A program made the translations under genes and the position numbers. Positions 1 through 64,000 of a stretch of DNA of 64,000 bases are shown here, piece after piece; positions within the stretch are counted from its first letter, which is position 1, and each line of letters starts with the position of its first letter. The stretch is from sequence record OQ873415.1; one strand, given 5' to 3'. The notes beneath the pieces were generated by a model, which ran no database searches, was not told where the DNA came from, and was given only the letters and a program-made list of their open reading frames with translations. The stretch is from Escherichia phage PECP20.

Positions 1-133
1 AAACCACTTCAGTGTAGCATAAAAATTCAGTCCAGTTTTTCTGTACAACAACTAAATCAGGATTAAACAGAACATCTTCAAACTCATCGATGTTTGAATC
101 AGTAGTTACGTTTTTAATGATTTGACGTTTCAT
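1..133 (-). CDS. hypothetical protein, partial (N-terminal 44 codons; rest lies beyond window start)
   Basis: ATG at 133-131 preceded by GAGGAG; frame open to position 2; not in ORF track because truncated. Confidence 0.4.
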   Translation of the reverse strand, partial: MKRQIIKNVTTDSNIDEFEDVLFNPDLVVVQKNWTEFLCYTEVV

Positions 134-190
134 AATATTCTCCTCTTGTTTTGATAGGTCTATAGTATCATAGACCATAGTTGTTGTACA

Positions 191-715
191 TCATTTTAGC
201 AAAATAAAATCAACTTGTTCTGCCAATGAACGTCTAAACATTAATTGACAACTTCCGAGGATGAAATCAGGTGCTTCATAGACCGCGATGTAGTATCCTT
301 TAGCTTTCAAGAGTTCAACATCCACCTGGTCATCAAACCATGCATAAACCGCGTCAACGCTTTCAAATCCAAAATAGAACCCTTGAGCCCAATCTTCACT
401 CAATTCAAATGTGTACTCAATTCTATGGTATCTTAAGATATTTTGTTCAAGAAGTTTGTCTTCATTTACTGTAGGACGATTAGGGACATTATAGTTGTCG
501 CCGTGATGGTAGAAGTTACCTGAGATTATTCCATGTTTATCAAGGAACTCCCATGTTTCTTCAGAGTTGTCAGTGCCAGACCAACCGTAAGGTGAGCGTG
601 GTTCTTTATTCCAAGAGGTTTCCCAAATTCTGACGGCTTTACCGTCTTCGATAGCAATTCCTGGTAATGATTCACGTTGAGTACAAAAACTACGTTCTAC
701 GCGGTAAACTAACAT
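191..715 (-). CDS. hypothetical protein (174 aa)
   Basis: Long minus-strand ORF in gene-dense early region; no recognisable motif. Confidence 0.6.
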   Translation of the reverse strand: MLVYRVERSFCTQRESLPGIAIEDGKAVRIWETSWNKEPRSPYGWSGTDNSEETWEFLDKHGIISGNFYHHGDNYNVPNRPTVNEDKLLEQNILRYHRIEYTFELSEDWAQGFYFGFESVDAVYAWFDDQVDVELLKAKGYYIAVYEAPDFILGSCQLMFRRSLAEQVDFILLK

Positions 716-774
716 ATTATTCTCCTCTGGTTAATATGGTTATAATATCAAAACCAGAGGAGAAGTAAACAACT

Positions 775-1194
775 TTATGCGAAAGCAGCTGGGCTATATT
801 TTTTAATTTGGAATTCAGGAACTACCATGAACTGTCCAGCGAAAACGATGTTATAAAGCTTAACACCATCTTCTACCCAACGGTCGCTAATAAAACCAGC
901 AATTTGCTTAGTTTTCCATGGCGTTCCATCAGTTGCCGCAGCAATAGTGAATTCATGGTCTTTTTCAACAGAAACTGATCTGCATAGTCCCCATTTGAAC
1001 GCTTTTTCTTCCGGTTCAATGAATTGGCCTGAGACATAGCCAATGTTACCATCGGCGTCACGAACTTTAACTTCATTACGTCCAAAAACCGGATCGCTCA
1101 CAGAAAGAACTTCAACCAACTTCCCGGCAACTTTAGAGCGAGAAGCAACAGATACATATACGTAATCACCTGTAGAGAGATTTACAATATTCAT
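775..1194 (-). CDS. hypothetical protein, tandem paralog family member (139 aa)
   Basis: Shares C-terminal W-[VI]-EDG-x-x-L-[YL]-N-[IV]-V block with the two ORFs upstream; dexA.1/dexA.2 position. Confidence 0.65.
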   Translation of the reverse strand: MNIVNLSTGDYVYVSVASRSKVAGKLVEVLSVSDPVFGRNEVKVRDADGNIGYVSGQFIEPEEKAFKWGLCRSVSVEKDHEFTIAAATDGTPWKTKQIAGFISDRWVEDGVKLYNIVFAGQFMVVPEFQIKKYSPAAFA

Positions 1195-1203
1195 AATAAT
1201 TCC

Positions 1204-1689
1204 TTAAGCTTTACGAGGAGACACATAGCGAGTGATTTCAGATTCTTTAACAACTCGGAAGTCACCTAAGAATACGATATTGTATAACTTTTCACCATCT
1301 TCTACCCATTGGTCACTAATGAAGCCACACATAGTATCAGTTTTGCTTGGATAACCGTATTCATCGATGAAGTCAAATTCTTTATCAGTCTGGAATTCAA
1401 CACCTTTACACAAGGCCCATTTGAACTGTGCATTAGGCTCTGTGGATTCAACTTTTTCTCTTGAAGCAAAAGCACCACTCACAGGAGTTTCCAAGAACTT
1501 TGCACGAACATAAGCAAATTGGGTTTCCATTGACCCAAGACTAGGAATAATACGAACTTTTACCTCAGAATCTTCATCTTTAACACCTTCTTTAAGTTGA
1601 ATACTTACAACTTCGACCAATTTTCCTGCTGCTTTAGAACGAGATTTGTTAGATACGCGAACGATTTCACCAATAATACCAAGATTCAT
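1204..1689 (-). CDS. hypothetical protein, tandem paralog family member (161 aa)
   Basis: Same conserved C-terminal block (ISDQWVEDGEKLYNIVFLGDF). Confidence 0.65.
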   Translation of the reverse strand: MNLGIIGEIVRVSNKSRSKAAGKLVEVVSIQLKEGVKDEDSEVKVRIIPSLGSMETQFAYVRAKFLETPVSGAFASREKVESTEPNAQFKWALCKGVEFQTDKEFDFIDEYGYPSKTDTMCGFISDQWVEDGEKLYNIVFLGDFRVVKESEITRYVSPRKA

Positions 1690-1718
1690 AATTTTCTCTC
1701 TTTGTTTAAGTTGAATTC

Positions 1719-1748
1719 ATTATACTCCATCCGTCCTTGGATGTACAA
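1719..1748 (-). promoter_or_regulatory. early-type promoter (minus strand GTACAA-N-TATAAT) upstream of 1204..1689
   Basis: Plus-strand cattatactccatccgtccttggatgtacaa; same cassette as at 2277, 43855, 44875. Confidence 0.4.
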
Positions 1749-1750
1749 CA

Positions 1751-2245
1751 TTAATTAAGGATATTAACCACAGCACTACGTGGAACTACACTAAAATCAC
1801 CTGCATGAACAACGTTCAGAAGTTCAACACCGTCTTCAATCCACTGATCAGTCACCCATCCATTTACTGGACCAGCGAATGGGCGTCGAATTGAAACATA
1901 TTTACACAACAAATCGGTAGGCTCAATAGGCTTAATCAGAGTACCGTACATACAAGCGATATCCATATCAATACAGATATCTTTAACGGGTTCTACTTCT
2001 TCAATCAACAGTTCAAAGTCGGTGCTTGGAAGGGCGGTGGTAGAAATTGTACCATATGAATTTTTAATTTCTAAGAATAACCAAGGGCCTTCAACTTGTT
2101 TGATGAAGTTAACAATAGTGAAACTATTACCTTGAGTGGCACCTAAAATTTCGCAAAACTTTTCATAAGCTCGCACTGAAGCACTGTACCAGTTGATTTG
2201 TTTTTCGTCTTTCAGGATATAAGTAGCCGTAGTATTGATATTCAT
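1751..2245 (-). CDS. hypothetical protein, tandem paralog family member (164 aa)
   Basis: C-terminal VTDQWIEDGVELLNVVHAGDF matches paralog block. Confidence 0.65.
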   Translation of the reverse strand: MNINTTATYILKDEKQINWYSASVRAYEKFCEILGATQGNSFTIVNFIKQVEGPWLFLEIKNSYGTISTTALPSTDFELLIEEVEPVKDICIDMDIACMYGTLIKPIEPTDLLCKYVSIRRPFAGPVNGWVTDQWIEDGVELLNVVHAGDFSVVPRSAVVNILN

Positions 2246-2276
2246 AATGTTTTTCCTGTTTGGTTAAGATAGAAAG

Positions 2277-2306
2277 ATTATACTCCAACCATCCTTGGTT
2301 GTAAAC
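2277..2306 (-). promoter_or_regulatory. T4-type early promoter (GTTTAC-N18-TATAAT on minus strand)
   Basis: Plus-strand attatactccaaccatccttggttgtaaac between dexA stop and next gene start. Confidence 0.45.
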
Positions 2307-2311
2307 TGATT

Positions 2312-2989
2312 TTATCGCTGTTTTACACTTAACGGGTCAGGATTCTCAGGGACATCTTCAAGGCCAAGCGCATAACGCTGAGCATATTTTAACATCAAAA
2401 TATCTTTAGCACAATCATGAACACTATCATGGGCAACGAATCCTTTTAGCGTACCCATTGGTAACGGACACATACTTAATCCTCGCGTCAACGAGTAAGC
2501 TTCGATTGCCGTACGAATATCGCGTTGAGCCCAGAATTTAACCGGTTCTAATTTATCAGTATCAATATCTGGTTCAAGAACACCTTCATCACGATAGAGG
2601 TCACGAATCAAATCGACCAAGATTGGGAAGTCAAAACTCATACCACGGCACCACATTTGTGATTTCCATTGGTCAACTTTATTAGCTCGACAATAATCTA
2701 AAAAGATTTTAATGCCATCAAGCGTAGTGACATCGTCTTCAGATGGGGCCAAGTTTTTACGTGCTTCAGCCGATTGTTCTTTCCACCATTTCATGGTGGA
2801 TTTAGCGAAAACTCGCTTCCCTTTTTGAGAAGCTAAATTAAATTTAATTCGCTTACCTCGTTGAACAAGTTCTTCGAATGATTCAACAACTTCAGGGTCT
2901 GAATTATATGCAATAACCGCAAGGTCAATAACAGCCGCTTTTGATGTATTGCCGAATGTTTCAAAGTCTATAATAACATCAGTGCTCAT
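2312..2989 (-). CDS. dexA: exonuclease A (DnaQ-like DEDD 3'-5' exonuclease)
   Basis: 225 aa; N-terminal IIDFETFG exo I motif; immediately downstream of dda as in T4. Confidence 0.8.
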   Translation of the reverse strand: MSTDVIIDFETFGNTSKAAVIDLAVIAYNSDPEVVESFEELVQRGKRIKFNLASQKGKRVFAKSTMKWWKEQSAEARKNLAPSEDDVTTLDGIKIFLDYCRANKVDQWKSQMWCRGMSFDFPILVDLIRDLYRDEGVLEPDIDTDKLEPVKFWAQRDIRTAIEAYSLTRGLSMCPLPMGTLKGFVAHDSVHDCAKDILMLKYAQRYALGLEDVPENPDPLSVKQR

Positions 2990-2998
2990 AATTTTCTC

Positions 2999-4312
2999 TC
3001 AAATAAAATGGACGTCAAAACGACCACGAGTTGTGCCGACATACAATAGCTGTTTAGCTAATTCTGAATCGGCATAATGGATACACGGTGTATAAACAAA
3101 GGCCGTGTCAACAGACATACCCTGAGCCTTATGGAAGGTTGATACAGGTAGCGCCTTCACCTTAGTGAACATGCGTTTAGCATCCCAGAATTTACTCCAT
3201 GGAGCTTTACCACCTTTATTCCAGAATTTGTATGTTTCTGCGGTCTTAGCCAAAAACAAATTGAATTTATAAAGCTCTTCTTCGGAAGAAATAACCTTTA
3301 TATCCTCGCGGACGTATTCTTCATCATCCCCATATGTTTCTACTGTAAGATTCCAGTATCGTATCATATATTCGCCTGAAACACCACGTGCTTTAACGAA
3401 TGTAGACGTTTCTACAGCATCTCGAATACGAACGAATTGCCCGTTATTGAAAAGCATTTCGGTCATATTTTTGCCATCTAGCTTATACGTCTTGGTAAAC
3501 GGCTCTTGTAGAACAATGACTTCGTCTTTAATAAATGGCTTTTCTGTTTCAAGAAGTTTTCGGCGAATAATTGAATTTAACTTGTCCACCGACTTATTTG
3601 TGAATGCCATCATTCGATTTTCGAAAAGGTCTTCAGGAGTTTTAACGACATTAAAATAGTTCATCATATACGATTTAAGGTCTGTATATCCATGAACACC
3701 GTGCCCATCAACTACTTTATCATAAATCCATTTGCCATTACGAATATCAGTCGCAACATCAATAATTGGTGCATTGCTACGTTTAACTTCTGTAAGGTTG
3801 CATTGCACGAAGTCTTTGTGAGTGAAGAAAGGACTTAGATACGCAGTGGATTCGCCTGGGTCTACCGGACGAATCTGGCATCGGTCACCAATTCCAATTA
3901 CTGTGCACCATTTAGGGATACTAGCTAACATTATTTTAAACAGAGAACGGTCACACATTGATGCTTCATCAAATAACAGTACACGACACAAGGCTAAGTC
4001 GGGAACCTTTTTCTGTTCAAATAATACGTTTTCTTCGTATGTAGTTGGGTTGATTTTAAGAATGCTATGAATAGTCGATGCTTCTTGACCCGCAAGTTTG
4101 CTTAGAACCTTTTTAGCAGCATGTGTAGGGGCTGCTAAAATAATACCTGATTCTCCGGCAGAAATAAGGGCTTCAACGATGAATCTAGTAAGGGTTGTTT
4201 TACCTGTACCAGCAGGCCCGTTAATAGTTACGTGATGTTTCTTTTCTTTAATAGCTTTCATAACAACGTTGAAGGCGTTTTTCTGGCCTTCGGTCAAATC
4301 ATCAAATGTCAT
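2999..4312 (-). CDS. dda: Dda DNA helicase (SF1B)
   Basis: 437 aa; near-colinear with T4 Dda as recalled (MTFDDLTEGQKNAFN..., Walker A GPAGTGKTT). Confidence 0.95.
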   Translation of the reverse strand: MTFDDLTEGQKNAFNVVMKAIKEKKHHVTINGPAGTGKTTLTRFIVEALISAGESGIILAAPTHAAKKVLSKLAGQEASTIHSILKINPTTYEENVLFEQKKVPDLALCRVLLFDEASMCDRSLFKIMLASIPKWCTVIGIGDRCQIRPVDPGESTAYLSPFFTHKDFVQCNLTEVKRSNAPIIDVATDIRNGKWIYDKVVDGHGVHGYTDLKSYMMNYFNVVKTPEDLFENRMMAFTNKSVDKLNSIIRRKLLETEKPFIKDEVIVLQEPFTKTYKLDGKNMTEMLFNNGQFVRIRDAVETSTFVKARGVSGEYMIRYWNLTVETYGDDEEYVREDIKVISSEEELYKFNLFLAKTAETYKFWNKGGKAPWSKFWDAKRMFTKVKALPVSTFHKAQGMSVDTAFVYTPCIHYADSELAKQLLYVGTTRGRFDVHFI

Positions 4313-4620
4313 CGTAAAGTCCCTGCAATTGGAATACTAACAATACGGCCAGTATCTAGAATTCGTTGATACAATCTTTGCGTCTCCGCATCTAGTTTAA
4401 TGTGTTTCATTTCAAGCTTATTAAACCAGAACTTACGCGGAGTTTCGACCATTCTTAGAACTCCCATTTTTAAATCTGTTTTATACTGTGTTTTCAAAGT
4501 ATCGAAAACTTTATCTGCAATATCCTTTCTAAAAAATACTGCAGGACGATGTTCATCAAGTGGAACTGGGACAGTAAATCCTTCCATATCTCGATAAACT
4601 ATTGCATATACATAAACCAT
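4309..4620 (-). CDS. hypothetical protein (dda.1 position, 103 aa)
   Basis: ORF overlapping dda start by 4 nt. Confidence 0.6.
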   Translation of the reverse strand: MVYVYAIVYRDMEGFTVPVPLDEHRPAVFFRKDIADKVFDTLKTQYKTDLKMGVLRMVETPRKFWFNKLEMKHIKLDAETQRLYQRILDTGRIVSIPIAGTLR

Positions 4621-4622
4621 AA

Positions 4623-5369
4623 TTAACCTTTAATCAGTTGGAATAATGATGCGCTAAGTGGTAGGCCACGTTTCAATTTTAATTTACCAATGAAACCAAT
4701 CTTTTCAAAACGTTGCAGACCTTGGATAACTTTATCATATGTATCGAAAAGCGATTCAGCGTCAGTTAATTTAGTTTTAGTTTTCCAGTCAGAGCCTTTA
4801 AGAAGAACGTTGAGTTTAGTAAGTTCATGGCCTTCTGCTTGATGCGAGCCATTAATGCGTGCTTTCAAAGCAACAATTCTAAGTTTAGATTCGTTAGATA
4901 AAGGTTGATTTTTCATCATGTTCGTCATATGCTTAACACGATTTTCACGTTTTGCTCGGATTTTTAAAATAGTATCATAAACCTTTTTGATTTGGGCCCA
5001 TTTCTTCTCGTCGAGATTAAGTTTCTCTACTTTACGGGCAGAAGGATTAGCGATACGCCTTGCAATGGCATCACGTTTCTCGATAAGTTCTTCTAATGTT
5101 AAATCGGAACGAGCCGTGTTATATTTTTTCTTAACTGGGATAACATTACCTTTAATGTAGCCGATATCGTTATCAAAACGTTCTAAGGATAATTTCTCAC
5201 CTTCAACAGAGTTATTGAAAGATTCACCTGAGTAAGCGCAGACCTTTTGATCAAGAATGTTTTTAAGGTAATTAAAGTCTAAGTTAAAATCCTTAGAGCG
5301 TCTCTTCGCAGAAGCTCTGGTGTGGTCAAGACGACGATTGATTTTGTTAATTTTATTATTTGATAACAT
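4623..5369 (-). CDS. hypothetical basic protein in the srd position; N-terminal HNH-like motif
   Basis: 248 aa; between dda.1 and the mod genes as T4 srd is; contains CAYSG...ERFDNDIGYIKGNV resembling HNH endonuclease motifs. Confidence 0.5.
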   Translation of the reverse strand: MLSNNKINKINRRLDHTRASAKRRSKDFNLDFNYLKNILDQKVCAYSGESFNNSVEGEKLSLERFDNDIGYIKGNVIPVKKKYNTARSDLTLEELIEKRDAIARRIANPSARKVEKLNLDEKKWAQIKKVYDTILKIRAKRENRVKHMTNMMKNQPLSNESKLRIVALKARINGSHQAEGHELTKLNVLLKGSDWKTKTKLTDAESLFDTYDKVIQGLQRFEKIGFIGKLKLKRGLPLSASLFQLIKG

Positions 5370-5522
5370 AATATTTTCCTCTGTCTTACGGACGTTAAGG
5401 TCATTTAGCTGATAAGCTTATAATATCATGCCCTCAGGTAGTGTACACTCTTTTTTCGTAAAATGCTTTAATTTTTTATGTGTTATAATGGTTCTGAGTT
5501 CCATCCGGTTATTCCAATCCAG

Positions 5523-6131
5523 TCAGTAACCGACAATAGACAGATTCCAGATTGTATAATTTCCATCTTGAATAATAGAATCTACACGCAGTGTAGTCCC
5601 TATAGGGAGCATAAATTCACATTCGTCAGATATAAGTCTAGCATTAGACCGTCTTGTCGCTTCAGGGAAAGCTCCATTGAACTCACAAGATGGCGCAGCC
5701 AGAATCATGTTAAGCATATGTTCACGGAAGTTGAAAGCAAATGGTGCATCTTTGATGCAGAACATATTAAATGTTCCGTAAAAATTATACGAAGCAAAGT
5801 TACGTGCTACACCGAACACTGGACTAAAGCTCATTACTCTGTCAAATTTAATAATACTACCAATGCCTTTATCATCGAGTGTGGCCATAGTTTTCTTAGA
5901 GATTCCACGATACATTGTCTCAGGAACAGAAGACGTCCAATTTCTACGAACAATTGCACTTAAATCTTGTTGGATGCTATCAGGCTTGTTTTCCATACAC
6001 TGCCATAGTACACTTTGTTCAATGTCGCTGAATTGACTATCAATTTCGTACTGCAATTCATCTTGATATTCAGGGCATTGAGCACGACGAACCATTTCTT
6101 CAATTTCACACTCGTTATACGGCATAAACAT
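5523..6131 (-). CDS. modA: ADP-ribosyltransferase, ModA/ModB family
   Basis: 202 aa; R-S-E type motifs (YRG, SFS, ECEF); synteny; modA versus modB assignment is by position only. Confidence 0.6.
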   Translation of the reverse strand: MFMPYNECEIEEMVRRAQCPEYQDELQYEIDSQFSDIEQSVLWQCMENKPDSIQQDLSAIVRRNWTSSVPETMYRGISKKTMATLDDKGIGSIIKFDRVMSFSPVFGVARNFASYNFYGTFNMFCIKDAPFAFNFREHMLNMILAAPSCEFNGAFPEATRRSNARLISDECEFMLPIGTTLRVDSIIQDGNYTIWNLSIVGY

Positions 6132-6188
6132 TTAGGTTTCTCCTGTGGTTGATAAAGGTATAGTATCATCATCGGAAGAGTTTGTACA

Positions 6189-6770
6189 CTAAAAATTCAA
6201 CATTTTCAAATGAATGATTTTGTATAACCGAGATAAAGGGTCATATTCTAAGTCTTCAATTTCTACAATCTCAAATCTAGAGATACCTGAGACCATGTAT
6301 TCTTGTTCAGATTCAATCATATCTAGGACGTCAACACGTTTTTCTTCCATAACATGCTTAGGGTTCTTTCCGGCGAGTACAATGTTAACCATGTTTTGGT
6401 AGTAATCGAAAATGAACGGAGCATTCCTGAGACTAAGAATAGTGTACGTTTGATATTCCCAACTCCCAGAGAACTGTCTGGCCGTACCAAAGTCTGTTGT
6501 AAACGATGTTACTCGTCCAGGAGACCAATGGCATCCTACAGATAACAATGAAAGATGTTCTACTTCTTCTGGAGTTACACCACGGTAGAGTTCTACTGGT
6601 ACTGTAGAAGTCATATGCTTACGAACAAGACGGTCTAATTCATAGTGGAAATCTGGGTCTTCCTTATAATCAGTGCAAGCCCAGAGAATGTTTTGTTCTT
6701 GTTTAGTGAATTTATCATCAATTAGTGCTGCGAGATATTCGCGTTCTTGAAGTTCAGATTGACATGTCAT
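6189..6770 (-). CDS. modB: ADP-ribosyltransferase, ModA/ModB family
   Basis: 193 aa paralog of the previous ORF (YRG, TSFT, EQEY). Confidence 0.6.
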   Translation of the reverse strand: MTCQSELQEREYLAALIDDKFTKQEQNILWACTDYKEDPDFHYELDRLVRKHMTSTVPVELYRGVTPEEVEHLSLLSVGCHWSPGRVTSFTTDFGTARQFSGSWEYQTYTILSLRNAPFIFDYYQNMVNIVLAGKNPKHVMEEKRVDVLDMIESEQEYMVSGISRFEIVEIEDLEYDPLSRLYKIIHLKMLNF

Positions 6771-6986
6771 GATAGACCTCCATTTAAAGATAAGCCTATC
6801 ATAACACGAGAGGAGGGAATGTAAACTACTTTTTAAGCTTTCCTACTAAAGGTCCATCAGGGCCAGGTTGTTCTAACATGAATAACGATGCTTTAAAAAG
6901 CAATGTTAACCCTTTCACCATTCGATACCATGTCTCAAAGTCTTTTTCCTTGATTTCTAGTAAGAATTTCTCTTTAAATTTCTCTT

Positions 6987-7175
6987 TCATTTCCAAGGAC
7001 TCCATGGTGGAGGGTCGTCATAATAAGAGGCAAGGTCTTTCAGGGCTTCAACAGGTAAACTAAAGCCGTGTCGTTGTATAATACTATCTAGTTCATCAAC
7101 AAGTTCACTACGATGCACTTTAGGAGCCTTGACTTCAGGCTCATCAAACATACTCATAAGGTCCATCTTATTCAC
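6987..7175 (-). CDS. hypothetical protein (62 aa)
   Basis: Small acidic ORF overlapping next gene start by 8 nt. Confidence 0.4.
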   Translation of the reverse strand: MNKMDLMSMFDEPEVKAPKVHRSELVDELDSIIQRHGFSLPVEALKDLASYYDDPPPWSPWK

Positions 7176-7632
7176 CTAAATAAAAACTAGCAGGTTCAGA
7201 GAATGTTTCTAGTGCTACACCTTTTGTCTTAAAAAATTTCCAAATAGCTCGTTGCAAATGGATTAAATCTGCTAATGATGTAATAAAGTATTTTTTGGCA
7301 AAATACGTATGGTCTCGCTTTTCAAACAGGTCTAAACGCTTTTCAGGATTCACATAAACAGCATTTTCTGTAGATTCATAACCTAAGTCCTTTATGCCTT
7401 CTTCAAGACTAAACGGAGAATTTTTAGAATGAGTAATAGCTCCAACTCGCTCTACACGAATTTTGTAACCTTTAGGAATCTGCAATTTGCAGAATTCTTC
7501 TACGATATATTGCGGATTATTTAGACTTTTGTTAATGAGAATAGCTATTTCTAGTGGAGTCTTATCTTCTACTGGTATATGTTTAAATGACTTGGCTTCA
7601 AGCAAATACATTTTAAATAACATAGCATCCAT
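7168..7632 (-). CDS. hypothetical protein (154 aa)
   Basis: ORF in mrh region by synteny. Confidence 0.6.
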   Translation of the reverse strand: MDAMLFKMYLLEAKSFKHIPVEDKTPLEIAILINKSLNNPQYIVEEFCKLQIPKGYKIRVERVGAITHSKNSPFSLEEGIKDLGYESTENAVYVNPEKRLDLFEKRDHTYFAKKYFITSLADLIHLQRAIWKFFKTKGVALETFSEPASFYLGE

Positions 7633-7810
7633 TATAATTTCCTCGATGGTTCACCCATATAAAGTTTTACAATACGTTCGCCTTCATCTTCGACGAGCTT
7701 TTCTTCATGTTTCTGGAATTCTTTAGCCATATTCTCTTCAAGAACATCTAACCAATCTTCTGGTCCGACTCCATCATTCCAGCTTTTAAACCATTTTACT
7801 ATTCTGTTCA

Positions 7811-7999
7811 CTAATCACAACTCCCAGAGTCCGAACTACAATCGGAATAACTTGAACCAGAATCTCCAGACCAGGATGATACGTAAGAATGATTATAACT
7901 TGAAGAGTTTGAAGCAGACTTAGGACGAATAACTTCTTCCATCACGCCGTCACCAATATATTCCCAACTTTTTTCATGTGTATCAGGAATAGGCATCAT
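7811..7999 (-). CDS. hypothetical Ser-rich small protein (internal start of track ORF 7811..8122)
   Basis: Internal Met choice avoids overlap with 8013..8240; start not verified. Confidence 0.3.
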   Translation of the reverse strand: MMPIPDTHEKSWEYIGDGVMEEVIRPKSASNSSSYNHSYVSSWSGDSGSSYSDCSSDSGSCD

Positions 8000-8012
8000 A
8001 CCTTCGCCTGGT

Positions 8013-8240
8013 TTAACAACAAATAACTTCTTCAGCATCGTAAGCATTAATTGTTCCTCGAACAAAACGAACACCACCATCATCCCAACGGATTTCGGCA
8101 TTAAATTTGACGTCTTCACCATCCATCATGAATGAGTGTACGACTACGTCATCATAATATCCAAGACCGTATTTCAGCGAAACTTCTTGTGCAATCAAAG
8201 CGCCTAATGTGTTATTAGGTTTAATCCAACGATTTAACAT
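8013..8240 (-). CDS. hypothetical protein (75 aa)
   Basis: ORF; overlaps the 5' part of ORF-track entry 7811..8122 in another frame. Confidence 0.45.
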   Translation of the reverse strand: MLNRWIKPNNTLGALIAQEVSLKYGLGYYDDVVVHSFMMDGEDVKFNAEIRWDDGGVRFVRGTINAYDAEEVICC

Positions 8241-8312
8241 ATTGTTCTCCTCTTGAGTAAGTAAGAATATCTTAACATAGTTTTTAGTGGATGTAAACTC
8301 TAGAAACGAAAA

Positions 8313-8334
8313 AAGGAATCCCGAAGGATTCCTT
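8313..8334 (-). terminator. intrinsic terminator-like UUCG hairpin after soc
   Basis: Minus RNA AAGGAAUCC-UUCG-GGAUUCCUU followed by UUUUCGUUUC; 8 nt after soc stop. Confidence 0.5.
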
Positions 8335-8341
8335 AAATTAT

Positions 8342-8578
8342 TTAACCACTTACTGGTGTAGGGGTAAACATTGCAGCGTTCTTAGTACGCCAATCTGCTG
8401 CGTCAGTCACCACAGTAGTGTAAGCAGCTTTTTCAGACGGGAAAGTCTGATAATGAGAATCTGCAATCCGATGTTCGTTTGAATAAATCTCAAACGGAAC
8501 AGAAACTTCCATACCTTTAACTTCTTTGCCTTCACCAGCAGGATGCGTAAAGGTTTTGATGTTTACATAACCACCCAT
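8342..8578 (-). CDS. soc: small outer capsid protein Soc
   Basis: 78 aa; YVNIKTF...HYQTFPSEKAAY matches T4 Soc as recalled. Confidence 0.85.
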   Translation of the reverse strand: MGGYVNIKTFTHPAGEGKEVKGMEVSVPFEIYSNEHRIADSHYQTFPSEKAAYTTVVTDAADWRTKNAAMFTPTPVSG

Positions 8579-8609
8579 AATTAACTCCTTTGTTGTTTAA
8601 TTACAGGTG

Positions 8610-8617
8610 TATTTATA
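8610..8617 (-). promoter_or_regulatory. T4 late promoter core TATAAATA upstream of soc
   Basis: Plus-strand tatttata about 35 nt upstream of soc ATG. Confidence 0.5.
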
Positions 8618-8623
8618 ACTTAA

Positions 8624-9145
8624 TTAGTAACCATTATCCTGACGTTCAAAGTTGTGTTGGTTTTTCAAGTAGTAAAGTTTAAAGATTTCTTCAGCAGAAA
8701 GACCAAGACCTTGGAACATATTTAGAACGAAATGCAGAATATCAATCATTTCAAATTTAATTTCAAGCTGGTCTTCAGGAGACAGTTCATCGATACGACG
8801 ATTTCGATATTCAGCATGTTGTGCTTTCCATGGCTTCCATACACTGCTAGCGGCTTTTTCACCATTGCTCATACCACCAAGTGAAGTCAGCAGTTCACGG
8901 AATTCATCATCAATATAATCTTTCTGATTACGCAGCCAATCAACAACATCACCAGCAGTAGCCAATTCATCAGGATGTTTGTTATGTTCAGGCTTGTCAT
9001 TTGCCAGACGAACCTGTAAAGATTTCTGCATATCAAGCATTACCTGCAGTGGGTCTTTATCTTCGTGAATCAGAGCATTAAAATAAGCTTCTTCTGCTTT
9101 ATCAACACCAGAAATAAGTTGTGAACATTCATTAAAGTGCGCCAT
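8624..9145 (-). CDS. 56: dCTPase/dUTPase (gp56)
   Basis: Strong similarity to T4 gp56 as recalled; start set at MAHFNEC ATG (9145) rather than track start 9160. Confidence 0.9.
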   Translation of the reverse strand: MAHFNECSQLISGVDKAEEAYFNALIHEDKDPLQVMLDMQKSLQVRLANDKPEHNKHPDELATAGDVVDWLRNQKDYIDDEFRELLTSLGGMSNGEKAASSVWKPWKAQHAEYRNRRIDELSPEDQLEIKFEMIDILHFVLNMFQGLGLSAEEIFKLYYLKNQHNFERQDNGY

Positions 9146-9233
9146 TATTTTTCCTTTCAATTCAGTATAAGAGAGTTAATTCTAACATTAATTTTATAAA
9201 GCGTAATAAATAATAGGTAACTAAGGAGATATT

Positions 9234-9431
9234 ATGTTTAAACTTCCATCGTTAATCAACGCTATTAAAGGCAATAAAAAGAAAACTGCTATCGCCGCAA
9301 TAGTTGTAGGTGGCATTATTTCATGGAACTTCGGGATTGCACCATTGTTAGTTGCCCATGGTATTATAGTTCCTTCTGTTCCATTGGATACTGTAGTTGA
9401 TTTGGCCTTTGCTATTATAGGGCTTGTTTAA
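9234..9431 (+). CDS. small hydrophobic membrane protein (65 aa)
   Basis: Only convincing plus-strand ORF; AAGGAG 7 nt before ATG; Gly/Ile-rich predicted helices. Confidence 0.5.
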   Translation: MFKLPSLINAIKGNKKKTAIAAIVVGGIISWNFGIAPLLVAHGIIVPSVPLDTVVDLAFAIIGLV

Positions 9432-10450
9432 ATCTTCGAATAACGAGATAATCTCATTTTAGCATGCAACCCACTTGAAATATTCTGTTTCATATATTCT
9501 AAAATTTCTTGTGGTGTTGCATTTTCTTTCATTACCATATCATTCACATCCTTTGAACTCCATGGAGCTCGGTCCCAGAACATAACACGTTCGCCTGCAT
9601 CTACTAATCGCTTCATACGAGCTATAGTATCCGGATGCCTAGGTTCATTATCCATCACCCATACCCGACGTTCTTTAAATGGTACCACATCTAAATCTAT
9701 TGAACCGCCTGTAATAGCGATTGCATTGGGTATGAATAAACTATCAATAGGGCCTTCCATTACCCAGACGTCTCCTTCCTTAACACGTTCAACACCATAA
9801 ATTTTTGTTGCAGACTCAAACGCTTTAATAGTTATATATTTCTGAGGAGCATCTTTGCGAAGTGCACGTCCTTGAAATGACTCAGCCTTCCCGTCTTTAT
9901 TAAAAATAGGAATCACTAAACGCGGTTCTGGAATCTCTTTCTTATACGTGCCTGGTTGAATCTTGTTGACCAATTTAGGCCATTCTAATGTGAACCATAA
10001 TCTGTTCCACGATTCTTTAGGAATACACCGAGACTTAACATATTTCACAATAGGATGCTCTTCAGGCAACTTGTCCAGACGAGAACAAGACGGCAAAGAA
10101 TTTATAGTCTTTTTCTCCGGTTCTGGTTTATGTTCAGGAACCTTTTCAATCTTTGGTTCCATTCTAGCTTTTTCTTTACGAACTTCCATTAGATATTCAC
10201 GATAAAGCTCTTCGTCATACTCTTTTAAGTATCCGGAAATCGTATTATGATATTGACAGTTATAGCAATGCACATTACCTGGAGTACCGCCATAATACCA
10301 TCCGCGGGCTTTCATTGCATCTGTCTGAGAGTCGCCACAAACTGGACAACGAAACGTTAATTTAAATGTGCTTGAATTATTGATTTGTCTAAAACGAGGT
10401 AGGTGAGAAAACGCACGATAAGCAAATTCATTATCTATCCATTCAGCCAT
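9428..10450 (-). CDS. 61: DNA primase (gp61)
   Basis: 340 aa; zinc ribbon CPVCGDS...CYNC and TOPRIM region near-identical to T4 gp61 as recalled. Confidence 0.95.
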   Translation of the reverse strand: MAEWIDNEFAYRAFSHLPRFRQINNSSTFKLTFRCPVCGDSQTDAMKARGWYYGGTPGNVHCYNCQYHNTISGYLKEYDEELYREYLMEVRKEKARMEPKIEKVPEHKPEPEKKTINSLPSCSRLDKLPEEHPIVKYVKSRCIPKESWNRLWFTLEWPKLVNKIQPGTYKKEIPEPRLVIPIFNKDGKAESFQGRALRKDAPQKYITIKAFESATKIYGVERVKEGDVWVMEGPIDSLFIPNAIAITGGSIDLDVVPFKERRVWVMDNEPRHPDTIARMKRLVDAGERVMFWDRAPWSSKDVNDMVMKENATPQEILEYMKQNISSGLHAKMRLSRYSKI

Positions 10451-10489
10451 AGTATTCTCCAGAGGCCTTAAATTAATAAGGCCATCATA

Positions 10490-10984
10490 TCACAACTTAT
10501 TGATATTTACTTTAATTCGCTTTCTTTTCTTGGAAGGAATTTGTTCTGGACCTTTATTTACGACTGCACCTGTAGTTGTTCCTGATGCAATAGCTTGAGG
10601 GCTGCCACCTGAATCACCGGCCACCATATCCTCAAATAAAGGGAGTTCTTTAAATATTTCTTTCTGCTGTTCTTCCGTAATGTTATAGCGTGAAGCTACA
10701 GCACTCCAGGCAGACATCATTGAGGCCATTCCATTAAGACCTGGAACAGTACTCATCATTCGCTTCATTGAACGAACTGAAGCGTGAAAAGGTGTATAAG
10801 CCGCTTTCTCTTCGGGAGTAGAAGGACGTTTAAGAACACTTCCACGTTCGTCGATTATTTTGGCTTCGTACGCTTTCCATTCGGTAAAAGGTTTTTGCAT
10901 TAGTCGAATAAACTTATATGCGTAAACAGAATCTATTGCAGTGTTAATAATACCCATAGGTACCTCCTGAGTATATTTAATCAA
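10490..10984 (-). CDS. hypothetical protein (164 aa)
   Basis: ORF in the 61-to-41 accessory block. Confidence 0.6.
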   Translation of the reverse strand: MIKYTQEVPMGIINTAIDSVYAYKFIRLMQKPFTEWKAYEAKIIDERGSVLKRPSTPEEKAAYTPFHASVRSMKRMMSTVPGLNGMASMMSAWSAVASRYNITEEQQKEIFKELPLFEDMVAGDSGGSPQAIASGTTTGAVVNKGPEQIPSKKRKRIKVNINKL

Positions 10985-11174
10985 TCACAAAGATCGCTTT
11001 ATCACCGTTCGCATCTGTGACTTCATATGTAGTGTCTTCATAGTGTGGAATATTCCAAATTACACCATCATTAGCTTTTACGCTAATATGGTATTGGTGT
11101 TTTGAAACAACTTCATAATCTTCAAAACTTGTAAAAACACTAATTTTAGAACCAGTGCAAATTGCAGTAGTCAT
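10977..11174 (-). CDS. hypothetical protein (65 aa)
   Basis: ORF with 8-nt overlap to downstream gene. Confidence 0.5.
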   Translation of the reverse strand: MTTAICTGSKISVFTSFEDYEVVSKHQYHISVKANDGVIWNIPHYEDTTYEVTDANGDKAIFVID

Positions 11175-11175
11175 T

Positions 11176-11835
11176 TTAACCTCGATTCATAAATGCATTA
11201 AATATTTGGTCATCAACAGAAATTTCTAATTCGGCTTCAATTGCTTCAGCCTTTTCTTCAGGTGGTAATTCGTATCCACACACTACAATTTTTTCATCGA
11301 TATCAAAATATACAGAAGCAATACGATTAATGTTACTTTCAGTTAAGTCTAAATCAACATCAACATCTTTTTGACCTACACTTAAAGGATAACTAATACG
11401 GGTTATTTTATTATCTTTAACAAAGAGTCCACCAACATACTCTGTACTACGTTTGAAGTTTACACGTTTCCGAATTGAAAGATATGATACATCTTTACCG
11501 TGAGCTCGGCTCATAGGACATAATGAATAGCTAGAATAAGAGATGTCAAATCCTACACCTTCAATATGAGCCAACGTGTCATGAGTAAACCAATTATAAT
11601 CATATGCCAAATCCATTAAATTATAATATGTGAAAGGCACTGGATTAACATCATATGTTGTACCTTTAAAATCAGCCCAGGCAACGATTTCGTTATCTTT
11701 AACAATTACAAAAATTACACCAATATGGTATCCGTTATTATTTTCATTCGGCGTTATATTATAACATTGTGCATTAGGAAATTTACCATATTTAAATGGT
11801 GCGTTTTTGTGCATGTAATAAATCATATTATTCAC
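11176..11835 (-). CDS. hypothetical protein (219 aa)
   Basis: ORF; no motif recognised. Confidence 0.6.
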   Translation of the reverse strand: MNNMIYYMHKNAPFKYGKFPNAQCYNITPNENNNGYHIGVIFVIVKDNEIVAWADFKGTTYDVNPVPFTYYNLMDLAYDYNWFTHDTLAHIEGVGFDISYSSYSLCPMSRAHGKDVSYLSIRKRVNFKRSTEYVGGLFVKDNKITRISYPLSVGQKDVDVDLDLTESNINRIASVYFDIDEKIVVCGYELPPEEKAEAIEAELEISVDDQIFNAFMNRG

Positions 11836-12121
11836 CTGTGATTTCGGTTACGATATCTTTGTTATCGAAATTAGGGTCACAATACAAAACATAGTTGTAC
11901 TGCATGATACCGCCAGACTTAAGTTGTTCAACAACTTTATTAACCATATTAGGACGGTCTCGTTTAGTGATGTTCATGATATCAGAGAAGATTTGTTGTT
12001 CAACATCTTCTTGATTTGCAGTCATTGACCACTCACAGAGGTCTTTATCATAACCTGCTGTAACTGGAGCTGGTGCACATGATACTGCGAGTAAGATTGC
12101 TGCCAATGATAACTTTTTCAT
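11828..12121 (-). CDS. putative lipoprotein (97 aa)
   Basis: Signal peptide with lipobox LAVSC (MKKLSLAAILLAVSC). Confidence 0.6.
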   Translation of the reverse strand: MKKLSLAAILLAVSCAPAPVTAGYDKDLCEWSMTANQEDVEQQIFSDIMNITKRDRPNMVNKVVEQLKSGGIMQYNYVLYCDPNFDNKDIVTEITGE

Positions 12122-12150
12122 TTTAACTCCTTAGTTGATTTGATAGGACT

Positions 12151-12180
12151 ACTATACTATAGACCATCTATAATGTAAAC
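12151..12180 (-). promoter_or_regulatory. early-type promoter (GTTTAC-N18-TATAGT) upstream of lipoprotein gene
   Basis: Plus-strand actata...gtaaac; contains gataggact half-palindrome. Confidence 0.4.
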
Positions 12181-12184
12181 AAAT

Positions 12185-12433
12185 TTATTCTTTTTCGCGA
12201 ATAATAATTACTTGTTGAGGCTGCTGAGCAGATTTCTTTTCGGCAACGATAGACCAAATTAAAGTTCCAATCCAACCAATCATCGTCCAGTTAAAGAGTA
12301 AAGATACAAAGAAGATTGCTGTTGTGCTTTTTGTGCCACGAATAAGTGCGATTACCCAAGGCAACATGTAAATGATGATTGAACCAATACCTGCGATTAA
12401 AACTGCCACTGAACTAGCTACGAATAATTCCAT
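12185..12433 (-). CDS. small integral membrane protein (82 aa)
   Basis: Two to three hydrophobic helices. Confidence 0.6.
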   Translation of the reverse strand: MELFVASSVAVLIAGIGSIIIYMLPWVIALIRGTKSTTAIFFVSLLFNWTMIGWIGTLIWSIVAEKKSAQQPQQVIIIREKE

Positions 12434-12494
12434 GTTAATTTCCTCTTGATTTGTTATGTTTATAATATCTCGTTTTAACTTTGGCGTAAACCAA

Positions 12495-12863
12495 TTAATT
12501 AAATTTGTTTAAACGTTCAATACACTGGACGTAGTTATTCGCGATTTGTTTCTGGGAAGGCTCTTTGCCAGTTGTTTCAACATAGCGAATGAATGCGATT
12601 TCAGTAGCCTGTAAGCAATGTTCTTTAACGCGTTGTTCTTTTGACAATGCTACAGTATCAGAGTCACGATAACGTTGAGCATGGGCATCAGCTTGAATCA
12701 TTCGATTACCTACAGTAACCGGGTCTTCCACTTCGACTTTAGGTTGGTTGTACTGTTTAACATTCGGGTTATAAATCAATTGGCCAACATTATTAGGGAT
12801 AAAGCCATGAGCACCACATCCAGTTAATCCGAATACCATTGCTAAAGCTATTAATTTTTTCAT
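12495..12863 (-). CDS. putative lipoprotein (122 aa)
   Basis: Signal peptide with lipobox LTGC (MKKLIALAMVFGLTGC). Confidence 0.6.
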   Translation of the reverse strand: MKKLIALAMVFGLTGCGAHGFIPNNVGQLIYNPNVKQYNQPKVEVEDPVTVGNRMIQADAHAQRYRDSDTVALSKEQRVKEHCLQATEIAFIRYVETTGKEPSQKQIANNYVQCIERLNKFN

Positions 12864-12923
12864 TTCAATTTCCTCTGTAGTTGATAGAAAGATAGTAACA
12901 CAGTATGTGGTGCTTGTAAACAG

Positions 12924-13175
12924 CTATTTTAAACTTTTGCGAAATTTGCGTTTTTCTTGACGAATCTGTCGTTTAGTCGGACGTACAGCAAATTTAACGA
13001 AGTCCACTTTGCCGTGTGGAAACTTTTCAGATGCTTCACAGTCCATCATTAGTTCCCATCCTTCTAGAATAAGAGCTTTCCATTGTGTAGTTGATGCAAA
13101 TTCGTATGTTGATGGTTTAAACACAGTTGAATACATATTATCCTCTGAAATCAGCTTCAAAAACTTTCTCGTCAT
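12924..13175 (-). CDS. hypothetical basic protein with C-terminal VRPTKRQ motif (83 aa)
   Basis: ORF; C-terminus resembles the small ORF at 40935..41105. Confidence 0.45.
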   Translation of the reverse strand: MTRKFLKLISEDNMYSTVFKPSTYEFASTTQWKALILEGWELMMDCEASEKFPHGKVDFVKFAVRPTKRQIRQEKRKFRKSLK

Positions 13176-13350
13176 TAATAAATGCTTTAACTAATGCATT
13201 GTTCACTTCAGCAAGTTGTACCGTAACCCACTCGATTTCTTCGCGATCACCTGATAATATGATATCTTTAGTGAACATCTCGCCGCTTTTAAACCAGCCA
13301 ATAAAAGTAACTTTAGTTAATTTGCTCATATTTCCTCGCAAAATGCCCAT
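13138..13350 (-). CDS. hypothetical protein (70 aa)
   Basis: ORF; partial overlaps with both neighbours. Confidence 0.45.
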   Translation of the reverse strand: MGILRGNMSKLTKVTFIGWFKSGEMFTKDIILSGDREEIEWVTVQLAEVNNALVKAFINDEKVFEADFRG

Positions 13351-13643
13351 TCAGCATGATAAACTGTAGCACCTTTAGTATCATTCATTTGAACTACATC
13401 TACCGGAGAAATTACTCGATAGAGACGTGGTTCACCTCCATAAGAGCGTGCTGCTCGTCCTGCGTAAATCTTTGCTAAACCGATATCTTCAGTAAAGAAT
13501 ACACGATTCAAGTTTTTCTTACGTCCGGTTTCAGACAGAACTCCTGTTTCTTCAGGAGGACAAAGCATGTTTTCGATTTTAGCTGAACTACTTGAACCGT
13601 GATAAAAAATCTTAAATTCTGCTTTACAATCGATGGTTTTCAT
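13326..13643 (-). CDS. hypothetical protein with HGS motif (105 aa)
   Basis: ORF preceded by promoter cassette; FYHGSSSS motif. Confidence 0.55.
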   Translation of the reverse strand: MKTIDCKAEFKIFYHGSSSSAKIENMLCPPEETGVLSETGRKKNLNRVFFTEDIGLAKIYAGRAARSYGGEPRLYRVISPVDVVQMNDTKGATVYHAEWAFCEEI

Positions 13644-13669
13644 TTTGTTCTCCAGTAGTTGATAGGTCT

Positions 13670-13698
13670 ATAATAACACAACTACTGGAGAAGTAAAC
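13670..13698 (-). promoter_or_regulatory. T4-type early promoter (GTTTAC-N17-TATTAT)
   Basis: Plus-strand ataata (13670-13675) and gtaaac (13693-13698); spacer carries 5' arm of an SD-sequestering inverted repeat. Confidence 0.45.
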
Positions 13699-14073
13699 TT
13701 AAAAACGTAATTTAGATATATCTGCGTTGATTTCGTTTTGGTTTGCGTCGTATGCAATTAAACGAACCGCTTTAGATGGGTCATTCAATGCATAGAAATG
13801 ATGGAACATTGCTCGAACGATATCACCATTTACGAGTTCTACCTGGATAGGAGAACCTTTTTCGAGTTGGAAATGTTCATAAGCTTTGATGGTTCGCAGA
13901 TAATCAAGTTTTTGATTTCCAGCTCCAACTATTTGTACGATACGTTTGCCCATGTTTTCCATACGAGATACAATAGTTTTAGGAGCAAGAATAACGTAGG
14001 TTGCCAGTGGAGAAACTACTTCAACAGTTGTGTTTTCGGTGATTGCAGTAAAAATTGCTTGAGACATATTCAT
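13699..14073 (-). CDS. hypothetical protein (124 aa)
   Basis: ORF immediately downstream of gene 41. Confidence 0.6.
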   Translation of the reverse strand: MNMSQAIFTAITENTTVEVVSPLATYVILAPKTIVSRMENMGKRIVQIVGAGNQKLDYLRTIKAYEHFQLEKGSPIQVELVNGDIVRAMFHHFYALNDPSKAVRLIAYDANQNEINADISKLRF

Positions 14074-14139
14074 AATGTTTTCCTCTTGGTTGGTGTAAGT
14101 TCATCATATCATGCCTAGAGGAAGATGTAAACCCCGAAA

Positions 14140-14155
14140 GGAGACCGAAGTCTCC
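14140..14155 (-). terminator. UUCG-tetraloop hairpin just after gene 41
   Basis: Minus RNA GGAGAC-UUCG-GUCUCC then UUUCGGGG; followed by GTTTAC promoter-like hexamer. Confidence 0.4.
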
Positions 14156-14161
14156 TTTTTA

Positions 14162-15604
14162 TTAAAATTTTAACTCATTGGCTAAGCTATCTAGGTCAGC
14201 ACGTGTTGCTTTGGCTTTACCTACGCGTTCCGTACGATTCACCTCTGCCTGACGCATCTGAGCACCTGCGTTTTCATTTACCGTGTTAGGTGTGTTCATG
14301 CCTTCTTGCTCAATCTCAACCCATTTCTGATTGCCTTTACGTACACCCATCAAGAACTTGTTCCACTTATTCTTATCACCGTATCGTGATTTGATTTGTT
14401 TGATAAGTTGTTGTTCAGCTTGTGCAAGTTCTTCGGTTTCAATTACAGCCAACATGAAATCTGCCGTTGCTGGTAAACCTGCTGATTCTGCGATATCACT
14501 CATGTTCATGTCTGAAGCATCCCATGCTGCACGTCCTACTTGAGCTGCAGTCCATAGAACTGTTTCAGATTCTACTGCTAATGCACGAAGTTCTTCTGCG
14601 ATAGCTTTAACTAATGTGTAGCTATTTTCAGTGTAAACTCTGATACGACAAGACCCACAAATACCTAAGTAATCGACTATGATTACAGACGGCACAAAGT
14701 TCTTCTTGAGTTTCAATTCATTAAGCAATGCACGGAATGTATTAGCATTAGCTCCACCAGTAGGATACTGTTTGACTACTAAACGTCCTAATGTTGATTT
14801 TGAACGCCATTTTTCCATCTTGGCTTTATATTCAGCATAAGATACATTACCATCATCGATATCATCGAGTGATACGTCAAGCATGTTTGCATCTATACGC
14901 TTAGCACAAACTTCTTCAGCCATTTCCATGGAAATATAAAGAACATTATGTCCTGTTTGAAGATAATCTGCAGCAAGTGAACAAAGGCCTAAAGATTTAC
15001 CAACGTTAACACCAGCCATTAAAACGTTCAGTGTACCTGTTTCTGCACCGCCTTTGGTGATTTTATTCAAAATGTTTAATTTGAACGGGACCTTACGTGC
15101 TTTATTTAGATAAGAAAGCCAGCGTGCTTCATAGTCTTCCATCCAGTCATGACCAACATAACTATCAAACGAAATTGAAAGTGCTTGACGCATAATATCA
15201 GGAATAGCTCCTACGTCAGGCATTTTCTTGTTACGTTGTTCTGGAGGTAGTTCAGCATTAGACTGAATCTCAATGATTTTGGATGTAGCATTATACATCG
15301 CTTTTTGCTGGACATATTTCTCAGTTTCTTTAACCAACCATTCGTGGTCTTCAGGAGTATCAGCCAATTTTTCAATTAGGTCCGAAGTTCCTTTATATTC
15401 GGCTTCAGTTAAAGAACTGTTATCTAAAGCCACCTTTAATGCATTGATAGATGGCATTGCATTATATTCGTTAACGTGGCTCTTTATAATTTTAAAGACA
15501 TTTTTTGCCGGTCCACGCTCAAAATACTCAGAATCCATATAAGGCCAGACCTTAGAAAAATAAGCCTGGTCATATACTAGATGAGACAAAATAATTTCTA
15601 CCAC
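14162..15604 (-). CDS. 41: replicative DNA helicase (gp41, DnaB-like)
   Basis: 480 aa; MVEIILSHLVYDQAYFSKV and Walker motifs match T4 gp41 as recalled. Confidence 0.95.
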   Translation of the reverse strand: MVEIILSHLVYDQAYFSKVWPYMDSEYFERGPAKNVFKIIKSHVNEYNAMPSINALKVALDNSSLTEAEYKGTSDLIEKLADTPEDHEWLVKETEKYVQQKAMYNATSKIIEIQSNAELPPEQRNKKMPDVGAIPDIMRQALSISFDSYVGHDWMEDYEARWLSYLNKARKVPFKLNILNKITKGGAETGTLNVLMAGVNVGKSLGLCSLAADYLQTGHNVLYISMEMAEEVCAKRIDANMLDVSLDDIDDGNVSYAEYKAKMEKWRSKSTLGRLVVKQYPTGGANANTFRALLNELKLKKNFVPSVIIVDYLGICGSCRIRVYTENSYTLVKAIAEELRALAVESETVLWTAAQVGRAAWDASDMNMSDIAESAGLPATADFMLAVIETEELAQAEQQLIKQIKSRYGDKNKWNKFLMGVRKGNQKWVEIEQEGMNTPNTVNENAGAQMRQAEVNRTERVGKAKATRADLDSLANELKF

Positions 15605-15613
15605 GATAACTCC

Positions 15614-15955
15614 TTAAAAGAATTTAAATTTTTTCTTGGTCCGTTCATTAAAAGCTTGTTGTACTTGCATTGTAACACATTTTTCAACATGTGGTGCAAG
15701 TTCTGCTTTTCTGTCCTGGTCAAGAACTGCAAAGTCCATTACGATTTTACCATCAACCCAGTCTAGTTTTGTAATATAGACTATATGATGAGAACCATCT
15801 TCAAGTGTAATCAGAATCTCTTGAATGACATTTTCCATTGCTGAACGGATAATTTTAAGAGATTCATTAAACACTCGTTCTTTGCGAATGTCTTCCCCTT
15901 CCGAAGAAGGGGATTCATCAACGATTTCTAGATTTAAATCATCGAGATTATTCAT
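15614..15955 (-). CDS. hypothetical protein in the gene 40 position
   Basis: In-frame ATG (MNNLDD) at 15955 overlaps uvsX stop by 8 nt; track start 16075 would sit inside uvsX. Confidence 0.5.
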   Translation of the reverse strand: MNNLDDLNLEIVDESPSSEGEDIRKERVFNESLKIIRSAMENVIQEILITLEDGSHHIVYITKLDWVDGKIVMDFAVLDQDRKAELAPHVEKCVTMQVQQAFNERTKKKFKFF

Positions 15956-17120
15956 CGAAATCTTCCATTTCGTCAAGGTCGTTTTCAATATCTGCTGCAG
16001 ACGGAGCATCAGAAGCTTTAACCGGAACTTTAGTTGTTGCTTTGCAATTAATAAGGTCGTTAACAGCGTCATCAACTTCTTTAATAGAAGAGATAGCGCC
16101 TAGTTTATATTTAGTTTCAATTGCATCTCGGAAAGGTTTGTGTTTAAACAACGGTCCCCAGAATTCTACACAATCAGTAGCTTTAGCACGCCACGATTTC
16201 TCTTCACGAATCATTTCACCTGTTTCTTCGTCAAGGAATTCACGAGCATACCAACCAGCTTTAGGCTTAACAACAAATCCAATTTCAGTTGCCATTTCTA
16301 ACAAGCCACTGAATGGATCGATACCGCCGTCAAAATTAACCGTGATTGGGAAAGTAGATTTCTCTTTAACTGTACGAGATTTTTCTGCTTTCAACGTGAA
16401 GTCATAACCGGTCAATTCTGTACCTTCTTTAACCTGACGTTTAGAGATAAAGAATACAGTGTTAGCAGAGTAAAGAATACCTGTACCACCACCCATAATC
16501 TCTTTAGGATATAGTCCGCCGATTTCCATTGCTGTATGGTTGATTGCAACACACGGAATATCTTTAATAGTCAGATAAGGAGTCACAATACGGAACAGAG
16601 ATTTAAGTGCCTTAGCACGAGACATATCACCTACGACTTTCTCGTTCAATGCATCTTCGGTTTCTTTCTTAGATGCAGTATTACCGATTGAATCGATAAA
16701 GATAATAACTTTATCACCGCGTTCAATAGCGTCAAGCTGATTAGTCATATCAACTTTAAGTTGTTCTACAGATTGAATCGGAGTATGAACTACACGGTCT
16801 AAATCAACACCCATTGAACGAAAATAAGATTCTGAAGCACCGAATTCCGAGTCATAAAACAAACAGATTGCATCTTTATATTTCTTCATATACGCTGCAA
16901 CCATAGTCAGCCCAAACAATGTTTTAAAGTGTTTAGAAGGAGCAGCAAAAATAGTTAAGCCTGATTGCAATCCTGCATTCAGAGCACCACCTAGTGCGAT
17001 ATTCAACATCGGAATACGAGTAGGGACTTCATCACGATTATTAAACAGCTTAGACTTAGTCAAGTCTGCAGTCATTTTAGAAGTAGAAGCTTTAATCAGA
17101 CGAGATTTTAAATCAGACAT
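15948..17120 (-). CDS. uvsX: UvsX recombinase (RecA/Rad51 family)
   Basis: 390 aa; near-colinear with T4 UvsX as recalled. Confidence 0.95.
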   Translation of the reverse strand: MSDLKSRLIKASTSKMTADLTKSKLFNNRDEVPTRIPMLNIALGGALNAGLQSGLTIFAAPSKHFKTLFGLTMVAAYMKKYKDAICLFYDSEFGASESYFRSMGVDLDRVVHTPIQSVEQLKVDMTNQLDAIERGDKVIIFIDSIGNTASKKETEDALNEKVVGDMSRAKALKSLFRIVTPYLTIKDIPCVAINHTAMEIGGLYPKEIMGGGTGILYSANTVFFISKRQVKEGTELTGYDFTLKAEKSRTVKEKSTFPITVNFDGGIDPFSGLLEMATEIGFVVKPKAGWYAREFLDEETGEMIREEKSWRAKATDCVEFWGPLFKHKPFRDAIETKYKLGAISSIKEVDDAVNDLINCKATTKVPVKASDAPSAADIENDLDEMEDFDE

Positions 17121-17218
17121 TGTATTTTTCCATAGGCATCATTATATTTTACTCATGTTTAAAAGATAAGACGATTATATACTAAGGGTTATACAGCATT
17201 TAAAACTTTAAATGGCTC

Positions 17219-17767
17219 TTAACGAGCCCATTTGATGATTTCTGTAATCAAACCATTACGTTCGCTTGCATTAAATCCTATAATTTTGTTAGCACCATCA
17301 TGATTAAGTAATTGATACGTTTGGATTTTGTTATGAATTGCAAACTCTTCAAAATGTGAAATGACTGTATTAAAACCGAATGAAGACAAAGTAATAAGGT
17401 CGTCTTCAAAACTTTCAGTCATTTCATTACGTGTTAAAATAATTGTGAACACATCATGGTTTTGGCAAAGACGAACATAGTCCTGTTCATAAACATCAAG
17501 AACAGAGTCCGCATCTTGCCGAATACGTCCATAAACCCAGTTACTAATATATCCACGGTCTAACAGATAAATCTTAGTAGGGTCTAAATAATTCAACATC
17601 GTTTCGAAACAGCCAACTTCATTTCGAGACTTAACATCGAAACGTCCATCAACTGTTCGTTTAGGAAAATCAATCTTTACATATCTTTCACTAATTTCCA
17701 TTATGTCATTAATGAAAGTTGTTTTACCAGCATTATCTGGGCCGTCTACTAAAATAATTTTAGCCAT
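17219..17767 (-). CDS. thymidylate-kinase-like P-loop nucleotide kinase
   Basis: 182 aa; P-loop GPDNAGKTT; DRGY...Y lid-like motif; occupies part of the T4 beta-gt slot. Confidence 0.7.
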   Translation of the reverse strand: MAKIILVDGPDNAGKTTFINDIMEISERYVKIDFPKRTVDGRFDVKSRNEVGCFETMLNYLDPTKIYLLDRGYISNWVYGRIRQDADSVLDVYEQDYVRLCQNHDVFTIILTRNEMTESFEDDLITLSSFGFNTVISHFEEFAIHNKIQTYQLLNHDGANKIIGFNASERNGLITEIIKWAR

Positions 17768-17768
17768 T

Positions 17769-18668
17769 TTATTCCTCGATTACGACATCTTCGTATTTAG
17801 GTATATTATATGGTGAAGAAATTAAAGCATTAAAGTAGATGAACTCACCAAGACCTGGATGGAATACTTCTTCAGGATTTTCGAAATATTGAATCTTCGG
17901 GCGTCCTTTAAGAATTTGATAGTACTCAGTTTTAGTTGGTTTAAAAATTCGAATCAGCGCTTCTTCAGGATACTTATTTCTGTCGAAGCTATTATTTGGA
18001 TCGGTTATATAAAGCGGTTGACCTAATTGAATTGCACATTCAACCACTTGTTCAAAACGATAACATGGGTCACTAATTCGAAATGGATGAAAAATACCAT
18101 CTAGATGAATAGGAGCCAAATCACCTACAAGACGCTGCATGATGGAAGGACGTATAACTTTCTGAGTTACGATAATCTTATTACCATCTGCACCTGCGTT
18201 AACCAGCACTTCTTTTTGACGTTCATTCAACACGGTAGTTTGAAGTGAACGATTAACTGACAACATATCGGTTTTTAAGAATTCGTCAATATAAAAACGT
18301 TGTTTATTAGGGTCTGCAGTGATATTGAAATTGAATTCTACATCAAAAGCGCCGCCATAACCAGTGATATCTGTGATTAGAAAATCACAATCATAATAAT
18401 CAATTAATGAATCAACCACAAATTCATTTTCAGTCCAGAAATATTTACGAGTGTTATACGCGTTATCTTTATACCATAATGGAACAAACTTAAATTCTGG
18501 GAAAAGACGTTCGCATTCTTTAATATCAGATGCATTACGTGGATATGTAATCACATCACCCGGATTAGCACGGTGCAAATGAAGTTGGAAGTTGCCATCC
18601 TTAAGGATAGCATACTGTCCAGTTTCATAAGACCGCATACTCAAGATTGGTACGCGGAAAATAGCCAT
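17769..18668 (-). CDS. hypothetical protein (299 aa) in the beta-glucosyltransferase slot
   Basis: ORF between kinase and gene 42 homolog; no similarity to T4 beta-gt recognised. Confidence 0.6.
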   Translation of the reverse strand: MAIFRVPILSMRSYETGQYAILKDGNFQLHLHRANPGDVITYPRNASDIKECERLFPEFKFVPLWYKDNAYNTRKYFWTENEFVVDSLIDYYDCDFLITDITGYGGAFDVEFNFNITADPNKQRFYIDEFLKTDMLSVNRSLQTTVLNERQKEVLVNAGADGNKIIVTQKVIRPSIMQRLVGDLAPIHLDGIFHPFRISDPCYRFEQVVECAIQLGQPLYITDPNNSFDRNKYPEEALIRIFKPTKTEYYQILKGRPKIQYFENPEEVFHPGLGEFIYFNALISSPYNIPKYEDVVIEE

Positions 18669-19384
18669 TAGTCAAGGAATCCTTTAACATAATCAAAATC
18701 ACGTTCAAACACATGGGCGCTTACCATGGTATGAGTATAATCACCAACTTCTACACCGCATTCGTTAGCGATATAATGAAGTAATTTTCCTTGGAGATAA
18801 AAATCCAACTGCATAACAACAGCACAGTTCTGAGAACGCATATGACAGTGGGTATAAAGCTTACCATCACGAATATAATAAGTTACTGAGTCAGTACATG
18901 GATATTCAAGTGTTTCGTCCGAATCAAGCAAAGCCTGATCAGAACTTTCTAGAATTTGGAACACAACTCTTCGAGAGTTAGGTTTTTCTTTAAGTTCTTT
19001 TAGAAGAGTTGGTAATTGGGCCGCAATGCGAGGGCCATAGAAAGTGTTGAAGTTCGCCGGCAAAACATCTGATTTTGGTTTAGAAATAAATTTAGCGACA
19101 TTAGGATATGCCTTAAACGCTTCTTCTGCGTTGGTACCACCAGAAATCATAAACTTCCAGAAGTCTTCGGCATATTCATAAGAGATGCGGTTAATACGTG
19201 GGTCGGTCATTTTGAATGATGATGGAGTGTCAACAACTACTGTCATAGACCCAATTTCATTACAACGTCCAATACGAGAATCAGTTACGAATTCGGGGTT
19301 TTCTAAAATTTCACGATTGACTGCTTTAAATGCGGTTTGAAAATCTGCGGCTTTGATATATTTCATTGTGTTATGTTTTCCCAT
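18668..19384 (-). CDS. 42: dCMP hydroxymethylase-like (thymidylate synthase fold)
   Basis: 238 aa; thymidylate synthase-like core (PCTDSV...MRSQNCAVV); syntenic with T4 gene 42 but diverged. Confidence 0.7.
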   Translation of the reverse strand: MGKHNTMKYIKAADFQTAFKAVNREILENPEFVTDSRIGRCNEIGSMTVVVDTPSSFKMTDPRINRISYEYAEDFWKFMISGGTNAEEAFKAYPNVAKFISKPKSDVLPANFNTFYGPRIAAQLPTLLKELKEKPNSRRVVFQILESSDQALLDSDETLEYPCTDSVTYYIRDGKLYTHCHMRSQNCAVVMQLDFYLQGKLLHYIANECGVEVGDYTHTMVSAHVFERDFDYVKGFLD

Positions 19385-19426
19385 GTTTACCTCAATACAA
19401 TTTATTATATACTCAATTCATAAAGC

Positions 19427-19666
19427 TTATTTGAATTTCTTGACAATGTTGATATAACGTAAAGCTTCAGAATCTATACTTCCAAGAACACTATGAAGGA
19501 ATGCATCAGTGTAGTATTCCAATTGAACAGGTTCTTTAATCACTTTAGCCGCTTTGGTTTCAAACAGGCCCATAAGGGCCTTTTTAAGAATTTGTTCGTT
19601 AGTGTTCAGTTTCATAGTCAAAATCTCTTCGTTAAGTTTATAATTAAAACTTTTTCTAGAAATCAT
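19427..19666 (-). CDS. hypothetical protein (79 aa)
   Basis: ORF; 4-nt overlap with upstream gene. Confidence 0.5.
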   Translation of the reverse strand: MISRKSFNYKLNEEILTMKLNTNEQILKKALMGLFETKAAKVIKEPVQLEYYTDAFLHSVLGSIDSEALRYINIVKKFK

Positions 19667-20823
19667 TCCGGGTACCTCAAAGCGTCATCAGAGTTAGTTA
19701 TATCAATAATAGATATGGAGTTTTCTGCTAACCCGTTTTTAGATAATTGACGTTTATAATACCTTTCACAATATGTACACGTTGACCCACAGATTTCATT
19801 AGCACAATCAAAATCTGGATGTCTGAACCACCTTTTTTCTAAAAAGCCATCTAACAAAGAGGTTTCAATATTTACTGTATGTGAAAACTCAGTCTCATTT
19901 TCAAGAGTGAAAATAGTCTCTAAAGGCTTCCACAGTTCTAACAAATTACCTTCAAACTTTTCAGAAGCGTATGCTTCAAGAACTTTCAAAATGTAGTCTG
20001 TGCTACCTGTACGTCCTGAAACTTTGAATTGAGTGATACCAATATCATTATAAAGTTTCAAATCTTGAGGACGAACAAAACGAGTTCTCAACCAGTTAAA
20101 TGGGTCTGTATCACGAGCTTTAATACAGTGCTGCATAGGATATCCATTTAAGGATTTAGCATCATCAGCGGTAACATCAGTACTATGGAAAATATAGCAA
20201 GAGTCACGATAACTACAATGTGTTGTATACCCTTTACCAGCATTAGAACAGAACTCATTTACAAGAACTTCAAATATTATATTGTTCTTATTGCAAAACT
20301 CTGCTGCACGCTTCAGGAAAGAAACTGAACGGTTCTTATGAATTCCGCAACAGACCTTTTTGATGTTATATTGGTCATGTAAGTATTTGATTTGAGTTAC
20401 CGCATCGACATGTAGAATTGTTGAAACTTCAATCTCAATATCTTTATTGACTTCACGAACAATTTCCATAACAACAGGGTTAGCGATAGTAATACGCCAT
20501 ACGCCTATTGACCAAAGATACTGAACATAATCCTGAATAGCTTTCTTCTTCCACTCAACTAGTTCTCTTTTTGAACCAGGATTTATCGTGTTGAGTGTAT
20601 AGTTAAAGCAAATACCTAATTCGTTACAACGTTTAACGTAGTCTTCTAACATCTTTTTGTCAACGTCAGGAAGCCTAAAATCAGGTCTGGCTGCTACAAA
20701 AGCCATTTCTCTTGTAGAGCCATATACTTCGTTTATCAAGCTATTAGGATAGGTTTTATTGAGCTCTACGATTTTATCAAGAAGAGCTAAATCAAAATTC
20801 GTTCCGATTTTAAAAGTATTCAT
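19663..20823 (-). CDS. hypothetical Cys-rich protein, possible Fe-S enzyme
   Basis: 386 aa; C-terminal C-x4-C-x3-C-x-Y-C cluster plus scattered Cys; family not assigned. Confidence 0.7.
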   Translation of the reverse strand: MNTFKIGTNFDLALLDKIVELNKTYPNSLINEVYGSTREMAFVAARPDFRLPDVDKKMLEDYVKRCNELGICFNYTLNTINPGSKRELVEWKKKAIQDYVQYLWSIGVWRITIANPVVMEIVREVNKDIEIEVSTILHVDAVTQIKYLHDQYNIKKVCCGIHKNRSVSFLKRAAEFCNKNNIIFEVLVNEFCSNAGKGYTTHCSYRDSCYIFHSTDVTADDAKSLNGYPMQHCIKARDTDPFNWLRTRFVRPQDLKLYNDIGITQFKVSGRTGSTDYILKVLEAYASEKFEGNLLELWKPLETIFTLENETEFSHTVNIETSLLDGFLEKRWFRHPDFDCANEICGSTCTYCERYYKRQLSKNGLAENSISIIDITNSDDALRYPE

Positions 20824-20879
20824 TTTTTTGCATCTCGCGTTAATTGATGCGATGGTTTTTGCAGGTCTTACTTAAATTA

Positions 20880-21281
20880 TTATAGATTTGGTTTATATGA
20901 TTTAAATGTTTCGAATTCGCCTTTATTCATAAGAGCTTTGAATTCGTCAGGACGCATAGCTTTGTCGTCGATAATCCAATCATATACTGGTTTATGTGTT
21001 AGCAAATTATGGTACTTCAAACCAATGTTTTCCAAGTTCTGAATCAGACTTGGGAGAATGTCAATTGCTATACGACCAGGACCTACCGACTTCATACCAC
21101 GGGCAGTGTAAAGCGTTATGGTATGCCCTGCATCATACAGGGCATTAATGGCAGACACCATTTCGACGTCTGGTTTGAAGTTCACGTAATCACGATTGTT
21201 ATTCCACTCTGTTATACAATCATCGACATCAAAACAAAGATTAAGCATGTTTTCTACACGGTGCATTAGATTCGTTCCCAT
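20880..21281 (-). CDS. HAD-superfamily phosphatase (sugar-phosphate phosphatase-like)
   Basis: 133 aa; N-terminal FDVDDCIT (DxD nucleophile motif). Confidence 0.65.
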   Translation of the reverse strand: MGTNLMHRVENMLNLCFDVDDCITEWNNNRDYVNFKPDVEMVSAINALYDAGHTITLYTARGMKSVGPGRIAIDILPSLIQNLENIGLKYHNLLTHKPVYDWIIDDKAMRPDEFKALMNKGEFETFKSYKPNL

Positions 21282-22951
21282 TGATGAGTGATATCGCCGC
21301 CGATTGGACGATAGGAAACACCAGTTTCTTTATCAGTTAGTACCCATTTACCAGGATTTTTTGTAATCAGAGTAGCCGTTACAGGTTCTGCTACGTCATA
21401 ACTAATAGAGCCGTCTTGAAGTACACGGCCCATGTTACGTAATTGCTTAGTCAGAAGTTCCATACCTTTATAATATGCGGCAACCGCTTTAAGTGGATTA
21501 TTCTTGAAATAACCACCTAATGCAATCCAGATAATTGCTACTGCCAAATGATGATACTCGTTAAACGAACTCATCTTTCCATATTTGTAAACTAATGGAT
21601 TGATGTTAATAGTCAAATTACAAGTTGTTTCATCAATAGTAAACTGACCCCAGGTCGGATTAGCATTGAATTCATCATAACCTGAAACAGCATAAAGCAC
21701 TTTAGCTTCATCATACAATTTTGGCCCGTAAATCTTGGTTTCACCAAAATATCCACGAGGGTCGATAAACTTGACTTCGCCGTTATCGGTAATCATAGTA
21801 TTACTGAAGTTCGGGTCACCATGAATAACAGAGTACTGTCCCTGAGAACGGTTATGATAACGAATAAGATGTTCTAAAGCTTGTTTCAACATTGGCTTCA
21901 GACGTCCAATCTTAGTGTAGTTCACATGTGTGATTTTACCAAATGAATCAATCAATGGCTGAATGCTTTCACAACGATCAATAACTTTCGTATAGAACTC
22001 TTTAGTGAAATCACGGCGAACAGTTTCAGGACTTACAAAATAAGTGTCCGTGCTGAATTTCAGTGCATCTAAAATTGCATCAACAATTTGTGGACGAGCA
22101 AGACTTGATTTGGATTTAATATATTCAAATGCCGGCTTACCTTTAATACGTTCCATTTCAAAATTATTTTCATTTACCGAAACTAACTGAGGAACTGAAT
22201 CTGATTTCACTTTCAAATACCATGAAATCTCATCTTTTTGAAGAGCTCGACCTTGTTCGGTTAACGCGAATTTAGTTACAGTTTCTTCGCCAATTTCAAC
22301 TGCATTAAAACTACGATTCAGTTCACGAACTTCATGAGCCTTTTCAAGTTTAGGCATATCACCTAAATCAATTAGATTCATAAGCTCTGATTTATTGAAT
22401 GCACTGCCGTAAAGGAATTCTACGAAATCACGACCTTTGCAGTATTCGTGAATTTCCTCATCAGTAGAACCCATGTAGAATTCCCAGTCTTTGAACTGAT
22501 AAATTCCTACAACATTACCACCTGTTGAACCTACGTTAGTGATATTTTCACCATCGAAATTATATCGACATTCATCACCCTTAACATAGATTGCGTTAAC
22601 ATTCCAAGACCATGAACCAAAGTCAGGAATAATATCACACCAGTTAACAATTACGTTATGGCCATCTAAATCTTTGTATAATTTAGCAAGAGCATAAGCA
22701 GAACCATACGCTTCATCAACTGTACGAATAGTCACATTGAACCCTTCTTGCTCGCAATAAGCTCGAACAGTTTCAGCAAATTTTGAATGAACTACTACAA
22801 TAATTTCATCTGCGCCAAGGTCAGAATAAATTGTATACAAATTGCTCAGAATAGTGTCTTGTTTATAGTTAACAAGCACCTTAGGAATATGGTGAGTAAT
22901 TGGATATAAACGAGTTGCTAATCCAGCACCAAGAATAACAGCTTTTTTCAT
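21266..22951 (-). CDS. bifunctional sugar-1-phosphate nucleotidyltransferase / APH-type sugar kinase
   Basis: 561 aa; N-terminal MKKAVILGAGLATRLYP (RmlA-like); C-terminal HGDPNFSN...IDPRG (aminoglycoside/choline-kinase-like). Confidence 0.8.
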   Translation of the reverse strand: MKKAVILGAGLATRLYPITHHIPKVLVNYKQDTILSNLYTIYSDLGADEIIVVVHSKFAETVRAYCEQEGFNVTIRTVDEAYGSAYALAKLYKDLDGHNVIVNWCDIIPDFGSWSWNVNAIYVKGDECRYNFDGENITNVGSTGGNVVGIYQFKDWEFYMGSTDEEIHEYCKGRDFVEFLYGSAFNKSELMNLIDLGDMPKLEKAHEVRELNRSFNAVEIGEETVTKFALTEQGRALQKDEISWYLKVKSDSVPQLVSVNENNFEMERIKGKPAFEYIKSKSSLARPQIVDAILDALKFSTDTYFVSPETVRRDFTKEFYTKVIDRCESIQPLIDSFGKITHVNYTKIGRLKPMLKQALEHLIRYHNRSQGQYSVIHGDPNFSNTMITDNGEVKFIDPRGYFGETKIYGPKLYDEAKVLYAVSGYDEFNANPTWGQFTIDETTCNLTININPLVYKYGKMSSFNEYHHLAVAIIWIALGGYFKNNPLKAVAAYYKGMELLTKQLRNMGRVLQDGSISYDVAEPVTATLITKNPGKWVLTDKETGVSYRPIGGDITHQWERI

Positions 22952-22993
22952 GTTGAAGTCCTCATTGGTAAGTAGGTGTATTGTACACTATTC

Positions 22994-23136
22994 TAGTTAA
23001 AGCATTCATACTTTGCCTGTAGACCAATCATAATCCATCCAATTACAAGTGTTGGAATCATTACTGGAGCCGTTAAGCCCCAGTAGATAGTCATGGCAAG
23101 CATCAATAGTAAAAGTCCTATTGTTATTGCTTTCAT
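22994..23136 (-). CDS. small hydrophobic peptide (47 aa)
   Basis: ATGA overlap with stop of upstream SIS gene; hydrophobic; below ORF-track size cutoff. Confidence 0.35.
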
Positions 23137-23768
23137 TGTTCGCCTCGTAACATGGCACCTAGTGCACCACCAGGGTGGAACTTAAGGAAGTCATTAGAGG
23201 TAAATCCACGTTCAGACGAAAGGTTGATAGCAAACGTATCGATAAGCGCTAACAACAATGTAGTGGACATGGTCGGAGCCAGAGAATTCTCATCAACCTC
23301 TACCGCGATGCCTGTACAGAACGTATAATCAAAAAGAGCTTCGTATTCTTGCGGAATGTCAGGGTTACAATGTAACAGAATCTGTTTAACCTGAGGACGA
23401 ATCATACGAAGATGTTTAGCAACACCTATCATTTCTTCAGTCTTACCAGAACGACTGATGTGAACTAATACATCATTAGGTGCAATAAATCCTGCGTCGC
23501 CATGAGAATAATGCCCGGTGTTCAAATACATGCTAGGAATACCTAGTGAAGCAAAAGTCTCGGAAGCTTTAGTTGCGATATTAGCGTTCTTACCAACACC
23601 TGTAATAATTACTCGGCTTTCATAATTACTCAGTCCAGGGCGACGAAGAGTTTCAAGAATAGCATTATATCGGGCAGAGTTTTGACTAATTACTTTAGCC
23701 ATAGTGGCAAGAGATGAAGCTTGTTTTACGATTGCGTCAATAGCGATAGTGATTGGTGTAGTTTTCAT
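23133..23768 (-). CDS. SIS-domain sugar-phosphate isomerase (arabinose-5-phosphate isomerase-like, no CBS domains)
   Basis: 211 aa; ITGVGKNANIATK...HGDAG...ISRSGKT...HPGGALG closely resembles KdsD/GutQ SIS domain. Confidence 0.8.
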   Translation of the reverse strand: MKTTPITIAIDAIVKQASSLATMAKVISQNSARYNAILETLRRPGLSNYESRVIITGVGKNANIATKASETFASLGIPSMYLNTGHYSHGDAGFIAPNDVLVHISRSGKTEEMIGVAKHLRMIRPQVKQILLHCNPDIPQEYEALFDYTFCTGIAVEVDENSLAPTMSTTLLLALIDTFAINLSSERGFTSNDFLKFHPGGALGAMLRGEQ

Positions 23769-23808
23769 ATTTCTCTCATTTAATTAGTTTACCGTCCATG
23801 GCATTATA

Positions 23809-26520
23809 TCAAAAATCGAACATATCGAACAGAGATGCTTTCTTCTCGTAATCGAGTTTCGCTGCTGATGTGAATCCTTCAAGTGGTTTAATAAATGTCT
23901 TCTCAAGGAGAACAGTGTAGTCCATCCAATGAAGTACGTCGTCTTTAATTAAATCTGTGATTTCAGTACCAGAAGGCCATGCGATACATTTATCACCGAA
24001 CGGGTTTCCATCACGTAAAGGCAGAACGTATACCTTTTCGCCTTCTACAACTTGTGGAGCATCAATATTACCTTTGATAGCTCTGTTATATGTCAGAATT
24101 CCACGAATATGGAACGGGCATTTAGGACCAGGGAATCCACCAACGTCATATTTAGCAATGTTATTCGCAGAAGATACTGACGCGATGCTAATATAATTCA
24201 ATTGACGGAATTCTTTTTCAAACTCTTTAAAATATTCTTGTAATGATTCTTCACCTTCTTGAAGCATACGACGAATACATTCTTTAAGAGCTTTCTGTAC
24301 TGCTTTAGGGGTCGAAGATTTCTGTGTTTCGAGACCCATGATTTTGAGTTTAGGCTCAGCGTATCTGGTTCCTTCCATATCCCACACGTTTAATGCATAA
24401 CGTTTCTTACCAGTCCAGAATCCACCAATACCTTTAGAACCGAGTGGAGGACCAGCAATAGCTTCTCGGTCCATGAACATCAAATGTTGCTTATTATTCA
24501 TGTATTCACACATTTCACGGAAACCTCTATCAATAGCCGGTTCCATACGTTCACGAGCGAACTTATCTAAGAAGTCTACCCAATGGTTGGTATCACGGAA
24601 TTTAGATTCACCAACCTTATCAATAATTTTATCTGCAGATACGTAAATAGAGTCTGTATCACCATAAAGAACGAAAGCTTCACCTTCTGTACCACAAACT
24701 TCGTTCAGATATTCATTAACTTTACGTTCAATCCACTGTAAAGCCATTTGACCAAATGTTGTGATTGCAGTTGCATTACGCAAATCGTAATAACGGAACC
24801 AAACGTTACCAAGTGCACCATAAAGCGAGTTGATGAGCAATTTACGGTTAATTTGTGCAGTCATACCTGCAACTTCAGTACGTTGAGCTCTAAACAACAT
24901 TTCATTAAGAGATTTAGCAGACAACTTTTTAATCTTTTCTTTAATCTCATCGCTGAAGTCGAAACGATAATCAACATCTAATGGTTCGTCAACAGAAAGA
25001 TTAGGATTATGCAACGCCTCTTTAATTATTTCACCATTACGTTGAGCCGCAAGCATGTAACCTTTATGTTCTTTACGTTGATTAAAGACCTTAGTGATTT
25101 CAGTTGGAACTACACCATCACGGTCTTTATAATACATCATGCCATTAGGAGAACAACTGTACACATCTGAAGGACGTTCAGCGATTGCGTTAATATAATC
25201 ATGCAGTGGAGCTACTTTAAACGTTCCTGCTATTGTTTCCGGGCTAATATTCACTTGGCGAATAATACTTGGATACAGGGATGTAAGGTCGAAACTCATT
25301 ACATATTTGTATCGATTTGGAATAGGTTCCTTAACAAAAGCGCCAGGATAAGGTTGAACCGGGTGAGAACGACCTTGTGGAATCACCTTGTTCTGCTCTT
25401 TAAGGCTATTAAAAATAATAGCATCCCATGTTTTAATTGGGCTAAACACAGATTGAATCTGTATCTTAGCATAATAACCCATGTCCAAACTCAAGTTGAT
25501 GAACTGACGCTTAGCATCAATTTGCAATACACGATACACGTCGATAATGTTATAAGAAATATATCGTTGGTGATTGCTTTCACGAAGCTTAGAAATAGGG
25601 CCGTCATATTTCAGTTTACCAACGTTCAATTCAAATTCTGAAATGTAATCCAGAGAATACGACGGTTGATTGGTAAAAGAGAATTTTTTGTAAAGGTCAA
25701 TGTAATCAAGAACAGAGATACCGAACAATGTAATGATTTCACGAGAACCATACATGTTTTCGATAACTTTAACACGAGTTTTACGATGTGGTGATAAACG
25801 TTTTGCTGTGGATTCACCAAAAATATTCTTGATTCTGTTATACACATATGGAATATCAAATGACTCAACGTTCCATCCAGTCAAAATGACAGGAGTTTTC
25901 TGTTGCCAGAAGTTGAGATATTCCATCAACAATTCTTTTTCGTTATCGAACGGCATATAAATGATTTTATCGATAATTTCGGATGGAACTTCATCACCAC
26001 CTTGTTCTTGAAGCTTAGCAGCGATTTCAATAGACCATTCTTCTACATTACCATATGGAGAATTCAATAGATCAAATACGTAGAACCTGTCGTCAATTGA
26101 GTCATAATGAGTGATAGCATCAATCGGATGTTTTGCTTGTGACGGCTCAGGGAACCCATCCGGAGATGTTACTTCGATGTCGAAGTTAGCCACACGAATT
26201 TTTGTATGGTCGTATTTGATTTCATAGTTATAAGTGTCAGACAAATACGCCAATTTGAAATCGTCCATGCCAAGTGCTTCAAGTCCGATATCTTCCATGC
26301 GTTTAATCCATTGGGAGGCATCACGCATATTAGCGAACAACTTACGAGTACACGGCTTACCGTAGATATCGAAATATTTCGTAGCCTGACTTTCTGGACA
26401 ATGTGCAAACAACGATGGCTTATACTCTACTTCACGAGTACGTTCACGGCCATTAGAATCGATGTAACGTTCAAAAATTGAATCACCAATCTGTTCAACC
26501 GTTAAGTAAAATTCTTTCAT
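23809..26520 (-). CDS. 43: DNA polymerase (family B, gp43)
   Basis: 903 aa; exo motifs (FDIEV), polymerase motifs (DxxSLYPSII, YGDTDS); N-terminus matches RB69 gp43 as recalled. Confidence 0.98.
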   Translation of the reverse strand: MKEFYLTVEQIGDSIFERYIDSNGRERTREVEYKPSLFAHCPESQATKYFDIYGKPCTRKLFANMRDASQWIKRMEDIGLEALGMDDFKLAYLSDTYNYEIKYDHTKIRVANFDIEVTSPDGFPEPSQAKHPIDAITHYDSIDDRFYVFDLLNSPYGNVEEWSIEIAAKLQEQGGDEVPSEIIDKIIYMPFDNEKELLMEYLNFWQQKTPVILTGWNVESFDIPYVYNRIKNIFGESTAKRLSPHRKTRVKVIENMYGSREIITLFGISVLDYIDLYKKFSFTNQPSYSLDYISEFELNVGKLKYDGPISKLRESNHQRYISYNIIDVYRVLQIDAKRQFINLSLDMGYYAKIQIQSVFSPIKTWDAIIFNSLKEQNKVIPQGRSHPVQPYPGAFVKEPIPNRYKYVMSFDLTSLYPSIIRQVNISPETIAGTFKVAPLHDYINAIAERPSDVYSCSPNGMMYYKDRDGVVPTEITKVFNQRKEHKGYMLAAQRNGEIIKEALHNPNLSVDEPLDVDYRFDFSDEIKEKIKKLSAKSLNEMLFRAQRTEVAGMTAQINRKLLINSLYGALGNVWFRYYDLRNATAITTFGQMALQWIERKVNEYLNEVCGTEGEAFVLYGDTDSIYVSADKIIDKVGESKFRDTNHWVDFLDKFARERMEPAIDRGFREMCEYMNNKQHLMFMDREAIAGPPLGSKGIGGFWTGKKRYALNVWDMEGTRYAEPKLKIMGLETQKSSTPKAVQKALKECIRRMLQEGEESLQEYFKEFEKEFRQLNYISIASVSSANNIAKYDVGGFPGPKCPFHIRGILTYNRAIKGNIDAPQVVEGEKVYVLPLRDGNPFGDKCIAWPSGTEITDLIKDDVLHWMDYTVLLEKTFIKPLEGFTSAAKLDYEKKASLFDMFDF

Positions 26521-26548
26521 TTAATTTCCTTTAGACGAGTTATTGTCT
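26521..26548 (-). promoter_or_regulatory. gene 43 translational operator (hairpin with AAUAACUC loop plus SD)
   Basis: Minus RNA AGAC-AAUAACUC-GUCU-AAAGGAAAUUAA-AUG; loop matches the T4 gp43 operator loop as recalled. Confidence 0.55.
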
Positions 26549-26580
26549 TTTGTTTGTTGATGAACTTATTATACTCCAAA

Positions 26581-26600
26581 TGGGACCGAAGTCCCATTGC
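26581..26600 (-). other. stable UUCG-tetraloop RNA hairpin between regA and gene 43
   Basis: Minus RNA AAUGGGAC-UUCG-GUCCCAUU directly after regA stop; followed by TATAAT hexamer. Confidence 0.5.
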
Positions 26601-26601
26601 T

Positions 26602-26970
26602 TTAATTACCAATTGTATATTTTGCTTTCAAAGTCCAGTCATCTTTCTGTTTAAAAGAGATAACACGGAAGTTATTAGTCAGGCTAAATAGATCTTCACG
26701 AGCAGAGTCTTCAATAACAATTAACCCCCAGTCTTCAAGCAACTGGGCAATCGAATCACGTCGCTGATAGTCTTCACCGTCGATATCAACTTGTCGTCCG
26801 TCCATACGCAGCATTTCTTTAAAGTGGACGATGTAGTATTTACCTTGCTTTTGGAGGATATGACAGGACTGATAAAGAACTTTATCCTTGTTATTAGCGA
26901 TGCCCATACGGGTCAGAGTCTCTTTGACTTTCAGAAAATCTTCGGGGTTCTTCAATTTAATTTCGATCAT
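26602..26970 (-). CDS. regA: translational repressor RegA
   Basis: Near-identical to T4 RegA as recalled; start set at MIEIKL ATG (26970), 122 aa; track start 26979. Confidence 0.9.
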   Translation of the reverse strand: MIEIKLKNPEDFLKVKETLTRMGIANNKDKVLYQSCHILQKQGKYYIVHFKEMLRMDGRQVDIDGEDYQRRDSIAQLLEDWGLIVIEDSAREDLFSLTNNFRVISFKQKDDWTLKAKYTIGN

Positions 26971-26972
26971 TT

Positions 26973-27536
26973 TTACCATTCCAATGCTAATTTTTTAAAT
27001 TGTTTTTGTTCTTTCACATTTTTTGTAACTTCTTTGAGAAACTCATCAGTGACCATGGCCTTCAGTTCTTTAAGGACTATTGGCAGCTTGTTATTTTTTT
27101 CAAGGAGCCGTTTATACTCGGTGGCATCATTCATGTTGATTGTGTAATGTTTCATCAACAATTTGATAACTAGTAACTCTGAAGTGTCTTCGACTAGTTT
27201 AGCCCATTTAGAGAATCGACGACCACGCGGAATTGCCGCCATCATATAGTTGAAGTGCGCTTCATCACTTAATTCAGAACCGACTAAGTTCATCATGTAA
27301 ACAGCTGGCATACATTCCGGGAACTGGGATAATGAGTTCTCAACCATAAATTTTGAGTAGTCGACCTGAGCAATTGACATAGATTTCTTTTCATTAATAG
27401 CATTAACGATTTTAAAGAATTCATTCTCAGGTTTTTCTTTAAACATATCAGCACATTTTTGAATCGCATCAGCGTCATTAGACTTCCATGCAATTTGGTG
27501 CTCGTTAAGCTGGACGTCATCATCGAATAAGTTCAT
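26973..27536 (-). CDS. 62: clamp loader subunit gp62
   Basis: 187 aa; position and length as T4 gp62. Confidence 0.9.
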
Positions 27537-27537
27537 A

Positions 27538-28500
27538 TTATTTCCAAGTCAGTTCGCAGGTCAGTTGAAGAAGCATATACATAACATGTAATTCAATATT
27601 ACTTGCTAGTCCATGAAACTTATTATTTTCGCCTGCAATTTCGTAAAGCGAAATAATACTTTTACCAGGTGCAACTTGGTCATAACATTCTGAAACTAAT
27701 TTATCGATGAACCATGAATAATCTGCAGCATATTTTGGAGCTAATGCACGAAGTTGTTTGATATCTTTGTTCTTCATTGCTTCGATAACATCAGAGACTG
27801 TGCCACGATCATTGGTTACAATCGACAAAATACCCGCATCAAGAACACCTTTAGACGAGTACTGGTCTAATTGACCAATTGTACGACGAAAGTCTGGGAA
27901 GTTCTTTTTAACCAGAGCTGCAACAACTTTCATATCAGCGATTTCGATATTTTCGTTCTTACAGATTTCAACCATGCGATGAATCATTTTCTTCATCATT
28001 GAGATTTTATCTTCTTCAGTCGGACGACCGAATTCGATAACTCGACAACGGCTACGTAATGGTTCAATAATTCCATCAATATTGTTAGCAGTGATAATAA
28101 TAGAGCAGTTACTAGAGAATTCTTCCATAAACGTACGAAGGTGACGTTGTGATTCGGCAAGGCCACTACGGTCAAATTCATCAATAACAATAACTTTCGG
28201 CTTGCCTTCCATTGAGACTGAACGAGCGAATGCAGTTAACGGACCACGCACAAAATCAATTTTACAATCAGAACCGTTGACGAACATCATTTCAGCGTTG
28301 ATATCGTTACATAATGCTTTTGCTACGGTTGTTTTACCGGTACCAGGAGATGGAGAGTGTAAAATAATATGAGGAAGTTTTCCTTTAGTAACCAAAGACT
28401 TGAATGTTTCATGGTCGTAGGCAGGCAGAATACATTCGTCAATGGATGAAGGACGATATTTCTGTTCTAGAATGTGTTCTTTGGAATTGATAGTAATCAT
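27538..28500 (-). CDS. 44: clamp loader ATPase gp44 (AAA+)
   Basis: 320 aa; Walker [11 protein letters not shown]; near-colinear with T4 gp44. Confidence 0.95.
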
Positions 28501-28575
28501 GTAATTTTCCTCATTATCATTAATCTGGAGGATTTCTCCTCCATAATCGTACTACATTAAACGTAAAGCTTTGTC

Positions 28576-29262
28576 TTAGAAGTCGTGAGTAGAATCGGCT
28601 TCCATTGCAATAACATAACTTACTTGAGAGCTTTCAAACTTGGCTGCAACTTTATCACCAGCTCCCCACAACATTACTTTATAGTTACCTGGCTGGATTT
28701 TCATATTAGCCATATTGATTACGAAGTTAAAGTTGTTAGAACCGTCATAATCGGTAAGAGTCAAAGAATACTTAGGACGAGTTAGTCCAGAATCTTCAAC
28801 TTTATTGTAACCATTGATAACAATTTTACCATCTTTATTTGTAATAGCAATTGTATCAATCTGGAGACCACGTGAAACTCGAAGCAATTGTTGAAGGTCT
28901 TCAGCTTTAATTTCAGTAATCACAGAAGCCACCGGGAATTGAATTGGCTTATTAGGAAAAACAATAGTGCTCTTGTCGGCAGCAGGCCAATAAACTGTGG
29001 AACGTGTATCTGCAATTTTAATATTGCCATCGGTGTGCATTGAAATTTCAGCATCATCAGACACTAGACTCAAAATGCTTAAGAAGCTATTCAAATCATA
29101 AAGTGCTACGTCAAAATCAATTTCATCAGAGATATTTGCTTCCGCATAAGTGGTGCCATTAACTGCACGGGTCATAATAAATTTACCTTGACTCAGCAGA
29201 ATACCGGAGTTAATAGAGGCAAAGTTTTTCAGAATAGCGATAGTATCTTTAGACAGTTTCAT
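28576..29262 (-). CDS. 45: sliding clamp gp45
   Basis: Start set at MKLSKD ATG (29262), 228 aa, matching T4 gp45; track start 29277. Confidence 0.95.
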   Translation of the reverse strand: MKLSKDTIAILKNFASINSGILLSQGKFIMTRAVNGTTYAEANISDEIDFDVALYDLNSFLSILSLVSDDAEISMHTDGNIKIADTRSTVYWPAADKSTIVFPNKPIQFPVASVITEIKAEDLQQLLRVSRGLQIDTIAITNKDGKIVINGYNKVEDSGLTRPKYSLTLTDYDGSNNFNFVINMANMKIQPGNYKVMLWGAGDKVAAKFESSQVSYVIAMEADSTHDF

Positions 29263-29304
29263 TTTATTTCCTTTCAAGACAATTCAAAGTTTATAACAAA
29301 TTTA

Positions 29305-29721
29305 TTATGCAGCAACCATCTGCTTTTTAATAGCTTCAGGCAGTGATTCAATATATTCTGGAATTTTAGAAGCAACAATTTCGCCGGCTGCAATTAATTG
29401 TTCGTCGGCATCAACACAGTAGAAATCTTCCAGACGCTCAGAACCGTCTTTATCAAGAACGATTTTTCCACCTGCTTCAATAGAATCTTTATAGTGCTTA
29501 CGCATCAGATGAATCCACATATCAGATACATCGTTATCAATAAAACCATAAATCATAAAACGAGTTTCTTGTGGCAAAGATTGAAGCTTTTTAGCACTTG
29601 CGTCATCACAATGCAGGACCCATGCTTTACGAACACGATTATGGTTATGCGGGTTAGCGTCAGTACGGATAGAAGTAACTTTCAGATCAGCAGCAGTGAA
29701 ACCTTTAGCAGTAGTAAACAT
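29305..29721 (-). CDS. rpbA: RNA polymerase-binding protein RpbA-like
   Basis: 138 aa ORF between 45 and 46 as T4 rpbA; assignment by synteny. Confidence 0.5.
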   Translation of the reverse strand: MFTTAKGFTAADLKVTSIRTDANPHNHNRVRKAWVLHCDDASAKKLQSLPQETRFMIYGFIDNDVSDMWIHLMRKHYKDSIEAGGKIVLDKDGSERLEDFYCVDADEQLIAAGEIVASKIPEYIESLPEAIKKQMVAA

Positions 29722-29733
29722 ATTATTTCTCTC

Positions 29734-29922
29734 TTATTCGTAGAAGTCAGTAACTGTCCATGCGGAATTGCGATTAGACATTATTTTATTATACTCATCT
29801 TTAAAAGCAGATTTGAGCATTTGTTCAGTAACAATATGTTCTTCACCTGAAAACGTATTGGTCAAAACATATTTTTTAATTTCAGGGACAACGAGAAGAT
29901 GTTGTCCGGTTGAATACTCCAT
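29734..29922 (-). CDS. hypothetical protein (45.2 position)
   Basis: Start set at second in-frame ATG (29922), which has GGAG 8 nt upstream; track start 29934. Confidence 0.45.
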   Translation of the reverse strand: MEYSTGQHLLVVPEIKKYVLTNTFSGEEHIVTEQMLKSAFKDEYNKIMSNRNSAWTVTDFYE

Positions 29923-29949
29923 GTTGTTCTCCATTTAATTTGATGTGGT

Positions 29950-29974
29950 CATTATAACCACATCGTGTTAAAGC
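29950..29974 (-). promoter_or_regulatory. candidate MotA-dependent middle promoter (CGCTTTA box, 12-nt spacer, TATAAT)
   Basis: TATAAT lies inside an 8-bp-arm palindrome gatgtggt...accacatc. Confidence 0.35.
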
Positions 29975-29976
29975 GT

Positions 29977-31665
29977 TTATGAAACAGTCATCACAGTAAA
30001 TCGTCCAACTTTGCTCATTTGAAGATGTTGTCCATAAGCTTGTGGGTCATGGTCTCTGTGACTAATTATAAACACGTTTGCATCGGTTAGAGAGTTAAGA
30101 ATTGTTGAAATAGCTTTAATACCTTCAGAATCAGTCGCGGAATCCATGACTTCGTCCATAATTAATGTATTGATTCTAACACCAGAGACTTTTTCAGCAA
30201 TATCTCGCCATGTAAACAACAATGCGATATCGATACGTGCCTTTTCACCTTGACTAAATGAAGCATAACTGAACTCTTCACGGCCACGTGATTTTATAGA
30301 TTCATTGAATTCTTCATCAATAGAAAACACGTAATCGGCTTCCATGATTTTAAGATAATGGTTAATCTGCTTGTTGAACAGAGGCACATATTTTTTAATG
30401 ATAGCACCTTTAATACCAGAATCTTTTAACATATCTGTGATAATACCACGATGGTATTTTTCAAGAACGATATCTGATTTTGTTTTAATGATTTTATCAA
30501 GTTCTTTTTGAAGCAAAGCTATCTCATCGGCATGGTCGATAAATTCTGCCGAGGCTTGCTCTATTGCAGCTTTAACTTTCTTAGCTTTATCAATAGTGGC
30601 AATCATTGCTTGTTTCTTGGTACGAATATCAGATGCAAGGTCCTGCTTAGTCTTAACATTAGCTCTATATTCGTCCACTAGGACACTCAGATTATCTCTG
30701 TGACAGGTAAGTTGCTCGAATGAGTGATTACATTCATGAAGCTTATCGGTAATCTTAGAGACAATAGGATCACCCTGGTGCAACTGTGATGCACAAGTAG
30801 GACATGTACCGCCATCATGATACATCTTAATAACTTTGTTATATGAGTCAATTTTAGATTTAATCAAGAATGCTTCTTGTCCTATCTTGTTGAATGCCTC
30901 AGTAGGGTCTTCGTCAAGAACGATATTAAGTAGACGCTCATTGGCTTCTTCAATTTCTGCTTTTAATGAACGAGCTTCTTTGGCTAGGTCGTCATACATA
31001 TTCTGTAGACGTGCTACATTATCGCCAGATAATTTCTTTTGGCGTTCGATATTCTCGTTATAAATCTTAATTTGTTGGATAACACCATCTTTCTTGGCAT
31101 CGAGAACTTGTCCCTGGGAATTAAGTTCTCGAACTTGAGACTTATTGATTTTATCCATTTCAGCGAGTGTTCCAACTTCTAATAAGTCTTCAACAAGCTT
31201 TCTGCGAGCAGGGGTGCTAAGAGCCATGAAAGGGGTATACCCTGCCGTCCCAAGCACAACGATCTGTTTAAAAGACGCGTATGACATTCCGATGCTACGT
31301 TCAAATTCTTCTTGGAAGTCACGACTGCTGGCAGATTCATCAAGACGAACACCGCCAACGGAGATTTCGAAAATATTGGGCTTTTGGCCACGTTTAATGA
31401 AGTATTTTTTATCATCAAATTCCATCCAAAGCTCAACTAAGAGCTCTTTCTTGTTCGTGCTATTAATGATTTGTCCTTTCTTAACATCACGAAATGGTTT
31501 ACCGAAAAGTCCGAAAGTAATGGCTTCTAACATCGTAGATTTACCACCGCCATTTTTACCAGTGATTAATGTCTTTTGGACTTTATCTAATTGGATATCA
31601 ATAGGATTCCCACCTACCGACATGATGTTTTGATAACGAACACGATTTAATTTAAATGATTTCAT
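29977..31665 (-). CDS. 46: recombination nuclease subunit gp46 (SbcC/Rad50-like ATPase)
   Basis: 562 aa; N-terminal Walker A GKNGGGKST; near-colinear with T4 gp46. Confidence 0.9.
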   Translation of the reverse strand: MKSFKLNRVRYQNIMSVGGNPIDIQLDKVQKTLITGKNGGGKSTMLEAITFGLFGKPFRDVKKGQIINSTNKKELLVELWMEFDDKKYFIKRGQKPNIFEISVGGVRLDESASSRDFQEEFERSIGMSYASFKQIVVLGTAGYTPFMALSTPARRKLVEDLLEVGTLAEMDKINKSQVRELNSQGQVLDAKKDGVIQQIKIYNENIERQKKLSGDNVARLQNMYDDLAKEARSLKAEIEEANERLLNIVLDEDPTEAFNKIGQEAFLIKSKIDSYNKVIKMYHDGGTCPTCASQLHQGDPIVSKITDKLHECNHSFEQLTCHRDNLSVLVDEYRANVKTKQDLASDIRTKKQAMIATIDKAKKVKAAIEQASAEFIDHADEIALLQKELDKIIKTKSDIVLEKYHRGIITDMLKDSGIKGAIIKKYVPLFNKQINHYLKIMEADYVFSIDEEFNESIKSRGREEFSYASFSQGEKARIDIALLFTWRDIAEKVSGVRINTLIMDEVMDSATDSEGIKAISTILNSLTDANVFIISHRDHDPQAYGQHLQMSKVGRFTVMTVS

Positions 31666-31916
31666 ATGTATTCTCTTCGAATGAAGTCCTCTACATATTT
31701 TAACATGTCATTTCTATCAGCAAAATATTCATCTAGTTCTGCATACATAACAACACCTGGTGCGTACTCACAGGTAACATACATTGTTCCAAAGAAACGA
31801 GGAGTTGATTCCTCGTAATTCTCAGTCCATTCAACGATACCAATATAACCGTCGCCAATACTAAATTCGTGACGATGGATTTCATAGTCAGTCTTCGTCA
31901 TTATACGCATCCTCAA
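31662..31916 (-). CDS. hypothetical protein (46.1 position)
   Basis: 84 aa ORF, 4-nt overlap with gene 46. Confidence 0.55.
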   Translation of the reverse strand: MRMRIMTKTDYEIHRHEFSIGDGYIGIVEWTENYEESTPRFFGTMYVTCEYAPGVVMYAELDEYFADRNDMLKYVEDFIRREYI

Positions 31917-32145
31917 TACACGCTTCAGCCATTTTAAGAATAGAGCCAGGAGTATCGTTGTCCATTATATTAAAGCTAAATTCAATAGCCCAGTCGGTGC
32001 AGACATGAACTGCTTTAACTTCATTGCCTTCAACGCGTAATGGCTCAATCCAATACTTGATAGTGTTCTCGAATCCATCATCATCTTTAACGTCTATTTC
32101 AACTTCAAGCCCGAGCCCAGCATTATTAAATTCATCTAAAGTCAT
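31888..32145 (-). CDS. hypothetical protein (46.2 position)
   Basis: 85 aa acidic ORF. Confidence 0.55.
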   Translation of the reverse strand: MTLDEFNNAGLGLEVEIDVKDDDGFENTIKYWIEPLRVEGNEVKAVHVCTDWAIEFSFNIMDNDTPGSILKMAEACIEDAYNDED

Positions 32146-33161
32146 TGTGTTGCCTCAATATAAAGTTCGTTGGAATATTTGACCAGCGCTTCTCTGTCTT
32201 CGTCTGAGATATCTGGAATCGCGTCAATATATTCTTTAATGATATCTTGAAGTGATTTAATCTCGATTTCCTGGTCGTCATCAGATTCAACACTGTTATC
32301 AACTTTAGAAACCATACGAAGAGAGTGAACTACTTTTTCAAGTTCAGATTCAAACTTAGTCAACTCTGAATCAATTTCTGATACTATAACACGTACGGCT
32401 AGATTAGTATAATCAGAATAATTGATTTTGCCTTTAAATGGATAAGTGATTCGTCGATGCCATGTTGTTTCATTAGGAATAAATTCCATACGTTCAACAT
32501 CAGTGTCAAATACCCAGAATCCACGTGGGTCGTTCTCGTCACCTGCAGTAAGGGTCCATGGTGTCCCAATATATTTGACGTTAGCAGCTTCAGAGATTGT
32601 GTGGAAGTGGCCGGACCAGACTTGTTTATAGGTCTTTAAGAAATCAGGTTCAAGCCCATGGGACTTCATTCCTTTATAGAAATAAAAGCCGTTCAGTTCC
32701 CAGTGACCAACACAATACGCAGCAGAAGAAGTCTTGATGTGCTCTAAGATTTCACCTGTATTTTCTTCACACATCCATGGAACGATATCAATCAGACATC
32801 CGTCAAAATCTACAGTAGTTGGATGCTCGTAAATAGTAAAGTTTTCAAATTGAGTTAACAATTCAGAAACAGTGTTAGGTGTTATTGTATTCTTAAACGC
32901 CATGTCATGGTTTCCTATCGTGACATGAACGTGAATGCCTGCTTTAGAAATCATATCAACGATTTCACGATTGAATTCCATTGTACGATGTGTTATTGCT
33001 TTACGGACGTCAAACCAATCACCGTACTGAATCCAAGTTTTAATCCCGTGTTTCTTAGAGTATTCAATTGCTTGTCGAATACCATCACGTTGAATATCTT
33101 GAACCCATGGGTCGTCTTGTTTGACTCCGATATGGAAGTCGCCTAAGTGCAAAATTTTCAT
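32142..33161 (-). CDS. 47: recombination nuclease subunit gp47 (SbcD/Mre11-like phosphoesterase)
   Basis: 339 aa; MKILHLGDFHIG calcineurin-like motifs. Confidence 0.9.
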   Translation of the reverse strand: MKILHLGDFHIGVKQDDPWVQDIQRDGIRQAIEYSKKHGIKTWIQYGDWFDVRKAITHRTMEFNREIVDMISKAGIHVHVTIGNHDMAFKNTITPNTVSELLTQFENFTIYEHPTTVDFDGCLIDIVPWMCEENTGEILEHIKTSSAAYCVGHWELNGFYFYKGMKSHGLEPDFLKTYKQVWSGHFHTISEAANVKYIGTPWTLTAGDENDPRGFWVFDTDVERMEFIPNETTWHRRITYPFKGKINYSDYTNLAVRVIVSEIDSELTKFESELEKVVHSLRMVSKVDNSVESDDDQEIEIKSLQDIIKEYIDAIPDISDEDREALVKYSNELYIEATQ

Positions 33162-33212
33162 ATTATTTCCTCATTAGTTAATTCATTCTATCATCCGTTT
33201 ATAAAGCAAAAA

Positions 33213-33232
33213 AGGAACTCCGAAGAGTTCCT
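33213..33232 (-). terminator. intrinsic terminator-like UUCG hairpin upstream of gene 47
   Basis: Minus RNA AGGAACUC-UUCG-GAGUUCCU followed by UUUUUUGCUUUAU. Confidence 0.5.
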
Positions 33233-33401
33233 ATCCACATAGTACACCGTACAGAGGCTCATTTGAACTTTTAAATCGAATGGGCTTGTACGTAATAGTT
33301 CCTTCGGCTTTAGCTTTATCATAAGACTCTTTAAAACGTCTCATTCTTTCTGCTTTGCCTTTACGGATTTTATCGAAATTTTCAGAAGTCGGGATGTTCG
33401 T
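33231..33401 (-). CDS. small hypothetical protein (about 57 aa)
   Basis: Hand-translated ORF (MTNIPTSENFDKIRKG...) ending at the hairpin; below track cutoff; coordinates approximate. Confidence 0.3.
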   Translation of the reverse strand, partial: TNIPTSENFDKIRKGKAERMRRFKESYDKAKAEGTITYKPIRFKSSNEPLYGVLCG

Positions 33402-33443
33402 CATGCATAAGCACCTCTCAGAAAATACCTAAATCGATTTCTC

Positions 33444-33665
33444 TCATCGTTTCCACCATTTCTTAACTTGAAATGAATCGACCCACACGAGTTGTTTTGG
33501 GTCTGCCTTTACAATAGGCGGACAAATTTCTGTAATAGAACCGTCGTGATATTCCTTTTCAGAAATTTTAACGCAAAGAGGACCACCCAATTTAACGGTG
33601 AACCCTGCGTTCAGCTTCAGACGTTTAAACTTTGTTTGAACTAGCGCCATTAATGATGTCCTCAA
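33444..33665 (-). CDS. hypothetical protein (73 aa)
   Basis: ORF; start uncertain. Confidence 0.45.
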   Translation of the reverse strand: MRTSLMALVQTKFKRLKLNAGFTVKLGGPLCVKISEKEYHDGSITEICPPIVKADPKQLVWVDSFQVKKWWKR

Positions 33666-33948
33666 TAGCCTGACGAGTAGTAACCCACTGGATTTTAATT
33701 AACTTGTCATTATACGGTTGTCGTAGAATATCCCGAGATTTCTTAATAGCATATTCGTAAGCTTCGAAGTTGTTTTGAATTGCTGCTTCTTGAGCATGTG
33801 CATAAAGACGGTTTAGTTCAAAACGATTCTTTTTAAGAATCTTTTCGGATTTTTTACGTGCTTCAGCTTCATTTTTCTTTTGGATTTCTTGTAGCATTTT
33901 AGCTACTGCATCTTCTGCTTCTTTATTTTCAATAATCTCGGTAGTCAT
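33625..33948 (-). CDS. hypothetical protein (107 aa)
   Basis: ORF; charged, helical-looking. Confidence 0.55.
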   Translation of the reverse strand: MTTEIIENKEAEDAVAKMLQEIQKKNEAEARKKSEKILKKNRFELNRLYAHAQEAAIQNNFEAYEYAIKKSRDILRQPYNDKLIKIQWVTTRQAIEDIINGASSNKV

Positions 33949-33949
33949 A

Positions 33950-34165
33950 TTATCTCATTAAATTAAAATAAAAACGTCCATCCTCTTCAATACAGAACTC
34001 GTACTCAACTGGAGTCCCATTTATCGAAAATGACACGTCATGTGGGTTCAAAGGGTCGATGTCAAAATTAATTTTAAATTCACGACCCAACAGTTTTACC
34101 AAATAAGGGATTGCTTCGTCAAAAGGTTCTTCTAAGTAGTTAGAGATGTCAATTGTCATCCTCAT
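33950..34165 (-). CDS. hypothetical protein
   Basis: Internal ATG start chosen to limit overlap with gene 55 3' end. Confidence 0.45.
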
Positions 34166-34706
34166 ATAAAAAATCCAAACTAGGCGAATCGCTAACAACT
34201 TCCTTCTTTTCAGCCCCAGGAGCTTTATAAGCGGATTCTTCATAATGCGTCATTTTATCGTAGATGTCTTGAATAAACGTTTCATCTACCAACGCTACCA
34301 TATCATCGTCATGACTGTCGTAGACATTATGAACGAAGTAACTATATTTCTTTGCAACTTCCTTACGTTCTTTTTTGATACGTTGGACAAAAGCATTAAA
34401 ACAAGCTCGAGTTATGTATGCATGTGGGTTATTGTACTTAGTTTCGTCGAAATTATGAAGTCCCTTAATAGAGGCTTCAATCCCATCTGCAATCATCTCC
34501 TGCTTCCAAGACTGGGTATATCCTGAAAAGTTGAAACGTTTGGACAGGCCTTCGGCGATAAGCATAATTGCTAAACCGATGGTATCATTCTGACGAATAA
34601 TTTTGTTTGGGTCTTTATTATTTAAGAGCTCCTTTTTCCACTCGATTATAGCAGCGAGAAGCTCTTTATTATTCACATAGTTATTTTTAGGTTTTTGTTC
34701 AGTCAT
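34149..34706 (-). CDS. 55: late-transcription sigma factor gp55
   Basis: Near-identical to T4 gp55 as recalled ([11 protein letters not shown]...); ATG at 34706 gives 185 aa; track start 34724 is a TTG. Confidence 0.95.
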
Positions 34707-34778
34707 AAGTACCTCTTGGCTCAATTCATAGGTCTATTATATCATAATATTTAGAGACCTATCTTAAAGCACGAGATA

Positions 34779-35048
34779 CTATCGGAGCAAACAATAAGCC
34801 TGAAACACTTTTTCCATTAAACGTTTGAACTCATGGATATCGATATAAAGCTCAGTAAGACCGGCATTATAAAGAAAATCTAAAAAGTTCTCATGTGTTT
34901 CGTTATAGTCGCCTTCGTTTAATTGAGATACATGAGTTTCCCAAAAACCGACACCTTTAACAAATGGAAAATACGTAACTTTCATAAAGTTGTCGACGTA
35001 AAATTCGCCCAGCTTTTCTTCAGTTATACTGATTCGAGTTAATTTCAT
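34779..35048 (-). CDS. hypothetical protein (89 aa)
   Basis: ORF in small-gene chain. Confidence 0.5.
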   Translation of the reverse strand: MKLTRISITEEKLGEFYVDNFMKVTYFPFVKGVGFWETHVSQLNEGDYNETHENFLDFLYNAGLTELYIDIHEFKRLMEKVFQAYCLLR

Positions 35049-35272
35049 TCTAGTTCCTTTGCTGCAAATAAGGCAGCATCCAATGAATCAAATTGGTCAA
35101 CGAAATCAATATTCAACGCATCGTCAACCGTAGCATATAGCCACCATTGTTTGAATTCGTATTCTAGAATAAATCCAGGACCTTCGATCTGAGGAAGACC
35201 TAGACTATTTGTACCAACTTCGTAACCAGCTAGACGCAGGTCATTAATCAAAGTTTCTGTTAATACGCTCAT
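35045..35272 (-). CDS. hypothetical protein (75 aa)
   Basis: ORF; 4-nt overlap coupling. Confidence 0.5.
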   Translation of the reverse strand: MSVLTETLINDLRLAGYEVGTNSLGLPQIEGPGFILEYEFKQWWLYATVDDALNIDFVDQFDSLDAALFAAKELE

Positions 35273-35649
35273 TTTACCGCCTTAACAATTTTAAGGTCAA
35301 CGAATTTTTTCTTACGTTGATTTTTCATACGACGGATAGTCTTTTCAGAGATTTCATGTTTCTGATAAGCTTTAGATTCAACACCAAATGCAGCAACGTC
35401 AAATTCAGAAAGAATATATTGTACTAGAATTTCACGAATAGAATTACGTCCAATTTTCTGGTCGTGTTTTTGCATGATTTCATAAAGACGGAATTCCCAC
35501 GCGTCAAGAACTTGAGGAGTAACAATATTGCCGGATTCCAGAAGAGCAACAACTTTATCGAAAGCGAAAGAATTAACTACGTTTTTGATTTTAGTAGACA
35601 TATTATTTTCCTCGGTTATTTTATTATCCAACGAGAGAATTATACTCAT
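35269..35649 (-). CDS. hypothetical protein (126 aa)
   Basis: ORF; 4-nt overlap coupling. Confidence 0.55.
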   Translation of the reverse strand: MSIILSLDNKITEENNMSTKIKNVVNSFAFDKVVALLESGNIVTPQVLDAWEFRLYEIMQKHDQKIGRNSIREILVQYILSEFDVAAFGVESKAYQKHEISEKTIRRMKNQRKKKFVDLKIVKAVK

Positions 35650-35667
35650 CTCTCAAGAGTTTGTATA

Positions 35668-35907
35668 TTATTTTTTAAGCATGAAAAGTAAGTAATTTGT
35701 ATCACGTGGAGTAATATCAACACCCATATCAAAGATGCCTTTATAGATTGGGTATTTGTTTTCGGTTGTATCGAAGCTGAAACTATTTCCATCACAACTA
35801 ACAGTAATAGCATCTGTTAAAATGTCATACTCAATCCTAACAATTGAATTCCCAATTTTAACGTCGAGGTGTTTTTTGAATTTGATAAAATCTAATTCTT
35901 GGGCCAT
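35668..35907 (-). CDS. hypothetical protein (79 aa)
   Basis: ORF. Confidence 0.5.
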   Translation of the reverse strand: MAQELDFIKFKKHLDVKIGNSIVRIEYDILTDAITVSCDGNSFSFDTTENKYPIYKGIFDMGVDITPRDTNYLLFMLKK

Positions 35908-35970
35908 GATATTTTCCTCATTTTAAGACGATAGAAAGATAATAACATGTCTTCCTATCGTTGTACATTA

Positions 35971-36171
35971 TTAACCGAACTTTTTAGCGCCTTTCCAGCC
36001 TTCGTACATAGCTGCACAAGTCAATAGTACAGCGTGCTGGCATTCTTTGTATTTGTAAATCCAGAACCAGCGTAAGAAGTCTTCATCCTCAACGCCGTTG
36101 AGTTTCATATTGGCAAAGAATTCGGCACGTTCTTCACGAAGCTTTTGCGATAACATAGATTCAGGATTCAT
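35971..36171 (-). CDS. hypothetical protein
   Basis: ATG at 36171 forms ATGA overlap with upstream stop. Confidence 0.45.
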   Translation of the reverse strand: MNPESMLSQKLREERAEFFANMKLNGVEDEDFLRWFWIYKYKECQHAVLLTCAAMYEGWKGAKKFG

Positions 36172-36302
36172 TTTGTATTCCACGCCCCATTTTCATCGAT
36201 GAACTTAATCCAGTCATTTACAGACCATTTAGTTGTATCACCCTTTGGATTAACATTTAAAGTATATAATCCTTGCTTAAAAAGCATTCGTTTAATATTC
36301 AT
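36168..36302 (-). CDS. small hypothetical protein (44 aa)
   Basis: ATG at 36302 with GAGG upstream, directly after upstream stop; track ORF 36168..36395 would overlap upstream gene. Confidence 0.35.
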   Translation of the reverse strand: MNIKRMLFKQGLYTLNVNPKGDTTKWSVNDWIKFIDENGAWNTK

Positions 36303-36309
36303 AATTTCC

Positions 36310-36603
36310 TCAACTGTAACGATAACATTCGTTAGCTTTACGTTTGGCTTCAGTATGAGAAGTATTATAATCATACTCTTCTTTACTGTAAACATCTTTT
36401 TTCAACTTACGAACCTCTTTGCGGAGTTGTCGATTCATTTCATTCTTGACTTCAGAATCAACACCTTTCATACGTTTCCATTTATCTGAGCGGAAGATGT
36501 TTTCAACCATGTCTTTGTGGCTAACACCGTCAGGAGCTTTACGCTTACCAAAATAGTCGTAATCGCGAACTTTCAAATCTTTACGACGATATGTTTTACC
36601 CAT
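36310..36603 (-). CDS. hypothetical basic protein (97 aa)
   Basis: ATG at 36603 avoids overlap with 36611..36859; Lys/Arg-rich. Confidence 0.5.
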   Translation of the reverse strand: MGKTYRRKDLKVRDYDYFGKRKAPDGVSHKDMVENIFRSDKWKRMKGVDSEVKNEMNRQLRKEVRKLKKDVYSKEEYDYNTSHTEAKRKANECYRYS

Positions 36604-36610
36604 AAGTACC

Positions 36611-36859
36611 TCAGAGGTTGATTGATACAATGCGTTTGATAAAATTCACTTCACTTACTGAAAGGTCTTTAAGACCGATTGATTCTAAACGCTGAGTAAG
36701 CGTCAACATTGGGATATAGTCCCATTGAGTTTTAGACATTTGATAAGTACGAACGCCATTAGCAATTTCAACATGCAAATCTGAAATGGTAACGAATACC
36801 GGTCGCTCATCATTAACTTTAAGGGTTAGAACAACTTTCTTTGAATCTAAACTAATCAT
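36611..36859 (-). CDS. hypothetical protein (82 aa)
   Basis: ORF. Confidence 0.5.
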   Translation of the reverse strand: MISLDSKKVVLTLKVNDERPVFVTISDLHVEIANGVRTYQMSKTQWDYIPMLTLTQRLESIGLKDLSVSEVNFIKRIVSINL

Positions 36860-37134
36860 AGTTTAATTTCCTTCGCAATTGAACAGAAGATACTACGGTC
36901 ACAAAGCATTTCACCAATTTCTGGATATTTGATTGAACGGTACCAAACATCCAGGCTTGAAACTCTGGTTATCTGTACTGCATTACCGTTGACAGAATAG
37001 TACTGGTCAACCTTAATTTCTTTATCTTCAATTGTCATTTTGTTTTCCTCTATAGCAGATGGTTTAATCTTAACACATCTATCGAGGATGTAAACTGTTT
37101 TATGAAAAATATTTTTGATTTGAGAGGGGCGCAA
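36856..37134 (-). CDS. hypothetical protein (92 aa)
   Basis: ORF; 4-nt overlap. Confidence 0.5.
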   Translation of the reverse strand: MRPSQIKNIFHKTVYILDRCVKIKPSAIEENKMTIEDKEIKVDQYYSVNGNAVQITRVSSLDVWYRSIKYPEIGEMLCDRSIFCSIAKEIKL

Positions 37135-37187
37135 GGAGATAGTGAAGTGAAGATTCCAATGGATTATATTAGAAATAGGATAAAGAA

Positions 37188-37206
37188 GACCAGGCGCCGC
37201 CTGGTC
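37188..37206 (-). terminator. GC-rich hairpin terminator after glutaredoxin-like gene
   Basis: gaccagg-cgccg-cctggtc stem-loop overlapping the stop codon, followed on minus RNA by UUCUUUAUCC. Confidence 0.5.
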
Positions 37207-37528
37207 AATCTTCTATGATATCAGAGTCATATCCTAATGAAATCAAGGACTTTTTAAACTCTGCAATATTCTTTTGTTTCTTATCATTTAAAAATATGAC
37301 AGGATAACGAATATTAAGTGAAGTGAATCCTGCACGTTTAGCAAGAGATACGATTAAAGGACGGTCGTATTCAATCTTACCATTATTAGTGAGGACTTTA
37401 TAAAATGTATAAGGAACATTGAGCTCCTTTAAAAGTTTTGTAACAGTATAACATCCTGGACAACGTCCAACTTCTTCAGGGATGCCATAAATTTCAATCT
37501 TGTTCTTTAAGTTCGAGTTTTGTTCCAC
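37205..37528 (-). CDS. nrdH: glutaredoxin/thioredoxin-fold redoxin (CPGC active site)
   Basis: IYGIPEEVGRCPGC redoxin motif; no in-frame ATG after upstream stop, so start proposed at GTG 37528 with AAGGAA upstream; start uncertain. Confidence 0.55.
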   Translation of the reverse strand: MEQNSNLKNKIEIYGIPEEVGRCPGCYTVTKLLKELNVPYTFYKVLTNNGKIEYDRPLIVSLAKRAGFTSLNIRYPVIFLNDKKQKNIAEFKKSLISLGYDSDIIED

Positions 37529-37811
37529 GAGAAATAATTCCTTGATAAGCCCAATAAGGAGGATTAACAGAATCATCACCAGAGTTTTCTTCAGGAAAAT
37601 AAACCTGGATAACAAATCCAGATGCATCAAATGTAAAATAAACTGTAGGCAGTTCACCTAACAATTCGACACGAGCATTAATTTCTTCGAGATCTCGTTC
37701 GCGTCCAGCCCAAAAACTAGGATTTAGATTACATTCGTAAAAATAATAGTCATTACCGAACATATCAAACCCATTCCAACTCTCTACCACGTACCGCTCA
37801 AAACTAATCAT
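37494..37811 (-). CDS. hypothetical protein (105 aa)
   Basis: ORF with ATG start. Confidence 0.6.
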   Translation of the reverse strand: MISFERYVVESWNGFDMFGNDYYFYECNLNPSFWAGRERDLEEINARVELLGELPTVYFTFDASGFVIQVYFPEENSGDDSVNPPYWAYQGIISRGTKLELKEQD

Positions 37812-37813
37812 AA

Positions 37814-38029
37814 TTAAGCCTTTTTATCAAGAACAGCATTCAGCTTGTTAGTAATTTTATCCAGACGCTCATTGAACTCACTAGAAGATAAGCCCTTTTC
37901 TGGAGAAATTAAACTAATCACGAAAAATACACCAGTAAAAGGAATAAGAAAAATAGCTCCAACTGCCATAAACAAAAAGAACGTTACAGTTGTAAGAAAA
38001 TCAGCTAAACCTTTACGAAATTTATACAT
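37814..38029 (-). CDS. small membrane protein (71 aa)
   Basis: Two hydrophobic helices. Confidence 0.55.
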   Translation of the reverse strand: MYKFRKGLADFLTTVTFFLFMAVGAIFLIPFTGVFFVISLISPEKGLSSSEFNERLDKITNKLNAVLDKKA

Positions 38030-38140
38030 ATTTACCCCTAATTAATTAACCAAGCATTGATAAGCAAACCATATTGCGAATAAAATTCTGGACCAAAATG
38101 AAAAATCATATCATTTATAGTATCCATAATGTAATTCAAT

Positions 38141-38611
38141 TTAATCATGTTTCCACACCCCATCGGTATTTGACCAAAGTCGCTGATTATCTGATCCTCG
38201 CCACAGCTTTTTGGTCGGAAGATTTTTCTCATACTTCCCATCAATAATAACATCAACATATTTAAGCATTTCTAGCTGTTTAATATCTTCAAACTTATAT
38301 CCTGTCCACAACCAAATGCTTTTATTGGGATAAAGATTTTTAATAGTTTGAACTACAGAGTGAATAACATCTCGGTTATCAGGATAGAGAGGGTCTCCTC
38401 CGGTTATAGTCAATCCTTCTATATAATCATTATTCAAACATTCAATTAATTGTTCTAGTGTTTCACCAGTGAATGGAATACCATTTCTAGCATTCCATGT
38501 TGATTTATTATAACACCCTTCGCATTTATGCAAACAACCTGTAACGAAAAGAACGACCCTGCAACCAGGGCCATTAACAAAATCGCAAGGATAAAATCTA
38601 TCATAATTCAT
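38141..38611 (-). CDS. nrdG: anaerobic ribonucleotide reductase activating protein (radical SAM)
   Basis: 156 aa; CLHKCEGC radical SAM motif; directly downstream of nrdD. Confidence 0.9.
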   Translation of the reverse strand: MNYDRFYPCDFVNGPGCRVVLFVTGCLHKCEGCYNKSTWNARNGIPFTGETLEQLIECLNNDYIEGLTITGGDPLYPDNRDVIHSVVQTIKNLYPNKSIWLWTGYKFEDIKQLEMLKYVDVIIDGKYEKNLPTKKLWRGSDNQRLWSNTDGVWKHD

Positions 38612-40425
38612 TGGTGTTTAACCCTATGCATGATTTCTTTATTTTTACCGAGATTAAATCCGCGTTCGTTCGGATTTCCCAAATAACCGCATGTCCTTCT
38701 TATAGTGTTCATCTTTTTAGGATCAGTTTCTCCACAAACTGAACAAACAAATCCGTTTTCAGTAGGAGTCATTTCATGAGTACTTCCACACGTAAAACAT
38801 TTATCTACTGGCATATTAACACCAAAATAATCTAAATGTTGTGCAGCATAATCCCACACGGCCTCAAGACCTTTTAGGTTATTTTTCATATCAGGAAGTT
38901 CAACATAAGAAATGTGACCACCTGTCGCAATGAAATGATATGGCGCTTCACGAGAAATCTTTTCAAACGGAGTAATATTTTCTTCTACTGAAACGTGGAA
39001 ACTATTAGTGTACCAGCCTTTATCGGTAACATCTTTTACGCTTCCATATTTTTCTGTATCAAGTTTACAGAAACGATAACACAAGTTTTCAGCAGGAGTA
39101 GAATATAAACTAAAAGCAAATCCAGTTCTTTCGGTCCACTGTTTAAGATGAGCATTCATTTTAGTTAAAATTTCTTGCCCAATATCACGACCGACAAGAA
39201 TATTCAATTCGTGAATACCAATGTATCCCAAAGACACTGAACTTCTACCGTTTTTAAATAACTCAATTATATCGTCGTCAGGTTTAAGACGAACCCCAAA
39301 TGCACCTTCTTGGTAAAGAATAGGAGCAACAGTCGCTTTAACTCCTTTTAAGGAACTAATTCTACACATCAAGGCTTCAAAGCACAGATCCATTCGTTCA
39401 TTAAATAACTCAACAAATTTCTGTTCATTGAACTGTGTTCCAATATAAGAATCTAACGCGATGCGAGGAAGATTCAGTGTTACAACACCGAGATTATTAC
39501 GTCCATCAAGAATTTCATTACCAGTCGAATCTTTCCATACACTCAAGAAACTACGGCAACCCATTGGAGAAACTGGAACTGAAGAACCAGTAATAGCTTT
39601 ATTATTCTTAACCGAAATAATGTCAGGATACATTCTTTTGCTTGCACATTCTAACGCAAGTTGTTTAATATCATAGTTCGGATCATCTTTATAAAGATTA
39701 ACACCTTCTTCAACAAACATAACAAGTTTAGGAAAAATAGGAGTTATTCCATCACGACCAAGACCTTTAATCCGATTTTTCAGAATTGCTTTCTGAATCA
39801 TTCGTTCGGTCCAATCAGTTCCAGTACCAAATGTAATTGTTACAAAAGGCGTTTGCCCGTTTGAACTAAAAAGAGTATTTACCTCATACTCATAAGCTTG
39901 AAATGCGTCATATACATCTTTTTCTGTTTTAGATTGAGCATAATTCAGAATGTCTGGTATTTGCCATTTTTCTGCATCTTCAACATGTTTAGCGTATGTA
40001 CGTTTAACATAAGGAGAAAGAACTTTATCGACATTCGCAAATGTAGTTCCGCCGTACTGATGTGAAGCAACTTGTGCAGTAATTTGTGCCATAATTGCAG
40101 TAGCAACACCAATCGATTTAGGCGTTTCAATTTGAGCATTGCCCAATTTAAATCCGTTCTCAAGCATCCCCTTTAAATCGACTAAACAGCAATTGGTAAA
40201 CGGAAGAGCAGGAGAATAATCAATATCATGCATGTGGATAATTCCACTTTCATGCGCATTCATAATAAAAGACGGGACCATATTTTTGGCAATGTGCTTA
40301 GACACAATACCAGCCATAAGGTCCCGTTGAGTTGGAAAAACACGAGAATCTTTATTAGCATTCTCGTTCAAAAGATCTTTATTAGTTTTATAAATTAATC
40401 CTTCAATTTCTTTTTCAATTTTCAT
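38608..40425 (-). CDS. nrdD: anaerobic ribonucleoside-triphosphate reductase (glycyl radical enzyme)
   Basis: 605 aa; C-terminal glycyl radical motif RRTCGYLG and Zn-ribbon cysteines. Confidence 0.95.
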   Translation of the reverse strand: MKIEKEIEGLIYKTNKDLLNENANKDSRVFPTQRDLMAGIVSKHIAKNMVPSFIMNAHESGIIHMHDIDYSPALPFTNCCLVDLKGMLENGFKLGNAQIETPKSIGVATAIMAQITAQVASHQYGGTTFANVDKVLSPYVKRTYAKHVEDAEKWQIPDILNYAQSKTEKDVYDAFQAYEYEVNTLFSSNGQTPFVTITFGTGTDWTERMIQKAILKNRIKGLGRDGITPIFPKLVMFVEEGVNLYKDDPNYDIKQLALECASKRMYPDIISVKNNKAITGSSVPVSPMGCRSFLSVWKDSTGNEILDGRNNLGVVTLNLPRIALDSYIGTQFNEQKFVELFNERMDLCFEALMCRISSLKGVKATVAPILYQEGAFGVRLKPDDDIIELFKNGRSSVSLGYIGIHELNILVGRDIGQEILTKMNAHLKQWTERTGFAFSLYSTPAENLCYRFCKLDTEKYGSVKDVTDKGWYTNSFHVSVEENITPFEKISREAPYHFIATGGHISYVELPDMKNNLKGLEAVWDYAAQHLDYFGVNMPVDKCFTCGSTHEMTPTENGFVCSVCGETDPKKMNTIRRTCGYLGNPNERGFNLGKNKEIMHRVKHQ

Positions 40426-40895
40426 TTTAAACTCTTTCTAAGCTGCTTTTTGAATGAAGCTATTAATTGTGTTTTAGTATCAGATTCATTATATTCAAAT
40501 CCTCTTTGAAGCATCTCAGTCATCATTTCCTCTTTACCTAGTCTTGAGAACTCTTTAGTTTTGTCTGGAACAAAATTAGGATGGATATTATTATCAGAAT
40601 AATCTTGTTTCAAATAAGCAAGAAGAGCTTCAAGCCATTCGAGGTAGTCGACATCACGACCTTTAAGACCAGAACGGTTGAACTTATGCTTCATTTGGCC
40701 TTCTGCTGCGTTGCACAGATTACAGAGTAATCCACGAACTCTACCGGCTTTTGGCCCGTTTAACTCGTGGTCGTGGTCAAGATGGTTACCTTGAACATCA
40801 GGGTCTAATTCACGGTGGCAAATAGGACACTTACCGTTCTGTGCATCATAAAATTTTTGTTTTTCTTCTTTATATTTTGCGCCTGATAATAACAT
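40422..40895 (-). CDS. 49: endonuclease VII (Holliday junction resolvase, gp49)
   Basis: 157 aa; near-identical to T4 gp49 as recalled (GKCPICHREL...HELNGPKAG). Confidence 0.95.
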   Translation of the reverse strand: MLLSGAKYKEEKQKFYDAQNGKCPICHRELDPDVQGNHLDHDHELNGPKAGRVRGLLCNLCNAAEGQMKHKFNRSGLKGRDVDYLEWLEALLAYLKQDYSDNNIHPNFVPDKTKEFSRLGKEEMMTEMLQRGFEYNESDTKTQLIASFKKQLRKSLK

Positions 40896-40934
40896 GATAA
40901 ACCCTTACCTTAAATAGATAAGGGTATTTATAAT

Positions 40935-41105
40935 TTAGTAAATGTTATAAAAGTTACGATGAGAACGTTTAGCTTTGCGAAGCTGACGTTTAGTAGGACG
41001 AACTGTAAATGGTTGTCCAGAGAAAAAATTCGGATCGGTTTTAATAAGCAAATACCAATCACGCTTGCCATTTTTTAATAAACGGTACAATAATTTAACT
41101 TGCAT
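40935..41105 (-). CDS. small basic protein with C-terminal VRPTKRQ motif (56 aa)
   Basis: Hand-translated ORF MQVKLLYRLLKNGKRDWY...FTVRPTKRQLRKAKR; paralogous C-terminus to 12924..13175. Confidence 0.35.
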   Translation of the reverse strand: MQVKLLYRLLKNGKRDWYLLIKTDPNFFSGQPFTVRPTKRQLRKAKRSHRNFYNIY

Positions 41106-41233
41106 AATAATCTCTTCCCATTTCCATATCGATTAATTCATTTATTGAAGGTTCATCATAACATGGTTCTTCGTCGTTGTAAACTGTTTCGACGTCTGGC
41201 TCGACAGTCTCCCATCGAGCAGAATACCACGGT

Positions 41234-41590
41234 TTAACCCCGGAGTTTATTGAGCTCTTCATAATCAATCCAGGATTCTAGCCCTGACGGCAGGTCACAT
41301 TCAATGTTCCACAGAAGCTCTTCAATGGCTTGCAGGCGATTATATTCTTCAACGGTAATGGTAACCATTGGTGCAACCGGTTCTGCCTTTTTAACCATCA
41401 TGTCATTCATCAGGACATACAAGTCATCACGAACGACGGTGTCGTTCCAACCCCATGATTTGGCTTCATACGCTAATGATGAAGGGAGCACATTTAAAAC
41501 TTCAATAATAGATGGAGATTCAGGACCAAGCTCTGATACACAAACTTCGTATGCATCTTGGAAATCTTTAAGATTTAATGAATATGTCAT
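41234..41590 (-). CDS. hypothetical protein (118 aa)
   Basis: ORF. Confidence 0.6.
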   Translation of the reverse strand: MTYSLNLKDFQDAYEVCVSELGPESPSIIEVLNVLPSSLAYEAKSWGWNDTVVRDDLYVLMNDMMVKKAEPVAPMVTITVEEYNRLQAIEELLWNIECDLPSGLESWIDYEELNKLRG

Positions 41591-41608
41591 TTAAAATATT
41601 CTCGCAGT

Positions 41609-41905
41609 TTATTGTTCTACCCAGGCATAGGAAACTTCGAAATCAGGACCACCGTATTCCCAGTGATATTCACCAACAGGAATCCAGTCACCGTGCTCGT
41701 TTTCTTCATAGTCCTCAGCCTCAAGGCCAACGAATCGCCATTGGACACCGATGATTCGATTACCCATCATTACTCTAAATTCACCCCATGGATTATCGAT
41801 AGCATATTGGATATCGTTCTTAGCACGAGAACACATTTCTTGATATAACAAAGCTTCTAATTTACCCTGGTCATAAGAGCCCGGGAAAGTTAAATCAATA
41901 CTCAT
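41609..41905 (-). CDS. hypothetical protein (98 aa)
   Basis: ORF; Trp/Tyr-rich. Confidence 0.6.
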   Translation of the reverse strand: MSIDLTFPGSYDQGKLEALLYQEMCSRAKNDIQYAIDNPWGEFRVMMGNRIIGVQWRFVGLEAEDYEENEHGDWIPVGEYHWEYGGPDFEVSYAWVEQ

Positions 41906-42165
41906 TTAAAATATTCTCGCAGTTGGTCAAATCCACCAATATGACTTCCATCAGGAGCAAACACTTGAGGCATAGTCAATCCGACTTGTGATTCACGTCC
42001 AAGCTTAACCAGAAGCTCAGCAATTTTCTCATCATCAAAAACACCTTTTTCTGGCATAACATTAATGAATTCGAATGGCTGTTTCTTAACAGTCAGCAAT
42101 CGTTTCGCATTATCACAATAAATGCATTTATGAATAGTAGAGTCATACCCGTACACTTTAAACAT
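41902..42165 (-). CDS. nrdC: thioredoxin/glutaredoxin NrdC
   Basis: MFKVYGYDS...HKCIYCDNAK near-identical to T4 NrdC as recalled; start at ATG 42165. Confidence 0.9.
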   Translation of the reverse strand: MFKVYGYDSTIHKCIYCDNAKRLLTVKKQPFEFINVMPEKGVFDDEKIAELLVKLGRESQVGLTMPQVFAPDGSHIGGFDQLREYFK

Positions 42166-42571
42166 TATTTTTCCTTTCATCGATTAAATATGCAATGCCA
42201 AATACAATACATGTAATAAAACCTGTGATACAGATAGAAACCAACAACACTGTACCAAAGAACCAAATCAAGTTATCTTTAGTAGTTTGTTTGATATCCA
42301 TCTCACGAATTTCTATAGCTATCGTATCACCTTTATTCAGAAGCGTATAAAACGACGGTGATACACGCCTGTCAAAAACTCGTCCTTGCTCATCTTTATA
42401 GACTGCAATAAATTCTAATTTAGAATATTTTCCTGTAGATTGGCCTGAGATTAATTCCACTACCTCCACAGGAATTACTTTAGTTTCCATGTAAGTATTC
42501 TGGCTGTTCCAAATGAATGGAATAATGGCAAAAACTAAAGCTGCGATAAAACAACGAAGGCTATATCTCAT
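42158..42571 (-). CDS. membrane protein (137 aa)
   Basis: N- and C-terminal hydrophobic helices. Confidence 0.6.
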   Translation of the reverse strand: MRYSLRCFIAALVFAIIPFIWNSQNTYMETKVIPVEVVELISGQSTGKYSKLEFIAVYKDEQGRVFDRRVSPSFYTLLNKGDTIAIEIREMDIKQTTKDNLIWFFGTVLLVSICITGFITCIVFGIAYLIDERKNNV

Positions 42572-42876
42572 TATAATGTTCTCTCAAATTTGTGGAAGCA
42601 TTTACGGCATTTCAATTTCAAGTTATCAGTGGTCCAGTTAACCAGTTGGACTTGGATAGTTCCACATTCCGGGCATGGATGTTTTGCTGCTGATTTGGCA
42701 GCATTTTCACGTCGTTCAACCATTTTCATTATTTCGTTCCATGCTGGAGGAACGAACTCTTCTTCACCGTGGATTTTATCTCGCTGAACAAATTCAATCT
42801 TTGAACTATCGTCAATAAACTTAACCAAGCCATGATTAGTGCTCATATCAATATCCTCTAAAAGACGTAGTTTCAT
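42571..42876 (-). CDS. zinc-ribbon protein (101 aa)
   Basis: CPECG...CRKC pair. Confidence 0.6.
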   Translation of the reverse strand: MKLRLLEDIDMSTNHGLVKFIDDSSKIEFVQRDKIHGEEEFVPPAWNEIMKMVERRENAAKSAAKHPCPECGTIQVQLVNWTTDNLKLKCRKCFHKFERTL

Positions 42877-43826
42877 TATAACACCTCAATGGCATTTCGT
42901 AAACCGTCCGCTTTCGCATTCAGAGTTTTTAACGATTTAGTCTGTTCTTTAATCTGGGCTTCGACTTCTTTCAGACGAGATTTGAGATATTCACGTTCTT
43001 CGCTCAAGTTGTCAACTTTTTCTACTTTAGGTTCTTTAATAGTCTTAAGTTTATACTCGTTAGGGTTCTTCAGCTTAATTCGGGTGCGAGAACTGTATAA
43101 CATTGAACCGTTATCTTCGGATTCGTCGAACGTTTCAACAACATCCATAGTCTCTAACAATGTAATAAGTTTATAAGACAATGAACGAACGGTTTTATTA
43201 TGCTTATTAATTTCTTCAGCTTTCATGGTACCGAGATTACGTGAGTAGTAATAAGGAACCTGGATATCAATTGATAATGATGCGTTACCATTACCGGTCG
43301 GTTTGAATACTGCAGTAACCCAATCTTTAACATGAACTTTATTTGTACGACAATCACCGCCCGTGAATAATTTACGAGAATGTTTAAAAAGCATATTCAC
43401 TTGGTTATTGAATTCACAAGCAAATTTATCAGCGAATTTAGTTTCAGGAATGGTAGATAACCAATCAGCCAAATGAGTCTTTTTAACATCATTAACAATA
43501 GTGAATTCAACCAAATCAGTTTTAGATGTCACAGATTTAATAAAGCTCGGTTTCATAAAGTTTTTAATGTTATCGCGAGCTACAGTAGAAGATAATAAAC
43601 GAGAACGTTTGAACCATTGAAGCAGTGTCCCTAATGAATGAGAATACGCATTCTGAGTATCTTTACAGATATGATTTTCTTGACCTGTGTATGTACCAAA
43701 ATCGCGAAGAATACCACTTACTACATCTCGGTGTGGAACATCAAATCCTAGTGCACCAACAGCGCGCTGGGCACGAACGTTAGCGATAAGACCGGCAAAG
43801 TATTCAATGTAATGTGAACGTGTCAT
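42876..43826 (-). CDS. hypothetical protein with C-terminal coiled coil (316 aa)
   Basis: ORF with own promoter cassette; C-terminal heptad-like region. Confidence 0.7.
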   Translation of the reverse strand: MTRSHYIEYFAGLIANVRAQRAVGALGFDVPHRDVVSGILRDFGTYTGQENHICKDTQNAYSHSLGTLLQWFKRSRLLSSTVARDNIKNFMKPSFIKSVTSKTDLVEFTIVNDVKKTHLADWLSTIPETKFADKFACEFNNQVNMLFKHSRKLFTGGDCRTNKVHVKDWVTAVFKPTGNGNASLSIDIQVPYYYSRNLGTMKAEEINKHNKTVRSLSYKLITLLETMDVVETFDESEDNGSMLYSSRTRIKLKNPNEYKLKTIKEPKVEKVDNLSEEREYLKSRLKEVEAQIKEQTKSLKTLNAKADGLRNAIEVL

Positions 43827-43854
43827 AATATTTTCCTCTCGTTAAGATAGATTT

Positions 43855-43884
43855 ATTATACTCCAACCATCCTTGGTTGTAAAC
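43855..43884 (-). promoter_or_regulatory. T4-type early promoter (GTTTAC-N18-TATAAT)
   Basis: Plus-strand attatactccaaccatccttggttgtaaac, identical to the cassette at 2277..2306. Confidence 0.45.
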
Positions 43885-43888
43885 CGTT

Positions 43889-44848
43889 TTATGATTTTAA
43901 TGCATTCATTGCATTAAAAAGTTTAGAGTACTGCAACTGGAGATTCGTTACAACACTTTGAGCATCACGAAGCTTAGCTTGTGCTTTGTCAAGTTCAACG
44001 GACAGTTGGTCTGCAGTAGCCTTGATTTGGTTGTAATGATAATCTTCGGCCGGAAGAAGGTCATTAGAAACATTTAGTTTTACTGCCGACAGTTTGCACA
44101 CATTTGGCAAACCTTTAAACATACCGGGTTGTGTCGGAGAATATGCGCTTAGAACCTCTGCATTACCGACTGGTGTTGCTGTGATATTGCCTTCGAACGT
44201 TGCATTTTCCTTTTTAAGATTTTGATAGTATTCAGAGTCTTTGTGCCACCATGGCGCAGGAACCTTTTTACCAATAGATACACGAGCCTGGATAGCGATA
44301 TGGCCCTTATTCTTGATAGGGTCGATAATATTAAGCTCACGAGAATAAATTGCTTTAATCTGGTGGATATTATCACCTAAAACTTCTAACGCTTGGTGGA
44401 ATACACGAGCAACGTTATCGTTCTTAGGTTTATACGTGAGAGTGAACTCGTTCTCGCTGATAACCATGATTTCCAACTTATCGTAAGTATATTTCAAATG
44501 TTTCATGTTAATTGCTTGAGGACGAATACGAGAAGCAATGGCCATCAGATTGTTAAGGTTATTCCGGAACTGCTTAGCGAAATATTGTCCTTCACCGCCA
44601 ATACAAAAATTACGAAGTTTCTGTTTGGCTAATAAACGGCTGAACTCACCATTTTTAATGAACTCTTTAACGGGCGTGTTAGTAACACATTCAAATTGAG
44701 TAAACATACGAGAAGTAATCCCATAATACGAACAGACTTCCTCAATCTCTTCAGGAGTTTTTACAGGCATACGGATAGGATTAGGTCCTGGAGTATATGC
44801 GTTCGAGGTAAATTCTTTGATAAGTTCTCTACGTGTAATAAAAGCCAT
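43889..44848 (-). CDS. hypothetical protein with C-terminal coiled coil (319 aa)
   Basis: ORF with own promoter cassette. Confidence 0.7.
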   Translation of the reverse strand: MAFITRRELIKEFTSNAYTPGPNPIRMPVKTPEEIEEVCSYYGITSRMFTQFECVTNTPVKEFIKNGEFSRLLAKQKLRNFCIGGEGQYFAKQFRNNLNNLMAIASRIRPQAINMKHLKYTYDKLEIMVISENEFTLTYKPKNDNVARVFHQALEVLGDNIHQIKAIYSRELNIIDPIKNKGHIAIQARVSIGKKVPAPWWHKDSEYYQNLKKENATFEGNITATPVGNAEVLSAYSPTQPGMFKGLPNVCKLSAVKLNVSNDLLPAEDYHYNQIKATADQLSVELDKAQAKLRDAQSVVTNLQLQYSKLFNAMNALKS

Positions 44849-44874
44849 TTTATATTCCTCATGTTGAAAAATTT

Positions 44875-44904
44875 ATTATACTCCAACCATCCTTGGTTGT
44901 ACAT
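44875..44904 (-). promoter_or_regulatory. early-type promoter (GTACAA variant of the same cassette)
   Basis: Plus-strand attatactccaaccatccttggttgtacat. Confidence 0.4.
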
Positions 44905-45899
44905 CATTCCTTAAGAAGTTTTACTACTTGAATAAGATTAGCTCGTTCTGTTTTATTTTTACCATTTAAGCCTGCTAATCGTGAGATTTCATCGTCAGTC
45001 TGTTGAATAGTTACATTAAGTTCGTTAATCAAAGCTTCAAAGTATTTGATTTGCTCAGCATGTTTTGATTCAAATTTCTGAACCGGAATAACGTCTTGGT
45101 TCAGTTCATCAATAAGGTCTTTAAGAGCATCTTCTTGGTTGATATCGTATTCAACTTCTTTTATTTCTTCAACGAACTCGTTTTTATATCTAACATCTTT
45201 TAGTCCTGGTGCCGGTCCTGAAATCTCTTCTTTAAGAGTACAAACATACCCAATACGGTATTGGATACCGTCTCGCTTGATATCAACTTCGTCGATAAAT
45301 CCGCAATGTTTAAGACCAGAGCCGATTAGGTCAAAATATCCTTGACGTCGTCCTTCAAACGTTACACGAACTACTAAGACAGTTTTGCCAGCGACCTTTT
45401 GAAGCTCACATTTATAAAAGTTCGTTGAACCTGAATAACGTGGATGAGTTTTAAAGTTCATCTGACGATCTAGGCCCATTTGTAAACGTGCTGTTACGGC
45501 CATAAAACGTGTTTGGTTCTCGTTAAGATGAGCAACAATCCATTTCAAAGGCATTTTACCCTGTTCACGACCGAACAAATCAGTACATCCTAGATTACGC
45601 AGGATGTTGTTAGAGTTAATCATCGACAGAACGTTAAGTTTATTCAGCGCGCTGAAGATTCCATCAGCCATTGATTTTCCATAACCTTTACACGCTTTAA
45701 TAAGTGCTCGCGGCAGATTAGTATAGATTTCAGACGGCATATGAAAATCAAATTTACTAGTCAGTAATTGATGAACTTGGATAGCAATTTGCTCGTAATT
45801 AAGTGCTCTGCGATCATTATGGTCTTTAAACCACACTTTAATCTGTGAAGCACATAAACCGTTAATTTCATGTTTTACCGCATCAGATGTAATGCTCAT
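44904..45899 (-). CDS. hypothetical protein with C-terminal coiled coil (331 aa)
   Basis: ORF. Confidence 0.7.
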   Translation of the reverse strand: MSITSDAVKHEINGLCASQIKVWFKDHNDRRALNYEQIAIQVHQLLTSKFDFHMPSEIYTNLPRALIKACKGYGKSMADGIFSALNKLNVLSMINSNNILRNLGCTDLFGREQGKMPLKWIVAHLNENQTRFMAVTARLQMGLDRQMNFKTHPRYSGSTNFYKCELQKVAGKTVLVVRVTFEGRRQGYFDLIGSGLKHCGFIDEVDIKRDGIQYRIGYVCTLKEEISGPAPGLKDVRYKNEFVEEIKEVEYDINQEDALKDLIDELNQDVIPVQKFESKHAEQIKYFEALINELNVTIQQTDDEISRLAGLNGKNKTERANLIQVVKLLKE

Positions 45900-45961
45900 A
45901 ACTATTTCCTCAGATTGAATTGGAACTCAAAACCATTATAACCCGTCCTTGGGTAAAGCGT

Positions 45962-46489
45962 TTATGCGTGAACCGTCTTTAAACGTTCTTCAAATTTCCG
46001 AAGAGTACTAATACGTTCTGCTTTCTGTTTTGTATAGTTTGCAATACGTTCTGAAGTGAGAGCGTATCGTTCGTTTACTGTTTCTTTCATGAAGTCAGGG
46101 ATTTCACGAGAAGCTTTAATTTCATCAAACTTGTCGAGTACTGCCTGGTCTTCAGCGATTAAATTTTCATACATCTCGATATCTTTCTTGATAAACTCGA
46201 TATCTTCCTGGGTTACTTTGGATAAACGAGACGCTTTATCCTTTTTGTACTGCTCGTTAGTTTCACGAGACCAGAATAATGTACGTTTTTTGTTAGTGTT
46301 TTTGTAGACTTCCACAATTCCAACTGAATCGATGATAACAATCCAATTCCAGCGAGATTTGAAAATCTGACCTCCGTCCACGGTAATCTCGTTATCATAA
46401 GCAACGTCATTAAAGAACTTGCTTTGTGCTTCAGATTTAAATTTACCGTCGTTATAATTTACCAGGTTGAAAATATCTTTAGCGTTCAT
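45962..46489 (-). CDS. hypothetical protein (175 aa)
   Basis: ORF preceded by promoter cassette. Confidence 0.65.
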   Translation of the reverse strand: MNAKDIFNLVNYNDGKFKSEAQSKFFNDVAYDNEITVDGGQIFKSRWNWIVIIDSVGIVEVYKNTNKKRTLFWSRETNEQYKKDKASRLSKVTQEDIEFIKKDIEMYENLIAEDQAVLDKFDEIKASREIPDFMKETVNERYALTSERIANYTKQKAERISTLRKFEERLKTVHA

Positions 46490-46516
46490 GTTTTACCTCC
46501 AGTAGTTGATAGGTCT

Positions 46517-46545
46517 ATAATAACATAACCATAGACCTTGTAAAC
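46517..46545 (-). promoter_or_regulatory. T4-type early promoter (GTTTAC-N17-TATTAT)
   Basis: Plus-strand ataata (46517-46522) and gtaaac (46540-46545); followed by GGAGG. Confidence 0.45.
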
Positions 46546-46547
46546 AA

Positions 46548-46835
46548 CTAAAAGAAACTTTTTTCAGTATTTTTTCCACTGAACCAAACAGACTTCGGGA
46601 TTTTTTGTAATTTTTCAGACTTAAGTTTCTCTTCCTGTTCTTTCTTATATACTCCCTTGTCGTACTGGAGCATCTCTAGGGCATTCTTTTGCAAACGATC
46701 TAAGGTAATTAAGGCTTTAGTTTTTCCTTTCAAGGAAGAGTCCTGGCGAACTTCCTCGCTATATTGCATCGTAGAACTAACCATACGATGTGCATACAGT
46801 TCGACTGCGGCTTTGATTTTTTGCATAAAATCCAT
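46548..46835 (-). CDS. hypothetical protein (95 aa)
   Basis: ORF. Confidence 0.55.
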   Translation of the reverse strand: MDFMQKIKAAVELYAHRMVSSTMQYSEEVRQDSSLKGKTKALITLDRLQKNALEMLQYDKGVYKKEQEEKLKSEKLQKIPKSVWFSGKNTEKSFF

Positions 46836-46973
46836 AACATATCCTCTTTGATTTGTACATCATTATTTTTAAATATTTCTATGCCCTCAGTAGGTTCCTG
46901 GTGTCCTTCTTTGAGGTAAGCCATATGGTTATTAATCTTTGTGGCTTTTGTTACCTCAGGACTTCCTGTAAGC

Positions 46974-47975
46974 TTATTTCAGTAAAGTTACTTCAGAGAT
47001 TTCCTCCCAACCATCTTTATCGGTTGAAATAAAATCTGCTACATAAAGAGCCGTACGTAATGATACATTGCGAAGACGAGATACATTAGCCTTCATCCAG
47101 GACAATGCTTTATACGTTTCAGCATCAGTCAAGCCACGTTTCTGCATCATATCAGTAGATAATATTACATCTTCAACTCGAACCATAATCTCTTCATTAG
47201 AGTGTACTCCAAGGTCGAGATACACTGAACGAGATACTAAAGCTTGAAGGTGTGGAGCAAGTTTCGAACCCCGTTCTAACTCTTTATCGATATCAACGTT
47301 TGTAATGAAAACGATAGTACCTTCAAACTCAAATTCTTTATCAATACCCTTATCCTCGAGATAAGATGACGCAGTGCTCCAACAAACTTTGCGTTTATCT
47401 CCGGTATCTAATGCTGCTTTAAGAAGGTTCAGGATGTCCATATCTGAGAATACGTCAACGTCATCGATTAAGAGAACGCTGTCTTCATCACGGTTGAGCC
47501 AAAGTTGTTCGTAAAGGCCAATACCGGAGATTTTACCATTAATGCTTTTGTATTTGATGAAACCATTATCATTAGCATTATTAAGTGCTTTATCCAGAGA
47601 ATACGTCTTACCAATACCAGCTGCACCTGAAATAATGAGTGAACGAATTTTGCCATCAATAATGCCATTCGTCATCATGTTCATTACTTTAAAGCGTTTG
47701 TTGATACGAGTTTTCATATCTTCAGTGCTTTCAACAACTGCAACTGGTGACGTCTCAACTCCTTCCATTACGATGTCTGATTTGAAGACCCATACTCCAC
47801 GTTCAGAACCATCAATCATAACGAAAATTTTACCATCACCTAAGTGGGAACATTCAGGATTAAGCTTTGCCGGGAACCATGTCTTTGTGGCAACATAAGA
47901 ACCAGAGATTTCGTTATTACGATAGATACCTTTTTTGATTTGAACGTTGAACATTTTATTCTCCAATTTACTCAT
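46974..47975 (-). CDS. P-loop ATPase (AAA-like) with N-terminal domain
   Basis: 333 aa; Walker A GAAGIGKTY and Walker B LLIDDVD. Confidence 0.75.
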   Translation of the reverse strand: MSKLENKMFNVQIKKGIYRNNEISGSYVATKTWFPAKLNPECSHLGDGKIFVMIDGSERGVWVFKSDIVMEGVETSPVAVVESTEDMKTRINKRFKVMNMMTNGIIDGKIRSLIISGAAGIGKTYSLDKALNNANDNGFIKYKSINGKISGIGLYEQLWLNRDEDSVLLIDDVDVFSDMDILNLLKAALDTGDKRKVCWSTASSYLEDKGIDKEFEFEGTIVFITNVDIDKELERGSKLAPHLQALVSRSVYLDLGVHSNEEIMVRVEDVILSTDMMQKRGLTDAETYKALSWMKANVSRLRNVSLRTALYVADFISTDKDGWEEISEVTLLK

Positions 47976-48051
47976 TTCGTTTCGATAGGTCTATAGTATC
48001 ATATCCTAAAAGCATGTACACTACTTTTTAAAAATATTTTGACCCCCTAAA

Positions 48052-48067
48052 GGGACCCGAAGGTCCC
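48052..48067 (-). terminator. UUCG-tetraloop hairpin downstream of 48145..48333
   Basis: Minus RNA GGGACC-UUCG-GGUCCC with flanking G/C and U tracts. Confidence 0.45.
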
Positions 48068-48144
48068 CACATTTACTTATCGCACTTAGCAACATAATTA
48101 GGCATATCACAGAATACGGAGCGTGTAACTACTCGACCCTTTGA

Positions 48145-48333
48145 CTATGCTTCAGTTGCTTGTCCGGCAGTGCTATTAATATAGCTCGATTTGATATTCT
48201 CAATACCCTGAGAATGTGATGCATTTACCGAACCGTTGGAAGGCCCAGAAGACTGGTTACCACCAGCTCCTGTGGTAGCACCAACAGAGAATGCCATCAT
48301 TACTGCGAATAAACCAATTGCTAATTTTTTCAT
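48145..48333 (-). CDS. small secreted protein (62 aa)
   Basis: Signal-peptide-like N-terminus followed by Gly/Ser/Asn-rich region. Confidence 0.55.
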   Translation of the reverse strand: MKKLAIGLFAVMMAFSVGATTGAGGNQSSGPSNGSVNASHSQGIENIKSSYINSTAGQATEA

Positions 48334-48364
48334 ATTTACCTCAAGTTAAGGGTTATTTATCTAC

Positions 48365-49354
48365 TTATTTATAGTAAGAATTATGATTTTCGAGATAGAC
48401 TTGCTCAAGGAAATCATCCCAGAAACTCATATCTACTTTTTGTTGCATACCATTCTTGGCAGCTTGTTCTGACGCATGTTCAACTTGGTCAACGATATCT
48501 TCTAGGAATTCTTGTACAGTTTTAAACGTATGTTTACCAAGCTTAACATCGAGAATAAATGGAGCATCCTGAAGTGGGTAAACCAGGTCGCCGGTTTTGT
48601 AAATTTCCAATAATTGAAGTCCACCACGACATGCATGACTCAATGCTTTCCAGTCAATACCTTCGTTAGCTTCTGCTTTACGAGCACGTTCACCATAGTT
48701 CTCTTCCAGTTTAACCAGGATAGCATTGAACTCTTTATTGGTTAACGTGTCTTGGAATTTACGGTCTAACAGACTATAGAATGTTTGCTTACCTGTTTTC
48801 TCGTTTTCGGTTTCAACCCATGAAGCAAATTCACCTACAGGTAGAACATTCTTCATATGTGATAAACGAATTACTGCACCATTATCAAAGTATTGTCCCC
48901 ATTCATTAGAACGTTTAAGGGCTTGACGAAGAACAGCCAGTCGAGAACCCTTGACACCGTATTTAGAAGCTTGCTTACGGACGTACCCTAAATAAGATTT
49001 CATGTTAGTGGTATAGAAACGAGACCTGTTATCTTGAATATACTTCCATACATCAGGCAAATCAGATTTAACTACTAGACTTGGTGGAGTATGAAGCATA
49101 TCTAATGCGACGGTTTCACCATCTGCAGCTAGTTTAAAGAAATATTTGAGACTATATAACTCATGGTCTACGTCGTCTTTTGTGTTCTTAGAAGATGTGT
49201 TATTCGTGTTCTTGCTCATATGTTCTTTAACGTTACCGGTCAAAATATCACGAGCATGAGGGACATAAATTTCTTTAAAATCGACGTCAGATTCAGGAGT
49301 AGACGTTCCATAAAGGTGGCTACCAAAGTAGCTTTTCATAATTGTTTTCATCAT
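48365..49354 (-). CDS. nucleotidyltransferase-fold protein (Pol-beta superfamily signature)
   Basis: 329 aa; N-terminal FGSHLYGTSTPESDVDF fits the G[GS]-x9-13-D-x-[DE] minimal NTase motif. Confidence 0.7.
   Translation of the reverse strand: MMKTIMKSYFGSHLYGTSTPESDVDFKEIYVPHARDILTGNVKEHMSKNTNNTSSKNTKDDVDHELYSLKYFFKLAADGETVALDMLHTPPSLVVKSDLPDVWKYIQDNRSRFYTTNMKSYLGYVRKQASKYGVKGSRLAVLRQALKRSNEWGQYFDNGAVIRLSHMKNVLPVGEFASWVETENEKTGKQTFYSLLDRKFQDTLTNKEFNAILVKLEENYGERARKAEANEGIDWKALSHACRGGLQLLEIYKTGDLVYPLQDAPFILDVKLGKHTFKTVQEFLEDIVDQVEHASEQAAKNGMQQKVDMSFWDDFLEQVYLENHNSYYK
48366..48373 (-). promoter_or_regulatory. T4 late promoter core TATAAATA upstream of 48145..48333
   Basis: Plus-strand tatttata about 35 nt upstream of the ATG. 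Confidence 0.45.
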
Positions 49355-49824
49355 TTAGCCTTATATTCAAGAGTAGGACAGACTTTTTCTTTACGAGCTT
49401 TAAGGTATTCACCTATTAATGATTTCTTACGTTCAATAGGCTCAAGTCCATTTTTAATTCGTTCTTGGTTTTGCGCAATGAGCTCAATTTCTTTATAATA
49501 TTTTCTGTCGTTATATTTGTCTAACAACCAAGACGGACCAATTACCAACCCGGTAGCAATAAAAGCCATGACTGCTACAATTAAAATGCCTACACCAATT
49601 GAGGCTGGAACTAATGTCCATAGACTGCTAAAAACAAAGAATTTAGTTAAAATTTCCTGGCCAATGATTGTGACTGCTGCTAAAATCGCAAATCCAATAA
49701 TTGAAACAGCCAATACCGGGATTAACGTTTTCCAAAAATAAGCACACAACGTTTTCGGACGATTCCATGTACTATTGAACGCGGCATAAATTTTAAAGTG
49801 CCAAGAGTTTTCATTGATAATCAT
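49351..49824 (-). CDS. integral membrane protein (157 aa)
   Basis: Three to four predicted TM helices. Confidence 0.65.
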   Translation of the reverse strand: MIINENSWHFKIYAAFNSTWNRPKTLCAYFWKTLIPVLAVSIIGFAILAAVTIIGQEILTKFFVFSSLWTLVPASIGVGILIVAVMAFIATGLVIGPSWLLDKYNDRKYYKEIELIAQNQERIKNGLEPIERKKSLIGEYLKARKEKVCPTLEYKAK

Positions 49825-49833
49825 AATAATTCC

Positions 49834-50364
49834 TTATTTCAAAGTTGGGATAATAGAATCGAGATAAGCTTTAAGAGCAACTGCTTCATCTTTGTCTAAT
49901 GTAACGATATGTTGACGAAGGTCATCAATTTGACGAATAACTACAACATCGCCATCTTCATAAGAAGGATTAACGCCTAGGACCGTTGTATAGTCAGGGC
50001 GGTCCTGATTTGTAATAAAAGCATTACGGCATTTAGCCCATTGAAGTTTGGCCTTTTTGGCTATTTCAGATTCCATTAATTCTTTCACCTTAGTGACGAA
50101 TGTTTTCCAATTATTGATAGAAAGGCATTCATCTTCTGTTTCGATATTAACCCCACTATAAAGACCGTGATAAAAACGAACTTGAAGGTCTTCATCGATG
50201 TTAATTACAGATGCATGGCCCGGCGGATTGAGTTTCAAAATCTTGTCCAGTTCCATAGGAAGAATAGTAACAGAATCATCTTCTTGTGTCAGAACGTAAG
50301 CATAACCACGTTTTTCGATACATAAATCACCAAACAACTCGGTTGTTTCAATTACAATTTTCAT
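49834..50364 (-). CDS. hypothetical protein (176 aa)
   Basis: ATG at 50364 (MKIVIET) with GGTGAATAAT upstream; track start 50376 is non-ATG. Confidence 0.65.
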   Translation of the reverse strand: MKIVIETTELFGDLCIEKRGYAYVLTQEDDSVTILPMELDKILKLNPPGHASVINIDEDLQVRFYHGLYSGVNIETEDECLSINNWKTFVTKVKELMESEIAKKAKLQWAKCRNAFITNQDRPDYTTVLGVNPSYEDGDVVVIRQIDDLRQHIVTLDKDEAVALKAYLDSIIPTLK

Positions 50365-50365
50365 A

Positions 50366-50545
50366 TTATTCACCAATTAAAGTTTCAACAAAATTCACCA
50401 AAGCATTCTGGCACGCATCAACCTGATTTTCATAAAAGTCTCCGTTATCATTTACCGCGTGATAAGCTACATCATTCAAATCTGAATCGGCTTCACGTAG
50501 GTCACGGATAAGGTCCATCAATTTATTAGCTTGTTCACGGGTCAT
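50366..50545 (-). CDS. small acidic protein (59 aa)
   Basis: Hand-translated ORF MTREQANKLMDLIRDL...; below track cutoff. Confidence 0.4.
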   Translation of the reverse strand: MTREQANKLMDLIRDLREADSDLNDVAYHAVNDNGDFYENQVDACQNALVNFVETLIGE

Positions 50546-50681
50546 TTTACCATACTCGTTTCAATAAGATTCACTATGCCGTTTACCATGTTATAAGTAA
50601 ACATCGGATAATTGTATTGTACTACAACATAAGCGATAAGCAAAAGTTTCATTTTGTTCTCCGTTCGTTTTGGTAGGACTA

Positions 50682-50710
50682 CTATAACATAGTCCTACCA
50701 AGATGTAAAC
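50682..50710 (-). promoter_or_regulatory. early-type promoter with -10 inside a 9-bp-arm palindrome
   Basis: GTTTAC-N17-TTATAG; plus-strand ggtaggact-N10-agtcctacc. Confidence 0.35.
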
Positions 50711-50943
50711 TACCGATTGTGTTTTAAATGTTGATAAAGTTCTTCAACTTGTTTAGGGTCCAAAACAATTAGGTCATTTTCTTGACGAAGATAAATCCAT
50801 CCCTTATCCCCAGGGCCATTTTTACAAAACATCACCACCATATCATCATCTTCAGCGCTTTCAGGCAAAAGTTCAAGTACACCGTCTTCAGATTTTCCAG
50901 TATAATCGTAAAGCATAATGTCCTCACATAATCTCGTTAACAT
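50710..50943 (-). CDS. hypothetical protein (77 aa)
   Basis: ORF. Confidence 0.5.
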   Translation of the reverse strand: MLTRLCEDIMLYDYTGKSEDGVLELLPESAEDDDMVVMFCKNGPGDKGWIYLRQENDLIVLDPKQVEELYQHLKHNR

Positions 50944-51103
50944 ACATTTGCAATTCGGTGTGGGCGTCGGCCATCTTTTTCATAGCTCTGTTAATGTCGA
51001 TGTCTCCATCTTCGCAACCATGAGCATTTTCCCAATCAGATACCGCATTAGCGTACTCTTCAATCAAAAACATCAACTTAGAAATCTTTTCTTTACGTGT
51101 CAT
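50924..51103 (-). CDS. hypothetical protein (59 aa)
   Basis: ATG at 51103 with GAGGAG upstream and promoter cassette at 51130-51159; track ORF extends to 51172. Confidence 0.45.
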   Translation of the reverse strand: MTRKEKISKLMFLIEEYANAVSDWENAHGCEDGDIDINRAMKKMADAHTELQMYVNEIM

Positions 51104-51129
51104 AACGTTCTCCTCTAGTAAGTAAGGAC

Positions 51130-51159
51130 TACTATAACACATCTCAAGGAGAAGTAAAC
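51130..51159 (-). promoter_or_regulatory. early-type promoter (GTTTAC cassette variant)
   Basis: Plus-strand aaggactactataacac...gtaaac. Confidence 0.35.
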
Positions 51160-51204
51160 TGTTAAATACCAAAAAGCCCCAACCATAAGGAAGGGGCTAG
51201 TAAA

Positions 51205-51507
51205 TTAGATAGATGTAGGCTCTAATTTTATTTTCATGAACTCAGCAAATTGTCTGGCAGTTTTTATGCCTTGTTCATGACATTCAAATGCATCATCACA
51301 GGGGCTATTTTTGTAATGCTTTGCCATATACTTATAGAATTTTTCAGAATTCTCGACATTTTGAATTTCAAACAAAGTATATACGTTTTTAATCCCTGAT
51401 TCCATAAAGTTATCAAAATATGGGTCAATATGTGCAGTACCAACGATAGGAGTTGTTGCTGCAAAAAACCCCAGCATCGCCATGACAGCTATCGCTCTTA
51501 AGGCCAT
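51205..51507 (-). CDS. secreted/periplasmic protein (100 aa)
   Basis: N-terminal signal-peptide-like segment MALRAIAVMAMLGFFAATTPIVGTA. Confidence 0.55.
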   Translation of the reverse strand: MALRAIAVMAMLGFFAATTPIVGTAHIDPYFDNFMESGIKNVYTLFEIQNVENSEKFYKYMAKHYKNSPCDDAFECHEQGIKTARQFAEFMKIKLEPTSI

Positions 51508-51519
51508 ATAGGCCTCCTG

Positions 51520-51732
51520 TTAATTTTGGCCAGTATTTATTTTTCGCCTTTGGACGGCCTTAACATCTGTGAGGTATTTTTCCAGCTTGCGCTTGCGTGT
51601 ATAATCAGCTTTAGAACCAGTTTGACGGATATCCTCGTTTAAATGAGAAATAGAATGTCCTAATTCTCTTCGGATTTCATCCAATTGGGTTACAGTAAGA
51701 TTACGAAGTTGTCTTTCGTTTAATTGCTGCAT
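51520..51732 (-). CDS. hypothetical protein (70 aa)
   Basis: ORF; charged. Confidence 0.5.
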
Positions 51733-51759
51733 ATATACCTCTTGGTTAGATATTAGTAT

Positions 51760-52341
51760 TTATAACAACCCTGTCAAATCATTCCAATGCTTCCGGCATA
51801 ATGACACATATCTATCGGTATCACCAATTTCAATTTGACTGCCATCTGTAATTGGAAGTCCGTCTTCCGTGACTCTAGCTACCATTGTGGCCTTTTTACC
51901 ACAATGACAGACACCTTTAAGTTCAACAAGCTTATCGGCAATAGCCATTAATGCTTGAGAACCTTCAAATAGATTACCTTTAAAATCTGTTCGTAGTCCA
52001 TATGCCATTACCGGCACATTGTATACGTCAACAATACGACTAAGTTGATACACCTTTTCAGTAGTTAAGAACTGAGCTTCGTCAACAAATACGCAGTGAA
52101 TATCCTTTTGTGCTGCAGCCCATTTATAGAATTCAAAGATATCCATGTCTTTTGTAATTATATTGGCATCCTGACGAATACCAATACGAGAGACTATTTC
52201 ACCTTTTGAATCACGAGTATCAATAGCCGGTTTAAGAACTAATACACCCATGCCACGTTCTTTATAGTTATGTGCGGCAGTAAGTAATGAAGCAGACTTA
52301 CCAGCGTTCATAGCGGCATAGGTAAAAATTAAACTAGCCAT
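51760..52341 (-). CDS. tk: thymidine kinase
   Basis: 193 aa; P-loop AAMNAGKS and Zn-ribbon CHCGKKA...C; matches T4 tk length. Confidence 0.92.
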   Translation of the reverse strand: MASLIFTYAAMNAGKSASLLTAAHNYKERGMGVLVLKPAIDTRDSKGEIVSRIGIRQDANIITKDMDIFEFYKWAAAQKDIHCVFVDEAQFLTTEKVYQLSRIVDVYNVPVMAYGLRTDFKGNLFEGSQALMAIADKLVELKGVCHCGKKATMVARVTEDGLPITDGSQIEIGDTDRYVSLCRKHWNDLTGLL

Positions 52342-52350
52342 AAGAGTCCC

Positions 52351-52533
52351 TTATAGTGAATTCACGTAGTCAATGAGTTCTTGTTCTTTCCTGTCAAATG
52401 ATTCCATCAATGCTTGATATTCTTCGTCTGTTAAAGGAGCATATTCATCGTACGCATTAGTGGCTGCTTGCTCATCCAATAGGTCATGGATAAGTTCGAA
52501 CAGTTTAGTTTTCTCTTCTTTAGTCAATTTCAT
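52351..52533 (-). CDS. hypothetical acidic protein (60 aa)
   Basis: ORF. Confidence 0.5.
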   Translation of the reverse strand: MKLTKEEKTKLFELIHDLLDEQAATNAYDEYAPLTDEEYQALMESFDRKEQELIDYVNSL

Positions 52534-52757
52534 TTAGGTTCACCTTCTTTAACGAAATCTGGGTAAGGGTAAAATCCTGAGTAAAACCCTTCACCTTTAT
52601 GATTGCTACAACCTTTGTTCGAACAGTAACACCAATAATCAAAATCACAAGCCATTTCGTCATTGCATAAAGCAAAAACTACAGGCCATTCGCATTTTTC
52701 GCATTTAGCACCTGTAAGAATTTTTGTTTGACTCATAACCATTTGACCTGCATGCAA
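52530..52757 (-). CDS. Cys-rich small protein (75 aa)
   Basis: Multiple Cys (CEKCEWP...CYCSNKGC), possible zinc binding. Confidence 0.5.
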   Translation of the reverse strand: MHAGQMVMSQTKILTGAKCEKCEWPVVFALCNDEMACDFDYWCYCSNKGCSNHKGEGFYSGFYPYPDFVKEGEPK

Positions 52758-52960
52758 TATTCTTCGACATGCTTTTTACGACATTTCTTATCAATAAAGG
52801 TATATTCCATAAAGCGTCCATGATAACGACGTTCAACATCGTGAGGGGTGTTAATAGGACACTTAGTCTGGCGAATTTCTTCCCATTCACGAATAATAAC
52901 TGCTTTATTCTTTGGGTCATACGGGTGAGGATAATGCACATTCATAACAATGGTTCCCAA
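52733..52960 (-). CDS. hypothetical protein (75 aa)
   Basis: Preferred over overlapping 52705..52941 frame on composition and coupling with neighbours. Confidence 0.45.
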   Translation of the reverse strand: MGTIVMNVHYPHPYDPKNKAVIIREWEEIRQTKCPINTPHDVERRYHGRFMEYTFIDKKCRKKHVEEYCMQVKWL

Positions 52961-53409
52961 TCAACAATCACAATTTCTAGTTTAGTGGAATACGTATCTA
53001 AAATCTCTTCGATGACATCCCAGTTTCCACCACCAATACCTGCACCAATTCTTGGCATATAAATTACAGGCTTTGTTATCTTATTTTTTCCGAATTCATT
53101 TAATTCTATTATACAATTCATTAAAGCAGAGTACTCAAAATTAGGTCCCGGCTCAAACTGTGTATAAAGATTAAAGCAATAAGCTTTATGGGTCTTAAAA
53201 TATTTTTCATAAACCGAATAAGTCCCGAGTTTAGACTCGTCTCCGAATTCGGTTTGAAGTTTATCGGCTTCTAAAATTTTTGGATAAGCCTTTGCCAATT
53301 GACCTGCTACACCGGCACCCATTGTATGAAAACAATTGCACCCATGAGCAATATTATTACCTTTAGAAAACAGGGCGACAATATCGCCCTTGATATAGTT
53401 TTTAATCAC
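52942..53409 (-). CDS. macro-domain-like protein (ADP-ribose binding/processing fold)
   Basis: 155 aa; N-terminal GDIVALFSKGNNIAHGCNCFHTMGAGVAGQL and C-terminal PRIGAGIGGG resemble macro-domain Gly-rich loops. Confidence 0.6.
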   Translation of the reverse strand: MIKNYIKGDIVALFSKGNNIAHGCNCFHTMGAGVAGQLAKAYPKILEADKLQTEFGDESKLGTYSVYEKYFKTHKAYCFNLYTQFEPGPNFEYSALMNCIIELNEFGKNKITKPVIYMPRIGAGIGGGNWDVIEEILDTYSTKLEIVIVDWEPLL

Positions 53410-53749
53410 TTGCTACAAGTCCTCTAGTATAAGAGTCAACTAGACGGTCCACCATAGAATTGCATGCTGCCTTATCTTTAGGTTCCGCCACCGAGCATTC
53501 TAATATTTGCCATTTTTTATAGTATCTTTTAATTAAGGTAGACGCCTTGAACCTACTAGACGCCCCATCTTTTTCTCCGTCTTTATACGCATATAACAAT
53601 TTTTGTGAAAAATCTACTTTACACTCTTGACTTTTACCACAATAATCAGACGCCGTTCTGTTTGTATACTCCGTTACATCAGTATATGTAGTATTAGCAA
53701 GAGCGTTAAATGAAACCAAGCCAACTATTAAAGCTAACATTTTGGTCAT
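53402..53749 (-). CDS. secreted protein (115 aa)
   Basis: Signal peptide MTKMLALIVGLVSFNALA. Confidence 0.6.
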   Translation of the reverse strand: MTKMLALIVGLVSFNALANTTYTDVTEYTNRTASDYCGKSQECKVDFSQKLLYAYKDGEKDGASSRFKASTLIKRYYKKWQILECSVAEPKDKAACNSMVDRLVDSYTRGLVASD

Positions 53750-54288
53750 TCTTTTATTTCCAGTAGTTTATTTGATTTAAGGTAATTAGCCTTTTCTAGG
53801 ACTTCAGAAGCATATTTACTTCCAGCACTTGTCTTCCACCCCGCATTATATGAGGATATAGCTTTTCTTATATCCCCGTTATGTATATTTAACCAATAAG
53901 AAAATTCGATATAAGCCCATCTGGCCGAATTAGACCGCTTAGATAGCATTTTCTTAATTTGGGCATCAGACATATTATAACCAAGCTGGTTAATTCTTGC
54001 CCTCATTGTTGGTAGATAGTTTTGGAACATTCCATACGCATGGTGACCTTTCTTATCTTTAAGATTAATACCGGCAGATGATTCTTGCCATAGTATTGCG
54101 GCCATTATGTATCCAAGTCCTTTCTTATGCATATTTTCATGCGTTTTAAATTTTCCGTCCTTAGAAAACTGTTCCCCAAACTGATAAGCATAATTCAAGT
54201 TATCGAGTTGGACATTACTAAAAGTATGCTCGGAGCTATGTGCTGATAACGAAAGAGCAAATAGACCAGCGAGTAGTGCTTTTCTCAT
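53746..54288 (-). CDS. secreted lysozyme-like / lytic transglycosylase-like protein
   Basis: Signal peptide; AAILWQESS motif typical of the lytic transglycosylase catalytic region. Confidence 0.6.
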   Translation of the reverse strand: MRKALLAGLFALSLSAHSSEHTFSNVQLDNLNYAYQFGEQFSKDGKFKTHENMHKKGLGYIMAAILWQESSAGINLKDKKGHHAYGMFQNYLPTMRARINQLGYNMSDAQIKKMLSKRSNSARWAYIEFSYWLNIHNGDIRKAISSYNAGWKTSAGSKYASEVLEKANYLKSNKLLEIKE

Positions 54289-54296
54289 GTTTACCT

Positions 54297-54755
54297 CTAG
54301 ATTTTAATCACTGCTTTAGAAGCTTTTCCTGGTAGTCGTTTACTGTTAATAATAGCCATTCTACATTGAAGAGTCTTCATTTTGAATGTTGGATTTTCGC
54401 GACAGACTGTAAGTCCTAACCAAAGATTTCCATCAGTTATTTCTAAACGGCCTGGGCGATATTCGACACCTTCGACAAAATCTTCATCAACATCTGGACG
54501 TGCCGGCATTGATAAAAATTCTGCAACTTCTTTAACATGATTTTTTACTTTATGAAATAATTCAAAAACGTAATTCTCATCTATTTCTCTCTGGATGGCG
54601 CGATCTAAGAGATGTTGAGAATACTTGATATGAAAGCCTGGTAGTCCAAAAGACTTTGCAGCATCTTTTATACCGGCATTTATTTTGCGGAACTCCGTTT
54701 CAAAGATTCGACGGAGTTTATTACGGCGGATAAAAACTTCCGAATTGATAGTCAT
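54297..54755 (-). CDS. regB: endoribonuclease RegB
   Basis: 152 aa; near-identical to T4 RegB as recalled (MTINSEVFIRRNKLRR...). Confidence 0.92.
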   Translation of the reverse strand: MTINSEVFIRRNKLRRIFETEFRKINAGIKDAAKSFGLPGFHIKYSQHLLDRAIQREIDENYVFELFHKVKNHVKEVAEFLSMPARPDVDEDFVEGVEYRPGRLEITDGNLWLGLTVCRENPTFKMKTLQCRMAIINSKRLPGKASKAVIKI

Positions 54756-54766
54756 TTTGATTTCTC

Positions 54767-54812
54767 CTCTAGTTGACAGGTCTATAGTAACACAACTAGA
54801 GGAGAAGTAAAC
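54767..54812 (-). promoter_or_regulatory. regB upstream region: early-type promoter plus SD-sequestering inverted repeat
   Basis: GTTTAC-N17-TACTAT; arms CCUCUAGUUG / CAACUAGAGG pair the GAGG of the SD; 5' arm lies in the promoter spacer. Confidence 0.45.
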
Positions 54813-55111
54813 TACTCTTTGAAAGGAATTAACTTTTTAACTGCTTTAGATACTTCGTCACGAACCTGATGGAAGTTCTTGAGCTGTTCAAGGCGTTGTT
54901 CGTAATACGCAATCTCATCTTCTTCAAGACAATCGTCAGCGTCTTCTTTCAGATATGCCTTGTACTCATTAAAGAGGGCCCATAGGCGGTTCTCAAAGTC
55001 ATCAAGGCTTTGAATTTTCTTGTGCTTCGGAACAAGGCCAAAAGGATTGCTTTCAGTTATGCGTCTAGATGCTTCATAATGAGTTCCAAAGCCTGATAGG
55101 ATTTGAGCCAT
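54812..55111 (-). CDS. hypothetical protein (99 aa)
   Basis: ORF. Confidence 0.55.
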
Positions 55112-55377
55112 TAGTATTTTTCCTCAGGTCGAAATACTGCACGACAGGCCCACATGCTGGCTTCTTTTAGATGTTGCTTAGCATACTTAAGAGCCTGTAC
55201 TGCATCCATATCTTCTTTGGTTTGTTGCTCTGTTTCATTTTCTTTCAAGATATATGCTTCTTCAATCAGAGCATCAAACAACAATCCAAGACGGACTTCT
55301 GCATCTTTAATAGCGTTCACTTTACCGATTTTATCGTCGGTATGTGGCTTGTAGCCTTTAATATCTTCAATCGACAT
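55111..55377 (-). CDS. hypothetical protein (88 aa)
   Basis: ATG at 55377 (MSIEDIKG) forms ATGA overlap with upstream stop; track ORF extends to 55545. Confidence 0.5.
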
Positions 55378-55591
55378 AAGGAATTTCCTCATCGGTGGCA
55401 AGGTCATATTCGACCAATTGGATAGGCTCATTAATACCATATCCACGTACAGTGATATCAGTTGCCGGATAGTTTCCAGTAATATCACCCATTCTAAATG
55501 CTTCAATGAATGATTGCTCGCCTGAGCAACTAAACCAGGCGGCAAAACATTTTAAAACATCTTCAGACCCTTCTATAATCAATTTAGCCAT
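55367..55591 (-). CDS. hypothetical acidic protein (74 aa)
   Basis: ORF. Confidence 0.5.
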   Translation of the reverse strand: MAKLIIEGSEDVLKCFAAWFSCSGEQSFIEAFRMGDITGNYPATDITVRGYGINEPIQLVEYDLATDEEIPYVD

Positions 55592-55953
55592 TATAGACTC
55601 TCAGTAAAGGTACGAGCGATAACGTCACGCTGCTGTTCCGGAGTCAGAGAGTTAAAGCGAACTGCATAACCGGATACACGGATGGTCAGCTGCGGATATT
55701 TTTCCGGATGCTTAACTGCATCTTCCAGAGTTTCACGACGCAGAACATTAACGTTCAGGTGTTGACCACCTTCAATTTTAACTTTAGGTTGATGTTCAAT
55801 TTCAATTTCGCGGGCATGTAAACCGTAGAAAATTTCCGGGTCTACAATAGCGTCTTCTTTAAAAGTCTTAGAGACAATAATCCGGGCTTGAGTACCGTCT
55901 TCAAAATAAATAGTGCCTTTGTGTGTGCCTTCAAGAATTTGATATGCTTTCAT
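55591..55953 (-). CDS. autonomous glycyl radical cofactor (GrcA/YfiD-like)
   Basis: 120 aa; C-terminal ~60 aa ([60 protein letters not shown]) match E. coli GrcA as recalled, including the RVSGY glycyl radical loop. Confidence 0.9.
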
Positions 55954-55959
55954 ATAACC

Positions 55960-56268
55960 TCAATTAGAAAATAAATTTATCCAAGTTTTTTCTTTAATCA
56001 AAAATGGGTCGGAATTAAACGCCATTAAACTTTGAGTGATTAATCCCTTAAATGGCCCATCAATAAATTCCATTTTGAAATGCGGAATACTAGTCATCAA
56101 CCGTGCATTAGGAGCAGTACAAAGAACCTGCTGCCCTGCGAACGGACCTTTAGTCAAACGGTATCGTTTAGGTTTAAAATGGTAAATCTCGTAATTTTCT
56201 ACAAGAGCCCTTTTATTGCATACTGGGCTGTTATAACAATACTCAAAAACTTCAATAGTGGTCATCAT
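55960..56268 (-). CDS. hypothetical protein (102 aa)
   Basis: ORF. Confidence 0.55.
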   Translation of the reverse strand: MMTTIEVFEYCYNSPVCNKRALVENYEIYHFKPKRYRLTKGPFAGQQVLCTAPNARLMTSIPHFKMEFIDGPFKGLITQSLMAFNSDPFLIKEKTWINLFSN

Positions 56269-56804
56269 TGCATTCCAATCACAAAAAATTGAGGACGAGC
56301 ATTACCGCCGATGCAATATTTGCTTTTGCAACAGTGTTGGACTGTTTTAATATGTACATTGTAAATCTTATCCATATCAGGAGCTTTAATAGGCTCGTCA
56401 ATTATATACAGAATACGAGAAAGCGTTAATCCACGGAATTTAGAACCTTCATTGCCAATAAAACTACGAACAGAATCAGTAAATAAACGGAATCGAATAT
56501 CGTCGCTAGAATAACGAGAAAATTCTTTTTTAATGTTGCCAGCAGAAATTTTAGAATAAGCTGAAGTATTAGAAAGAACAATAACTGTTCCACCATCATA
56601 CAGCCAATTAACAGCAAAATTAGTTACTGCGGTCGATTTACCTGATTGTCGGCCGCCGTCTAAACGAAGTGTACAGTACTGCTTGAGTACGTCTTCAAAC
56701 GGTGGGATATAACCGTTCTTACAAATTTCTTCTACTCTAGCATCAGAATGGTGTGTAAAAGCATTCATCAGGGATAGATAAGGTCCAGTTAAAAATGTTC
56801 TCAT
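56265..56804 (-). CDS. P-loop NTPase (179 aa)
   Basis: Walker A GGRQSGKST and Walker B YIIDEP. Confidence 0.65.
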   Translation of the reverse strand: MRTFLTGPYLSLMNAFTHHSDARVEEICKNGYIPPFEDVLKQYCTLRLDGGRQSGKSTAVTNFAVNWLYDGGTVIVLSNTSAYSKISAGNIKKEFSRYSSDDIRFRLFTDSVRSFIGNEGSKFRGLTLSRILYIIDEPIKAPDMDKIYNVHIKTVQHCCKSKYCIGGNARPQFFVIGMQ

Positions 56805-56976
56805 TTAGTTTCTCTTAAGGTTGGGGCCATTCCATGGCACATGTTAGGTCCTTCGACTCGCTATGTAAACCCATTACCGCATTGCGCTCGACCTTATTAC
56901 AGGTTGGAAAAGGTACATCACTCAGAGGACTCGACGTTCATGAGGAGAGGTTGCGTTTCCCTTTATTAGGCAAGAA

Positions 56977-57306
56977 TTATACTCTAGGCTTTTGAGCTTG
57001 TTTGGTATTGGATTCCCATGTGGCTTTGGTAATTTTGTTAGCGGCATAACCAAAGGCATTAGATAGAACACCTTTAGAGTTGAATACATCCAATCCAATA
57101 AGTACACCGGCTGTGTTAAATTTAGGAGCAAAGTACGCATTAGTTTTAGAAAGAGCTTTTTTCAATTCAGGGTCTTGAACCAAGTCATCAAAAACGCCTT
57201 TACTATTTACTTTATATGTTACTTTGGGATTTTTACTTTCTTCGATAGCAGCTTTCTGTTCCGCAGATAATGTAACTTCAGTGATAAACTCTTGATATGT
57301 TTTCAT
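56977..57306 (-). CDS. capsid internal protein with capsid targeting sequence
   Basis: ATG at 57306 gives N-terminus MKTYQEFITE, the T4 internal-protein targeting consensus; Lys/Ala-rich body. Confidence 0.7.
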   Translation of the reverse strand: MKTYQEFITEVTLSAEQKAAIEESKNPKVTYKVNSKGVFDDLVQDPELKKALSKTNAYFAPKFNTAGVLIGLDVFNSKGVLSNAFGYAANKITKATWESNTKQAQKPRV

Positions 57307-57313
57307 TTTTTCC

Positions 57314-57727
57314 TTAGTAAATTGATTTACCATAGTATTTGTACCAAGTCGGACGTTGAGCAATTTTTTCATCTAAGCGTGCTTGACTTATCGCAATGGA
57401 CACTTCGGACGGGACATAATTATTACGAAATTCGGCAGGAATGTCGGAAATATCCTGGACTGTCGTGTCCTTGATTTTGAAACCACGTTTCAAACATTCA
57501 GCGATTAGCTCGATTTGTCGTAAACGTAAAAATTCAAGTTTGTCGTAAAAGAATGTTACGTGACCTGTGCCTAAGATAAATGTTGGAGAGATTTTAAAAT
57601 CCTTTACACGTTTACCGTTTTGAACATGTTTACGGACTGCACCAAATACGCGTGGTAATTCACGATACTCAGCCATAAGATGTTGGTCGGACAGTTCAGA
57701 AACAAGTGTTAAATTGATACGAGTCAT
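57314..57727 (-). CDS. denV: endonuclease V (pyrimidine dimer DNA glycosylase)
   Basis: Near-identical to T4 DenV as recalled ([12 protein letters not shown]...); start at ATG 57727. Confidence 0.95.
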
Positions 57728-57785
57728 AATTTCCTCCAAGTAGTTGATGAATGTATAGTATCAAAACCCTTGGAGGAAGTAAACA

Positions 57786-58067
57786 CTATTTTTCTGAAGC
57801 GCCTGAAATATATTTTTCAAGACGTTGTTTCATCAGCGAGCCGTTCTTAGCGATTTCTTCTGGTTTATCGCACATACGCAACAAGGCTTCAAGCTTAGCG
57901 ATATCGCTGGTACGTTCAAATTTGCGAGTATCTATCTTACTAGCAAGTTCAGAAATACGTGCTAATAGACTTTCAGCTTCAACCAAAGCTGCACCTAGCT
58001 TAGTTGCAAATGTGTCAGTAGCTTCGTTAAGAATAGATTCTGATAAAAATTCACTATATGTTTTCAT
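57786..58067 (-). CDS. capsid internal protein with capsid targeting sequence
   Basis: ATG at 58067 gives [10 protein letters not shown]; ATGA overlap with lysozyme stop. Confidence 0.7.
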
Positions 58068-58552
58068 ATATACGCTTTCCAAGTTCCTGTTTTAAATGTT
58101 GAGATTACGCGTTTCGCGCGATTAGGTGTCTGACGATACCATTTAGATTGAGCTAGATTTACTGCCGCTTCATCCCAACGTTTCTGTTTAAGCATACGAA
58201 GAGAATTAGTAAAACCGGCGACTCCTGCTACACCCATTTGGAAGACCATATTGACCAATGCACACCGACGAACTGCATCTAAAGAATCATATACCGGTTT
58301 AAGTTTAGCATTACCCAAGATTCCGCGAACGGCTTTATCGACGTCTTCATTAAATAGCTTTTCAGCCTCATCAAGGGTAATTGTACCGTTGCATTTACGA
58401 CCGATCATTCTGTCAAGTTCAGCTTTAGCTACGGCTAAAGACTGGTTCTTTGTTACCAAGTGGCCTATGCCAATCGTCCAAAAGCCTTCAGTGTCTTTGT
58501 ATAAAGTCAGTCTAAGACCTTCGTCATTACGAAGCATTTCAAATATATTCAT
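58064..58552 (-). CDS. e: lysozyme (endolysin, T4 e type)
   Basis: [32 protein letters not shown] matches T4 lysozyme as recalled; start at ATG 58552. Confidence 0.95.
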
Positions 58553-58556
58553 AATA

Positions 58557-58576
58557 CCTCCCACGTTTATAGGAGG
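58557..58576 (-). promoter_or_regulatory. SD-sequestering hairpin upstream of lysozyme gene
   Basis: Minus RNA CCUCC-UAUAAACGU-GGGAGG, where GGGAGG is the SD 5 nt before ATG; TAATAAATA just upstream. Confidence 0.5.
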
Positions 58577-58586
58577 TATTTATTAC

Positions 58587-59045
58587 TTATAGGATGGTAG
58601 TGAGCACCTTATATAATGATTTGCCCATTACATATTCCCATTGAGAAGGTTTAATTAAAGCGAATGCATCAAATTCAGGAATCTGTCGTCCGTCTGGGAA
58701 TGTATGATAGGAATTACAAACACTGTTTCTGAATTGCTCGTGCTCTACAGGGATGGTATATAGGAACAGATGAATATTCTTATTATCTGAGTAATGATGT
58801 TCACCTAGGTCTTTCAGGAAGACAGGGTCATATTGTGTAAACCCAGTTTCTTCTTCGCATTCACGAATAGCGGCTTCAATAGGAGATTCGCCAGGTTCGA
58901 CATGGTCTTTAGGAATATCCCACCGATGAGCTAAAGAACCTTTAGGACGAGAACCAGTTACACGACCCATGAATAACTCTTTATCTTTTGTCATGAAGAT
59001 AATACCGGCTGATAGTTCTTTCACTTTATTTTTCTTACTCATCAT
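58587..59045 (-). CDS. nudE: Nudix hydrolase
   Basis: 152 aa; Nudix box GESPIEAAIRECEEETGF; position downstream of e as T4 nudE. Confidence 0.8.
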   Translation of the reverse strand: MMSKKNKVKELSAGIIFMTKDKELFMGRVTGSRPKGSLAHRWDIPKDHVEPGESPIEAAIRECEEETGFTQYDPVFLKDLGEHHYSDNKNIHLFLYTIPVEHEQFRNSVCNSYHTFPDGRQIPEFDAFALIKPSQWEYVMGKSLYKVLTTIL

Positions 59046-59286
59046 ATCGGTCCCATGATTTGGCCATCAATTCGGACATAAATTCTTCAATGCGCGTTTC
59101 TTTAGATGGACTTTCACTATTAGAGACCGCAAGTTTGTAATCTGCAATAGGACAGAACATATCAAGGTCCATATTAAGATCGTCTTTGATTTTTTCTTCT
59201 GACACATCTTTATCATACGTGTACAGATAACTATCGCATGATTCTGATTTAATGTAAATTGCTATACTCATCTCAAATTCCTGCAT
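59035..59286 (-). CDS. hypothetical acidic protein (83 aa)
   Basis: ORF. Confidence 0.5.
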   Translation of the reverse strand: MQEFEMSIAIYIKSESCDSYLYTYDKDVSEEKIKDDLNMDLDMFCPIADYKLAVSNSESPSKETRIEEFMSELMAKSWDRYDE

Positions 59287-59759
59287 TCGGTAATAAAACG
59301 TTCAACTTCGTTATTCTTGGCCTTTATCTTGTCTTTACGTTCCTGTAAACTACTTTTAACAAGATTAATAATGATGGCGGCGGTACCGCCGCCAATGATG
59401 CCACCAACAACACTTACGATACTAGATGCTAATAAGATAGCAATAATATCAACAAAACCGAAAGAACTCACCTTAGTACTGAAAAACCATACCGACGGTA
59501 CAAATATAATCCATCCTGTTATCCATTGGCACTTATTGAAAAACTTTTCAAGCTCAGCTTGAGTTGTTCGTATTACTTCATCGATAGGTTGATATCCATT
59601 AATGTATCTGTTCACGATAATACCTGCTGGCTGGTCGATTTTAAATTCTTGGCAAATACGTTTCACTAAGTAGGATGGACATCCTGTCCAATCCACTGAA
59701 TAGTACGAAATACCTTCGTTGCCATCGTCTATATTAGACCAATATGTTTTGTTAATCAT
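59268..59759 (-). CDS. membrane protein with C-terminal ERFITECR motif (163 aa)
   Basis: Central TM helices; C-terminal motif shared with 60447..60752 and 63113..63472. Confidence 0.6.
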   Translation of the reverse strand: MINKTYWSNIDDGNEGISYYSVDWTGCPSYLVKRICQEFKIDQPAGIIVNRYINGYQPIDEVIRTTQAELEKFFNKCQWITGWIIFVPSVWFFSTKVSSFGFVDIIAILLASSIVSVVGGIIGGGTAAIIINLVKSSLQERKDKIKAKNNEVERFITECRNLR

Positions 59760-60445
59760 TACCAGCCTTCCATAGGGAATTCCAGATAAACTTGAGCATT
59801 GACACGAATTTCATTGGTAATCTTTTTAACTCGGTCTGTATTACGAGATACACGTCCGAACCAACGCCATCCATTACTAATTGCACGAGAACCAGTGTGC
59901 CATGTTTGCCAATCAAACTGAAGAAGAGTACGGTCCGGAGCTTCCCATTTCTCTAGTTCACCTTTTTCAATTTTTTCGAGGACTTCTTTGTGCCACTGGC
60001 GATAGATAAGTTCGCCATCAGGAATCTGACTGAACTCTGCAGTTCCTGTTGCAAAATGAGTAGGACACACATCAGCGTTAACAAGACCAAGAATATGTTC
60101 AGACAAATAGCGAGGATTGTCATAGTCAGGTTGTCCTGCAGTAATAAAATGTTGACCAACCGGAATATCCGGGCGTGGTACGTCATCATGGTGATAACCA
60201 GGAATAGCAGGATACCAACCAGGCATCAGCATATGGACTCGTGAATCAAATACTACATCTGAGTCTTTCCAATCGTCAGGGAGATTTTGGATAAAGCTAC
60301 GAGTAATTGGACCGCCGTTATCAAAAGCAAAATTCAAATCGCAATTAAAGAACATAGGCTCGTTTTTAATCTGGTCATTTTTAATCGCATGAGCAAAACC
60401 ACCTACTGCACGAGCTTGACTATTAAACACTTTAGAACTATTCAT
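59759..60445 (-). CDS. hypothetical protein (228 aa)
   Basis: ORF; His/Asp/Trp-rich; no family assigned. Confidence 0.65.
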   Translation of the reverse strand: MNSSKVFNSQARAVGGFAHAIKNDQIKNEPMFFNCDLNFAFDNGGPITRSFIQNLPDDWKDSDVVFDSRVHMLMPGWYPAIPGYHHDDVPRPDIPVGQHFITAGQPDYDNPRYLSEHILGLVNADVCPTHFATGTAEFSQIPDGELIYRQWHKEVLEKIEKGELEKWEAPDRTLLQFDWQTWHTGSRAISNGWRWFGRVSRNTDRVKKITNEIRVNAQVYLEFPMEGW

Positions 60446-60446
60446 A

Positions 60447-60752
60447 TTATTTTCCTCGACATTCTTTAATGAAATTTTCTAGATTGGTAGATTCAATAGC
60501 TTTTTTACGAGCTTCTGCGTGTTCTTCTTCAGACAATTTACATTTATAATTGACCCAGACGTTATGGTCGAAACTAGTCGTGGCATATAATAACAATGCT
60601 CCAACGAATAGCAAAAACGGCGATAAGAATACAAAACCAGGAACACCATCCATACTGTAAGCCTTTTGTAATACTGCAACAGAAAGAGCTGCGTAAAAAA
60701 GTGATACAAATATTGTTAAAAGACCAATTCGGTTGGTTTCGCCTAATTTCAT
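60447..60752 (-). CDS. membrane protein with C-terminal ENFIKECR motif (101 aa)
   Basis: Two TM helices; C-terminus LENFIKECRGK. Confidence 0.6.
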   Translation of the reverse strand: MKLGETNRIGLLTIFVSLFYAALSVAVLQKAYSMDGVPGFVFLSPFLLFVGALLLYATTSFDHNVWVNYKCKLSEEEHAEARKKAIESTNLENFIKECRGK

Positions 60753-60810
60753 AATATTCTCCTCATGTTTTAATAGGACTACTATAACATAGTCCTATCA
60801 GTTTGTACAC

Positions 60811-61029
60811 TTATTTTGACATTTCTTCGATGTCACGACGATACCCATCACGAACTTCACGAAGAGCTTCAAGGCCACACATAGGCTCGATACCAGTAAT
60901 GTGAACTTGATTAATCTGATACTCTACATCTTCTAACTGAGCGAAAACATAACGACGTTCTGCTGCACAACCAGGTTTAGCTTTACCGAAACGTTTATTC
61001 AAAGTAGTCATTTTTATATCTCCATTCAC
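60811..61029 (-). CDS. hypothetical protein (72 aa)
   Basis: ORF. Confidence 0.5.
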   Translation of the reverse strand: MNGDIKMTTLNKRFGKAKPGCAAERRYVFAQLEDVEYQINQVHITGIEPMCGLEALREVRDGYRRDIEEMSK

Positions 61030-61091
61030 TCATTTGTTTTGATAGGTCTATAGTATCAACAACTACAGACCTTGTAAACTGTTTTGTGAAA

Positions 61092-62048
61092 TTATTTGAA
61101 AGGTTTTACCATATGAAAGTTTTGTTTGAAACGCTTGACGTAATCGTCGTGTCCTAAGCTTTGGTACATACTTACTACTTTGTTATAATTTTCCCAAGCG
61201 AACTCACGGAACCATCCTGATGTGATTGATGTACAGACCTTTTCAAGGGCCATCATAAAACTATCACGTGGATGGATTTCAAAGTTATTAGGAATCTGAG
61301 AACGTTCTAACGCTAGTACACATGATTCTTCGTATACGCCGGCCAATTTGACCATTTCTGGTAATGATTCGAACTTCTCGCGTGAGGTCATGACTTCAGA
61401 ACCATCTTTCATATAAAATGTATACGCTGGACGGTCTGTTAGTGCAATGGCTTCATGAATAGTATCATGGTCATATGTATAGATGTCATCTTTAAAGAAC
61501 GCACTTTTAGAAGTGTCAAGAACTGGGTGAGCATAATTCAAGGTTTCTTTCTGGCGTTTCAGCATAATTTCAGTAAGTTCATCGTTCAGTGTAACACCTT
61601 TACCACGAAGATACTGAATATGGTTCATAGTCTTTAAAAAGAATGGATTATTTTTCTTGAAACGATGAGACATCTTAATTGCAAGACATATCTCAGGAGT
61701 TGCCCAGTAAAACCCGTTCAAACGGTCTTTAGTCAAATTTTTCTTGGCGTATTTTAAAAGGTCATAAGAAGACGTGAAATCTTCAGGAGTGAGTTCACCG
61801 ACTAGTTCGCGAACGTTAGTGATAGCCGGAACGATGTATGCTTCAAAATGAGTTTCGCGTCCATTATGGAAGCATTTGAAAACTTGGACATCAGGGTTAT
61901 CTTGGTGAACATATACACCCATCATTTGATTTTTGAATGCATTCCAAGAACCTTGGTCCGCAATAAAGTCCCAATCACTATTTTTAATAGCGCTAGAATC
62001 AATAAGACCGTGATAGTGAAGTGCACGAGAACCAATAACTAACATCAT
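61092..62048 (-). CDS. hypothetical protein, possible nucleotidyltransferase-like N-terminus (318 aa)
   Basis: N-terminal VIGSRALHYHG...SDWDF loosely resembles GS...D-x-D nucleotidyltransferase signature; weak. Confidence 0.65.
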   Translation of the reverse strand: MMLVIGSRALHYHGLIDSSAIKNSDWDFIADQGSWNAFKNQMMGVYVHQDNPDVQVFKCFHNGRETHFEAYIVPAITNVRELVGELTPEDFTSSYDLLKYAKKNLTKDRLNGFYWATPEICLAIKMSHRFKKNNPFFLKTMNHIQYLRGKGVTLNDELTEIMLKRQKETLNYAHPVLDTSKSAFFKDDIYTYDHDTIHEAIALTDRPAYTFYMKDGSEVMTSREKFESLPEMVKLAGVYEESCVLALERSQIPNNFEIHPRDSFMMALEKVCTSITSGWFREFAWENYNKVVSMYQSLGHDDYVKRFKQNFHMVKPFK

Positions 62049-62076
62049 AATATTTTCCTCGGATTAATTCATTAAC

Positions 62077-62328
62077 TTAAATTTCACGACATGCGATATT
62101 ATATTCATCCCAGAGGTCATCATGTGAAGCCTCTACCAATGGAACGATTGTACCGTTTATGTCTTCATTATAAGGGCAAATTGTACAGTGCGCATCTTCG
62201 AATCGGATGCCTTTGTGTTCAGATTTTTTATAACGCATATCGAATATCTTTGCAAACTTTTCACGAGTAATGGTTTTACCAACCACTTTGGTTCCGATAC
62301 TTTCGTAATAAATCATTGTGGACTCCAT
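62077..62328 (-). CDS. Cys/His-containing small protein (83 aa)
   Basis: ORF preceded by promoter cassette at 62334-62374. Confidence 0.55.
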   Translation of the reverse strand: MESTMIYYESIGTKVVGKTITREKFAKIFDMRYKKSEHKGIRFEDAHCTICPYNEDINGTIVPLVEASHDDLWDEYNIACREI

Positions 62329-62378
62329 TTGTTTTGATAGGACTACTATAACATAGCCCTATCTTGTTGTAAACTGTT

Positions 62379-62576
62379 TTAGCAAGAATAACTAGATGAT
62401 ACCCAGCCTTGAACAGTGATACTATTGTGGGATAATGAGATCGCGTCCTGGAGATTCAGACCTGCGTTATCTTCAATCCATAATGTAACTTCTTCGCGTT
62501 CTTCTGCTGCAATTTGGAACAGGTTTTCCAGAGCAGCTACTGCCGTACGTACAGCACAATCTAATTCACGAGACAT
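62379..62576 (-). CDS. small protein ending W-x-SSS-x-x-C (65 aa)
   Basis: C-terminus GWVSSSYSC; tandem paralog family. Confidence 0.5.
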   Translation of the reverse strand: MSRELDCAVRTAVAALENLFQIAAEEREEVTLWIEDNAGLNLQDAISLSHNSITVQGWVSSSYSC

Positions 62577-62585
62577 ATTGTTTCC

Positions 62586-62813
62586 TTAGCAAGACATAGA
62601 GGAAGAGAACCAGAAACCTTTGCCTTCCGGAATTCCATAATCGTTACGGATCCAGCCATATTCATCATATTCTGAACTGGTCGCCGGAATATATCGGTTA
62701 AGTCCTTCAGCATACACATGAAAATACTCGCCGGTTTTATCAGCTAATTGTTGGCCTTCACAGATTAGTGCTCGAATTTGGTCTTCAATTTCTTTAACGG
62801 TTTTAGTGGTCAT
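62586..62813 (-). CDS. small protein ending W-x-SSS-x-x-C (75 aa)
   Basis: C-terminus FWFSSSMSC. Confidence 0.5.
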   Translation of the reverse strand: MTTKTVKEIEDQIRALICEGQQLADKTGEYFHVYAEGLNRYIPATSSEYDEYGWIRNDYGIPEGKGFWFSSSMSC

Positions 62814-62822
62814 TTTATTTCC

Positions 62823-63116
62823 TTAACATATTTGAGAAGAGGAGATCCATACACCGGAAGTAACGATACCATTTTCGTCAACTTCACCGCCATAGTTTTC
62901 AATTTCATCGCGCATCCAGCGACTACATTCATAACCAACAGGATAGTAAGTACGACCTGAACCATATTCACCTACATCAAATGAAACACCATACTTATCT
63001 GCGATAATAGTAGCTTCATTCTCGATATGGTCTTGAGCACGAAGAAGTTTGCTGATTGCTTCTTCTGCAGATTTAGCGTCATTGTATTCAGGGATTACGA
63101 TTTCAATTTTACTCAT
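62823..63116 (-). CDS. small protein ending W-x-SSS-x-x-C (97 aa)
   Basis: C-terminus VWISSSQIC. Confidence 0.5.
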   Translation of the reverse strand: MSKIEIVIPEYNDAKSAEEAISKLLRAQDHIENEATIIADKYGVSFDVGEYGSGRTYYPVGYECSRWMRDEIENYGGEVDENGIVTSGVWISSSQIC

Positions 63117-63472
63117 TTTCTACATTCCTTAATAAAGTTTTCGATTGTTTCATTTTCACGTTTAGCTAGGAGTTCATTATAACTAATCATTTGAGAAGCG
63201 TAAACCTTTTTATTTTTCTTGTTGTGGTTTATAAAATCGTAGTAAAAATAGACTACAGTACAAAATGATGCGATGGATGCAAAGGCTTGGGTATACCGTA
63301 AGTCCTGCCATTGGTCTGTGAATCCACCAGTGTTCCCTATAAATCCTAACACAACGCCGTCAATAAGAAATCCAACTAATCCAAAGGCAAATCCCATGCC
63401 AATACTCATAATAAAAATTAGAATGTTCTCACCAAGAGAAGGCCATACGGTTAAGAGTTGAGGCTTTTGCAT
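63113..63472 (-). CDS. membrane protein with C-terminal ENFIKECR motif (119 aa)
   Basis: TM helices; C-terminus IENFIKECRK. Confidence 0.6.
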   Translation of the reverse strand: MQKPQLLTVWPSLGENILIFIMSIGMGFAFGLVGFLIDGVVLGFIGNTGGFTDQWQDLRYTQAFASIASFCTVVYFYYDFINHNKKNKKVYASQMISYNELLAKRENETIENFIKECRK

Positions 63473-63825
63473 CTTATTTCCTTAACGAATTCCATAGCTT
63501 CTTCATATTCATACTTTTTAACAGCTTCATCATACTGAGCTTGGGCTTTTGCGCACTGAACTTTCCATTCTCTTAATCGGGCTCTGTGATGACGGCCTTG
63601 GTGCCAATATCCTACCCAATTAATAGGCATTAATAAAAACGGTACAATAAGTGGTGCGACGAACATTAATGAAAATGCTGCATCAGACGATATAACTTCA
63701 CTAGAATCTAAAACAGCTCCTATAATCATAAAGATTAAAAATGCTAAAGCTAAAATAGGACCAAATAATACTTCATACGGGATTAATTTACGTTTGTATT
63801 CGTAGGCCCAGGGCTTACTTGGCAT
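63451..63825 (-). CDS. membrane protein (124 aa)
   Basis: ATG at 63825 (MPSKPWAY) chosen; overlaps the stop of the partial gene upstream; track start 63876. Confidence 0.5.
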   Translation of the reverse strand: MPSKPWAYEYKRKLIPYEVLFGPILALAFLIFMIIGAVLDSSEVISSDAAFSLMFVAPLIVPFLLMPINWVGYWHQGRHHRARLREWKVQCAKAQAQYDEAVKKYEYEEAMEFVKEIRCKSLNS

Positions 63826-64000
63826 GTATAGGGTTGGCTTTGACATATTCTCTACATTCCATAATAAATTGCTCAAGGATTAAATTGTTAGTGAAATTAG
63901 GACTAACAACCATAGTTTCATAAAGCGCATCAATAGCACTTAAAGCATCAACTCTTTTAAGCAAAGGCTTGCCTTCATACATAGTTTCAGAATCGATGAT
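63815..64000 (-). CDS. hypothetical protein, partial (C-terminal 61 codons; N-terminus beyond window end), FIMECR motif
   Basis: Open frame from window edge to TAA at 63817-63815; C-terminus ...EQFIMECREYVKANPIHAK resembles the ENFIKECR family. Confidence 0.4.
   Translation of the reverse strand: MIDSETMYEGKPLLKRVDALSAIDALYETMVVSPNFTNNLILEQFIMECREYVKANPIHAK

Follow-up and report, generated by a model that had tools for sequence, protein, structure and literature searches.

The window, by which we mean the whole analysed stretch of 64,000 nt from Escherichia phage PECP20 (OQ873415.1), carries on its minus strand an ATG..TAA open reading frame (55591..55953) that encodes a protein of 120 amino acids followed by the stop codon. 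A Shine-Dalgarno-like GAGG was read off the sequence 4 nt upstream of the ATG (55958..55961, minus strand) and presumably serves as a ribosome binding site. At the other end, the stop codon overlaps in a TAATG motif with the ATG of a downstream vs.5-like reading frame that starts at 55591 (55367..55591). The gene order in the window is as in T4: denV, vs.8-like, vs.7-like, vs.6, vs.5-like, regB. Both its full-length similarity and its conserved place in the denV-regB early-gene cluster mark the gene as orthologous to T4 vs.6 (Y06I), which specifies an autonomous glycyl radical cofactor of the GrcA/YfiD type. The T4 protein likewise has 120 amino acids, and its gene has a vs.7-like gene on one side and a vs.5-like gene on the other, with denV and regB close by; identity to the window gene is ca. 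93% at the nucleotide level and ca. 95% at the amino acid level. An annotated gene of Shigella phage SHSML-52-1 (Mosigvirus) is still closer, with 99.4% nucleotide identity and the same neighboring genes. The RefSeq name of T4 vs.6 is 'autonomous glycyl radical cofactor GrcA', and the window protein matched phrog_1209 over its full length (residues 1–120, E = 5e-63).

The protein has the architecture of GrcA/YfiD, a family of small (ca. 14 kDa), stand-alone proteins in which the C-terminal ca. 65 residues form a glycyl radical domain of the pyruvate formate-lyase (PFL) type that includes the RVSGY loop. The Pfam Gly_radical domain covers residues 60–101 of the 120 (E = 2e-18). Among solved structures, E. 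coli YfiD/GrcA (PDB 6OWR, E = 2e-42) matched best and the C-terminal part of pyruvate formate-lyase came next. Residues 21–120 align to YfiD 27–127 and residues 57–120 to PflB 696–759. The RVSGY loop was computed to lie at 55666..55680 (minus strand). The codon of Gly95, which corresponds to GrcA Gly102 and PflB Gly734, is at 55669..55671 on the same strand. As in E. coli GrcA, an N-terminal half of ca. 60 amino acids precedes the PFL-like domain, but in the phage protein this half is 7 amino acids shorter and only 35% identical. The NCBIfam equivalog model for GrcA (TIGR04365 spare_glycyl; InterPro IPR011140) returned 158.6 bits, just short of the cutoff of 170, a deficit due to the divergence of the N-terminal half. 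The genomic setting also differs, with grcA adjoining ung in E. coli and the phage gene lying within the early-gene cluster.

Elsewhere in this cluster, a 131-amino acid reading frame on the minus strand (56977..57372; phrog_3966, function unknown) is flanked by denV (57314..57739) and the vs.8-like gene. It is without a T4 counterpart and appears as a gap of ca. 350 nt in the T4 alignment. Identity between window and T4 drops to 40–55% at ca. 56130..56260, in the 5′ part of the vs.7-like gene, and at ca. 55000..55290, inside genes that are otherwise 70–90% identical. These segments look like small hypervariable or replaced stretches of the early-gene cluster.

A host-like tract in a phage gene

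Comparison with E. coli grcA divided the gene into two parts, which we refer to as head and tail. The head, i.e. the phage-lineage 5′ half (gene nt 1–177, amino acids 1–59; 55777..55953, minus strand), has low identity to grcA and a phage-like composition. It is followed by a host-derived tract (gene nt 179–353, amino acids 60–118; 55601..55775, minus strand) that is nearly identical to E. coli grcA nt 200–374 and encodes the structured glycyl radical domain. The last codons are again phage-specific, reading GAG AGT CTA TAA (55591..55600, minus strand) where E. coli has GAA AGC CTG TAA. A maximum chi-square scan placed the breakpoint at gene nt 178 (window ca. 55775/6; permutation p < 0.0005), with an identity to E. 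coli grcA of 0.50 to its left and 0.97 to its right.

The sequence-only reading of this DNA had proposed that the C-terminal ca. 60 residues are identical to E. coli GrcA/YfiD, RVSGY loop included, that the N-terminal half is diverged, and that the host gene had recently been captured or had recombined with the phage copy. The first two points are exact: residues 61–120 (EGGQHLNV...RVSGYAVRF...TFTESL) equal E. coli GrcA 68–127 at 60/60 positions, and the N-terminal 60 residues share 35% identity with the host protein over 40 aligned positions, the 5′ half being ca. 50% identical at the nucleotide level. Protein identity was ruled out as proof of recent capture. The same 60-residue tail is invariant in Citrobacter, Mangrovibacter, Huaxiibacter and other enterobacterial genera, and it also occurs in RB16-type and Cronobacter-phage copies of which the DNA is only 82–84% like that of any host. 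Since the tail is invariant across hosts and in phages with diverged DNA, its protein sequence alone is uninformative on recency.

The nucleotide alignment proposed in the sequence-only reading is informative and supports a recent exchange, showing a sharp junction and not the uniform, moderate identity of old homologs. Counted from the Ile/Val codon that precedes EGGQH, the final 186 nt (stop included) differ from E. coli grcA at five sites; all are synonymous and three of the five fall in the final 10 nt. In gene nt 181–353, 171 of 173 nt are those of E. coli grcA (98.8%), compared to 97.7% identity to another Escherichia sp., 91% to Citrobacter and 87% to K. pneumoniae; among 79 other species identity was at most 91%. 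At the 22 sites that separate E. coli from K. pneumoniae the window tract has the E. coli state in all cases. The T4 tract is 99.4% identical to E. coli grcA, and in two IMG/VR phages 175 of 175 nt agree. The synonymous divergence (dS) of the tail from E. coli is 0.12 for the window gene and 0.05 for T4, whereas for the same codons the hosts differ from one another by 0.36 (E. coli and Citrobacter) to ca. 1.0 (E. coli and Salmonella). By these measures the tract nests inside Escherichia. The genes pflB and tdcE were ruled out as donor, with 77–83% identity versus 97–99% for grcA.

Composition changes at the same position. The head has a GC content of 0.37, equal to the window average, with a phage-like GC3 of 0.27, and the tract has a GC content of 0.49. 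The comparison of codon usage between the halves, also suggested beforehand, showed a switch at the junction to host-like usage, CTG serving for five of the six Leu codons in the tail compared to 10% in the genes of the phage.

All 5,426 complete E. coli genomes searched matched the window tract at 95–99%, and none was identical to it. With the whole 64-kb window as query, the only megablast match in these genomes was the grcA tract, with a weaker hit to the paralog pflB; no other host-like DNA was found in the window at megablast level against this set. The window gene is thus a host-phage mosaic: it has a supported breakpoint, a host-like segment that nests in the clade of its own host with synonymous sites included, and, as described below, an independent counterpart in another phage-host pair.

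Distribution among phages and hosts

The feature is not special to phage PECP20, being present in T4 itself and in ca. 640 T4/Mosigvirus-type genomes. Searches of the phage database gave 638 records with a match of ≥95% to E. coli grcA, in each case beginning at grcA nt ca. 200, and 106 records that matched K. pneumoniae grcA at ≥95%, starting at nt 202. A Salmonella-type tract was absent from the phage database, where the best identity to Salmonella grcA was 80–90%.

The matches to K. pneumoniae were examined in Jiaodavirus. Klebsiella phage KPV15 has an orthologous head and a tail that is 96.6% identical to K. pneumoniae grcA over 176 nt, versus 87% to E. coli. In five Jiaodaviruses, nt 181–338 were 93–99.4% identical to K. 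pneumoniae grcA, the next-best host reaching at most ca. 90–94%. When the 22 diagnostic sites were scored in these detailed host comparisons, which used one E. coli and one K. pneumoniae sequence, E. coli phages had 20–22 E. coli states and Jiaodaviruses 14–18 Klebsiella states. Compared to the E. coli phages, Jiaodavirus has its 3′ junction ca. 15 nt more to the upstream side, and therefore the E. coli and Klebsiella events are separate; the two conversions are independent. The vs.6 homologs of KPV15 (L084:301-662) and CPRSA (L086:255-619), both from Klebsiella phages, are frameshifted and annotated as two short reading frames, representing either pseudogenes or sequencing errors. The homologs in other Jiaodaviruses are intact and encode 120 amino acids.

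Conversion does not simply follow the isolation host. The E. coli tract persists in T4-type phages for which Citrobacter, Yersinia or Serratia was the isolation host, and RB16/RB43-type as well as RB49-type coliphages are unconverted. Together with the lack of a Salmonella tract in the database this shows that conversion is episodic and not automatic. Tracking of the host sequence was not seen in Karamvirus, Pseudotevenvirus, Slopekvirus, Krischvirus and T5-like phages when their tails were compared with 83 host alleles (≤85% identity) from hosts other than Cronobacter, Aeromonas and Vibrio. The grcA-like genes of Karamvirus, Pseudotevenvirus, Slopekvirus, Krischvirus and Tequintavirus share the architecture of vs.6 and mostly have MKAYQ-like N-termini, but their tails are 72–85% identical to the sampled hosts and lack signs of recent conversion.

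Some of these tails have features of their own. In Pseudotevenvirus and Slopekvirus (L102–L108, L085, L087) the tails have a host-like GC content of 0.48–0.49 at only 82–85% nucleotide identity to sampled hosts. Their variants are of host type, with LEDAVKH in phages of E. coli, Cronobacter and Citrobacter and LLDAVEH in Klebsiella phages. Such tails may go back to earlier replacements by host sequence and have diverged afterwards. The T5-like phages (L133–L159, Tequintavirus and relatives) have a GrcA-like gene of 122 amino acids that also begins with MKAYQ; its tail is 72–75% identical to hosts, which points to an old acquisition.

Several database records need care. A group of 'viral' contigs, namely a 19-kb IMG/VR contig (L119) and L160–L169, contains a complete Yersinia-like host grcA with 91% tail identity or full host pflB genes; these contigs are probably host DNA or prophage flanks and not phage copies. 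A 5.37-Mb K. pneumoniae 'plasmid' in PLSDB (CP125156.1, L171) is evidently a chromosome. The grcA gene of K. aerogenes NCTC10006 is frameshifted in its record (LR134122.1, L172), and an assembly labeled 'Vagococcus sp.' (L033) carries an enterobacterial grcA, which suggests contamination.

Age of the tract in E. coli phages

T4 vs.6 shares both the 5′ junction and the E. coli-like tract of the window gene; inside the tract it has a private R73H change. In the local alignment of window and T4 the tract is the most conserved stretch, with 97–100% identity versus 65–90% around it, and a dS of 0.12 between the two tails compares to 0.49 between the two heads. The comparison was extended to nine sequences only, four Mosigvirus-type and five T4-type copies. 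Between the two types the head (177 nt) had 12 fixed differences and the tract (176 nt) had none (Fisher p = 4e-4). Polymorphic sites among the same nine copies were similar in number, 14 in the head and 12 in the tract. The differences from E. coli within the tract were private singletons in the nine copies, and there were none in the two IMG/VR phages.

The 3′ end varies. Mosigvirus copies, including the window gene, have CTA, versus TTG (T4) or CTG in the T4-type, and the pattern is mosaic among Tequatroviruses, in which all four combinations of AGC/AGT with CTG/TTG occur. In phages Shfl2 and OES_C-2 the gene is E. coli-like right to the stop codon. The gene of Escherichia phage OES_C-2 (L177:229-585) also has a 6-nt in-frame deletion in the head, changing EIEIE to EIE, and a single difference from E. 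coli in the 185 nt to the stop codon. From this distribution of differences it seems that Mosigvirus and Tequatrovirus separated before the tract was acquired, and that there were several conversions of which the 3′ end points varied.

A doubtful but still credible alternative is that the E. coli sequence entered once, in a common ancestor or followed by spread from phage to phage, and was then inherited vertically in Tequatrovirus and Mosigvirus, the Klebsiella event being separate. The 5′ junction is identical in all E. coli phages, GAG is present at the 3′ end of every E. coli-type copy examined except T4, the T4-type phages from other genera retain the E. coli tract, and the search of E. 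coli genomes gave no sequence identical to the window tract, all as a single event would have it. A common junction is, however, expected anyway because host homology starts there. A single ancestral conversion also has difficulty with the lack of fixed differences between the genera in a tract that is as polymorphic as the head, and with the mosaic 3′ ends. Transfer between phages is hard to square with the fixed head differences, which persist to ca. 10–25 nt from the junction. We therefore favor repeated conversion in the E. coli phages. A broader version, in which the glycyl radical tract would be re-copied time and again from the grcA allele of whichever enterobacterium a T-even lineage inhabits, is to us an even bet.

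Origin of the two halves

The head has its own history. Its nucleotide identity is 89% to T4 and 71–75% to the heads of Jiaodavirus (71%) and Karamvirus, and the same head family is common, more distantly, to Pseudotevenvirus and Slopekvirus. Between window and T4, dN/dS of the head is 0.04/0.49, or ca. 0.08, indicating strong constraint. Karamvirus (CC31-like) combines a head of this family with its own low-GC tails, which are 75–82% identical and have several amino acid differences; such tails look like the unconverted state. Judged by these comparisons, the 5′ half is conserved phage-lineage sequence under constraint and not decayed host sequence.

The sequence-only reading had left open whether capture or recombination was involved, and recombination fits the sequences better than capture of a whole gene, since other T-even genera share the 5′ half, an old homolog that belongs to the phage lineage. 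A single recent capture of the complete host grcA followed by very fast divergence of its 5′ half is in our view very improbable. It draws on the weak homology of the 5′ half to the N-terminal half of GrcA, 35% over 40 amino acids, and on the disorder of that half in YfiD, which could allow it to evolve quickly. The head, however, is saturated at the nucleotide level directly beside a 99%-identical tail, belongs to a family that in Jiaodavirus, Karamvirus, Pseudotevenvirus and Slopekvirus is joined to different tails, and combines phage GC with strong constraint. The observed phylogeny of the head agrees with the phage genera, and its age by far exceeds that of the tract.

Still less credible is the reverse simplification, in which the gene is an old homolog throughout and extreme purifying selection on the glycyl radical domain maintained the tail with no recent exchange. 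Invariance of the 60 residues across many genera and in the RB16/Cronobacter-type phages, where the DNA is 82–84% identical, would agree with such selection on the protein. The nucleotide alignment refutes this reading. Selection of this kind does not account for synonymous sites that are near-identical to E. coli specifically (dS 0.05–0.12, compared to 0.36–1.0 between hosts), nor for the sharp breakpoint at nt 178 or the host-like codon usage of the tract.

The direction of transfer is from host to phage, because host grcA is without a discontinuity between head and tail, the two diverging in step across genera, and because the tract has host composition. The opposite direction, or an assembly or contamination artefact, has no specific support and can practically be dismissed, given this host composition and, for an artefact, the presence of an in-frame, phage-flanked tract in hundreds of phages that were sequenced independently, the T4 reference among them.

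The account we prefer is that vs.6 is an old phage homolog of grcA in which a tract of ca. 175 nt was overwritten through recombination with host grcA, at least twice in the direction of the phage, and that the encoded protein has a spare-part role; we estimate its probability at ca. 85%. In the window the overwritten segment is 55601..55775, which would have been replaced by chromosomal E. coli grcA through homologous recombination (gene conversion) during infection. The 5′ end point is the start of phage-host homology (GAAGGTGG, EGGQH motif) and the 3′ end point lies ca. 10 nt before the stop codon; both coincide with the limits of that homology. Replacement occurred at least two times, with E. 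coli as donor to Tequatrovirus and Mosigvirus and K. pneumoniae as donor to Jiaodavirus, and was probably repeated within the E. coli phages. The sequences show the mosaic, its direction and its independence in two phage-host pairs; from their pattern we infer the recombination mechanism and the number of events within E. coli phages.

Predicted function of the vs.6 protein

T4 was correctly described in the sequence-only reading as encoding a YfiD-like spare part for oxygen-damaged PFL. T4 Y06I and E. coli YfiD are the two biochemically validated spare parts in the work of Wagner et al. (2001), as far as it is cited in PMC8683613; according to the same citation, both acquire a glycyl radical from the PFL-activating enzyme and rescue oxygen-cleaved PFL. 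Residues 61–127 of YfiD fold like PFL 693–759 and carry the radical, and residues 1–60 are disordered and promote binding to cleaved PFL as well as activation by PFL-AE (PMC8683613). The converted tract corresponds to GrcA residues 67–125 and is inside the structured domain, and the phage-specific half corresponds to the disordered recognition region. All that Nolan et al. (2006) note on vs.6 is that it is conserved and has a Gly_radical domain (PMC1524935).

By analogy to YfiD/GrcA and T4 Y06I, the host PFL-activating enzyme (PflA) would install a glycyl radical on Gly95 of the window protein. The C-terminal domain could then replace the glycyl radical domain that host PFL loses through oxygen cleavage at Gly734, which would restore the production of acetyl-CoA and formate in microaerobic infection. 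The likely benefit is that PFL is kept working during such infection, a physiological role in PECP20 that we deduce from the characterized homologs.

The window also harbors a second glycyl radical system, in agreement with what had been noted from the sequence. The anaerobic ribonucleotide reductase gene nrdD (38608..40425, minus strand) encodes Pfam NRDD (E = 2.5e-171) and Gly_radical domains, and nrdG (38141..38611, minus strand), for its activase, encodes Fer4_12 and Radical_SAM domains; the two genes span 38141..40425. Formate is a product of PFL and the reductant for class III ribonucleotide reductase, and a functional link of vs.6 to NrdD/NrdG via formate is plausible. In Aeromonas phage ZPAH1 a grcA-like gene (L088:228-614) is located directly between nrdG and a thioredoxin gene, an order that may be a sign that the PFL spare part is functionally tied to the anaerobic reduction of nucleotides.

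Discussion

Earlier work has established the gene, the family it belongs to and what it does biochemically, so that the annotation as such adds nothing, and the mosaic is also present in T4; the useful part is the evolutionary pattern. In the literature searched, neither the host tract at the nucleotide level nor its specificity for the host was described, and an earlier remark may be present in Wagner 2001, Miller 2003 or Bowman 2019.

The sharp bounds of the tract, its near-perfect identity to the host, the lack of divergence between genera and the Klebsiella counterpart point to host-to-phage gene conversion of one domain. T-even phages are usually described as having almost no nucleotide similarity to their hosts. 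A precedent is intragenic recombination between host and phage in the cyanophage genes psbA and psbD, reportedly described by Sullivan and colleagues in 2006 (PMC1484495). Both cases concern a host-derived metabolic gene in a T4-like lytic phage of which segments were exchanged with the host gene. As differences we list for vs.6 that the tract is ca. 175 nt long, 99–100% identical to the host, bounded by the limits of homology and restricted to one domain, and that it recurs with another host species in a sister phage genus. For annotators the case holds a warning, as identity to a host protein in the GrcA family is no evidence of recency.

The converted domain is the one that must fit host PflB and PflA. 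If the tract is indeed copied repeatedly from the resident host, this would amount to concerted evolution between a host and a strictly lytic phage that degrades host DNA, brought about by phage recombination on ca. 175 bp of homology. The vs.6 gene would then be a natural recorder of the host history of a phage lineage and a tractable system for measuring gene conversion from the host to T4.

Follow-up and report, generated by a model that had tools for sequence, protein, structure and literature searches.

The intergenic region upstream of vs.8

The analysed DNA (in the following, the window) is a 64-kb stretch from Escherichia phage PECP20. Within it, the gap at 56805-56976 extends over 172 bp from the start codon of vs.8 to the stop codon (56977) of an upstream ORF resembling internal-protein genes. 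The minus strand is the sense strand for all genes neighbouring the gap, and the downstream gene vs.8 (56265-56804, minus strand) encodes a small ASCE P-loop ATPase (PHROG 1488). According to a crude ORF-based gene call, the median intergenic gap in the window comprises 56 bp and about a dozen other gaps span 117-219 bp, so that the length of 172 bp is not unique. Compared to the window with a GC content of 0.372 (37%), the gap showed 46.5% (0.465), the highest value among the gaps of at least 110 bp (0.26-0.39 for the others), and the RNA element described below showed 0.49. The original prediction of a long, relatively GC-rich and ORF-free gap was borne out, also with respect to coding: stops interrupt every sense frame (2, 4 and 6), and the two plus-strand ORFs of 53 and 42 aa are both crossed by single-base indels in relatives. 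The statement that no tRNA cloverleaf could be recognised also holds true, since ARAGORN found no tRNA or tmRNA gene in the whole window. Some phage records annotate hypothetical proteins over the gap sequence.

Architecture of the RNA element

The conserved RNA element is located at 56823-56967 on the minus strand, as are all parts named in the following. It comprises about 145 nt and nearly fills the gap; the conserved sequence starts with CUAAUAAAGG at 56969. From 5' to 3' it is composed of a stem domain (H1, H2, H3), a three-way junction (P4, Ha, Hb) and two hairpins (P5, P6), to which a long-range pseudoknot is added.

The 5' strand of H1 (AAAGG, 56960-56964) pairs with CCUUU at 56909-56913. 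All five pairs covary among 70 aligned sequences, one of them occurring as GC (34), CG (16) and AU (9), and the helix reads AAAGC/GCUUU in KPV15 and GGGAA/UUCCC in T4-type phages. The pseudoknot is formed by CGC (56953-56955) in the internal loop GGAAACGCAACC and GCG (56859-56861) within CAUAGCGAG, which lies inside the P5 loop, in the tail 3' of P4. Its strands are exchanged together both in T4-like phages (ACAC/GUGU, CGCCG/CGGUG, ACCA/UGGU, CACAC/GUGUG, CUCGA/UCGAG, CCUGA/UCAGG, CCAG/UUGG) and in non-T4 members (ACCG/CGGU, CGGA/UCCG, GCCUA/UAGGU, CUCCGG/CCGGAG). In 24 T4-like sequences the central pair was CG (16), AU (4), GC (3) or UG (1), with no mismatch. An alternative pseudoknot, AUGUA/UACAU, was only 81% paired and was replaced by this pairing of J-loop and tail.

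The CU-rich CCUCUCC (56944-56950) is invariant in the alignments A2 and A3, is restricted to long-form T4-like elements (absent from the T4-type short forms) and resembles an anti-Shine-Dalgarno sequence. H2 (CUCA/UGAG) encloses the hairpin H3 (GAAC-loop-GUCC) at 56921-56944. In L025, L050 and L113, H2 is shortened to CUA/UAG by a matched deletion on both strands; H3 varies in loop and stem (GAAC-AUU-GUUC), and in Tequatrovirus it is deleted, leaving CCUCA-loop-UGAGG. The sequence gaggactcgacg, which had been proposed as an inverted repeat, is not a clean one but belongs to this H2/H3 hairpin.

The three-way junction is closed by P4, whose 5' strand UCCA (56905-56908) pairs with 56870-56873. 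The closing pair was found as five types in 44 sequences (AU 22, UA 10, CG 6, UG 5, GC 1) without any mismatch, and within the T4-like phages three of the four P4 pairs covary. The hairpin Ha (ACCU-GUAAUA-AGGU, 56891-56904) carries a GNRA-like hexaloop of the form GUAAnA, with GUAGAA, GUGAAA and GCAAAA as variants; its stem is 100% paired, with a change from A-U to G-C in L163 and L171. It is followed by the junction sequence CnA and the short hairpin Hb (GC-N5-6-GC, together 56879-56890), for which the GC/GC pairs are essentially invariant with minimal covariation and the loop varies in sequence and length. The invariant junction GGUAA and the P4 3' strand UGGG (56870-56878) complete the core. 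The covariance model R1 places this core at 56865-56913 (66.8 bits, E 1e-19) as a single copy in the window, the next match reaching 11 bits. For the whole family, the core consensus is A-CCUGUAAnAAGGUCnAGC-N5-6-GCGGUAA, near-invariant and embedded in a helix-closed three-way junction, with about 30 nt nearly invariant.

The 3' hairpins are found in T4-type (T4-like) phages only. The loop of P5 (ACAU/AUGU, 56839-56866) contains both the 3' strand of the pseudoknot and the motif A(A/U)GGA (56848-56853); P5 is 97% paired but almost invariant on A3, and covaries on the model-fitted alignment A8. P6 (GCCA-UGGAA-UGGC, 56826-56838) has a GGA in the loop and lies directly upstream of the vs.8 ribosome-binding site. 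It corresponds to gccattccatggc, another inverted repeat named in the original prediction, and is a real hairpin (95% paired, with a compensatory GGCA/UGCC in locus L014).

Conservation and covariation

A blastn search matched the gap in 938 phage records. Between T4-like genera, the element showed 80-88% identity compared to 64-67% for the vs.8 coding sequence and 34-48% for the Vs.8 protein; beside a hyperplastic region, recombination between phages could have inflated this high conservation. The full-length covariance model R2 scored the element of the window with 159 bits (E 3e-46, the E-values of R2 being rough).

The minimum free energy of the single sequence was no better than that of shuffled sequences on either strand (z = +1.6 and +0.7); the signal above chance is therefore comparative. 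Since RNAalifold on the raw MAFFT alignment, in which long and short forms are mixed, gave a poor structure, the helices were proposed by hand and afterwards tested for covariation. In the T4-like alignment, 93% of the helix cells were paired, compared to 17-50% with the partners slid. With the pseudoknot included, the values for 24 T4-like sequences were 88.8% and at most 46%, and in the same test double changes were seen at 8 pairs and compensation in 38 cells, a level that none of 500 shuffles reached. In the alignment of 70 sequences (A8), compensatory changes were observed at 24 of the 37 pairs (again 0 of 500 shuffles), and the covariation score amounted to 0.246 compared to 0.076 for shuffled and at most 0.057 for slid partners. 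A8 was fitted to R2, and its nested helices are accordingly model-fitted. The pseudoknot is absent from R2, so that its covariation on this alignment, which accompanies that in the T4-like and the non-T4 members, stands outside the model. H2, H3, Ha, Hb and P5 barely vary within the T4-like phages, and their support there consists in conservation, not in covariation. Altogether, the suggestion of a small structured RNA is supported by strong covariation on the minus strand and by a conservation far above that of the flanking gene. The strand follows from P4, whose G-U pairs would turn into A-C if the opposite strand were the RNA.

These data also bear on the question of whether the gap acts as DNA, without RNA function, either as a promoter or as a recombination anchor flanking the hypervariable region of internal-protein cassettes. 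T4 early promoters use GTTTAC-like -35 boxes, and the original prediction had pointed to a GTTTAC, which lies on the minus strand at 56870-56865 and overlaps the 5' side of P5. The only promoter-like match using it, TTTACA-17-TAACAT (9/12), has a poor -10 and is at chance level (4 sites found, 4.1 expected in shuffles); the hexamer is conserved as a portion of the RNA. A second candidate is the TATAAT at 56976-56981 (minus strand), which overlaps the stop codon of the upstream gene and, as a -10 box, would place the transcription start at the element's 5' boundary. It occurs in Mosigvirus-type sequences only, lacks a good -35 and was not flagged by the promoter scan. No terminator-like site was found in the gap. 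For an anchor speaks that the element borders a region whose upstream genes differ between phages; in T4-type genomes, cassettes are reportedly shuffled by way of conserved flanks (PeSL cassettes, Arbiol et al. 2010). However, helices in which changes are compensated, G-U pairs that work on one strand only and the covariation of the pseudoknot indicate selection on RNA and not on duplex DNA, and the core is present in unrelated phages without internal-protein genes. A function at the DNA level is therefore very unlikely. A PeSL cassette itself consists of an early promoter and a stem-loop terminator and spans about 50 bp; the element differs from it by its promoter-like sites at chance level, the missing terminator, its length of about 145 nt and its other architecture.

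Relation to vs.8

In every T4-like locus examined, the first conserved gene to follow the element is vs.8, and the distance from the core to the vs.8 start amounts to 63-119 nt in all T4-like genera. In Jiaodavirus, an internal-protein gene stands between the full element and vs.8, P6 is duplicated, and P6 and the ribosome-binding site are kept before vs.8. The adjacency of element and vs.8 may be plain synteny. Vs.8 matched the PHROG family "terminase large subunit" weakly (E 4.5e-5; hhalign probability 42%), and Foldseek with the AF2 model (pLDDT 83) returned generic ASCE ATPases and helicases, and the ATPase domain of TerL ranked seventh, which gives a hint of a relation to terminases.

In T4, the element (64,818-64,941) is hidden in the N-terminus of vs.8, since the gene as annotated there (219 aa) continues through it. 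All Vs.8 homologues share the start M-K/R-(T/Y/F)-(F/L)-LT, which falls downstream of the element. To judge by these sequences, the T4 annotation is over-long and masks the element. A protein-coding role, as a small ORF or as such an N-terminal extension of Vs.8, could refer to this gene model, to the hypothetical proteins mentioned above and to a conserved AUG in good Shine-Dalgarno context. Nevertheless, it is extremely improbable, since the sense frames contain stops, single-base indels separate relatives, the AUG does not keep a constant frame with vs.8, and the substitutions are compensatory in helices and not periodic by codon position; it was rejected.

The AUG in question lies in P5/P6, with a conserved AAGGA 7 nt upstream, and opens a candidate uORF of 13 codons, MCHGMAPTLRETK (56801-56842, minus strand), whose UGA overlaps the vs.8 AUG (AUGA). 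Among 25 relatives, the uORF is in frame 0 to vs.8 in 10 (5 of them read-through fusions), forms AUGA overlaps in 8 and stops early in 7; for the same relatives, 4 long out-of-frame overlaps were noted, and one uORF is split from vs.8 by the Jiaodavirus insert. Since the frame is not conserved, the uORF is probably incidental, and translational coupling through it was dropped.

It could be assumed that the element is purely a cis-acting translational operator or leader of vs.8, without an autonomous role. The start of vs.8 or of the uORF might then be gated by Vs.8 autoregulation, by a host factor such as CsrA on the two hairpins with GGA loops or by coupling to the upstream gene. This would fit the lack of an own promoter or terminator, the short and constant distance to vs.8, and P5 and P6, which occur in T4-like phages only and reach up to the ribosome-binding site, with the conserved AUG and AAGGA. 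Purine-rich ribosome-binding sites could be sequestered by the CU-rich CCUCUCC. A leader bound by CsrA/RsmA has two or more GGA motifs in hairpin loops, close to or over the ribosome-binding site; in T4-like elements the loops of P5 and P6 both contain an invariant GGA, and the Shine-Dalgarno sequence of vs.8 is AAGAGA here, without GGA. One relative has AUACAUGGAUGA, which is near the CsrA SELEX consensus RUACARGGAUGU. The T4-type autoregulatory leaders (the pseudoknotted gene 32 leader, the gp43 and RegA operators) are likewise structured and directly upstream of a ribosome-binding site; as 5' leaders of early or middle mRNAs they are conserved across T4-like genera, and the element could act in the same way by protein binding. 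In contrast, these operators comprise 20-40 nt and are gene-specific, compared to about 145 nt with a three-way junction and a long-range pseudoknot. Moreover, core and pseudoknot exist independently of vs.8: in phages without this gene (tblastn) they stand alone with their own promoter and terminator or lie between tRNAs. The intervening gene in Jiaodavirus, the unconserved uORF frame and about 30 invariant junction nucleotides, which exceed the needs of a simple occluding hairpin, also argue against a leader function alone, which we regard as possible but doubtful.

Occurrence in other phages

Pattern scans and covariance models showed that core and pseudoknot recur outside the T4-like phages, in rV5-like and KpCHEMY26-like phages and about 10 other lineages. 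The element of the window shares both features of the family, the helix-closed three-way junction with the core consensus and the pairing of a loop of the 5' stem domain with the tail 3' of P4. Accordingly, at the level of sequence and predicted fold, it is part of a widespread, new and uncurated phage RNA family. All members were found in virulent-phage-type contigs only, and the extended motif was present in 0 of 93 matches among 185,579 bacterial and archaeal genomes. A Streptococcus-phage-like group (L158-L186) with CCUGUAAnAAGG...GCGGUAA and a terminator reached only 18 bits with R1 and was left out of the family, as was L085 from the family count.

In the non-T4 loci, vs.8 and its neighbours were not found by tblastn. 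There, core and pseudoknot occur as a small gene of their own, typically within tRNA clusters or ahead of terminase genes, or as a stand-alone unit of promoter and terminator. An example of the latter is L054, where a promoter, the RNA and a 13-bp terminator follow each other; L053 has a sigma-70 promoter (11/12), and the RNA of rV5-like phages is followed by a second strong promoter. tRNA genes adjoin the element in about 8 of 14 non-T4 lineages. Positions within tRNA operons or at their end were observed, and in 6 lineages TerL is encoded 0.9-3.5 kb downstream on the same strand. Tandem copies exist in some phages. The downstream genes, which comprise vs.8, an internal-protein gene, TerS-like ORFs, small ORFs of unknown function and tRNAs, have no common function.

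Comparison with known RNA classes

Among the 4227 models of Rfam 15, none matched in the window at the gathering threshold, and only noise was obtained at E<=10 in 56700-57100. Likewise, nothing overlapped the motif in 25 non-T4 loci or in the E<=10 scans of L054 and L053. The Rfam and conservation checks proposed with the original prediction were thus carried out; no family matches, and the fold is kept by compensatory changes in hundreds of T4-like phages. The strand, the pseudoknot, the extent of about 145 nt and the family outside the T4-like phages go beyond that prediction.

Several classes were considered and set aside. The Rfam tRNA models miss the element in every locus, and no match was obtained for the known small ribozymes (hammerhead, twister, twister-sister, pistol, hatchet, HDV-like); for the hammerhead, CUGAGUGA differs from CUGANGA. 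A resemblance to the TPP riboswitch (CUGAG...ACCUG) was not confirmed, as RF00059 is absent at E<=10 and no P4/P5 pyrophosphate-sensor helix is present. By inspection or in view of the missing Rfam match, similarities to RNase P CR-II "GUGCGGUAA" with a P4-like pairing, to the 16S rRNA 530-loop "GCGGUAAU", to the SRP Alu "CCUGUAAU", to the tRNA-Tyr anticodon loop CUGUAA and to the TwoAYGGAY motif are superficial.

Like the element, the T4 RNAs rnaC and rnaD (species 1 and 2) are structured and phage-encoded, comprise about 120-140 nt and have no assigned function. Their place in the tRNA operon has a counterpart in the non-T4 family members, which lie within such operons or at their end, in some cases ahead of a terminator. 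rnaC and rnaD show, however, no similarity in sequence or structure, and the T4-like element is 6-7 kb away from the tRNA cluster, with no tRNA in the window. On the T4 locus L067, which contains both RNAs, R1 and R2 matched only beside vs.8 (R2 at 3319-3442). The pRNA of phi29 is comparable in being phage-specific, about 120-170 nt long and built on a three-way junction. The pRNA pairs intermolecularly through its loops and binds the connector and the packaging ATPase. Family members lie directly upstream of TerS/TerL, and the T4-like ones precede a small P-loop ATPase that weakly resembles TerL, but this gene proximity is the sole link, and no Rfam pRNA model matched. T4 packaging has been reconstituted in vitro without RNA.

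Ha (CCU-GUAAnA-AGG) recalls lambda boxB (GCCCU-GAAAA-AGGGC) and the HK022 put RNAs by its GNRA-like loop with one variable, probably extruded base, a resemblance seen by inspection only. A position at the head of long operons with tRNAs and terminase or late genes would suit antitermination. Unlike boxB, the Ha loop has six bases instead of five, no boxA (CGCUCUUUA-like) is present in the 172 nt, and an N-like protein is not known from T4-like or rV5-like phages; a lambda-type nut site was therefore rejected.

A self-cleaving or otherwise catalytic RNA that would process polycistronic or tRNA-containing phage transcripts has to be considered, because the element is compact, with a pseudoknot, a three-way junction and many unpaired nucleotides that do not vary, as is typical of small ribozymes. 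The position beside tRNA genes in non-T4 lineages and between cistrons in T4-like phages, together with the tandem copies, would be in line with this, and HDV-like and hammerhead ribozymes are known from the tRNA regions of phages. On the other hand, no Rfam 15 ribozyme family matches, intrinsic terminators follow several members, and no cleavage site can be inferred, which makes a new ribozyme improbable.

To the same low degree, a small-molecule riboswitch may be envisaged, with P5/P6 in T4-like phages or the downstream terminator in the others as the expression platform. The conservation and the pseudoknot are aptamer-like, in T4-like phages an ORF follows the element directly, a terminator followed by a same-strand ORF was found in L054, L048 and L030, and tandem arrangements also occur in some riboswitches. 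Against this stand the lack of a shared function of the downstream genes, the second promoter after the RNA in rV5-like phages, the position of the terminators 60-80 nt past the core with no evident alternative pairing, and the absence of any matching known class in Rfam.

Possible function

Based on these observations, it is assumed with a probability of about 0.6 that the gap encodes an RNA of about 145 nt on the minus strand with a conserved pseudoknotted fold, a partner-binding module that forms the leader of vs.8 in this phage. Since no convincing promoter or terminator of its own is present here, the RNA would be transcribed within the message running from the internal-protein gene to vs.8. 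It would act through its fold as a recognition module, with a conserved partner, either a protein or a small ligand, contacting the invariant junction. As the 3' hairpins sit on the start region of vs.8, the likeliest local effect would be on vs.8 translation or on the processing or stability of the vs.8 mRNA. A biochemical role, be it binding or catalysis, rather than that of a trivial hairpin appears likely, considering the conservation above that of the neighbouring genes, the ribozyme- or riboswitch-like architecture and the recurrence of the core beside tRNA and packaging genes.

A more far-reaching interpretation, which is unlikely, would be that the element is the T4-type member of a new functional class, either a ribozyme that cleaves itself or a cofactor RNA that binds a ligand or a protein and works with tRNA operons or terminase-type ATPases in tailed phages unrelated to each other. 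In the case of a cofactor, a pRNA-like or riboswitch-like activity would have gone unnoticed in phage T4 itself.

The element was annotated in none of the inspected phage records, although few genomes have been studied as intensively as those of T4 and RB69. As both are genetically tractable, it is directly testable. Its description would add a well-supported family to the RNA databases, correct the T4 gene model and provide a handle on the P-loop ATPase Vs.8.

Full-text searches of the literature yielded no description of the element. The orphan motifs reported by Weinberg et al. 2017 (PMC5737381), namely drum, skipping-rope, DUF3800-I, FuFi-1, ROOL and GOLLD, resemble it in their many invariant positions, in having pseudoknots or junctions of several stems, in the terminators that often follow at the 3' end and in a location near tRNAs and phage DNA; like it, they do not behave as usual 5'-UTR riboswitches. 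Nevertheless, their Rfam models miss the element at E<=10, and it is much smaller than ROOL and GOLLD. The 8,495 unnamed candidate RNAs from IMG/VR listed by Fremin et al. 2023 (PMC10690425) may include the element.

Genomic context of the gap

The gap 56805-56976 of the window lies in a Mosigvirus genome (RB69-like T4-type), for which the closest match was Escherichia phage LF82-41 with 99.5% identity across 1.3 kb. All genes flanking the gap are on the minus strand, in the order nudE, e (lysozyme), an internal-protein gene, denV (57314-57739), an internal-protein-like ORF with its stop at 56977 bordering the gap, the gap itself, vs.8 (56265-56804), vs.7 and vs.6 (55591-55953), which encodes a GrcA/Y06I-type autonomous glycyl-radical cofactor. 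As originally predicted, the gap is long and GC-rich, comprising 172 bp with 46.5% GC (49% in its central 145 nt) compared to 37.2% for the window. In a crude ORF-based gene call, intergenic gaps have a median length of 56 bp, and among those of at least 110 bp this one is the richest in GC. Five further gaps of 160-220 bp in the same call (8123-8341, 33949-34148, 15767-15947, 47976-48144 and 50546-50709) are AT-rich (GC 0.33-0.39) and without an Rfam match.

The expected absence of an ORF and of a tRNA held true, with stops in all three sense frames and no tRNA found by ARAGORN in the entire window, which rules out a tRNA or tmRNA. A search of Rfam 15, proposed as a check, gave no match to the gap at the gathering threshold and none even at E<=10, and the single-sequence folding energy was not better than that of shuffles on either strand (z = +1.6 and +0.7). 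Since tRNA, Rfam match and remarkable folding are all missing, the gap would look negative on the tests of the original prediction. T4 rnaC and rnaD were rejected as identities, as was a PeSL cassette, no convincing promoter or terminator being found in the gap.

The upstream ORF (131 aa, 56977-57372, minus) overlaps denV by 59 nt. Its matches to internal-head-protein PHROGs do not start until residue 23, where MKTYQEFITE resembles a capsid-targeting-type N-terminus, so that the actual gene probably spans 56977-57306 (109 aa). Its stop codon is overlapped by a TATAAT (56976-56981, minus), limited to Mosigvirus-type sequences, which would place the start of transcription at the 5' border of the element. 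Together with a MotA-box-like aaGCTCA 11 nt upstream (56976-57000, minus), it may form a middle-mode promoter starting at this border.

Conservation and anatomy of the element

The conservation check was positive, blastn with the 172-bp gap matching 938 phage records. These comprise Mosigvirus, Tequatrovirus (T4, T2, RB32), Jiaodavirus/Slopekvirus-type Klebsiella phages, Moonvirus, Winklervirus and Karamvirus-type Enterobacter phages as well as Salmonella, Yersinia, Citrobacter and Erwinia phages. Across genera, the element showed 80-88% identity to the window, while the neighbouring vs.8 CDS showed 64-67% and its protein 34-48%. Since single-base indels separate the elements of relatives, a conserved reading frame is impossible; with stops in all sense frames, a protein-coding gap was rejected and has next to no probability.

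On the minus (sense) strand, to which the following coordinates refer, the element of ~145 nt starts at 56969 with CUAAUAAAGG. Helix H1 (AAAGG 56964-56960 with CCUUU 56913-56909) encloses the internal loop GGAAACGCAACCUCUCC, where an invariant CU-rich stretch and one strand of the pseudoknot lie, and is followed by H2 (CUCA/UGAG) and hairpin H3 (56944-56921), the latter missing in Tequatrovirus. The three-way junction closed by P4 (UCCA 56908-56905 with UGGG 56873-56870) consists of Ha (ACCU-GUAAUA-AGGU, 56904-56891), a hairpin capped by a GNRA-like hexaloop, followed by the junction CnA, a second and short hairpin, Hb (GC-N5-6-GC), and the invariant GGUAA (56878-56874). The previously noted GTTTAC hexamer corresponds to UUUAC directly 3' of P4, before P5 (ACAU/AUGU), in the loop of which lie an AAGGA motif and the 3' strand of the pseudoknot. 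The inverted repeat 'gccattccatggc' turned out to be hairpin P6 (GCCA-UGGAA-UGGC, 56838-56826), followed by the vs.8 ribosome-binding site and AUG (56804).

In the window, a 13-codon uORF begins at a conserved AUG in P5/P6, which is preceded by AAGGA at 7 nt, and its UGA overlaps the vs.8 AUG. Since the frame relative to vs.8 is scattered among 25 relatives, this uORF is probably incidental. The loops of both T4-specific hairpins (P5, P6) contain GGA, which would resemble CsrA sites, where GGA likewise lies in loops.

Covariation of the fold

The helices were first proposed by eye from compensatory differences and then counted on an alignment of 24 distinct long-form T4-like sequences (A3), with the 3' partners slid by 1-3 columns as control. 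The nested structure showed 93% paired cells compared to 17-50% after sliding, and double-sided changes at five pairs, matched by only 6 of 500 shuffles. Three of the four P4 pairs covary, one H1 pair occurs as G-C, C-G and A-U, and in Ha an A-U is replaced by G-C in two sequences. Within T4-like phages, hardly any variation is seen in H2, H3, Ha, Hb and P5, which are therefore supported there by conservation, not covariation. Since 18 G-U cells on A3 would become A-C on the opposite strand, the strand of the fold is fixed.

The pseudoknot is long-range and joins CGC (56955-56953, internal loop of the 5' domain) to GCG (56861-56859, 3' of P4). Its variants in relatives comprise ACAC/GUGU, CGCCG/CGGUG, CCGA/UCGG, ACCA/UGGU, ACCG/CGGU, CACAC/GUGUG, CUCGA/UCGAG, CCUGA/UCAGG and CCAG/UUGG, and the central pair on A3 showed no mismatch (CG16/AU4/GC3/UG1). 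Including the pseudoknot, the 37-pair structure was 88.8% paired on A3 compared to at most 46% slid. As an independent check, 70 T4-like and other phage matches were aligned with a full-length covariance model (R2) built from the nested structure only. The pseudoknot, absent from R2, covaries on this alignment as well (central pair CG26/UA12/AU4/GC4). While the nested helices are here fitted to the model, 24 of the 37 pairs were compensatory, the covariation score was 0.246, with 0.076 for shuffles and no more than 0.057 after sliding, and none of 500 shuffles reached the observed values.

Altogether, these data show a conserved RNA structure in the gap, which is strand-specific and pseudoknotted. 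From the original alternative of a small structured RNA or regulatory sites, the former is supported by strand-specific compensatory changes. A DNA-level element is very improbable, since the G-U pairs are valid on one strand only and the pseudoknot covaries.

Distribution beyond T4-like phages

Scanned with a covariance model of the core domain (R1), the 64-kb window gave exactly one copy, at 56865-56913 (66.8 bits, E 1e-19), the runner-up reaching 11 bits. In IMG/VR, the exact 16-base pattern CCTGTAANAAGGTCNAGC matched 61 loci, among which GC-GGUAA and a closing helix were also present in 32 distinct T4-like sequences and 17 others; relaxed patterns gave extra variants. Outside T4-like phages, the family comprises rV5-like Vequintavirinae, KpCHEMY26-like Klebsiella phages and about ten more lineages known from uncultivated contigs only. 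The pseudoknot strands of these non-T4 members at homologous positions are ACCG/CGGU, CCAA/UUGG, CGGA/UCCG, GCCUA/UAGGU, CUCCGG/CCGGAG and GCCAA/UUGGU, and the junction-closing pair of 44 diverse core sequences showed no mismatch (AU22/UA10/CG6/UG5/GC1). Among 185,579 genomes of bacteria and archaea, the 16-base pattern gave 93 matches, which is below chance, and none with the extended motif, while all 31 metagenome contigs matched by the 23-base extended pattern were family members. As far as sampled, the family is confined to virulent-type phage genomes.

Tandem copies occur in some Winklervirus-like T4-type phages and one unrelated phage lineage (loci L032 5050-5306, L128, L129 8965-9221 and L127 828-962). 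In KpCHEMY26-like loci (L011, L018, L035, L038, L045, L074) the RNA is one of several ~150-nt units, each flanked by the repeat ACAACAGGUAAGAGCAUU ... AGUGCUCUUUCCGUUGUG, able to form long closing stems; these units may be a small-RNA array with processing stems upstream of tRNA genes.

Gene context and function

In T4-like phages the upstream neighbour is variable (denV or differing internal-protein genes), and vs.8 lies invariably downstream, 63-119 nt past the core. In Jiaodavirus (L002, L016, L023, L034; e.g. KPV15) element and vs.8 are separated by an inserted internal-protein gene, and a second copy of P6 and the ribosome-binding site precedes vs.8, which suggests P6 as the recombination joint for cassette insertion. 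In T4 (L067 3294-3442; NC_000866 64,793-64,941) the element directly follows the denV stop within the annotated vs.8 N-terminus, and the start ATG of vs.8 (NP_049732, 219 aa) lies inside the RNA. All vs.8 homologues start ~40 codons downstream of it (MRTFLTG... or MKYLTP...), and the N-terminus given for T4 probably reflects an annotation artefact by which the element was masked.

In about 8 of 14 non-T4 lineages the element lies within 1 kb of tRNA genes on the same strand, flanked by two tRNAs (L178), after four tRNAs (L173), or ~48 nt beyond the last tRNA of an operon and before a terminator-like hairpin spotted by eye and unflagged by the scan (L048). L054 forms a complete unit of promoter-like site, RNA and terminator with a 13-bp stem, and rV5-like L053 shows an 11/12 sigma-70 promoter before the RNA and a second promoter after it. 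These signals and tRNA-operon positions across the family point to an RNA functional in its own right. A purely cis-acting vs.8 operator, which the constant position before vs.8 would fit, is accordingly doubtful.

We estimate a probability of about 0.9 that the element is a genuine functional structured RNA. Its invariant three-way junction could serve a conserved partner as recognition or active site, and a partner-binding module is the best explanation and a reasonably probable one. A ribozyme and a riboswitch are each improbable; the Rfam 15 search, negative throughout, covered every ribozyme and riboswitch class it holds as well as phi29 pRNA. In T4-type phages the RNA would be embedded in the message with added 3' hairpins on the vs.8 start, where the likeliest local effect would be control of vs.8 translation, or mRNA processing or stability.

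Since the element is annotated in none of the inspected records, is missing from Rfam 15 and no published description was found in the literature, it is classed as a new family; its kind, phage-encoded structured RNAs of unknown function, is a known one, and a new functional class is rather unlikely. In a bulk IMG/VR survey, Fremin et al. 2023 (PMC10690425) report 8,495 candidate structures without names, which may include part of the element.

Vs.8 and the terminase neighbourhood

Vs.8 showed no Pfam match, but matched PHROG 1488, a family of unknown function, and weakly a PHROG family 'terminase large subunit' (E 4.5e-5). Its AlphaFold model (pLDDT 83, pTM 0.83) adopts a RecA-like ASCE fold, for which helicases ranked first in Foldseek and the TerL ATPase domain of P74-26 seventh (E 6e-3). 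Based on this model and these matches, Vs.8 is a predicted small RecA-like P-loop ATPase with the Walker A motif GGRQSGKS. Together with a comparison with TerL N-domains of non-T4 loci (hhalign probability 42% around Walker A), these matches give only a hint of a relation to terminase. If true, this would parallel the other phages: of about 9 lineages with sufficient sequence, 6 have a same-strand TerL gene (Pfam Terminase_6N/6C or Terminase_3) 0.9-3.5 kb downstream of the RNA, with TerS-like ORFs separating the two.

In several non-T4 phages these TerL genes are split by group I introns according to Rfam matches (L053 1979-3600, L030 6510-7894, L178 2928-4333, L104 11469-13079). The TerL of L053 also comprises an intein-like insert in the Walker A motif, and HNH-type endonuclease ORFs are frequent nearby.

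Follow-up and report, generated by a model that had tools for sequence, protein, structure and literature searches.

The two small genes that flank denV in the window (the whole 64-kb stretch of DNA analysed here) are probably Mosigvirus internal-protein (Ip) genes, whose products, by analogy with T4, would be packaged, cleaved and injected and would act against restriction. The source phage is an RB69-like Mosigvirus: the 2-kb stretch at 56700-58700 matched 840 phage records, with Escherichia phage LH01 as the best match (99.2% identity). The genes of the locus lie on the minus strand, in the order nudE (59045-58587), the lysozyme gene e (58552-58064; identified by PHROGs and by Pfam Phage_lysozyme, 6.3e-14), the 93-aa internal-protein gene Ip93 (58067-57786; equivalent to RB69ORF127c), denV, which encodes the pyrimidine-dimer DNA glycosylase endonuclease V (57727-57314; Pfam PF03013 Pyr_excise, 4.9e-14; PHROG 1183, 1.4e-61), the 109-aa internal-protein candidate Ip109 (57306-56977; equivalent to RB69ORF123c), a gene-free stretch of 172 nt (56976-56805), and the gene for a vs.8-like P-loop protein (56804-56265). 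An earlier note had described two leader-bearing ORFs, one on each side of denV, and both are present on the minus strand, the start of Ip93 and the stop of Ip109 being its exact limits, 58067 and 56977.

The ATG codons that begin the MKTY sequences can be taken as the real starts of both genes, because the Ip93 ATG overlaps the stop codon of e (ATGA), the Ip109 ATG, which is located 8 nt behind the denV stop, is preceded by an AAGGA Shine-Dalgarno sequence of its own, and the longer ORFs that would use TTG 58082 or ATG 57372 as starts would run into the upstream genes and were rejected.

Leaders and mature regions of Ip93 and Ip109

Ip109 begins with MKTYQEFITE, followed by VTLS, and Ip93 begins with a 10-residue leader (codons 1-10, 58067-58038, minus strand) that ends in LSE and is followed by SILNE. 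Y4 and F7, the capsid-targeting determinants, are kept in both leaders, and residues 8-10 have the form [LI]-x-E of the gp21 processing motif, as ITE in Ip109 and LSE in Ip93. The assignment of targeting to residues 4 and 7 and of processing to residues 8 and 10 comes from the mutagenesis by Mullaney and Black, which PMC9026906 summarises. The proposal that both proteins have a T4-type prohead targeting leader with a cleavage motif thus holds at all four positions (Y4, F7, I/L8 and E10). Ip93 has a second possible cleavage site, LNE at residues 13-15, which aligns with ITE15 of T2 Ip5. Leaders of the IpI type were not found in the 64-kb window.

A six-frame search of the window for MKTY.EF[LI].E gave two matches, at the starts of Ip93 and Ip109; from base composition, 2.6e-6 would be expected, and 100 shuffles yielded none. 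These counts bear on a reading in which chance or an artefact of annotation produced the ORFs or their leaders, and for which the small size of the ORFs is the single argument. Both genes also have ribosome-binding sites and lie in a classical Ip locus, and this reading is refuted by the conservation of the ORFs in tens to hundreds of phages, so that we consider its probability negligible. In all sequence-level respects, Ip93 and Ip109 resemble the T-even Ip family, including their position, flanking denV and adjoining e, at denV-e, which with 57B-tRNA makes up the two polymorphic Ip loci. With T4 IpII and IpIII they share the locus, the 10-residue leader type (MKTYQEFIAE in T4) and the [IL]xE motif, and all four proteins are small and dispensable-looking.

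The similarity ends with the leaders. In BLASTP comparisons of Ip93 and Ip109 to T4 IpII, to T4 IpIII and to each other, residues 1 to 11-15 alone align, and neither protein has sequence similarity to T4 IpI*. The alignment to T4 IpI-III that the earlier note had called for therefore bears out its statement that the mature regions differ: by sequence, mature Ip93 and Ip109 represent two unrelated families, and neither protein is an orthologue of T4 IpII or IpIII, because nothing beyond residues 1-15 aligns. Pfam and NCBIfam contain no match for Ip93 or Ip109, nor for T4 IpI-III; a sequence search of the PDB with both proteins returned nothing meaningful; and a word-indexed homologue search returned near-identical proteins only. 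By sequence, the mature regions do not resemble proteins of known function or structure.

Ip93 matches PHROG 3499, annotated as 'internal head protein' (2.1e-46), and is 48% identical to T2 Ip5 over 84 aa (E = 6e-23), which identifies it, as judged from these similarities, as a member of the Ip5 family; the identical protein of APCEc01 is already named 'internal head protein' in RefSeq. The Ip5 proteins of T2, PP01, AR1 and RB9 have mature regions homologous to that of Ip93, but their genes are located at the other Ip locus (ipI), downstream of 57B, whereas Ip93 is located at denV. The leaders differ accordingly in type, that of T2 Ip5 being the long IpI-type MKTFKEFATKTTITE and that of Ip93 the short IpII/III type. 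A homologous mature part behind leaders of different types indicates that the same module has been joined to each locus's own leader. The structure model of Ip93, a single-sequence prediction, is all-helical and of low confidence (pLDDT 71.6). Predicted mature Ip93 has a mass of ~9.2 kDa and, with a pI of 6.3, is near-neutral, whereas the classical internal proteins are basic.

Ip109 matches PHROG 3966, annotated as 'unknown function' (3.4e-31), has weak, leader-driven matches to Ip PHROGs and no match to the Ip5 family, and is labelled 'hypothetical' in most records. It was found in 90 phage records: in 76, from Mosigvirus, the identity is 95-99%, in 1 it is 60-80%, and in 13 it is less than 60%; among the matches listed, the low-identity forms (~35%) are from Dhakavirus, and the homologue in Dhakavirus WG01 is likewise located downstream of denV. 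An exhaustive HMMER search with mature Ip109 against 1.84 billion representative proteins retrieved its own two clusters only; further matches, to MBG and collagen-like long repeat proteins, were discarded as low complexity. These searches point to an Ip family that records and PHROGs have left unnamed, that is confined to Mosigvirus and Dhakavirus, and that is very small. Predicted mature Ip109 comprises 99 aa (10.8 kDa) and is basic like T4 IpII and IpIII, with a pI of 9.6. AlphaFold predicts a mixed alpha/beta fold (pLDDT 78.5, pTM 0.65), in agreement with the independent model that BFVD holds for the family (TM 0.90). Foldseek comparison of the Ip109 model to the PDB gave no match (best E = 0.42), and no known inhibitor matches the model in structure; comparison to BFVD retrieved its own family and weak matches to uncharacterised proteins of T4-like phages.

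Internal-protein genes around denV

The earlier note had described the arrangement as unlike that of T4, for which it quoted the order e-ipIII-ipII-denV-vs.8. The quoted T4 order is correct, and the order in the source phage does differ from it: in T4, both ipII and ipIII lie between e and denV, each with its own non-coding upstream region, whereas the source phage has one Ip gene on each side of denV, the first overlapping the stop codon of e and the second following closely on denV. The arrangement is not unusual, however. In RB69, sequenced in 2003, the order is e, ORF127c (Ip93), denV, ORF125c, ORF124c, ORF123c (Ip109) and vs.8, and the order of the source phage recurs in RB69 and in no fewer than 109 near-identical phage records, with RB69ORF127c, RB69ORF123c and their Mosigvirus orthologues at 95-100% identity and in the same position relative to e, denV and vs.8. 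The layout e–Ip–denV–Ip is thus the standard one in Mosigvirus and is already in public records.

To place this layout among other phages, we collected 80 denV loci from IMG/VR and, in the 36 of them that are T4-like, looked for leader-bearing ORFs at a distance of up to 1.5 kb from denV. Such ORFs adjoin denV in 30 of the 36 loci. They are present on both sides in 16 loci, which is the commonest state and the one shared by the source phage and RB69, upstream only in 8 (the T4 state), and downstream only in 6; the remaining 6 loci, from jumbo phages of ~350 kb, have none. After removal of the first 10 residues, BLAST grouped the mature regions into at least 16 families, a count that pools the 36 loci, the window and five reference loci (APCEc01, RB69, T4, WG01 and the T2 ipI locus). 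So many mature families at a locus centred on denV agree with the known polymorphism of internal-protein loci, which had been put forward for this pair of genes.

Individual families are not tied to one position. Members of the IpIII-like and Ip7-like families are found on either side of denV: in T4 the gene for the IpIII-like protein lies upstream of denV, in some Mosigviruses it lies downstream, and Ip7-like proteins are encoded not only at the denV locus but, in T2, also at the ipI locus. IpIII-like genes (192 aa) are present in other Mosigviruses, and none is present in the 64-kb window. Across these loci, denV is normally embedded in an array of Ip cassettes, of which the T4 arrangement is one variant.

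Comparison of close relatives locates one such cassette difference at the level of single bases. The source phage is without a 665-bp segment of APCEc01 and RB69 that holds two leader-bearing genes, of 84-86 aa (MKMYQEFIIE) and 90-104 aa (MKTYKEFIAE). In RB69 and APCEc01 these two extra Ip genes lie between denV and ORF123c, whereas they are absent from the source phage and LH01, which either lost them or never gained them. The two BLASTN segments that cover the region overlap by 40 bp at 57314-57275 (minus strand; minus-strand query coordinates 1287-1326), a sequence that comprises the stop codon of denV, the ribosome-binding site and leader codons. The overlap has one match where the first cassette gene starts and another where Ip109 starts, and so at both ends of the segment. 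In LH01 the junction is slightly different and lies within the ribosome-binding site. The length of the region in other close relatives differs by about +98, +322, +518 or +665 bp, and Av-05-like contigs have an IpIII-like gene in the post-denV region.

Since a 40-bp repeat of ribosome-binding site and leader codons bounds the 665-bp difference, the leader-coding DNA is a recombination joint, that is, together with the ribosome-binding site, the crossover point at which cassettes are gained and lost. The shuffling of Ip cassettes by crossover in leader-coding DNA accounts for a gene order unlike that of T4. Crossover at repeated leader-coding DNA was reportedly proposed for the ipI locus by Repoila et al. 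in 1994, and the junction described here offers a clear base-level example of leader-coding DNA as such a site.

Expression and proposed function

The Shine-Dalgarno sequence of e is enclosed in the hairpin AATACCTCC-TATAAACGTG-GGAGGTATT (58580-58553), the loop of which holds the late-promoter-like TATAAA; this is the classical arrangement of T4 gene e, which we checked in T4. Through the ATGA overlap, Ip93 probably shares the e transcript and, by translational coupling, its late translation. A second hairpin, identified by fold energy at 57778-57731 (minus strand), covers the Shine-Dalgarno sequence of denV; it consists of 10 bp in the form TTCCTCCAAG-28 nt-CTTGGAGGAA (-19.8 kcal/mol, z = -2.84). 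The sequence GTTTAC-N17-TACTAT, which we infer to be an early-type promoter, overlaps the 5' arm and loop of this hairpin. The denV gene of T4 has the same hairpin design with a different stem, CTCCTGTAG/CTACAGGAG. In this design, denV would be translated from transcripts begun within the hairpin but not from those that read through it.

Ip109 lacks a promoter of its own, and the late promoter TATAAATA was not found near Ip93 or Ip109, within several kb. The sequence TGGTATAAT precedes the second cassette gene in RB69 and APCEc01, and that segment is absent from the source phage. A scan for sigma-70 promoters and terminators performed no better than on shuffled sequences.

The position of Ip109 behind the early gene denV, its lack of a promoter and the lack of a late promoter consensus nearby would fit a reading in which one or both leaders are relics, with a product that is unpackaged or unprocessed and that either functions inside the infected cell or is being lost. 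The copy of Ip109 in RB69 itself points in the same direction: it reads MKTYQEFIAA, with A10 in place of E10, which suggests that cleavage, and perhaps also function, has not been preserved in every case. However, all four critical residues are kept in Ip93 and Ip109 of the source phage, Ip109 is conserved at 95-99% identity over the 76 Mosigvirus records, and Ip93 is coupled to the lysozyme gene, which is translated late. In addition, aspartate at residue 10 prevents processing and leaves targeting intact, according to PMC9026906. We therefore regard relic leaders as improbable.

That Ip93 and Ip109 are both packaged and processed is, by analogy with the T4 proteins, quite likely. Following T4, the leader would dock each protein on the scaffolding core of the prohead, a gp21-type protease would remove the leader after E10 (and in Ip93 maybe also after E15), and the mature proteins would stay in the head and be injected with the DNA. 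Virion proteomics for Ip93, Ip109 or any Mosigvirus homologue were not found in the searched literature. In RB69, a separate IpI homologue is encoded elsewhere (PMC13326640).

Among phage products, injected internal proteins are the first to encounter the defences of the host. T4 Ip1, Ip2 and Ip3 each inhibit one distinct type IV enzyme of the GmrSD type, without cross-protection, a role that the authors propose to extend to further genes at both Ip loci (PMC12373910); IPIII is needed on ECOR17 (PMC9391042). Mosigvirus DNA contains 5-arabinosyl-dC and is cut by BrxU, an enzyme of the GmrSD family (PMC13390438). Because Mosigvirus DNA is arabinosylated and not glucosylated, Mosigvirus Ips are natural candidate inhibitors of the enzymes that recognise it, and the most likely role of Ip93 and Ip109 would be for each to block one GmrSD-type variant, a modification-dependent enzyme that cuts arabinosylated Mosigvirus DNA. 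Their likeness to T4 IpI*, an injected and processed GmrSD inhibitor, would then lie in this proposed mode of action. We give a specific anti-restriction function of the two proteins slightly less than an even chance, and Ip109, as an unnamed family, is open to direct testing as an inhibitor.

Packaged proteins could instead serve as bulk internal proteins, which would neutralise charge and condense DNA without a specific host target. The basic pI of mature Ip109, in the manner of T4 IpII and IpIII, is compatible with such a role, as is the abundance of internal proteins in the T4 head (PMC7697877). Ip93 is not basic, however, each of the three T4 Ips tested so far acts on a specific GmrSD target, and the presence of at least 16 unrelated mature families at one locus fits an arms race better than a bulk role, which we thus consider unlikely. 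Packaging, cleavage and injection of two Mosigvirus Ips, with an effect on restriction, remains the preferred reading of the pair.

A conserved element downstream of Ip109

The more unusual item of the locus is not the layout of its Ip genes but the stretch that follows them, which contains what is very probably a real structured RNA, as judged from comparison of sequences. The 172 nt after Ip109 recur, with a nucleotide identity of 77-100%, in 938 phage records from several genera of the Tevenvirinae, always just after an Ip gene or denV. Within them, directly 3' of Ip109, the putative RNA element (56959-56855, minus strand) comprises ~105 nt, with five helices and an invariant core, ACCUGUAAUAAGGUCGAGC...GCGGUAA. 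A coding sequence was ruled out, because indels of 1 nt occur within the conserved blocks.

The structure was derived by hand and then tested on two alignments. In an alignment of 18 sequences, 95.7% of the cells are paired, compared to 25-38% when the partners are slid by 1-3 columns, and compensatory changes occur in seven pairs. In a covariance-model alignment of 52 distinct sequences, which was fitted to the model and so leans towards the structure, 93.8% of the cells are paired, with compensatory changes in 18 of the 22 pairs. In one helix, a whole base pair has been lost by matched deletions in three lineages. The excess of G·U cells (35) over A·C cells (8) indicates that the folded strand is the gene strand. 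Folded as a single sequence, the element shows no unusual stability (z = +1.59), so that the evidence for the structure is comparative only.

Searched with the resulting covariance model, R1, the window contains one match, the element itself (116.8 bits, E = 2.5e-29). Copies of the T4 type, which had been left out of the seed, were found by the model at ~50 bits. Further copies, at 30-42 bits, were found in other phages, several of them beside tRNA genes and on the tRNA strand; on our reading of the sequences, some of the tRNA-adjacent copies are then followed by a terminator. By BLAST, copies were found in rV5-like coliphages, in the N4-like Klebsiella phage Pylas, and in Campylobacter and Pseudomonas phages. 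Contigs carry one copy or two, the two then being in tandem, and outside the T4-like phages the copies are often located in tRNA operons; among the matches listed, they lie mostly in unannotated gaps.

The element has no Rfam 15 family at E <= 1, and none of 185,579 bacterial and archaeal genomes contains its core pattern. It received no tRNA or tmRNA call and is neither rnaC nor rnaD of T4, and no description of it was found in the searched literature. It may be an aptamer, a UTR element or a stable RNA that acts in trans. The denV/Ip locus may be more than an array of protein cassettes. We tentatively propose, at odds somewhat below even, a combined reading in which the element represents a new class of stable phage RNA that is exchanged among virulent phages and possibly acts in counter-defence or translation, and in which Ip93 and Ip109 represent new inhibitors with specificity for enzymes that attack arabinosylated DNA. 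Tandem second copies of the element occur in two contigs, and the copy in T4, at ~64847-64933, overlaps the annotated 5' end of vs.8.

A covarying RNA 3' of Ip109

Directly 3' of the gene for the internal-protein candidate Ip109, covariation points to a structured RNA element of about 105 nt (56855-56959, minus strand), around which a conserved block extends over 56805-56976. The element has five covariation-supported helices and an invariant core, ACCUGUAAUAAGGUCGAGC...GCGGUAA, and its comparison with Rfam, tRNA and tmRNA gave no match. It is present in T4-like phages in one or two copies per contig (two copies being in tandem). Further occurrences are in rV5-like, N4-like (Pylas), Campylobacter and Pseudomonas phages, where tRNA genes often adjoin the element. 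The core pattern occurred in 0 of 185,579 bacterial and archaeal genomes. Among the matches listed, the element is mostly without annotation in the GenBank records. The second copy found in some T4-like contigs is shorter, lies about 30 nt past the first, and has a covariance-model score of 55-56 bits (contig L119, 9108-9190; contig L113, 5082-5163).

Annotated reading frames across the RNA element

The T4 copy of the element (3348-3434 of the T4 locus L002, T4 genome about 64847-64933) overlaps the first ~22 codons of the annotated vs.8 gene. In the window, RB69 and other phages, vs.8 starts at a downstream ATG (MRTFL...), and 1-nt indels break the reading frame within the element, so that, as judged from these sequences, the 40-aa N-terminal extension of vs.8 in the T4 annotation is probably wrong. 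On the plus strand, two ORFs of 42 aa (56841-56969) and 53 aa (56834-56995) run antisense across the element, the former being annotated as hypothetical protein lh_124 in the record of the Mosigvirus relative LH01; because of indels in relatives, both are probably spurious.

Hairpins at lysozyme e and denV

The Shine-Dalgarno sequence of lysozyme e is held in a hairpin (58553-58580, minus strand; AATACCTCC-TATAAACGTG-GGAGGTATT), whose loop contains a degenerate late-promoter motif. The arrangement of the classical early/late translational control of T4 gene e is conserved in the window. The start of the 93-aa internal-protein candidate Ip93 overlaps the e stop as ATGA, and Ip93 would inherit the early/late translation timing of e.

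The denV Shine-Dalgarno sequence is sequestered in a predicted 10-bp hairpin (57731-57778, minus strand; arms TTCCTCCAAG / CTTGGAGGAA, loop of 28 nt), with a computed folding energy of -19.8 kcal/mol (z = -2.84). The hairpin is overlapped by GTTTAC-N17-TACTAT, and T4 denV has the same layout, although its stem sequence differs, with compensating changes. Together, these features suggest that denV is translated only from transcripts that start inside the hairpin.

Leader and fold of Ip109

Residue 10 of RB69ORF123c, the RB69 copy of Ip109 (3001-3330 of the RB69 locus L004; N-terminus MKTYQEFIAAV), is Ala rather than Glu, and the predicted prohead-protease site is therefore missing from the copy of this type phage; the window retains the predicted site, as do LH01 and APCEc01. 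Outside its own family, the AlphaFold model of Ip109 showed weak matches in BFVD to uncharacterised proteins of other T4-like phages, namely a Klebsiella PKO111 protein (E 1.6e-3, TM 0.53) and proteins of Erwinia Cronus, Proteus Pm5461 and Aeromonas phiAS5. Sequence-unrelated proteins of the locus may in some cases have a common fold.
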